From NCBI GenBank assembly GCA_041736305.1, contig JBGSTX010000325.1:1-29191 (forward strand): 29,191 nt of DNA. The letters are read 5' to 3'. Both the position numbers and the translations under genes were made by a program. Below the pieces are notes generated by a model, which was not told the origin of the DNA, did not search any database, and was given only the letters and a program-made list of their open reading frames with translations. Of the stretch, positions 1 to 29,191 are shown one piece after another (positions within the stretch are counted from its first letter, which is position 1; each line of letters opens with the position of its first letter). The stretch is from Oligoflexus sp. Lineage in GTDB: Bacteria > Bdellovibrionota_B > Oligoflexia > Oligoflexales > Oligoflexaceae.

Positions 1-166
1 GCAGGCCAGATGGGAGAAGGCGATTGTCGGATCTTGCTATCCTTTGTCGATTGAGGTTCCGGAAAATTCCGATTTTGCTCTGCGGGCCGACTTACCAAAA
101 TGGAATTGAAGAGATAAGCTATAGAGAATTCCAAAACAGTAGCTCACTCGTGGGGAGAAATAGCCA

Positions 167-1405
167 TTGGGACTCATAGACGGCAAAAAAATGATTCTGC
201 TTCTCTTTGTAGCCGCCAATCTTCTCAACTACCTGGATCGCTATATCCTCGCAGCTGTTTTAAATCCCATTGGCGTAGACTTGAGTCTCAACGATGCCGA
301 GTTAGGGCGCCTCGCTCTAATGTTTCTGACAGTTTACCTCATCTCAGCACCAATCTTTAGCTATCTGGCTGAGCGACATTCCCGCGTCAAATTAGTTGCC
401 ATCGGAATTCTACTCTGGAGCCTTGCAACCTCAGCTGCCGCGTTTGCCGTCGACTTCAAGACGCTACTCTTAACTCGTGCCCTGGTAGGAATAGGTGAAG
501 CCGCTTATGCGACCTTAGGTCCCGCGATTCTAGCCGATCTCTATCCAGAAAAATCGCGAGCTCGGATTTTTACCTGGTTCTACCTGGCAATTCCGGTGGG
601 ATCAGCCTTGGGATATACCTTGGGTGGTGCGATCGAAGGGCTGGCGGGTTGGCGAGCAAGTTTTTTTGTCGCTGGACTGCCAGGTATCTTTCTCAGTTTC
701 ATGTTCTGGCGCATGAAAGAACCCAAACTTGGGGCACAGGATAGTGAGCCTCTGGCACTAAGCGACGGCAGAAACTATTTACAAAAAATTGGGCTGCTCT
801 TTAAAAATCGAATCTGGCTAGCCTGCACCGGCAGTTATATCGCTTACACTTTCGCTATGGGTGCCCTTTCCCATTGGGCGCCGACGCTCTTTCAACGTCT
901 CTATCAGCAAACTCCTGCCAGCGCCGGCACCCTCTTCGGCGCGATCGCTGTCGTCACCGGAATTATAGGGACTCTTTTGGGCGGTTATATTACCGACCGT
1001 TGGCAGGATCGCATACCCAACATCGGCCTTTGGCTTTCGACCTTGACCATGCTAGCCGCAGCTCCGGTCATGATGATAGGCCTTAGGGAAAGCAATATGA
1101 ATGTCGCCTATGCACTGTGGGCCATCGCGATGCTCCTTCTGTTCATCAACACCTCTCCCGTCAATGCGCTGACTGTGAGCTGCGTTCCAGCCCCGCTCCG
1201 AGCCAGTGCCATGGCTGTGAACATATTTCTGATCCACTTGCTCGGCGATGCGATCAGCCCCGAGATCGTCGGGCGTAGATCGATGGCTGGAGGGTCATCA
1301 GGGGAAGCGCTCGCCGAAGCTCTGATAATAAGCGTCCCTGCCATCATATTGTCCGGCCTTATTTTACTCTTTGCGCTGCGGAGACGTGAAGCCCAGAAAG
1401 CTTAG
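167..1405 (+). CDS. MFS transporter, spinster-like
   Basis: About 12 hydrophobic segments. Spinster-type N-terminal motif NLLNYLDRY, motif-A-like 'YLAERHSR', and 'RALVGIGEAAY...ADLYP'. GGAG lies about 10 nt upstream of the TTG start; ATG at 191 is an alternative start. Confidence 0.85.
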   Translation: MGLIDGKKMILLLFVAANLLNYLDRYILAAVLNPIGVDLSLNDAELGRLALMFLTVYLISAPIFSYLAERHSRVKLVAIGILLWSLATSAAAFAVDFKTLLLTRALVGIGEAAYATLGPAILADLYPEKSRARIFTWFYLAIPVGSALGYTLGGAIEGLAGWRASFFVAGLPGIFLSFMFWRMKEPKLGAQDSEPLALSDGRNYLQKIGLLFKNRIWLACTGSYIAYTFAMGALSHWAPTLFQRLYQQTPASAGTLFGAIAVVTGIIGTLLGGYITDRWQDRIPNIGLWLSTLTMLAAAPVMMIGLRESNMNVAYALWAIAMLLLFINTSPVNALTVSCVPAPLRASAMAVNIFLIHLLGDAISPEIVGRRSMAGGSSGEALAEALIISVPAIILSGLILLFALRRREAQKA

Positions 1406-1406
1406 A

Positions 1407-4043
1407 TTAAGCATCGACAGCCTCTACCGAGATGAGGCGGAGCACGGGGTGCCCCGCTTCGCGGGAGCGCGCACGATCTACTGTGAAAACTGCTTGCCAA
1501 TCATTGTGCTCGTGCGAATCGGTAAGGGTCTGCTCTATTCTCCAACCAGTTTTATCAGCTGTGGGAGTGAATCTGAAATACTGTGGATGCCTCGCCTGAC
1601 GGTCGCTTAGAATCTGGGGATGATCCTCGAAGTAAAGCTCCATCACCTGGCTGAGAGATTTTACGGTCCAGACGCGTTCCTGCGGCGCTGGTGGGGAGGC
1701 ATCCCCTTCGCTTTGGACATCCCCTCCCAAGAGAGCCAAGGCTGCTTCGTAGTCTCGCGCGGCTAAAGCGCGAACGAAGCGAAAGACCTCATTACGCGTT
1801 TGAACCGTGAAAGCTTTGCTATCACGGGTGACATCGGGAGCGATCCCAGCTTCCAGCTCAGCTTCAGTTGCCGCTCTGATCTCGCTTCCTTCAGCCAGGC
1901 CACCCTGCCTCAACTTTTCCCACTCGTCGAGGAGACTGGAGTCGATGTTGCGGATCATAGTGCCGAAGTAGTCAATCATGGCTTCAATTTCTTCACTCCG
2001 GTAAGACTCTGGCACCGTTTGGACCAGTACCTTATACACTTCCATTAGGTAACGCAGGAGGAGGCCTTCGGCACGCTGCTGCTCGTAGTCGCGGATATAT
2101 TCGTCGAAGCTAAAAAAGTTTTCATACATCTCTCGAGCTATCGACTTGGGCCGAATGTTCTCGTTGCCTATCCAGGGATGGTCGGCAGCAAATCTATTGA
2201 AGGTATCGTAGATAAATTCACGATTTGGCTTAGGGTATTCCAGCTTCTCTAGCTCGGCCAGGCGTTCTTCGTACTCGATGCCCTCGGCCTTCATTTCAGC
2301 CATTTTAATGGACTTTATGCGATCGAGCTGCTTTCTGAGAATAAGCTCGGGATTCTCCAGAATAGACTCTACAAGAGTAAGTAGATCCAGCGCAAAATCC
2401 TCAGCCCAGGGGTCCATGAGCTTCAGAGTGTCGAGCAGATAAAGCGAGAGAGATTGATTGAGGGAAAAATCAGTCTGGAGATTTTTATCGATCACCAGCT
2501 GCTTATGCCGACTCTCAAGGCTGTATTCAAATTGCACGATTCCGCGCTTCACGAGAGAGCGAAACATTTGAAACGCCGTCTTGTTCAAGCTACGCTTCGC
2601 CTGCGGAGTTTCATGACTATCTTTGATGAGGTTCCGCATCGCCCGACAGCCATCCTGAGGACGGCCTAGAATATTGAGCAGCATGCCGTGCGTGACTTGA
2701 AAGCGTGAGACCAAGGACTCTGGAGGGGACGTAATCAGTTTTTGAAAAGTGCTATTATCCCAGTGGACATAACCTTTTTCTGGTGGTTTTTTGCGCACTA
2801 TTTTCCGAAGTTTTTTGGGATCGCCTCCCGCCTTGGCTTCAAGTGCCATATTTTCGGTAATGTGCTCAGGCGCCTGAACCACCACGGTACCTTGATCGTC
2901 AAAGCCTTTGCGCCCCGCCCGACCGCTGATCTGCTGGAAGTCGCGGACGCTGAGGATGGTGGTCTTGTTGCCATCGTACTTGCAAAGTTTGGTAAAGAGC
3001 ACCGTCCGGATCGGTACATTCACGCCCACGCCTAGCGTGTCTGTCCCACTGATAATCTTTAGCAAACTTTTCTGGGCCAGCTGTTCAACGAGAAGACGGT
3101 ACTTCGGTAGGAGACCCGCGTGGTGGAGACCGATGCCATGCTTGAGCAACCTTTGGATTTCTTTTCCATAGGGACTAGAAAACTTCACTCCTATAAGTGC
3201 CTGGCCGATTGCCTGCTTTTCTTCCTTACTCGAAAAGTCCATCGACATGAGATTCTGGGCTTCTTCGGCGCAGTCGCGTTGCGTGAAGTTAACGAGATAG
3301 ATAGGGGCCTTACCGCTTTCCACCAGCTTTCTAATCGTCTCGTGTAAGAGAGTTTCCTGATAGACAAAGTTTAAAGGCACTGGTCGATCCGAAGATTTCA
3401 CGGTAACCGTTGCTCGTTTAGTCAGTTTATTCAAACTTTCTTCAAAGAAGCTTGTGTCACCGAAGGTGGCTGACATGAGGAGAAAGCGGGCTTTATCCAT
3501 GGTGAGGAGAGGAATTTGCCAAGCAACACCGCGATCTCGGTCGGCATAGTAGTGGAACTCGTCCATGATTACGTCGTCGACAGGGGCAGAGCGCCCCTCA
3601 CTCAGAGCCATGTTCGCCAAGATCTCTGCCGTGCAACAGAGTATAGGAGCATCTCGATTGACCGTCGCGTCGCCTGTGATCATCCCCACCTGCTCGGCAC
3701 CAAAATCCTGACAGAGGCTCAGAAATTTTTCATTGACGAGAGCTTTGATAGGGCAGGTATAAACCGACTTCCGCCCCATGGCCAGCGAGAGAAAATGAAG
3801 AGCGGTAGCGACCAGAGATTTGCCTGATCCGGTGGGCGTGTTGAGGATGACGTTTGAGCCGTCATAGAGAGAGAGGATAGCTTCTTCCTGGGCTGGATAG
3901 AGCTCGACCCCCCTTTCTTTAGCGTAATCGAGAAATAGCGCGATCAAATCTCCCGGGTCGACAGGACTTCCGGGAGGTGGAAGTCGCCTCAGAAGAGGGG
4001 AAAGAAAGGGATTGCTTGTCGCTTCGCTTCTGACTTCGCTCAT
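1407..4043 (-). CDS. Ski2/HelY-like SF2 DExH-box helicase with C-terminal extension (DUF3516-type)
   Basis: Walker [37 protein letters not shown] and QISGRAGR motifs are all present. AGGAG RBS upstream. Confidence 0.9.
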
Positions 4044-4123
4044 GGCCGGCTCCTGGACTAATCCTCAAGATGAGTTCGCATCGCGCGTTGAGGCTTTGAG
4101 GATTTTACATACCATAGCCACGT

Positions 4124-4163
4124 AAAAAAAAGGCCGCTTCTGAGCAAGCGGCCCTTATTTTTT
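4124..4163 (-). terminator. Rho-independent terminator after the cholesterol oxidase gene, possibly bidirectional
   Basis: Stem GGCCGCTT (4132-4139) pairs with AAGCGGCC (4146-4153). An A8 run on the left gives a U-tract on the minus strand, and a T-rich run lies on the right. It sits about 20 nt past the stop at 4182. Confidence 0.85.
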
Positions 4164-4181
4164 GACCCAGCTAGCCGGGAA

Positions 4182-5789
4182 TTAAAAGTCTTTCGCGAGT
4201 ATGTCTTCCATATTCCGCTCTGCCAAAGCCGCGATAGTCAAAGAAGGGTTCGTGCAGGCCGCAGACCCAGGCATGAAAGCGCCATCATTGACGTAGAGAC
4301 CCTCGTACCCTTTGACGCGACCATAAAAGTCCGTCGCCTTACCGAGGACGCAGCCACCGAGGGGATGGTAGCTAATGTCGTCTTTGACGCGATCTTTCAA
4401 GTAAGTCAGGAGCGACGTGGTGACCCCGCCGTTGGCTTGATTGAGTCTAGACATCGTGTCGAGCAGCGCTTCATTGATGCGTTCCTGCCCTTTATCTTCC
4501 TTCGGCCATTCGATAGTGATTTCATCTTTTGCCGTATCGTAGCGGAATTCACCCCGTGTCTCGGTGATACCGACGCTAAAATAGAGCAGACCGAAGAGAT
4601 CGATACCGAGCGGAAGTTGAGGATGCTCGACGTTCAGGGGAGTTAAAGGATGATCAAGTTGATTGAGCACGAGAGCAGGGGGACCACCTTGCCACTGGCC
4701 GGTCGAAGCGTTTACAGCCAGGCGCAGAGCATAAGCATTGCCGTTGTTACCCCAGCCTTTACCAACTTCGCTGTTCAAGCGAGGCAAGTTACCCTTGGCC
4801 TTAGCTTTCACCAGCAGACTGCTAGTGCCGACTGTGCCGGCCGCAAGGAATAGTTTTTTACAGGTATAGCGACGCTTAGCAATTACGTCGCCGTCAACAT
4901 CGAGTTCGTTGGTTTGGATCCAGTAGCTGCCTTCGGCGTCGACACCGATATCTTGAACCTGGTGTAGAGTCCGCACTTCCAGCAGCCCACTTGCTTCAGC
5001 TTCTTTCAAGTAAGAGTTATCTAGAGTCGCTTTCGCTCCACTATTAACGCCATAAACAGCCTCACCTTGTGTGATGGAGGGGGGAATCTTGCCGGCGATC
5101 TCATCGCGCACGATATCCCAGTCGGTACCAGTCGTGATGTGTTCCCATTCGATACCGGCGCGATCAGCTTGCTCCTGAGCTACCCTGACATGCTTAAAGC
5201 AATCGGCTTCCAAAACGTCTGCGGGAATAGGCGAGCGTTTGAGCTTACTGCTCACCGTCTCGTAATGACGCTCCAAGTCCTCATAGGGAATTTCACGAGG
5301 GAAAACCAGATCGTAAATTTTCTTTTCTGGTTTGACGAGGATGCCACCGTAGGTGATGGAACCGCCGCCAAAGGCTGCTCCGTTCAAGACGGTTTTTCCC
5401 GCTAGTTCACGAGCCTGAAGAACACCTGTAGTTTTGGGTATAGGTAAGGGGGGACCGAGGGGTACCACGGTCTTATTGCTCAACCACGCGGCTCTTCCAT
5501 CTGGATAAAGGTTTTTAGAGAAACGGCGCTCACCGGGGGGAAGGGGCTGATCCCAACGCCGACCTTGCTCGATCATCAGAACCGGGATGCCATTCTCGGT
5601 CAAGCGGAGTGCTGTTACAGCACCACCAAAACCACTCCCAATAATTATGACGTCTCTATGAACATCAGGAAAAACCTTTGCTGGCGCCTTCCACCCAAAA
5701 GCTGGCGTAGTACTCAATACGGCTCCGCCCCCTATAGCGCCAACGAAAAAACGTCGTGAAAAAGACTTTTTATTAAGAGTTTCCTGCAT
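4182..5789 (-). CDS. Tat-exported cholesterol oxidase-like GMC oxidoreductase
   Basis: Twin-arginine signal SRRFFVG and FAD motif IIIGSGFGG. C-terminal YHPLGGCVLGKATD.YGRV and NPSLTIAALAERN motifs match class I (Streptomyces-type) cholesterol oxidases. Start placed at ATG 5789, which has an AGGA RBS; the ORF is open to 5822. Confidence 0.8.
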   Translation of the reverse strand: MQETLNKKSFSRRFFVGAIGGGAVLSTTPAFGWKAPAKVFPDVHRDVIIIGSGFGGAVTALRLTENGIPVLMIEQGRRWDQPLPPGERRFSKNLYPDGRAAWLSNKTVVPLGPPLPIPKTTGVLQARELAGKTVLNGAAFGGGSITYGGILVKPEKKIYDLVFPREIPYEDLERHYETVSSKLKRSPIPADVLEADCFKHVRVAQEQADRAGIEWEHITTGTDWDIVRDEIAGKIPPSITQGEAVYGVNSGAKATLDNSYLKEAEASGLLEVRTLHQVQDIGVDAEGSYWIQTNELDVDGDVIAKRRYTCKKLFLAAGTVGTSSLLVKAKAKGNLPRLNSEVGKGWGNNGNAYALRLAVNASTGQWQGGPPALVLNQLDHPLTPLNVEHPQLPLGIDLFGLLYFSVGITETRGEFRYDTAKDEITIEWPKEDKGQERINEALLDTMSRLNQANGGVTTSLLTYLKDRVKDDISYHPLGGCVLGKATDFYGRVKGYEGLYVNDGAFMPGSAACTNPSLTIAALAERNMEDILAKDF

Positions 5790-6142
5790 GTGTCCTAGGC
5801 CCTCGAAGAATGTTAGTCGCATGGCAAGAGAGAGGCACCTGCACCTCTAAGCTCTATCTACCGAGCCCGAAGATTGCCCGCAGTCACATCCTGAAGTCAA
5901 TGAGCATCATGGCTTTCAACCCAATTTAAAAAAATTTAGGAAGGAGAAAAAAAGAGTAGGAGGATCCATAGTACGGCTTTTATCGCCGTACAGAAAAATC
6001 TCTAGAGGATTCTTAGCAACTCGAGTTCAAGTTTATCTAATCTACACTTCCCTTGTTTTTGCAGGTGGTTGGCCGGCCAAATCTAAACTTTCACTCAAAG
6101 CTGAGCTAGAACCATAAAAGCTTAAGGATAAGGAGTCTCACT

Positions 6143-6592
6143 GTGAAAATTCAAACTATTATCAGCGCTCTCTTCACCGGTATCTTTGGATCGACTCTTG
6201 CTCTTTCCGCAGTTGTAGTGCCGACGGAAAATCAAATTTGCACGAGGGATCTCAACCCTTGGCGTCAAGCCAGCAACTGCTCCTGCCCACTTGATACTCA
6301 CTACGATCAACGCATTGGGTATTGTGTAGAAGGTTCCGCGCCTAGAATTTCGGCCCTAGGGGAGATTCGAACAGATGTTGTGGCGATTGGTGGAGAAACT
6401 ACCGGAGTCTTACTGAAGGGCCTGGACAGAAAGCAGTTTGAGTTGGTCTTGTCTAACCAGCTGCTGGAAGAAATTCAAGGGCTCGAGAAGAAAGACCAGC
6501 TTTTCGAAGTGCGAGGCGAATATATCGAGCTGCCGGGCATTGAAATCTCTCGACGTCCGGCGATCATAGTGAATAGCATAGACGCCCTCTGA
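6143..6592 (+). CDS. Secreted hypothetical protein with a small 4-Cys module
   Basis: AAGGAG RBS before the GTG start, a signal peptide ending ..ALSA, and CTRDLNPW...NCSCP...YC. Confidence 0.75.
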   Translation: MKIQTIISALFTGIFGSTLALSAVVVPTENQICTRDLNPWRQASNCSCPLDTHYDQRIGYCVEGSAPRISALGEIRTDVVAIGGETTGVLLKGLDRKQFELVLSNQLLEEIQGLEKKDQLFEVRGEYIELPGIEISRRPAIIVNSIDAL

Positions 6593-6614
6593 TAGCCCTC
6601 AGAGGACAAAGGCG

Positions 6615-7958
6615 TTAAGACCCAGCACGCTGTTTGGGGTTTTCTTTATATCCGCGCAGTGGTCGGTCATTAGGCTTTACATCGCAGGTCCCTGCATCAT
6701 CTGTTGCGCCTGCCATAAATGCTTTCTTAGCCACCCCAAAATAGGCAACAAGCCTGTGATCACCTGCTTGATTTGGAAAAGAATTGAATATATCACTGTT
6801 AGTCTCAATATTTTCCCATCCGTCTCCGTAAAAGAGCTTCTCTGAAGCATCGTAGTAGCCAAGCGCCCCTACATGCCAGTAGCCATTGGTATTTGGAGCG
6901 CCTGTGGGAAGGCCTGTTACCAGATCTGCGTGATTACGAAAACGCACGACGCTAATTTTTTGTTTTTCAGCATAATTGTCAAAGTTTTGAGCGAAGACGC
7001 TATCGCCGATCCGAGGAGAACCCATGTTATAGTTTCCCACCAGCTCGACGTTTTTGAATTCGCCTCGCTCTTTCCTCAGCATCAAGTCAGCTGTCATCAC
7101 CGTTGCGAGGGCAGCCCCAAGGCTATGCCCACTTATCCAGAGTCGGAGCGGTCGGAATTTTGATCTCTCTTCGAGAATTTTTAGCAAGCCCTCGCTAATC
7201 TGTTCATAGCCATCGGAAAAACCCGTATGGACCATGCCCATACCCTTCATTTCTTTATGGGCTATCAACGCATCACTTTGGATATCGGGGACTTGATCGA
7301 CTTCGGTTCCTCGAAACACAATGACACTGAAGTCGAGCTTAGAGTTCTCAGCATAGAATGCTTGGCTGGATTTTTGGTCTAGGTTCCCATCGTTTCTTTT
7401 CTTCAGTGAGCTCAGAAAGATAATCTTTTTGTTAGTATCTTGGCCGTTGACTAGATCTTGTTGGAAATCAACAGCCTTCTGCCCGTCATCTTTATAATTT
7501 ATTCCGAACTTTCCCTGGTATTCAGCTAGTAGCTTTTTGTAAATAAGCTCTCGCTCAGCCTCTGAATTCCACTTATCATCCGTATCGATAATCTTTTCAT
7601 TGACCCGCTTTAGGCGCAGAACATACCACTTACGAAGGAAATCCTTTCCTTCACCTGCATCGCCGAAACCCAAGCTCTCTAATCTAGGACCGATCACCTT
7701 GAAATGCGAATAAGATAATATAGAAAAATAGGTGAGCCAAAGATTGTTGACGAGGCTCATCGAACGCTTCGTTGGGCAAAAATTGAAGTTAAGTCCATCC
7801 AGCATTGCATCTGTGATGACCGAACCTCGGTCAGAACCTGCGATCTCTGCATCGACCCCTGGTTTTTTACCGCCCGTGCGGCAAGACAGTGGCAATATCA
7901 CGGCTAGGCAGATGGGAAGAATTCTAATTCTACTCAAGGACAGTCTCCCTTTTTGCAA
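6615..7958 (-). CDS. Class 3 lipase family lipoprotein
   Basis: Lipobox-like LPLSC. Lipase motifs FRGT, VHTGF, nucleophile GHSLG, GSPRIGD, DLVTGLP, YWHVG and C-terminal DH. Exact start uncertain (TTG). Confidence 0.85.
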   Translation of the reverse strand: MQKGRLSLSRIRILPICLAVILPLSCRTGGKKPGVDAEIAGSDRGSVITDAMLDGLNFNFCPTKRSMSLVNNLWLTYFSILSYSHFKVIGPRLESLGFGDAGEGKDFLRKWYVLRLKRVNEKIIDTDDKWNSEAERELIYKKLLAEYQGKFGINYKDDGQKAVDFQQDLVNGQDTNKKIIFLSSLKKRNDGNLDQKSSQAFYAENSKLDFSVIVFRGTEVDQVPDIQSDALIAHKEMKGMGMVHTGFSDGYEQISEGLLKILEERSKFRPLRLWISGHSLGAALATVMTADLMLRKERGEFKNVELVGNYNMGSPRIGDSVFAQNFDNYAEKQKISVVRFRNHADLVTGLPTGAPNTNGYWHVGALGYYDASEKLFYGDGWENIETNSDIFNSFPNQAGDHRLVAYFGVAKKAFMAGATDDAGTCDVKPNDRPLRGYKENPKQRAGS

Positions 7959-8173
7959 AACGTCCCGAACAAATCATCCGGCAGATGCTTTTCAGTCGTG
8001 TTGAGGCGTATTGTGAACCATCATTCTTAAGGCTAAACCGCGTGGCAGGAGCCGTCTACAGGGGGGCAATTTTTGCAGCGAGATCGCGGACGGTTTTGGC
8101 AAAAGCTTGACCTACACATTCTAGCGTGCAAGATTTGTGATTCATCGCTCCCGGGAACTTAGACAAGCCGGGA

Positions 8174-8962
8174 ATGAAAGGACCTTTTATGCATGTAGAT
8201 CTAGGGCAAGGCGTGAAGATAGCTTATCGAATTACCGGCAATGGACCTCCAGTGATGATGCTTATGGGCTTTGGAGCTACGATGGATCTGTGGAGCGAAG
8301 CCTTCATAAAGTCACTGAGCAAGCACTTTCAAGTCATTGTGCTCGACAACAGAGGTACGGGCGCGAGTATAGGACCCGAAGGCCCCGTGAGTATCAAAGA
8401 CTTCGCCACCGATATCGTCGGTCTCATGGATAAGCTAGGATTTAAAAAAGCCCATATCTTCGGCATATCGATGGGTGGAATGATTGCTCAGCAAGTCGCT
8501 GTGAGCTATCCCGAACGCGTCGAGAAACTCGTTTTGGGCGCTACGACTTGCGCATCAAAATTCATCAGGAAAAACCCTGCTTTACTGGGTCTTTTTCTTT
8601 TTAAAATATGGCCCACCTTTGCGATTGGGACTATGATATCGAAAGAGTATTTGCGCCAGCATCCAGAGGCTATCGAGCCCATCAAAAGCTATGCGAAAAA
8701 AAATCCAAGTAAGTTGAAAGTACTTCGCCTGCAGAGTGCAGCTGTTCGCGGCTACGACCTTTCAGAAGAAATCCAGCATATTGCGATCCCCACCCTCATT
8801 CTGGTTGGTACAGGTGATCGCATCATCAATCCCGAAAACTCGGACATTATCGCGGCTAAGATTAAGGGGTCTCGCCTGGTGAAGTTTTCGGGTGTTGGGC
8901 ATTTTTTTCCGCTTGAAAAGCCGGAGGAAACCACCCGAGAAGTTCTGGGGTTTCTCACTTAA
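8174..8962 (+). CDS. Alpha/beta fold hydrolase (Abhydrolase_1 type)
   Basis: DNRGTGAS, nucleophile elbow GISMGG, PTLILVGTGD and GVGH complete the Ser-Asp-His triad. Confidence 0.88.
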   Translation: MKGPFMHVDLGQGVKIAYRITGNGPPVMMLMGFGATMDLWSEAFIKSLSKHFQVIVLDNRGTGASIGPEGPVSIKDFATDIVGLMDKLGFKKAHIFGISMGGMIAQQVAVSYPERVEKLVLGATTCASKFIRKNPALLGLFLFKIWPTFAIGTMISKEYLRQHPEAIEPIKSYAKKNPSKLKVLRLQSAAVRGYDLSEEIQHIAIPTLILVGTGDRIINPENSDIIAAKIKGSRLVKFSGVGHFFPLEKPEETTREVLGFLT

Positions 8963-8972
8963 AAAGGATTGA

Positions 8973-9992
8973 TCAAGGCGCGATGTTATAACTCACATTG
9001 AGGACCATGCCTGTTTTAAAAGGGACTGAGCTCGATAAGTACACCCTGTTTTCAATGGCATGCAAAGTCCACAGATCCCTTGCCAGTTCCTTACCGTCGA
9101 GCGTGACAAGTAAACGCGTGCTATCAAGAGGCTTTTTGCTAAGAAGCATTGAGGCGCTCCTCCTCAGCAAATCAAGCGAGAAGTGCCGCAATAGAGAGGA
9201 CCAGTCGCGGGAACAGATGTCTAGGAGAGTGCCTCCGGTGCGAGTGGCGAGGGTTATATATTCTTGGCCGACGCGGGCAAGCTCACAAACGCCCTCGGCC
9301 TGCACCGAGCTTTGCAAACCCACGATGCCGCTGACCGTCGCCTTCCATTTATTGCCCGGATCAAAGTCTTTGGCGAGGTTACTGTAGGCATCTCGCGTTC
9401 CCGGGGGATTTAAACCATCGTCGTCCGTGATCACTAAAATTTCTAGCTGAGCGCCTGGCCGAAACAAGAAAGGGGTCGGCAAGACTCCGCCTCTCACATC
9501 GAAATACCTATCCGTAAAAAGGCCATTTAAGAGTCTCGAAACCTGTCCTAGGGCATTGTTGCTTCCTACCCTTTGATTGACTATCGCGATCTTAGAGCTG
9601 TCCATTTCAGCCGGAAAATTGAAAAAGCTACCGCTTGGCTCAGGAGCTGTTCCCAGCAAGAAGTGGATGCGAGGATCGAGATTACCCTTCTGCATCGCCA
9701 GCAGAAGCTGCTTAAGATTATTTTCGATCGCAGCCCGTTCTTCGAGCATACTGCCGCTGGAATCAAGAGCGATGATGAGGTCGACCGCACTGGAAAGTTG
9801 CGTGCTATCGCTTACAATCGGCAGTGAGCTATCGAGTAGGTTAGATTCAGCAGACTGTTTGCCCGAGCTATTCCCCGAATCGATCTCCTGGGCGATGGCG
9901 TCACCTGCTGCCTCTCTACTTGAGAAAGATGAATCATTGCAGCCAAAAATGCTGAGAAGACCCGCAAATAGCAGAGCTGGCTTCTTGCCCAT
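8973..9992 (-). CDS. VWA (von Willebrand factor A) domain lipoprotein
   Basis: Lipobox IFGC, MIDAS motif DSSGS, ILVITDD, and 'Y..LA..TGG...DIC..DW'. Confidence 0.75.
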   Translation of the reverse strand: MGKKPALLFAGLLSIFGCNDSSFSSREAAGDAIAQEIDSGNSSGKQSAESNLLDSSLPIVSDSTQLSSAVDLIIALDSSGSMLEERAAIENNLKQLLLAMQKGNLDPRIHFLLGTAPEPSGSFFNFPAEMDSSKIAIVNQRVGSNNALGQVSRLLNGLFTDRYFDVRGGVLPTPFLFRPGAQLEILVITDDDGLNPPGTRDAYSNLAKDFDPGNKWKATVSGIVGLQSSVQAEGVCELARVGQEYITLATRTGGTLLDICSRDWSSLLRHFSLDLLRRSASMLLSKKPLDSTRLLVTLDGKELARDLWTLHAIENRVYLSSSVPFKTGMVLNVSYNIAP

Positions 9993-10122
9993 ATCCTTTA
10001 CCCTTCTTGGCTAAATTCTCATAGTTGAGCTTCGGCGCGATTGAGGCAAAGAATGAGCCGGCAAAATCAAGATCAAGGACTTCAGTTACTTAGAAACCTA
10101 CATCAAAAAATTGCCGACTTTA

Positions 10123-10962
10123 CTAGGACTGCAATGCCAGGCGTTTCGCATGAAATGCTATGTGATCGGCGACAAAACTCGCGATAAAGTAGTAGCTGTG
10201 GTCGTAGCCTTCGCGAAGGTGAAATTCGATTTTCTGCCCGGACTTCTGTGCAGCGGCGAGAAGATTCTCCGGCAGGAGCTGCTGGTCTTTAAGAAACTGA
10301 TCTTCGGTACCCTGGTCGATCAGTAAAGGCGAGGGGTGTTTATAGCCAGAAGCTAGTAGATCCGTCGCATCATAGGCGTTCCAGAGTTTGGATTCTGGAC
10401 CGAGATAGCCTCTGAAAGCTTTTTGGCCCCAAGCTGAAAGTAGCGGGTTGGCAATTGGTGCGAAAGCGGAAACGGAGCGAAAGAGCTTTGGATTCCGTAG
10501 ACCAAGAACCAGCGCCCCATGGCCACCCATCGAGTGTCCAAAGATACCAATGCGATCTTCTATCGAAGGATATTGGCTTTTTACCAAGGGCAGCAAATCG
10601 TCGAGAATATAACTATACATCCGATAGTGCTTATTAAAGCCCGCGGTCTCTGCATCGACGTAAAAGCCAGCCCCTTCGCCAAAGTCCCAGGCATCCTGTA
10701 CGCCCGGCAATCCGAGCCCGCGAGGAGAAGTATCCGGACAGACCAGGAGAATTTGGGCTTCGGCCAAATAGCGCTGAGCTCCTGCCTTGCTCATAAAGTT
10801 TTCTTCGGTACAGGTCAAACCTGAAAGCCAGAAGAGACAGCCTTTGATAGGACCTGGCGGCACAAAGAGCGAAAACTTCATAGTGCTGGCTGTTGCTGAA
10901 GACTCGTGCTCACAAAACTGACTGGTCCCACCAAAACTTTTGTACGACTTCGTAATTTTCAC
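10123..10962 (-). CDS. fghA: S-formylglutathione hydrolase
   Basis: WLSGLTCTEENF, PDTSPRG, WDFGEGAGFYVDA, GHSMGGHGAL and GYDHSYYFIASF. Lies directly downstream of the class III ADH gene. Confidence 0.96.
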   Translation of the reverse strand: MKITKSYKSFGGTSQFCEHESSATASTMKFSLFVPPGPIKGCLFWLSGLTCTEENFMSKAGAQRYLAEAQILLVCPDTSPRGLGLPGVQDAWDFGEGAGFYVDAETAGFNKHYRMYSYILDDLLPLVKSQYPSIEDRIGIFGHSMGGHGALVLGLRNPKLFRSVSAFAPIANPLLSAWGQKAFRGYLGPESKLWNAYDATDLLASGYKHPSPLLIDQGTEDQFLKDQQLLPENLLAAAQKSGQKIEFHLREGYDHSYYFIASFVADHIAFHAKRLALQS

Positions 10963-10975
10963 GCCATAAACCCCT

Positions 10976-12088
<1,113 letters not shown>

Positions 12089-12264
12089 TCACCTCATTCA
12101 TTGGCGTGGAGAGGGAAATTGCGTCAAACAATTTGTGAAATCCGAGGGTGTGTCAAGCCAAGAGTCGACCTGCCGAGCGAATATGCTTGCGCTTGAGGCG
12201 GCAAATACGGCATAGCAAGAAACGCGTGATCTTAGAGGAGTGCTTGCATTCCTAAATTACCAAT

Positions 12265-13533
12265 ATGAGAAGGAGCTATCACTTGGCTATTTATTTGCGT
12301 TCAGCGTTGATTCTCTCAATCTCAATCGGAATTTTCTGGCCATTTCATGCCGCAAGCGCAGCTGATTCGGCTCAGCCTGCGACTAAAGATCTAGCTATCG
12401 CAATGCCACACAACATGCCTGGTCTCCTAGGTGCCTCCACTCCACTCGATGAGGGGAAACAACTCTTTCCAGCAGCCTGGTACCAAGCTGTCCTCGATGC
12501 CTATGCGGATACTGTAGTTGGCGATGCCCTGCAGCGCGAGAATCGCTTTGCAGATTGGAAGTTGGTCACCCTGCGCGTGGCACCCTGTGAGCCGATCGGA
12601 GTCATAGCCTCTCGTGATATAGATCGTCTCTGCTGGCCCGAACTTAGGCTAGTTTGGCAACCCGTCTTGAAGAACTTTGTGCGCTTCGGTCGCCAAATCG
12701 AAGCCTTCGCCGACGACCGAGCCATTCATGTCGGATATCCTCTAGCACCCGAGCTCGGCCTTAGCCCGACTGCAGCTGCTCAAGCTCGCCGCTTACTCGC
12801 CAAAGCTGAAAGCGCTCGTGCGAAGGCCAAGCCACCTCTTGAAGTTCTTACTCAGGAAGAACTTGCTCTTCTCGATCAGCTCAGACGCCCGCTTGTGAAG
12901 CAGCTTTTAAGCGCAACCCTAGCCTTGCGCTCACCTAACTCAGACCCCGGTACTTATCAGACGATGGGTTTGAGACCCGAGGCTTTTGACGGCAAGGTAG
13001 CTCAAGCTGATTTCCTCAAGAGACTACGCGGATTCTTGAGCCTTTATGCTCGTCCGAACAATATGGAGACTCTCACTAGCTTTTCGCTCGTCGAAGGACG
13101 CGATCCTCCTCAACTCGACGAGTGGGTTTTTATAGCTTTCAGCGGCTCAGAGTCCGGGATCCAACAACAGCGAATCCCTCTGCATTCTGCTCGGGATGGA
13201 CGCGCCATAGGCCCAGCCCCTCTTTCTCAACACAGTACGATGTCGACCGATGACGAATCTTTCGACGCGTCGTCCTTCAGCAGCAGTGATTGGCTCGAAA
13301 TCCAGAGTTTGGTCCTGCTGGATCCGTCTAGACCTGAGAATATGCAACCCCTAATCACGGACAGGCAAAAAGTACTCATCCGCAACACGAGCTGCGCATC
13401 CTGTCACAAACTTAACAGCCAGAGATTTGATTTTCATAGCTTCAGCTTTCTCGAGGACCAGGAACTGAGCGTGTCACCGCGCGTTGTTCGTGATGTCGAA
13501 CTCGATCTGCAGTGGATCAAGAAAAACCTCTAA
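12265..13533 (+). CDS. Secreted hypothetical protein with a C-terminal CxxCH motif (possible c-type cytochrome)
   Basis: Signal-peptide-like N-terminus (..HAASA/ADS) and CASCH at 13393-13407. The 422 aa ORF fills the space between its neighbours. Confidence 0.7.
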   Translation: MRRSYHLAIYLRSALILSISIGIFWPFHAASAADSAQPATKDLAIAMPHNMPGLLGASTPLDEGKQLFPAAWYQAVLDAYADTVVGDALQRENRFADWKLVTLRVAPCEPIGVIASRDIDRLCWPELRLVWQPVLKNFVRFGRQIEAFADDRAIHVGYPLAPELGLSPTAAAQARRLLAKAESARAKAKPPLEVLTQEELALLDQLRRPLVKQLLSATLALRSPNSDPGTYQTMGLRPEAFDGKVAQADFLKRLRGFLSLYARPNNMETLTSFSLVEGRDPPQLDEWVFIAFSGSESGIQQQRIPLHSARDGRAIGPAPLSQHSTMSTDDESFDASSFSSSDWLEIQSLVLLDPSRPENMQPLITDRQKVLIRNTSCASCHKLNSQRFDFHSFSFLEDQELSVSPRVVRDVELDLQWIKKNL

Positions 13534-13549
13534 ATTGGTGCCCTAGATC

Positions 13550-14848
13550 ATGTCGAAGCTTGAACGTCGCGTTCTCCTCCTTGCCCAGATCTGGCCCGAA
13601 CGAAAAGCTTCTGCAGCAAGCAATCGAACCCTGAGTTTGATCAAAGGTTTTTTGGACGCAGGATATGCTCTGACTGTGAGTGCCGACGGCCGTGAAACCG
13701 ACGGCACCCAATATCTCCGGGAGATCGGCTGCACCTGCGTGCGCATGGCTCCGAACGATAAAGCTTTCGATAGCTGGGTTGCTGAGCTGGCGCCCGCCAT
13801 CACGGTATTTGACCGCTTCACGACCGAAGAGAAATTCAGCTGGCGAGTCCGGGCTGCCTGCCCCCAATCGATCCGCGTACTCGATACCATTGACTTGCAT
13901 TTTCTTCGTCTTGGGCGTGAAAAAGCCCTGCGTGCTGGGAAAGAATCGCCCCTCTCTTGGTCTGAGCTGCGCGAATACTCGGGGGACATCCTGCTGCGGG
14001 AGCTAGCTTCTATCTATCGCTCCGACCTCAGCCTCCTCACCTCCGATTTTGAAATGAAGCTCCTCGCAGAGAACTGCGGCGTAGCTCCTTCTCTTTTTCA
14101 GCTCTGCCGTCTCGTGTACCCCAAGCCTCTAAGCCTAGACTCCTCGTCTTTGCCCTTGCCTTTGCCTTTGCCTTTGGCTCCTTTTGAAAGCCGCAAGGGA
14201 TTTATGATGCTAGGTACCTTTCGGCATCCACCCAACGAGGACTCCCTCCAATACCTTCGCTACCAGCTCTGGCCGCGCATAAGAGCCAAACTTCCCGGCG
14301 TTGAGGTAAGGATTTGGGGCGCTCATGCCCAGCCTCGACATCTTGCCTTAAGCGATCACACCAGCGGACTGAAAGTTAAAGGGCACTTAGACAATCTAGG
14401 AGAAGCTTTTGCGAGGAGCAGAGTGAACCTCGCTCCCCTTCGCTATGGAGCTGGCATCAAGGGTAAAATCGCTGATGGATGGACCTTTGGCACGCCTGCT
14501 TTAGCTACGTCGGTCGCAGCTGAAGGCATGCATGGTGATCTGCCTTTCGGAGGTCTTGTCAGAGACGGCTTGGATGCTCTGGTGGAGGGTGCTGTTGCAC
14601 TTTACGAGGATGCAAATCTTTGGGCAGAATCTGTACAATCGGGTCTCCGTATCATAGATACGCTCTATAATCAGGACGAGACCATTCTTCGACTCTTAGG
14701 CCGCTTAGAGAGTTTGCAAGTGGAATCAGGACGCTTTGATAATATGCTGGGAGAAATCCTTTGGCAGCAGAGTCTCCGCAGCACCGAATATTTCTCTCGA
14801 TGGCTGGAAGCTAAAGGAGATGCCAAACGAGGCCTCATTTCAGAATAA
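13550..14848 (+). CDS. Glycosyltransferase (GT-B fold, family 4-like)
   Basis: GTFRHPPN.D, LAPLRYGAGIKGKI and GTPALATSVAAEGM motifs. Confidence 0.85.
   Translation: MSKLERRVLLLAQIWPERKASAASNRTLSLIKGFLDAGYALTVSADGRETDGTQYLREIGCTCVRMAPNDKAFDSWVAELAPAITVFDRFTTEEKFSWRVRAACPQSIRVLDTIDLHFLRLGREKALRAGKESPLSWSELREYSGDILLRELASIYRSDLSLLTSDFEMKLLAENCGVAPSLFQLCRLVYPKPLSLDSSSLPLPLPLPLAPFESRKGFMMLGTFRHPPNEDSLQYLRYQLWPRIRAKLPGVEVRIWGAHAQPRHLALSDHTSGLKVKGHLDNLGEAFARSRVNLAPLRYGAGIKGKIADGWTFGTPALATSVAAEGMHGDLPFGGLVRDGLDALVEGAVALYEDANLWAESVQSGLRIIDTLYNQDETILRLLGRLESLQVESGRFDNMLGEILWQQSLRSTEYFSRWLEAKGDAKRGLISE
14150..14179 (+). repeat. In-frame hexanucleotide tandem repeat (TTGCCY)x4 + TTGGCT encoding LPLPLPLPLA
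   Basis: ttgccc ttgcct ttgcct ttgcct ttggct read directly from the sequence. Confidence 0.8.
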
Positions 14849-15809
14849 CATCAAAAGTACCTTCTTGACGCAAATCGCTAAGAGCCACCCAAACCTCCGC
14901 GCGTCCTGCTAATGCGTCCACCAGAGACGAGGCTTCTATAATTTCCGCGTCGCTCATAGGGAAGCTAAATTTATAGCCAAGAGGGCAATTAATTGCGGCA
15001 TCGATAAATCTCTCGTCATCGTCGCTGAGGGCCCATTTTGCGGCTAAACTGCTGTCGATCCGGCGGCACAAGAATCGCTTTCGAGCATTACAATCCTGGA
15101 CATTGAAGCGGGCGAATGTAGAATGTACTACACCGTTACGAGCTGCGTGGTCGACTCGTTCAGCCTCGTTTACAAATGCGACACAATCTTCGTTTCCCTG
15201 GACGTTATTTGGCTCGGTAGTAAGCCAATGATCTTTATTAAGTACAAGCGAAAACGGGGTTTCAGCTAGAGCTGCAAAAGTTGCCGGGGGCGCATTGTTA
15301 AAACCTACCGAGAGTTCGATTTTGTTCATGAACATCGTGTTAGGACCATCGGATATCTGCCAAGATAAGCCCGCGCTAGTGTTTTGTGCCAACACTGTTA
15401 GGGGCATGGGCATTCCCTTGAGATCCAACTTAGCGAAGCTAGCGGTGACTTTGGCATTTTTCGCCTCAACAGAATTGAGATTGCAGTTCAGCACCCACGC
15501 TGCTGTTTTGTTTTGTATTTGCGGATTCTGGTGGGAACAAGTCAAGAAAGCTCCGCCTATTGCAACGGGCTCGAAGCTTATATCTTTTTCGTTGATCACT
15601 TCGGGAACTTTTTCATCGGCAACTTTCGGCATTTCTTCTTCGCCAGAGATATCTGAATGCTCAGGAATACCCCTGCCGAAAAAATCGTCCGGACTGCTCG
15701 CGTTGTCAGACTGGTTCTGACCTTGCCGAAAGGAGTCATTCAAACGATTCTTGAAGCCGCATGAAGCGACGAAGATCAAGATGACTAAGGGGGTAATCGA
15801 AGCTCGCAT
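14835..15809 (-). CDS. Lipoprotein with a C-terminal C-type-lectin-like domain
   Basis: Lipobox FVASC and a low-complexity linker. W..EPNN...EDC...C...FLC and VWVALSD...EGTF are CTLD motifs. Confidence 0.75.
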   Translation of the reverse strand: MRASITPLVILIFVASCGFKNRLNDSFRQGQNQSDNASSPDDFFGRGIPEHSDISGEEEMPKVADEKVPEVINEKDISFEPVAIGGAFLTCSHQNPQIQNKTAAWVLNCNLNSVEAKNAKVTASFAKLDLKGMPMPLTVLAQNTSAGLSWQISDGPNTMFMNKIELSVGFNNAPPATFAALAETPFSLVLNKDHWLTTEPNNVQGNEDCVAFVNEAERVDHAARNGVVHSTFARFNVQDCNARKRFLCRRIDSSLAAKWALSDDDERFIDAAINCPLGYKFSFPMSDAEIIEASSLVDALAGRAEVWVALSDLRQEGTFDVILK

Positions 15810-15956
15810 TATTTTGCCTCTTCTTGTTGCATGCAGTATGATCGGTGCAATTCGGGCCGAGATAAATTGTCTCTATTTACGCCATCAATTTCGCACAGTT
15901 ACACGCTTGAATAAGTTATGAAAAATTTTTTGAAGGTGAATTGAGGTGGTCTCAAA

Positions 15957-17663
15957 ATGAATCTCAAGGAAGAATCTTTCATACTTTTCGACTTTCAGAC
16001 CAGTGGTACGAATGCAGATGACTGCTATATAATCGAAGCGGGTTGGGGGCTCTATCGAGCTGAGGATCGGCCAGAAAATACCGTTTGGTATAATCATCAG
16101 ATCAAACTACCTCCCGGCGTACACTTACCAGCCCGTATCCAGCACCTGACAGGACTCTTAGGTGAAGCGAAGGAAGACTCTCTCACTTACGCTGAGCTAG
16201 GGGCAGCCCTGGGGACTTTTCTTGAATGCCATCCCACTCTAGCGATCCTGATTCATTACGCCCGCTTCAAGCAGCCTTTTCTCACTCGATTACTCGAGGA
16301 TCATGGCCTGGATACATCCGCCGTCAGTAAACGCGTAATCTGCACCTATCAGCTAGCAAAAAACTTAGTTCCTCAGTTGAAGTCTTACAGTTTGCGCGCG
16401 GTCGCTGGGTATGCGAACTATTCTCTGGGTGAGAAGAAGAGGACCAAAGACCATCTTCTAGCTACCGCCTATGCATGGCGATATCTCGAAAATAGTATCC
16501 ATCTTGCCGAAGCGTATGAGCTAACTCAGCTGCCAGAAATCCTAGCCGAGTATCGGCCAGCAGTCGACATGGGCAGCAAACCCAATCTCCACACAGAGGA
16601 GCTACGGACTAAACGTCTAGCTCTCCCGAATGAAGCCGGCATCTATTTCTTTGTCGATCGTTCTGATCGAGTTCTCTACGTTGGCAAGGCTCGGCAGCTC
16701 AAAGCGCGCGTTAATTCTTACTTCCGTGGAAAAAAAACCAAAGGCAGCCGCCTCAATGAAATGCTGACGCGAGCTGTGGATCTGCGCGTTAAGATTTGTC
16801 AGACAGAACTTGAAGCTCTCCTCGAAGAAAGCGATGCCATCAAGCGCCACAACCCACCTTACAACATCCTCCTGACCCAGGCGTCTCGAGGTGTTCATTG
16901 GCTCAATGCGAAAATCTTCGGCAAGGATAACTTGGTCTGGGGTCCCTTATCATCCCTTTGGACCTGGCACAGTCTCCAGCCCTTCCTAGAGACTTCATCC
17001 ATCCCAGGTTCACGGGCCGCTCGACTCGAACGCTTAATGGGAAAGAAGGGAATCGCCGATTCCTGGCTGGATGAGTCACTTATACATTGGCTCAGTAAAT
17101 ATGGACTGGCGGAACCTAGTCTCCTCCTCAATTTTGGAGACAAAGCCCAACACCTCTTCACGCTCGCGCCCGCCATCTGGAAAGAAGTTAGAGCCGAACG
17201 ATCGCGTTCAGTCGATGAAAAGCCAAGCGAATGGGAGTCTGTGGCCGAAGAAGAAGAATTTGCAGGGGAAAATGAGGACTTAACCGCCGAAGATCTCCAC
17301 GCGATACTCTATAAAACCCTCGGTCACTTATGCTATCAAATTCATCGGGGGCGATGGCTGCTGAGACTCCTGGAAGCCGAAATTACCTGGGAATTCGCAG
17401 CCGATTCTAAGGCAAAATACCGAGTCTCGTCCCATCACGGTGTAATAAACATTCGCGAGGAAAGCGGCCCTATCGAGGCCCCTCCAGCCTATAGCACAAG
17501 TCGCCGAGAACGTTCTGCTCTCATTAATTTAGCCTGCTTCGATCGTCTCAGCATTCTCTACAGCGCAATCAAGCGCGGCCTCCAAGGCGGAGATCGCATC
17601 AGACTCTGTTTAAGGCCAGGCCTAGTTCTCGACGAAAACTCTTTACGTACCCAAATTATCTGA
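15957..17663 (+). CDS. DEDDh (DnaQ-like) exonuclease-fold domain fused to a UvrC/Cho-type GIY-YIG endonuclease
   Basis: N-terminal DnaQ-like pattern (DFQTSG, IIEAG, I..LTG, HYARF..PFL, ICT..LA, SYSL). GIY-YIG motif LPNEAGIYFF.D...VLYVGKA..LKARV.SYF, followed by ELEALLEE...IK...PPYN. GAGGTGG RBS. Confidence 0.85.
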   Translation: MNLKEESFILFDFQTSGTNADDCYIIEAGWGLYRAEDRPENTVWYNHQIKLPPGVHLPARIQHLTGLLGEAKEDSLTYAELGAALGTFLECHPTLAILIHYARFKQPFLTRLLEDHGLDTSAVSKRVICTYQLAKNLVPQLKSYSLRAVAGYANYSLGEKKRTKDHLLATAYAWRYLENSIHLAEAYELTQLPEILAEYRPAVDMGSKPNLHTEELRTKRLALPNEAGIYFFVDRSDRVLYVGKARQLKARVNSYFRGKKTKGSRLNEMLTRAVDLRVKICQTELEALLEESDAIKRHNPPYNILLTQASRGVHWLNAKIFGKDNLVWGPLSSLWTWHSLQPFLETSSIPGSRAARLERLMGKKGIADSWLDESLIHWLSKYGLAEPSLLLNFGDKAQHLFTLAPAIWKEVRAERSRSVDEKPSEWESVAEEEEFAGENEDLTAEDLHAILYKTLGHLCYQIHRGRWLLRLLEAEITWEFAADSKAKYRVSSHHGVINIREESGPIEAPPAYSTSRRERSALINLACFDRLSILYSAIKRGLQGGDRIRLCLRPGLVLDENSLRTQII

Positions 17664-17675
17664 TCGCTTAGCGGC

Positions 17676-18299
17676 TTATAGAGAGCGAAGCACGGCTCTC
17701 ACCGGTGAGGCATCTGCTCCCTCGATCGCAAGCGGCAATGCGATAAGTTCGTAGAGTCCTGGCGAGGCCAGTGTAAGATCTATTCCTTCTAAAATAGCCA
17801 TATCATGATGAAAGATCGCATGATGCGACAAGAGATCTTTCGCACTCGCTGGATCGATCGACGGCGTATCGATACCAATGAGTCGTACATCGCGGCTGGC
17901 TAGTTCATGAATTAGTTCGGGAGAGAGGGAAGCAAAATTTTCTTGGAAAGGTTCCTGGTGAGCGAAAGTCAGGCTTCGAAATAAAACTCTTGGTGCAGAG
18001 ACTGCTTTGAGATTAATGTCCGAAGCCAGTAGCCTCCGGGGGCCCACATGGCTCACATCGATCACCTGACAAGGGCCCATATAGTAATCGAGCGATCGCT
18101 TCTCAATGCTCACTCCCTCAGCATGATAGTGATAGGGAGCATCAGCATGAGCTCCAATATGGACAGTCGACTTTATCCAAGAGAGGCTGAGGTGAGCTCC
18201 CTTGTCCCAGTCGAGCATGATTTGGCGCTCGAACGCCTGGTCCCCTGGGAAAACAGGGCTCTCGGGGCGAATAGGGGGAGAAATATCAATATAGCTCAT
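17676..18299 (-). CDS. kynB: Kynurenine formamidase (arylformamidase, cyclase family)
   Basis: DISPP...VFPGD, metal motif HIGAHADAPYH, YMGPC, LIGIDTPS.DP..SxxL..H, MAILEG and YELIALPL...DASPVRAVLR closely resemble Pseudomonas/Bacillus KynB. GGAG RBS. Confidence 0.9.
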   Translation of the reverse strand: MSYIDISPPIRPESPVFPGDQAFERQIMLDWDKGAHLSLSWIKSTVHIGAHADAPYHYHAEGVSIEKRSLDYYMGPCQVIDVSHVGPRRLLASDINLKAVSAPRVLFRSLTFAHQEPFQENFASLSPELIHELASRDVRLIGIDTPSIDPASAKDLLSHHAIFHHDMAILEGIDLTLASPGLYELIALPLAIEGADASPVRAVLRSL

Positions 18300-18321
18300 G
18301 ATTATGGCTCTCCAATTTTTG

Positions 18322-19737
18322 CTAAGGCCTCGCTAATACCTTGAACTCCACAGCTATTGGTGTGGGAAGCGCTCCGACCTCGACCGTAGTACGGGTCGGC
18401 CTAATCGAAGCAAAAACTTCATTGTACACTTCATTGTAAGCGGCGAAGTCGTGCTGCATATCGGTAAGAAACACCTGAATGTCGATGATTTTTTCGAGAC
18501 TCGATCCAGCTTCCTCGAGGACTTTGCGGAGGTTTTCAATGACTGAACGCGTTTGCTCGCGGATATCGTAGCTGAGGAGCTTGCCATCTGGGTCGAAGAC
18601 GGCCCCAGGAATCTCCTTGCTGCCTAGTCGCCTGGGACCGATGCCGGAGAGAAAGAGTAAATCGCCATAACGCCGGGCATGGGGGTAGGCTCCTACGGGT
18701 TCTGCAGCTTTCGTGCTGACGATCTCATAGTCCAGAGGGCCTATGCTTTTAATAGCAGGCGCTGTGCTTTCCAGGCTCACTCTCGAACGAGGGGTGGCTG
18801 GCCGGCTCAATCCTTCGAAATCAGTTAACTCTTCGACAAGCTCAGCCTGGCTACCTTCTTCCGAGCGAGCGTAGGCCTCGGGATCCGGAGCAAAAATGGG
18901 TCGAGTGGGTTTCAGACCTACCACCGCCGCTCCGCTCCCCATGACTGCTTCGTAGCCATAGACTCGTCCTTCAAAATCGTTCGACTGACCGAGCAGGCCA
19001 TTCAGCCACCAGATCCCTTTGAACTTCATGTCGCCGTTGGCTTGCCTCGCAAAATCGCGTGCACACTGGGAAACGTCTTCGACGTGACCCATAGCCAGCA
19101 TATCGAGTATCTTGCGATTCCATTCGTCGTCTTTTTTCGAGGAGAGGCGATCTTCCCGAGGATCGATCTTTTGGACGTGGAAACGGTTTGAAAGATTCGA
19201 GACCAAGACTACGACCGCACGCTTGCCTGAAGCAGCTAAGGCCCGAGCCGCAGCCTGACCGATTCTCGTCGTCTCTTCCTTTTCACTGTACATATTGCAC
19301 GACACTATAGCCGCCGGCAGCTCATTATTGGGATTGAGGAGCTTCTGCGCGACGATGGTACCTGTATCGATAGGGAAGCCCCGATAATTGATCAGCCTTG
19401 TCTTGTAGGAGAGACGGGCGACTTCATCGGCATACTGCTCCGCAAAAGGAATATCACATTTGAACTGATAGGGAATGGAACCTAAGTCATGCCAGTTCTG
19501 GTCGACGTGAACCCAGGAAGGCTCAGGATCAGCCTGAAACATATAGCCGAGAATTGAAAGCCATTGAGTCGAAAAATATAAGATGAGATCGGCTTCTTTG
19601 GACGCTGACTCGATCTCTTTTTGAACTTCGGTATAGGCATCTCGAAGCCGCTGCCACGTAGGCGAACGTTCAGGAGCCAGGAGAATTTGCGGCATACCGC
19701 TGACTATGTAAGCCTGAGTAACTAGTCCTTCGTTCAT
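18322..19737 (-). CDS. amnA: Fusion of 2-aminophenol 1,6-dioxygenase alpha subunit (N-terminal) and RidA-family 2-aminomuconate deaminase (C-terminal)
   Basis: The N-terminal domain has FSTQWL, VHVDQNW, NYRGFPIDTGTI, IDPREDR..DDEWNR and GSGAAVV, as in AmnA/CnbCa. The C-terminal ~135 aa have PVGAYPHARR.GDLLFLSG, DF..YN.VY and PTRTTVEV.ALPTPIAVEFK. ATG at 19737 overlaps the upstream TGA (TGATG). Confidence 0.88.
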   Translation of the reverse strand: MNEGLVTQAYIVSGMPQILLAPERSPTWQRLRDAYTEVQKEIESASKEADLILYFSTQWLSILGYMFQADPEPSWVHVDQNWHDLGSIPYQFKCDIPFAEQYADEVARLSYKTRLINYRGFPIDTGTIVAQKLLNPNNELPAAIVSCNMYSEKEETTRIGQAAARALAASGKRAVVVLVSNLSNRFHVQKIDPREDRLSSKKDDEWNRKILDMLAMGHVEDVSQCARDFARQANGDMKFKGIWWLNGLLGQSNDFEGRVYGYEAVMGSGAAVVGLKPTRPIFAPDPEAYARSEEGSQAELVEELTDFEGLSRPATPRSRVSLESTAPAIKSIGPLDYEIVSTKAAEPVGAYPHARRYGDLLFLSGIGPRRLGSKEIPGAVFDPDGKLLSYDIREQTRSVIENLRKVLEEAGSSLEKIIDIQVFLTDMQHDFAAYNEVYNEVFASIRPTRTTVEVGALPTPIAVEFKVLARP

Positions 19738-20633
19738 CAACGCTGGCCCCCTAAGCTCGGATTCCACTCTACAACTGCATTACCGGTACCGATCACTGTT
19801 CCATAAGCGTGCACTTCGGCTCTGTAAGTTGGGACCCCCAAGGCTTCAAGCATCCAAGCTAGGCCTCCTGCTTTGGTTTCGGAACTGGCCATATCGATAA
19901 ACTCAGGCATGATGTCGAGCAATTCCCGACACTGCCCCTTGCGCATCATGTCCAGAACTTTCATATCCCACAGATACTGGCCGTGGTGATGAATCCGCTC
20001 ATAGGCCATGTCTTCGGGGATATCAGGTTCGTGCACAAAATGCCGGTGGGATAATGAGGAAGAAGCCAGTAGAACGCAGCGCTTACCTGATTCACTTATA
20101 GCAGCAGCGGTCGCCCGTCCCAGGGAAGCGGCCAGCTCTCCTCCGATTTCATTTGAGAAGTAAAAAGCCGCCTGATTTGCCGACAGGAGGACTACGGGTA
20201 TATCCCAGTCTGGGTTAATCATATGCAGACTGATGATACTGCCATAGTCCAAGCGAAAATCTGGGTTTGTGACTACGCTCGTCGCCATGCCGGCTCGCTC
20301 GCAGGCAGCGCGGATACCGAGCGAAAGCTCGACATCCACGGCTACATCGTAGTGATAGCGAAAGAGATGCGGGAATATCGGATCTACCGAGAGGCCCTGG
20401 AATCGAGGGAGTCCCAGAAAATGCTGTCCTACATAAGTCGGCCAGTGGGGTGAATGGACAATCAAGACGTCGGGTGCGAGAGCCTTGATATTCTTCCTGC
20501 AACGTTCGTAACCCCAGCGCAGCATTTCCCAACCGCACTCGGCGCGAGCTTCATTTTGCGCTGGATTGTCGGCATACACCAAGTGAGGTGGATGCGGAGC
20601 TAAAACGCCAGCGATGATTTCGCCTTTGGCCAT
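19737..20633 (-). CDS. amnB: 2-aminophenol 1,6-dioxygenase beta (catalytic) subunit, LigB-family extradiol dioxygenase
   Basis: GEIIAG.LAPHPPHLVY..NP.QNE, GWE.LRW.YER, VHSPHW, SVDPIFP, DYG, LSH.HF..EP.IPEDM and YGTVIGTGNAV.EWN are near-diagnostic for AmnB/CnbCb. The Fe-ligand His/His/Glu positions are retained. Start at ATG 20633 with a GGGGAG RBS. Confidence 0.93.
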   Translation of the reverse strand: MAKGEIIAGVLAPHPPHLVYADNPAQNEARAECGWEMLRWGYERCRKNIKALAPDVLIVHSPHWPTYVGQHFLGLPRFQGLSVDPIFPHLFRYHYDVAVDVELSLGIRAACERAGMATSVVTNPDFRLDYGSIISLHMINPDWDIPVVLLSANQAAFYFSNEIGGELAASLGRATAAAISESGKRCVLLASSSLSHRHFVHEPDIPEDMAYERIHHHGQYLWDMKVLDMMRKGQCRELLDIMPEFIDMASSETKAGGLAWMLEALGVPTYRAEVHAYGTVIGTGNAVVEWNPSLGGQR

Positions 20634-20644
20634 GGTTTCTCCCT

Positions 20645-22090
20645 TTAAATCTGCAAGCAAATATTCTTCTCTTCCGTGTAGAATTCAATCGAATGACGAC
20701 CGCCTTCGCGACCAATTCCAGACGCCTTCATCCCTCCGAAGGGGACCCGAAGGTCGCGGTTCATCCAGGTGTTGACCCAAACTTGAGCTGCTTCGATGTC
20801 ACGGGCTGCCCGATGGGCGGTATTGATATTTTGCGTCCAGATACTGGTTGCAAGGCCGTAACGAGTCTGATTGGCAAGCTGGATGGCTTCCTCGTAGGTC
20901 CGGAAACTACTGACTGTGACTACGGGACCAAAGACTTCTTCTTGGATGATTTCAGCGCTTTGATCGCTCACCAGCAAAACCGTGGGTTGAAAATAATAGC
21001 CTCCCTCGAGCTCCCCTTCCAACGAAAGCCGCTTACCTCCTGTCAATAACTTCCCCTGTCCGTCAGCCGTAGCACGCGAGATATATCCTTCCACTTTCTC
21101 TAGATGCTCCTGGCTTACAAGCGGTCCCATGAAAGTAGCCGATTTTTGGGGGTCCCCCACTTTGAGATTCTGGGCAGCAGCTACGAAAGCTTCAGAAAAG
21201 CGAGGCAGAAGGCTCTCTTCAACCAAAAGGCGCGAGGTGCAGAGGCAGATCTCTCCCTGGTTGAGGAAGCTTGAACGAAGACTGCCCCGCAGAGCAGCTT
21301 CCAAGTCGCAGTCCGCAAAAATAAGACCTGGATTCTTGCCGCCTAATTCAAAACTCAATTTTTTGTAAAAGGGCGCAGCTCGCTTGCCGATGCGAGCTGC
21401 GGTATCCGTTCCACCTGTGAAAGAAATAAGAGGCACGAGAGGGTGCGCAACCAAAGCATCACCGGCAGTTTCCCCTCGGCCAAAGACGATATTGCAAACA
21501 CCGGGCGGGATACCTGCGCTATTGAAAAGCTCGGCCAGCATGAAGGCTGTCATGGGAGTTAGCTCAGATGGTTTAGCGACCACAGTGTTCCCTGTGGCCA
21601 GAGCAGGAGCTATCTTCCACGTGAGCAGATAGAGGGGCAAATTCCATGGAGAAATGAGGCCTGCCACGCCAAGCGGCTGCCGCATTGTATAGTTGATGAT
21701 TTCAGGCGAAGTCTGAAACGCAGCTTCTTCCTGATGCAGGATTGCGCCGGCGAAAAAGCGAAAATTTTCGATGGCCCTTGGGATATCGACCATCCTAGCT
21801 AGCTCGATTGGTTTACCCTGGTCGCGGCTTTCTGCTTCTGCAAAAGCTTCGCTGCGCTCTTCAATGAGAGCCGCCAAGCGCAGTAGTATCGCAGCCCGTT
21901 CCTGGCGTTTGAGATTCTTCCAACTGCAGAATGCGCGAGCTGCTGCCTTCACAGCCGCTTCGACATCCTCCGCAGTGGAGTCGGGAAGACGACTATAGGC
22001 TTTTCCATCTCGAGGACAGTAATTATCGAGATATCTTCCATTCAATGGAGGAGACATCCGACCGTCAATGAAGTTGGCTATTGCTTCCAT
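20645..22090 (-). CDS. amnC: 2-aminomuconate 6-semialdehyde dehydrogenase (ALDH8/HMSDH family)
   Basis: [47 protein letters not shown], catalytic [10 protein letters not shown], and W..RDLR.PFGG.K.SG.GREGG..S. Confidence 0.9.
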
Positions 22091-23126
22091 AATTATCCTG
22101 CCAGCCTTTCACGTAAGAGTCAGCTTGATAGTACCAGCGATCCTGATCGGGATCCCACTCGTCCCACGCTTGAATGTCTTGCATGCGATGTCTGAGCGAA
22201 GGCGGGATGAGTTCGCTCACGATAAAAGCTTTCTGTCTTTCCAGTGGATAAGGATTACGAAGCTCAAAACCTAAAACTCCAAGTACCCAGCGTGCAACAT
22301 ACCAGGTCGCGCGGGGGTCCCAACCATGAGCGATCTTGATGACCACGCCGAGACCTTCTGGATAATCAGGATGGAGAAGACTCAGTCCGAGCAAGCCGTC
22401 GGCACCTTCTTTAGCAATCACCTTACCCGCGCAAGATTTCAAAATGGTCGAATCCAGTCGATTGAAGCCACCGATATGATCGGGATACTGCACCATCGAC
22501 TCCCAGATCCAATCTTCATCCTTTCGTACAGCCAGATCAGCAAAGAGCGCGGCTAACTCATTGACTGTCATACCTATCGTTGGCAAACCACAGCCGTCTT
22601 TAGCGACGATATTATGAGTCGGCGGAGCGCCTAAAATTTCATTTACCTTTTCAAGATAGAGCTGGTGAAATGGATGCTGGGGTAGAGTGTAGCCCACCCG
22701 CGGCCAATGCTTCAGGGCACAGGCGCGGATGATGGCAGCGTGTTTCCCCGAACAGCTATGGTACCAGCGCCTTGGACGACGCAGCTGCTTGCCGAATTGC
22801 ATGAGAGGTAGAGCATGGGGGGTCTGAAGTAGACCGTATTCGGATGGCTTCAGGATATCTTTCACGGCTTCAATATGTATAGGTTCCGCGTTGTGTGACG
22901 CGATTGATACGGCCTTGGAGCTTGGGCTGAGATGAGGATCGAGATCTTTGGCTAGAACCTTGATCTGGACCGGCTTCATCATGGAGCGTCCATAGCAGAG
23001 GACATTCCCACCATAAGAATGGTAGAGATTCTTGCCTTTAAACCAAGCTATCGCCCCATATACTGTGACTTCAGGTACACCATTGCGCCGGTAATCGACG
23101 AGGGGCACCCAGGAATTCTCATGCAT
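22065..23126 (-). CDS. Class 3 (Rhizobium etli-type, Asparaginase_II) asparaginase homologue
   Basis: Class 3 motifs RSMMKP, ASH, SCSGKH, DGCGLP and AKEGADG. Start is ATG 23126 or 23135. The 3' end overlaps the ALDH start by 26 nt. Confidence 0.85.
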   Translation of the reverse strand: MHENSWVPLVDYRRNGVPEVTVYGAIAWFKGKNLYHSYGGNVLCYGRSMMKPVQIKVLAKDLDPHLSPSSKAVSIASHNAEPIHIEAVKDILKPSEYGLLQTPHALPLMQFGKQLRRPRRWYHSCSGKHAAIIRACALKHWPRVGYTLPQHPFHQLYLEKVNEILGAPPTHNIVAKDGCGLPTIGMTVNELAALFADLAVRKDEDWIWESMVQYPDHIGGFNRLDSTILKSCAGKVIAKEGADGLLGLSLLHPDYPEGLGVVIKIAHGWDPRATWYVARWVLGVLGFELRNPYPLERQKAFIVSELIPPSLRHRMQDIQAWDEWDPDQDRWYYQADSYVKGWQDNYGSNSQLH

Positions 23127-23136
23127 ATCCCACATC

Positions 23137-24369
23137 CTAGGCCAGCAAAGGCCTGGTTTTACGCCAAAAAGCTTCCATACTGGCTTTTACAGCTCGATTG
23201 TCGTGATTGTTAAAGTCGAACCAGAGCATGAGTCGATCATCGGCATGGTACTTCGATCGAAGCTGTTCAGCGACATCCGTTGGATTTCCATAAACAGCAT
23301 TCTCAACGGCTTCACTTACTTTGCGCGGATCGAGGGTGCCTTCCACTGCGTGCCAATAGTTCTCGATCGCCTTCCTAGCGGCAGCTTTCGCGTGTAGCCT
23401 TTGCTCTTCCTGGGACAGATGCTCGTCGCCGTTGATGAAAATCAAAGCGGTGCGAGGCATATAGCTTCGATGCCAAGGCCCTCCGTCGGGATGATAGCAG
23501 CGCCGCATTCTTTCGTGGGTGGCTTCTATAATTGTGCTCGGCGTGATGGAAAGATTGAAAACCCAGCTCGGGAAATAGCGATTGGCCAGCTCCTGCACGG
23601 CCGGATCATGCGATCCTGCAACAAGTTGTAGAAGCTTAAGGGGGGCTTGGAAAGGAATGACTCCTAAGCGGTCGAAAGTCCAGAAGGAGGGAATTACTAT
23701 CGCTTCGGACTCCTCTTGCCTTGCATATTTTGCATTTTGATTGGCCGCGACGATTGTCTCCCATGTAGTCGCGTCTCTAATCGCTTCTTTCTTCAGGATC
23801 ATGGCTTCGATGTCATCCGATCCAAAAGGTTTTGAACCGAGAGCACGCAGAAATATTTCGGTCGCACTTTGAAAGATCAGCCCCTTGATCGGCCCCCAGG
23901 CAAGCTCTTCCAGCTGATTGCGGGGTTTGATTCCATAAGGCTGGTTGGAAAAAGGAAAACGCCCTGCGGCGAAGCCCAAGAAAATCTTGCGAGTCTCGGC
24001 AACGTCCAGACTTTGCAAAGTGAGAAACGTTTTGAGTGCCTCTGCATGCGCTAAGGGGCCACCGTTACACAGTATATTGCGGATTGCCGAACCCACCTGG
24101 ATTCGTTTGGTCCTCTGAAAAATTTTGTGGGCCAGCTGCAGAATGTCGGTGTTGAGACCGATTTCACCCTTAAACTGAGGAATGACCGCCCCTGGGTTGA
24201 GCTTCTGCACTTCGCATGAAAGATGGGACTCCGCGACCCATGCGGTTTCAAATCCAAGTCGGTCAGCGAGTTGGAGCTGATCAAAAAAATTTTCGAACAT
24301 CTCTTTCTCGCTGGGTATGACGGCATCAACCTCAGTCTGGCAGATCGAAAAAAAGACATCGAAGTTCAT
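23137..24369 (-). CDS. Luciferase-like (LLM class) flavin-dependent monooxygenase
   Basis: Q..LAD.LGF.TAWVAESH, RTKRIQVGSAI, LGFAAGR and C-terminal GNP.DVAEQL follow the LuxA-family TIM-barrel pattern. ATGA overlap with the SDR stop. Confidence 0.85.
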   Translation of the reverse strand: MNFDVFFSICQTEVDAVIPSEKEMFENFFDQLQLADRLGFETAWVAESHLSCEVQKLNPGAVIPQFKGEIGLNTDILQLAHKIFQRTKRIQVGSAIRNILCNGGPLAHAEALKTFLTLQSLDVAETRKIFLGFAAGRFPFSNQPYGIKPRNQLEELAWGPIKGLIFQSATEIFLRALGSKPFGSDDIEAMILKKEAIRDATTWETIVAANQNAKYARQEESEAIVIPSFWTFDRLGVIPFQAPLKLLQLVAGSHDPAVQELANRYFPSWVFNLSITPSTIIEATHERMRRCYHPDGGPWHRSYMPRTALIFINGDEHLSQEEQRLHAKAAARKAIENYWHAVEGTLDPRKVSEAVENAVYGNPTDVAEQLRSKYHADDRLMLWFDFNNHDNRAVKASMEAFWRKTRPLLA

Positions 24370-25151
24370 AGGCTCCCCGTGCGCCCACCATCGATGGGTA
24401 GGTTTATTCCATTTATGTAGGCGGCCATGTCTGACGAAAGAAACGTGCAGGCATAAGCTAGTTCCCTAACTTCTGCAAAGCGCCGAGCCGGGATTTCAGC
24501 TTTCATCAGCGTCTCAAGCTCTTCTCGAGTTTTTTGCGTTCTGCTCATCTGCCTGCCGATAATTTGCTCGAGCCGATCCGTGACCGTGAAGCCAGGCAAG
24601 ACATTATTTACGGTAATCCCATAGGGACCTAATTCATAAGCTAGGGTCTTGGCCCAATTTGCTACAGCCCCTCTCACTGTATTGGAGACTCCGAGTCCGG
24701 GTATGGGAACTTTGACGGAAGTAGAAATGATATTAATGATACGTCCAAATCGACGCTCTTTCATGCCCGGTGCCAAAGCTTGGACGAGCAAAGTGGGGGT
24801 AAGGAGATGCTGATGGAAAGCAGTCTCCAGCTCTTCGACGCCCGCATCTAACAAAGGACCAGGGGGCGGCCCTCCACCGTTGCAGAGCAGAATATCAACA
24901 TCGCCGCCTATGTCAGCAATTACATGTTTAACTTCATCTAGCTTACTGAAGTCGCAAGCTATCGCGCGGTGCTTTCCTTTACTGCCAGGGAGACCTGCAC
25001 ATGTTTCCTGAAGCTCTGCACTAGGTCTAGCCAGAAGTGTCAATCGCGCACCGGTTTTAGCAAAAGCTTCAGCACAGGCTCGACCAATTCCCTTTGAACC
25101 TCCGCAAATAAGAGCGTGTTTACCCGCCAAGGTTTCGGAAGAAAAATCCAT
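24366..25151 (-). CDS. Atypical short-chain dehydrogenase/reductase (SNxxR in place of YxxxK)
   Basis: ALICGGSKGIGRA, DILLCNGGGP, GRIINIIS, SNTVRGA, GITVNNVLPG and YINGINLPIDGG. Start placed at ATG 25151 because it has a GAGG RBS and a promoter lies inside the longer ORF-track extension. Confidence 0.87.
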   Translation of the reverse strand: MDFSSETLAGKHALICGGSKGIGRACAEAFAKTGARLTLLARPSAELQETCAGLPGSKGKHRAIACDFSKLDEVKHVIADIGGDVDILLCNGGGPPPGPLLDAGVEELETAFHQHLLTPTLLVQALAPGMKERRFGRIINIISTSVKVPIPGLGVSNTVRGAVANWAKTLAYELGPYGITVNNVLPGFTVTDRLEQIIGRQMSRTQKTREELETLMKAEIPARRFAEVRELAYACTFLSSDMAAYINGINLPIDGGRTGSL

Positions 25152-25187
25152 CGCTAGCCTCATCATCAAAGGGCATAAAGTGCTGAG

Positions 25188-25216
25188 GTTATACCGATCC
25201 ACTTCCGAACTTGCAA
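25188..25216 (-). promoter_or_regulatory. Sigma70-type promoter for the 7-gene catabolic operon
   Basis: Minus strand reads TTGCAA (25216-25211), a 17 nt spacer, then TATAAC (25193-25188), about 37 nt upstream of ATG 25151. Confidence 0.65.
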
Positions 25217-25451
25217 TCTGCGACTTCGCCAGAAACTTGATTAGCACCACATCCTATGAAACAACAGAAGAAGGGTCGCTCATATTCACCGTCAAAGCGG
25301 AGAGGTTACTGCGGCCTTTCGGTGAAAATTTTGTCCTTTGCATCGCTCGTTTTTCCTGCTTCGTATCCGATCCAGAGTTTCCCAGTCAATATTTATGAGT
25401 CAAAGCTCTGAAAAAAACGGGTTCGGTCTTTGAAGGAAAAAGGAAAATGAA

Positions 25452-26690
25452 ATGACTCAGGGGTCCGGAAGTGCAAGTGCGCTCAGTGTCCAGATTTTAG
25501 CGTCTTCTACGGAGACTGCTACAGACGCCGTCAAGATTCTACGTGAAGCCGCCTTACCCTATCAGATTTTTGAAAAATCAGAAGATCTCCTGCAAGCTCT
25601 CGAAGCAAGTCCCGGGGTCTTGCTCTTTGTAGAGAATGTGCTCGATGAAGATCTGCTCAAAAAGCTCAGGGTGAGACTAGCAAATCAAGCTGCCTGGTCA
25701 GACATTCCCGTCATTGTTACTCGCAAAATTTTTGCCTCGGAATCCACGAAGCCGACTCCTTGCCAAATACTTACAGCCTTGAATAACGTCACCATACTCG
25801 AAGGTTCTTTAACTTTCATAACCTTGCTGAGCGTCGTGCGCACAGCTTTAGCAGCAAGGAAAAAGCAACTAGAGATCAGGAACTTGATCGAAAGAGAGCG
25901 TGCTATTCGACAGACCGTGGAACAGACGAGTCGTATCAAAGATGAATTTCTCGCTACCCTATCCCACGAGCTGCAGACACCTCTCAATGCAATAGTAGGA
26001 TACTCCGAACTGCTGCCTCTAGAAGATCCGAACTCACCGGCTTTTTCCGAGGCAATTGAACAGATCAACCGCAATGCCCACATTCAGTCTCAGTTGATCA
26101 ACGACATCCTCGATCTTTCTAACATCATTACAGGCAAGCTCGGCCTGAGGGTTGAGCCGGTTTGTATCAAAGAACTCGTCAATGACGTCATTAGAGGGTT
26201 TCGCTGCGCGGCTAAAGCTAAGAGTCTGTGCCTGCACGTAGATCTCGACGAAGCTAAATCCATTCTTTTGGCTGACGCATCAAGGCTACGTCAGGTCATA
26301 TGGAACCTGTTTTCTAACGCTATCAAATTCACTCCAGAACATGGCCACATCTGGATTTCTCTCCGCGAGGAAGACGAGCATCAACGCCTTACCATCAGCG
26401 ATACAGGTAAGGGAATCGAGCATGAGTTTCTGCCTTTTGTATTCGACTTATTTCGCCAGCAGGAGGCTGGCTTCAATCGCACTTTCGGCGGCTTGGGTCT
26501 TGGTCTTTCTATTGTCAGGCACTTGGTCGAAGCTCACGGGGGCGAGGTTCATGCCCAAAGCCGTGGCCGCGGGGAAGGGGCAAGTTTTACGATCGTGCTT
26601 CCCGTCCTACACAAAGAGTCAAGCGCACCTCTCCTCTATGAATCACTGCAAAAAAGCGACGATCACGACGCAGGTTTCACGCTTTACTAG
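25452..26690 (+). CDS. Cytoplasmic sensor histidine kinase (degenerate receiver-like N-terminus, HisKA, HATPase_c)
   Basis: H-box FLATLSHELQTPLNAI, N-box RLRQVIWNLFSNAIKFT, G1 DTGKGI, F-box FDLFRQ and G2 GGLGLGL. No transmembrane segment. Confidence 0.92.
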   Translation: MTQGSGSASALSVQILASSTETATDAVKILREAALPYQIFEKSEDLLQALEASPGVLLFVENVLDEDLLKKLRVRLANQAAWSDIPVIVTRKIFASESTKPTPCQILTALNNVTILEGSLTFITLLSVVRTALAARKKQLEIRNLIERERAIRQTVEQTSRIKDEFLATLSHELQTPLNAIVGYSELLPLEDPNSPAFSEAIEQINRNAHIQSQLINDILDLSNIITGKLGLRVEPVCIKELVNDVIRGFRCAAKAKSLCLHVDLDEAKSILLADASRLRQVIWNLFSNAIKFTPEHGHIWISLREEDEHQRLTISDTGKGIEHEFLPFVFDLFRQQEAGFNRTFGGLGLGLSIVRHLVEAHGGEVHAQSRGRGEGASFTIVLPVLHKESSAPLLYESLQKSDDHDAGFTLY

Positions 26691-26821
26691 GTCATTACAT
26701 TGCTAGAAAAATACCTCAGCTTATTAGGCGCGCGACATATTGCACCTGAAGCTGATCGAGGGTAAGATAAGGAGGCACAAATAAAAAATAAAAAGTAAAC
26801 ATGACTTAAGTAGGCCAACGG

Positions 26822-27805
26822 ATGGCGCAGAGCTTTCGTTCCTCTCCCCTTTCCTTTGCTTTTGACCTCTCTATTCAGAAATACTTCCCTAGTCTGCTCT
26901 CTTTGCTAGTACTAGCTGTTTTTTTTACACTGCCAGTTCCAAAAAAGCCCTTGGACTCCCTGAAGAGTGTCTTCGGCACCGACGACCGCCGTGAACTCGA
27001 ACTCAGTCATACTCCGTTCGGAGCCATTGGTAGAATCGAGCTCCAAGCCCCCGGCATCATCCCATGGCTGAATGCCAAGGGAACCCCTATCTGCACGGGT
27101 ACGCTCGTCAGCCGTGATCTAGTTCTCACCAATTCCCACTGCCTTCTAGATCGAGAAACAGGGCAGCTCACAAGCAAGACCGTGTGGTTTCGGCCTTCTT
27201 TTGGCAAGGAAAAAGCTGATGTCGGGGCGCGTGCTGTCAAAGTTTGGATGGGCACTTTGCACCCGTCGCGAGAGCGGGCTCATGATTGGGCTCTGATTAA
27301 AATCGATCAGCCTTTCGGTGAGACCTATGGTTGGCTCGACTTTGCCCCACTTTGGGAAGACCTCCCCTTTAGTTCGAGCTCGGTCTCTTTTATCGCCTAT
27401 GCAACGGACTATAGAGACGGGGGGGTACCGATCATTCATTCTGATTGTCGTCTCACCGCTTTCGATAGTCGGGGCTCCTATTTTCGCCACGACTGTGACA
27501 TGAATGCAGGATCTTCGGGAGGACCTCTGCTCAGATTTAGTGCTGGAAAACCTTATATTCTAGCTATAAATGCTGCTCATGTTACTCCAGCAGCCGTGAG
27601 CTACCTCGCTACTTTTTCTCCTCAGTTCGCCAATATCGCAATTGGCTCGACTCGATTTGCCGGTCTTATCGAAGCTCTCCGCAAAGATGTCGCCATCGCT
27701 GACATTTCTTCGATTAGAACTTTCGATCTCAAGACTGATGGAGACAACCCAAGTCTTGAACCTGAAACCTCAGCCTCGACTCTTAGCTCTCCACCGGCTC
27801 ACTGA
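26822..27805 (+). CDS. Secreted or anchored trypsin-like (V8/glutamyl endopeptidase-type) serine protease
   Basis: Hydrophobic N-terminal segment and VFGTDDR. Triad motifs CTGTLVSRDLVLTNSHC (His), DWALI (Asp) and CDMNAGSSGGP (Ser). Confidence 0.88.
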   Translation: MAQSFRSSPLSFAFDLSIQKYFPSLLSLLVLAVFFTLPVPKKPLDSLKSVFGTDDRRELELSHTPFGAIGRIELQAPGIIPWLNAKGTPICTGTLVSRDLVLTNSHCLLDRETGQLTSKTVWFRPSFGKEKADVGARAVKVWMGTLHPSRERAHDWALIKIDQPFGETYGWLDFAPLWEDLPFSSSSVSFIAYATDYRDGGVPIIHSDCRLTAFDSRGSYFRHDCDMNAGSSGGPLLRFSAGKPYILAINAAHVTPAAVSYLATFSPQFANIAIGSTRFAGLIEALRKDVAIADISSIRTFDLKTDGDNPSLEPETSASTLSSPPAH

Positions 27806-28072
27806 GCGAAAATTCTTAAATATCTTTAAAGCATGGAACTGATTTTGCATCAAACTCGATAGTGCATGTGCAGACCTGCAAGTCGCATTCGAGCCACCAA
27901 CATGCCTAAAGGAGTTTAATACAGCTGCTTCGACGCGGAATACGAGGAAATCTTGAGACGAGAAACGCTTTTCAAAGATCATTACTTTTAGCGAACTACT
28001 TGCTCTAGATTATCTATACACCAGAAGTTCCAATAGTTTAGATAGCTTGCCTCTTACGTCAAGATCTCTAGA

Positions 28073-28100
28073 TTGCGGCCCTGACTGAAGCTGCTAGTCT
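28073..28100 (+). promoter_or_regulatory. Possible sigma70 promoter for the Tim44-domain gene
   Basis: TTGCGG, a 16 nt spacer ending TGc, then TAGTCT. AGGAGG RBS at 28119-28124. Confidence 0.35.
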
Positions 28101-28135
28101 ATATAAATGAAACAGCTCAGGAGGTCCTAATTTAA

Positions 28136-29047
28136 ATGAAAAACCGAATTAGAATATTGATACGTGCCTTGCTCGTCTTCTTTACTTTGGGTATGGCTGC
28201 AGAAATTTACGTTTCACAAGAAGCCTTCGCACGGGCTGGAGCCAAGCGTTCAATGGGACGGCAAATGCCTAGTTCGCAGCGGACTGCGCCACCACCTCAG
28301 CAGTACAATGGAGCTCCATCTCAGCCGCAAAAAGGCGGCTTTATGAAGGGATTAGCAGGAGGCATAGCTGGTGGTTTTCTGGGCAGCATGCTTTTTAGTT
28401 CTCTGGGTCATGCCGGTGTTGGCGGATCTGGCGGAGGAGGCGGAATTGGTCTCATCGAGATCCTTCTTTTAGCTGGACTGGGCTATCTCCTCTATAGGAT
28501 GTGGAAGAATCGTCAGTTGCAAACAGCTGGCGGAGCACCTAGTTCAGGTTTAGGAGCTGGAGGCTCAACATGGCAGAAGCAGTGGGCTCCGCAAGCGGGC
28601 TACGGCAACAATACCGGAGCCTTTGCGCAAAGCCTAAATCCGACAAGCCCAATCACGAGTGAGGAAGCTAGCGACATCTTTTTTCGCATCCAGGCCGCCT
28701 GGACTAGGCGTGATTTGGGTTCGGTAAGGCATTTGCTAGGCTCTGATATTTCGCGGACCCTTGACGACGACATAAGCGTATTGAAGCGTGATCAGCGGAT
28801 CAATCGCCTCGAGAATATCTCGATCAGACAGGTTGATGTTCGCGAATCTACCCAGGAAGCCGGTGAGGATTTGACTCGCGTCCGCTTTGTGGCGAATCTA
28901 CTCGATTACACTGTCGATGAATCGAGTTCCAAGGTCCTCGAAGGCAGTGATACTGAACCCGTTAAGTTTGAAGAAGAGTGGATTTTTGGACGCTCGAGCT
29001 CCAACCCAAGCGAAGCTTGGAAGCTCGTTGGTATCCAGCAGGTTTAA
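28136..29047 (+). CDS. Tim44 domain-containing membrane protein
   Basis: Signal ..AFARAG..SMG, Gly-rich GLAGGIAGGFLGSMLF, and a TM helix. C-terminal F.RIQAAW...DL, V.F, F.E.W.F and W.L.GIQQ match bacterial Tim44-like proteins. Confidence 0.88.
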   Translation: MKNRIRILIRALLVFFTLGMAAEIYVSQEAFARAGAKRSMGRQMPSSQRTAPPPQQYNGAPSQPQKGGFMKGLAGGIAGGFLGSMLFSSLGHAGVGGSGGGGGIGLIEILLLAGLGYLLYRMWKNRQLQTAGGAPSSGLGAGGSTWQKQWAPQAGYGNNTGAFAQSLNPTSPITSEEASDIFFRIQAAWTRRDLGSVRHLLGSDISRTLDDDISVLKRDQRINRLENISIRQVDVRESTQEAGEDLTRVRFVANLLDYTVDESSSKVLEGSDTEPVKFEEEWIFGRSSSNPSEAWKLVGIQQV

Positions 29048-29095
29048 GTTCTTCTGGCACTTCAGGTGATTCCTCCAAAAGCAATAACCAAAAGC

Positions 29096-29130
29096 AAGGG
29101 CCCGCTTTCAAGATAAGCAGGCCCTTTTTT
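29096..29130 (+). terminator. Rho-independent terminator after the Tim44-domain gene
   Basis: AAGGGCC-c-GCTT, loop, AAGC-a-GGCCCTT, followed by a T run. Confidence 0.75.
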
Positions 29131-29191
29131 GATTTAGATTTCACGGGATCATCTTAATGGAGACCACTAGGCCTTGATTTACCTGCTAAGC

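Follow-up and report, generated by a model that had tools for sequence, protein, structure and literature searches.

We know of two aerobic fates of kynurenine, both of which require kynureninase (KynU, TIGR01814). This enzyme acts at the point where kynurenine made by tryptophan 2,3-dioxygenase (TDO) and kynurenine formamidase (KynB) is converted to an amino acid and an aromatic amine; it is a PLP-dependent C–C hydrolase that releases alanine and anthranilate and does not need O2. A different logic, in which an aryl ketone is converted to an aryl ester and then to a phenol that undergoes ring cleavage, is followed in Pseudomonas fluorescens ACB by 4-hydroxyacetophenone monooxygenase and an aryl-ester hydrolase. 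The former is a type I, FAD- and NADPH-dependent, single-component enzyme with a fold unrelated to that of the luciferase-like monooxygenase (LLM) described below, while the esterase belongs to a family other than that of the hydrolase discussed here and the substrate is not an amino acid. 2-Aminophenol is degraded by the amn, cnb and nbz clusters of Pseudomonas sp. AP-3, Comamonas CNB-1 and Burkholderia xenovorans LB400, where it originates from nitrobenzene- or aniline-type pollutants.

The window analysed here, a 29,191-nucleotide stretch from Oligoflexus sp., carries an operon in which elements of these systems are combined. Its LLM, a very divergent member of the family, is proposed to be an FMNH2-dependent Baeyer–Villiger oxygenase of kynurenine or N-formylkynurenine, the product of which would be converted to aspartate and 2-aminophenol by an asparaginase-like hydrolase (AsnII); we assign this reading a probability of about 0.6. 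That the two proteins are what completes a widespread and hitherto undescribed tryptophan route, free of kynureninase and ending in amn ring cleavage, is, in our estimation, slightly favoured over its negation. No description of such a kynureninase-free LLM/AsnII route was found in the literature outside subscription journals, and a paper on the ARO microcompartment of Actinobacteria (PMC10470539) makes no mention of kynurenine, luciferase, asparaginase or tryptophan.

Organization of the operon

The operon consists of seven tightly packed genes on the minus strand, in the order SDR, LLM, AsnII, ALDH, AmnB, AmnA–RidA and KynB. The short-chain dehydrogenase/reductase gene (SDR; 24366–25250; Pfam adh_short_C2, 1.9e-41) has a stop codon that overlaps the LLM start (ATGA), while the LLM gene itself (23137–24369; 410 aa) ends 1 nt before the next ATG, in agreement with the translational coupling noted in the original prediction. 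AsnII (22065–23135; Pfam Asparaginase_II, 1.8e-49) is a Ser–Lys hydrolase resembling the class 3, Rhizobium etli-type asparaginases. The adjacent ALDH gene (20645–22090; Pfam Aldedh, 1.1e-167) encodes an AmnC-like enzyme of the 2-aminomuconate/2-hydroxymuconate semialdehyde dehydrogenase type, which scores 541 bits against TIGR03216, below the cut-off of 693.

The next two genes encode 2-aminophenol 1,6-dioxygenase. AmnB (19737–20660) is its catalytic beta subunit (PDB 8ihg_A, 359 bits, 1.7e-106; 3vsg_B, 4.4e-105), whereas the product of 18322–19767 (Pfam LigB and Ribonuc_L-PSP) is a fusion of the alpha subunit AmnA (residues ~14–284; 7txy_A, 195 bits, 1.5e-56) with a RidA-type 2-aminomuconate deaminase domain (~350–479), for which the deaminase structure 6izh is the top match (3.4e-23). 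Both subunits are close in sequence to solved AmnBA/CnbC enzymes, and the 359-bit match of AmnB to solved 2-aminophenol 1,6-dioxygenases implies that an o-aminophenol must be produced. The last gene, KynB (17676–18299), encodes a kynurenine (aryl) formamidase that scores 212.6 bits against TIGR03035 (cut-off 223) and matches the kynurenine formamidases 4cog (1.3e-45) and 4cob (2e-44). Predicted promoters and terminators were no more numerous in the operon than in shuffled sequence.

AmnB, AmnA, the AmnC-type ALDH and the RidA-type deaminase are thus shared with the amn, cnb and nbz clusters. In contrast to the latter, the operon carries KynB, LLM and AsnII, has AmnA and the deaminase fused, and is devoid of decarboxylase, hydratase and aldolase genes; a DmpG-type aldolase was not found in the Oligoflexus genome either.

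The LLM protein

The Pfam match that places the protein in the LLM family (PF00296, 40.4 bits; cut-off 27.9) covers residues 6–112 only, while a relative from a divergent subfamily (subfamily B) covers positions 1–304 of the 314 in the profile. Its fold is the LLM-type (beta/alpha)8 barrel. The nearest structures are FMN oxygenases of the diketocamphane monooxygenase/luciferase type rather than other LLM branches, at an identity to solved LLMs of 10–21 %. The type II Baeyer–Villiger monooxygenases among them, the 2,5- and 3,6-diketocamphane monooxygenases of Pseudomonas putida (PDB 4uwm and 5aec), and luciferase LuxAB are 14–21 % identical to it. RutA (PDB 5wan and 6sgl) is structurally more distant than either; its pathway acts on uracil, and RutB belongs to the isochorismatase family, not to PF06089.

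As originally predicted, AESH is present where EHH would be expected. It occupies residues 46–49 and is aligned in profile alignments with AQHH, LEHH and AEHH of the solved LLMs 8k74, 8cbb and 4us5, indicating that in the AE[ST]H motif of the family the first His is replaced by Ser or Thr and the second (H49) is retained. The corresponding region of LuxA, around His44/His45, is that of the active-site His after beta-2. E47 and H49 are invariant in all 14 sequences spanning both subfamilies. The loss of the first His, the short Pfam coverage and the low identity to solved LLMs all count against a Baeyer–Villiger function.

Other features that set the protein apart from the diketocamphane monooxygenases and LuxAB are its length of 410 aa, a family-specific conserved loop (residues 52–66), an insertion near 180–230 and, at the functional level, its pairing with an asparaginase-like hydrolase and a proposed substrate that is an aryl-ketone amino acid of primary catabolism. 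That the gene is real is evident from more than 120 protein clusters at least 56 % identical to it across the full length and from 496 confirmed loci in species-representative genomes; one locus with LLM and AsnII (L016) belongs to an isolate, Alteromonas sp. a30. In the ESM Atlas, only unnamed LLM clusters were found, one of them archaeal, with no functional lead. The sole fusion among longer proteins, a 1501-aa eukaryotic gene model with LLM, GATase and ApbE domains, is possibly merged and was judged too weak to serve as a clue to a partner.

The partner hydrolase

AsnII belongs to PF06089, as do ReAV and ReAIV of Rhizobium etli (PDB 7os3 and 8cly), although the sequence matches to these enzymes reach only E values of 5.5e-14 to 1e-9. 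In the alignment to 8cly (5.5e-14), the RSxxK, ASH, CSGKH, DGC and KxGAxG motifs coincide, which allowed AsnII residues to be mapped onto those named in PMC12292245. R50, S51, K54, S80, H132, D180 and K242 are invariant in 20/20 sequences and are equivalent to ReAV Arg47, Ser48, Lys51, Ser80, His139, Asp187 and Lys263. The equivalents of Cys135, Lys138 and Cys189 are nearly invariant (C128, K131 and C182 in AsnII), with the Zn-ligand Lys, K131, replaced by Glu or His in 5 of the 20 rows. According to PMC12292245, which is the source of the residue roles, Arg47 anchors the alpha-carboxylate of L-Asn. AsnII has therefore kept all ReAV catalytic residues, the Arg47 equivalent, the Ser–Lys tandems and, mostly, the Cys/Lys/Cys metal site, and the retained catalytic residues and Arg anchor fit a beta-aspartyl substrate. 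Unlike ReAV and ReAIV, AsnII is genomically tied to LLM in both subfamilies, and its proposed leaving group is 2-aminophenol, compared with ammonia for class 3 L-asparaginases.

Gene neighbourhoods and co-occurrence

Among 80 related LLM loci, AsnII was found in 52, ALDH in 58, SDR in 53, AmnB in 43 and KynB in 20, and TDO adjoins LLM in 14 (Pfam-confirmed in 4). Four loci (L011, L065, L075 and L098) are minimal LLM–AsnII–KynB(–TDO) clusters. In the divergent subfamily (34–39 % identical), an AsnII gene (27–32 % identical) lies immediately beside LLM in 10/10 loci examined, while AmnBA–Rid–ALDH–SDR form a separate locus. This arrangement suggests that the hydrolase follows the oxygenase, not the dioxygenase. 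The SDR gene is immediately upstream of LLM in 50 of the 74 loci with enough flank; in genomes with LLM elsewhere, its orthologue lies inside the Rid–ALDH–SDR/AmnBA locus in 7/8 loci, and SDR is probably part of the lower (amn) module.

Two sets of genomes were surveyed, 131 from the same phylum and 151 from a second lineage; as related genomes are non-independent samples, Fisher values overstate the significance of the associations. In the phylum, LLM is present in 72 genomes, 70 of which also have TDO, 68 KynB and 65 AmnB (undetected in the remaining 7). Kynureninase occurs in 19 genomes, only 3 of them with LLM, and AmnB in none of the 16 that have kynureninase only; a further 18 TDO-positive genomes have neither LLM nor kynureninase. 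In the second lineage, the 28 LLM genomes include 28 with AmnB, 27 with AsnII, 27 with TDO and one with kynureninase, and in 26 of them TDO lies 781–2338 nt from LLM. LLM and kynureninase thus occur together in 3/88 and 1/40 of the genomes with either gene (G005, G066, G069 and G159), whereas LLM is present in 65/67 and 28/30 of the AmnB-positive genomes. The four genomes with both genes, the 18 TDO-positive genomes with neither and the 7 LLM genomes in which AmnB went undetected weigh against the proposed route. TDO was detected in 97 of the 100 LLM genomes of both samples, and five LLM genomes from other groups all have TDO and none has kynureninase. The orthologues are therefore accompanied by kyn and amn genes, which was one of the points on which the original prediction could have failed.

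The Oligoflexus genome encodes TDO on another contig and, at 92.7 % completeness, gave no match to kynureninase, which was not detected in 69/72 and 27/28 of the LLM-bearing genomes either. A route through anthranilate, which needs KynU and had been named as an alternative in the original prediction, is disfavoured because kynureninase was not found.

Proposed pathway and cofactor

The LLM would provide the oxygenase half of a Baeyer–Villiger monooxygenase that has two components and depends on FMNH2; its flavin, substrate, reaction type and intermediate are those that we infer. TDO, encoded elsewhere in this genome and adjacent in many relatives, and KynB would supply L-kynurenine, or LLM may act on N-formylkynurenine ahead of KynB. 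The flavin C4a-peroxide would attack the aryl ketone, with migration of the electron-rich 2-aminophenyl group, to yield aspartate beta-(2-aminophenyl) ester, from which an O-to-N shift could give N4-(2-hydroxyphenyl)asparagine. Indirect support for ester formation from the ketone comes from the constant neighbour of LLM, a putative hydrolase of beta-aspartyl compounds. The Ser–Lys hydrolase AsnII would then form a beta-aspartyl enzyme, releasing 2-aminophenol and subsequently L-aspartate, and AmnBA, ALDH and the RidA domain would process 2-aminophenol to 2-aminomuconate and 4-oxalocrotonate. Such a pathway resembles the logic of the P. fluorescens ACB system and, unlike the kynureninase reaction, would consume O2.

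Reduced FMN would be supplied by a general reductase encoded elsewhere. The flavin reductase families PF01613 and PF03358 are absent from the 23 window ORFs scanned (4 of which have no Pfam match at all), as had been stated for the window, and no flavin reductase was found when 97 neighbouring proteins from related loci were scanned. PF01613 is also absent from the whole Oligoflexus genome, in which the only two FMN_red genes are both away from the operon. These results count against the proposal. SDR is disfavoured as the reductase, being missing from the LLM–AsnII clusters of four AmnB-less genomes and from 10/10 subfamily B LLM loci (its orthologue lies in the amn locus in 7/8). An ORF of 207–217 aa between KynB and TDO in L065 and L075 was considered as a hidden flavin reductase and matched nothing in Pfam or NCBIfam at E values up to 1. 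Dependence on F420 was rejected: cofD (TIGR01819) had no match in this genome (92.7 % complete), while the control matched in 7 genomes, and F420 enzymes are not the nearest structures to LLM. The clustering with F420-dependent reductases that would have spoken against the original prediction was thus not seen.

Alternative explanations

The Baeyer–Villiger product and 3-hydroxykynurenine are isomers, indistinguishable by genomics and not separated by any computation performed here, and LLM might instead be a ring 3-hydroxylase analogous to kynurenine 3-monooxygenase. AmnBA would then cleave 3-hydroxykynurenine, itself an o-aminophenol, and AsnII would act as a serine C–C hydrolase on 3-acyl-2-aminomuconate, freeing aspartate. 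Such a scheme uses every gene, leads to the same end products (aspartate and 2-aminomuconate semialdehyde) and has a precedent in aromatic hydroxylases within the LLM family (HcbA1 match). We nevertheless regard it as unlikely, given that LLM–AsnII(–KynB–TDO) clusters occur in genomes without detected AmnB (G008, G010, G131 and G132), that LLM and AsnII stay adjacent in the divergent subfamily with AmnBA–Rid–ALDH–SDR elsewhere, and that AmnB is very near enzymes for unsubstituted or chloro-substituted 2-aminophenol. Moreover, the class 3 asparaginase machinery is known, from PMC12292245, for C–N cleavage only.

Marginally less likely still is that LLM is not a kynurenine oxygenase, being a flavin- or F420-dependent reductase or dehydrogenase, a protein that uses no cofactor or a subunit accessory to AsnII, with the oxygen of the aminophenol introduced by an enzyme encoded elsewhere. 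The lack of cofD, the proximity to FMN oxygenases and the presence of LLM in nearly all AmnB-positive genomes of both samples argue against this. Within the operon, as first proposed, no oxygenase other than LLM is a candidate for the hydroxylation, and related clusters conserve no other; neither kynureninase nor 3-hydroxyanthranilate dioxygenase was found in this genome, although the control for the latter matched nowhere. The association with kyn genes could, finally, be an incidental co-regulation of aromatic-amine catabolism, the LLM–hydrolase pair acting on a non-tryptophan aminoaryl or amide substrate such as a xenobiotic. PMC3790839 and PMC6742747 describe amn clusters from pollutant degraders, TDO is on another contig here and KynB scores slightly below its equivalog cut-off. 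We consider this very unlikely in view of the near-universal presence of TDO in LLM genomes, its position beside LLM in 14/80 loci and within 2.4 kb in 26/28 second-lineage genomes, the near-exclusion of LLM and kynureninase, and the carriers, which by their record titles are mostly predatory or oligotrophic lineages rather than pollutant degraders. Comparative genomics and the fold support the kynurenine Baeyer–Villiger assignment of the original prediction, with the reaction itself as we infer it.

Biological significance

LLM and AsnII probably let many bacteria degrade tryptophan without kynureninase, via conversion of kynurenine to aspartate and 2-aminophenol. If correct, this would be a third kynurenine route, with a new reaction type (Baeyer–Villiger oxygenation of an amino acid). 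LLM would be the first FMN-type (type II) Baeyer–Villiger oxygenase whose substrate is an amino acid of primary metabolism, and a class of asparaginases that is still poorly understood would gain a new function. The route would also provide a natural, non-xenobiotic substrate source for 2-aminophenol dioxygenases and the 'pollutant' pathway, and automatic annotations would be put right in hundreds of species, as the 496 loci come from species-representative genomes.

The study of Pasternak et al. 2015 (PMC4646340) gives kynA as the best marker of predatory bacteria, describes obligate predators as being without other pathway genes and suggests 'another, unknown pathway'. For one sampled genus, with weak TDO matches only and neither LLM nor kynureninase, the puzzle as posed there stays. 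For many Bdellovibrionota lineages, the LLM cluster would answer it, and the route would explain why all known downstream genes of the kynurenine pathway are missing from many lineages of Bdellovibrionota, Acidobacteriota and other groups that carry TDO.

The LLM operon

The luciferase-like protein (LLM) is encoded at 23137–24369 on the minus strand, as the second of seven genes in a minus-strand operon (25250–17676) that comprises, in order, a short-chain dehydrogenase/reductase (SDR), LLM, an Asparaginase_II-family protein (AsnII, 22065–23135), an aldehyde dehydrogenase (ALDH) of the muconate-semialdehyde type, the 2-aminophenol 1,6-dioxygenase subunit AmnB, an AmnA–RidA fusion (18322–19767, a single 481-aa ORF) and kynurenine formamidase (KynB). 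The translational coupling originally predicted for LLM is evident at its junctions: an ATGA is common to the SDR and LLM genes, one base separates the LLM stop codon from the next ATG, and the remaining gene pairs either overlap or have 22 nt between them. The non-catalytic dioxygenase subunit AmnA is joined in the window to a RidA-type 2-aminomuconate deaminase; in other loci (e.g. L019, L102 and L103) the Rid gene is separate and adjoins the ALDH gene. Divergent from the operon and 201 nt upstream lies a plus-strand gene (25452–26690) for a soluble-looking histidine kinase of 412 aa (HisKA and HATPase_c domains), a possible candidate for its regulator.

Fold and conserved residues of LLM

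The ORF specifies 410 residues, in agreement with the LLM-family protein of that length in the original prediction, and its Pfam match is limited to residues 6–112. The AESH motif that had been pointed out occupies residues 46–49, where profile alignments match it to AQHH, LEHH and AEHH in LLMs of known structure. Modelled with AlphaFold from 16 relatives (mean pLDDT 85.7), the protein retrieved LLM barrels only in Foldseek, and the nearest structures include luciferase and diketocamphane monooxygenase (DKCMO), enzymes in which a flavin peroxide attacks a carbonyl. Given these matches and the absence of cofD from the organism's own genome, LLM does not cluster with the F420-dependent reductases, a placement that had been named as contrary to its proposed role.

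The family, large and highly conserved, holds more than 120 clusters at least 56 % identical, with a mean column identity of 71 %. Subfamily A, the window's type, and subfamily B, only 34–39 % identical, have in common, among others, E47, H49, S51, R137, R150, N272, S274, T276, H285, R306, T307, W383 and N387, as well as a family-specific loop (residues 52–66; Q55, K56, V62, I63 and P64 invariant), which has low model confidence and is possibly a mobile lid. One eukaryotic gene model (P0121, EukProt ANDGO_01838, 1501 aa) starts with a full-length LLM copy (43 % identity over residues 1–434) and continues with GATase and then ApbE (FAD:protein FMN transferase) domains; it may represent a true fusion, which would hint at FMN, or else a merger of genes.

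Gene neighbourhoods

LLM-related loci were confirmed at 496 sites in species-representative genomes, with Oligoflexia, Bdellovibrionota, Acidobacteriota, Sericytochromatia, Planctomycetota and Gammaproteobacteria (including an Alteromonas isolate) among the taxa. In the best 80 of the 496, tblastn with the seven proteins of the operon (at least 40 % identity and at least 45 % coverage) detected neighbouring ALDH in 58, SDR in 53, AsnII in 52, AmnB in 43, AmnA in 37 and KynB in 20; tryptophan 2,3-dioxygenase (TDO) occurred in 14 of the 80 (Pfam-confirmed in four), directly adjoining LLM in L056. Orthologues lying mostly apart from amn and kyn genes, which had been anticipated as a sign against the proposal, are not what was found: among the 44 loci whose flanks each extend at least 6 kb, operon neighbours are present in 42 and absent from the other two.

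Minimal LLM–AsnII–KynB clusters have TDO close by in L065 and L075, and the same three genes occur together in L011 and L098. KynB and TDO are separated in L065 (10986–11609) and L075 (10863–11516) by a conserved ORF of 207–217 aa that belongs to no known family, its two copies being 40 % identical. In subfamily B (the nine fetched loci L085–L093 plus L099) a divergent Asparaginase_II gene stands directly beside LLM in 10/10 loci, the pair being followed by an RluD-like housekeeping pseudouridine synthase (e.g. L085:8001–10192); no other kyn or amn genes were found near LLM in these loci, and the amn genes of these genomes are located separately. Several of the loci also have an MFS transporter and/or an amidohydrolase nearby. 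The minimal clusters and the subfamily B pairs thus identify the LLM–hydrolase pair as the conserved core.

Co-occurrence with the kynurenine pathway

Across 131 genomes of the window's phylum, TDO was detected in 104, KynB in 84, LLM in 72, AmnB in 67 and kynureninase in 19 (18 above the cut-off and one truncated at a contig end). The 72 LLM genomes include 70 with TDO, 68 with KynB, 65 with AmnB and three with kynureninase, while the kynureninase-only genomes carry TDO in 16/16 and AmnB in 0/16. Seven families are LLM-only and three kynureninase-only; two contain both, mostly in different genera. The close AsnII type (E ≤1e-40) occurs in 41 genomes, all with LLM except G006, whose gene (C32:72053–73060) has an in-frame TAA and looks like decay after loss of its partner.

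A second, independent lineage, the class of genome G134 (151 genomes), has TDO in 35, AmnB in 30, AsnII in 29, LLM in 28 and kynureninase in 13. AmnB accompanies LLM in all 28 genomes, AsnII and TDO in 27 each and kynureninase in one, and in 26/28 TDO lies on the same contig, 781–2338 nt from LLM. Five LLM genomes of other groups all have TDO, three have AmnB and none has kynureninase. As related genomes are not independent, the argument draws on recurrence of the pattern in different families and phyla, not on Fisher values. Counting against it are 18 TDO-positive genomes of the phylum with neither LLM nor kynureninase, seven LLM genomes in which AmnB was not detected, and three (G005, G066 and G069) with both LLM and kynureninase.

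Kynureninase was not found in the organism's own genome, which is 92.7 % complete. TDO is encoded there on a separate contig (G000:C109:18170–20250; L096:7959–10037), its neighbours being a class I/II aminotransferase, immediately downstream, and a divergent LysR regulator. The search for 3-hydroxyanthranilate dioxygenase gave no match in this genome, and its control matched nowhere either.

A putative Baeyer–Villiger route and its rivals

AmnB has a very close match in 2-aminophenol 1,6-dioxygenases of known structure (359 bits), and the best solved match of the Rid domain is 2-aminomuconate deaminase; judged by these matches, a KynB/TDO-linked precursor must give rise to an o-aminophenol with no kynureninase involved. 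In the reading adopted from the original prediction, LLM would be an FMNH2-dependent Baeyer–Villiger oxygenase of kynurenine. Oxygenation of the aryl ketone with aryl migration would yield the beta-(2-aminophenyl) ester of aspartate, which could rearrange to N4-(2-hydroxyphenyl)asparagine, an N4-substituted asparagine; the asparaginase-like hydrolase would act on this product directly after LLM, the net products being formate, aspartate and 2-aminophenol. The proposed chemistry draws on the established behaviour of type II Baeyer–Villiger monooxygenases and of o-aminophenyl esters; this is the only route we could construct that gives the obligate asparaginase-like neighbour an obvious substrate directly after LLM.

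The partner hydrolase is distantly related to the class-3 asparaginases of Rhizobium etli (8cly, E 5.5e-14; 7os3, 1e-9). For ReAV, the nucleophile is described as Ser48, with Lys51, Ser80 and Lys263, while Arg47 anchors the L-Asn alpha-carboxylate and Cys135, Lys138 and Cys189 bind zinc (PMC12292245). The ReAV-equivalent R50, S51, K54, S80, H132, D180 and K242 are invariant in 20 cluster-associated hydrolases of both subfamilies; C128 and C182 are nearly invariant, and position 131 is usually Lys but Glu or His in five of the 20. The acyl-binding half of an asparaginase is thus retained, as a beta-aspartyl ester or anilide would require.

The strongest rival, in which LLM hydroxylates the ring to give 3-hydroxykynurenine, AmnBA cleaves it and C–C hydrolysis frees aspartate, uses every gene and reaches identical end products, but it is considered unlikely in view of the minimal LLM clusters in AmnB-less genomes and of LLM–AsnII splitting as a module from the amn genes. 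A non-oxygenase role for LLM is regarded as slightly less probable still, and a non-tryptophan substrate for the LLM–hydrolase pair as highly improbable.

Flavin supply and the lower pathway

The 23 window ORFs scanned include none with a match to a flavin-reductase family, as had been noted originally; the own genome lacks PF01613 and has two FMN_red genes, both on other contigs. Another source would have to supply the reduced flavin. The SDR was considered as a flavin reductase for LLM and is probably not one. It is missing from the LLM–AsnII clusters of four AmnB-less genomes and from 10/10 subfamily B LLM loci, while in subfamily B genomes Rid–ALDH–SDR stands beside AmnBA in 7/8 AmnB loci, and the best own-genome match of each of those SDRs is the window SDR (142–169 bits versus 84–107 for the next). 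The SDR therefore probably belongs to the lower (amn) module, where it is a candidate reductase for the exit from 2-aminomuconate. The classical lower meta-cleavage pathway seems to be missing from the own genome, whose only two FAA_hydrolase-family genes are elsewhere (C231 and C50); since no DmpG-type aldolase was found there, a reductive exit towards 2-oxoadipate may be proposed as speculation.

Implications

No description of such an oxygenase or route was found in the openly available full-text literature searched (subscription journals not covered). That predatory bacteria carry TDO but not the genes for the subsequent steps is documented as an unsolved question (PMC4646340). That puzzle may persist in one genus with near-complete genomes (G118–G129), in which LLM and AmnB were not found and KynB was reported for none; their TDO-family hits are weak (E ~1e-12) and their kynureninase-like hits fall below the cut-off. 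For LLM itself, the Baeyer–Villiger interpretation is supported at the level of genomics and fold prediction.
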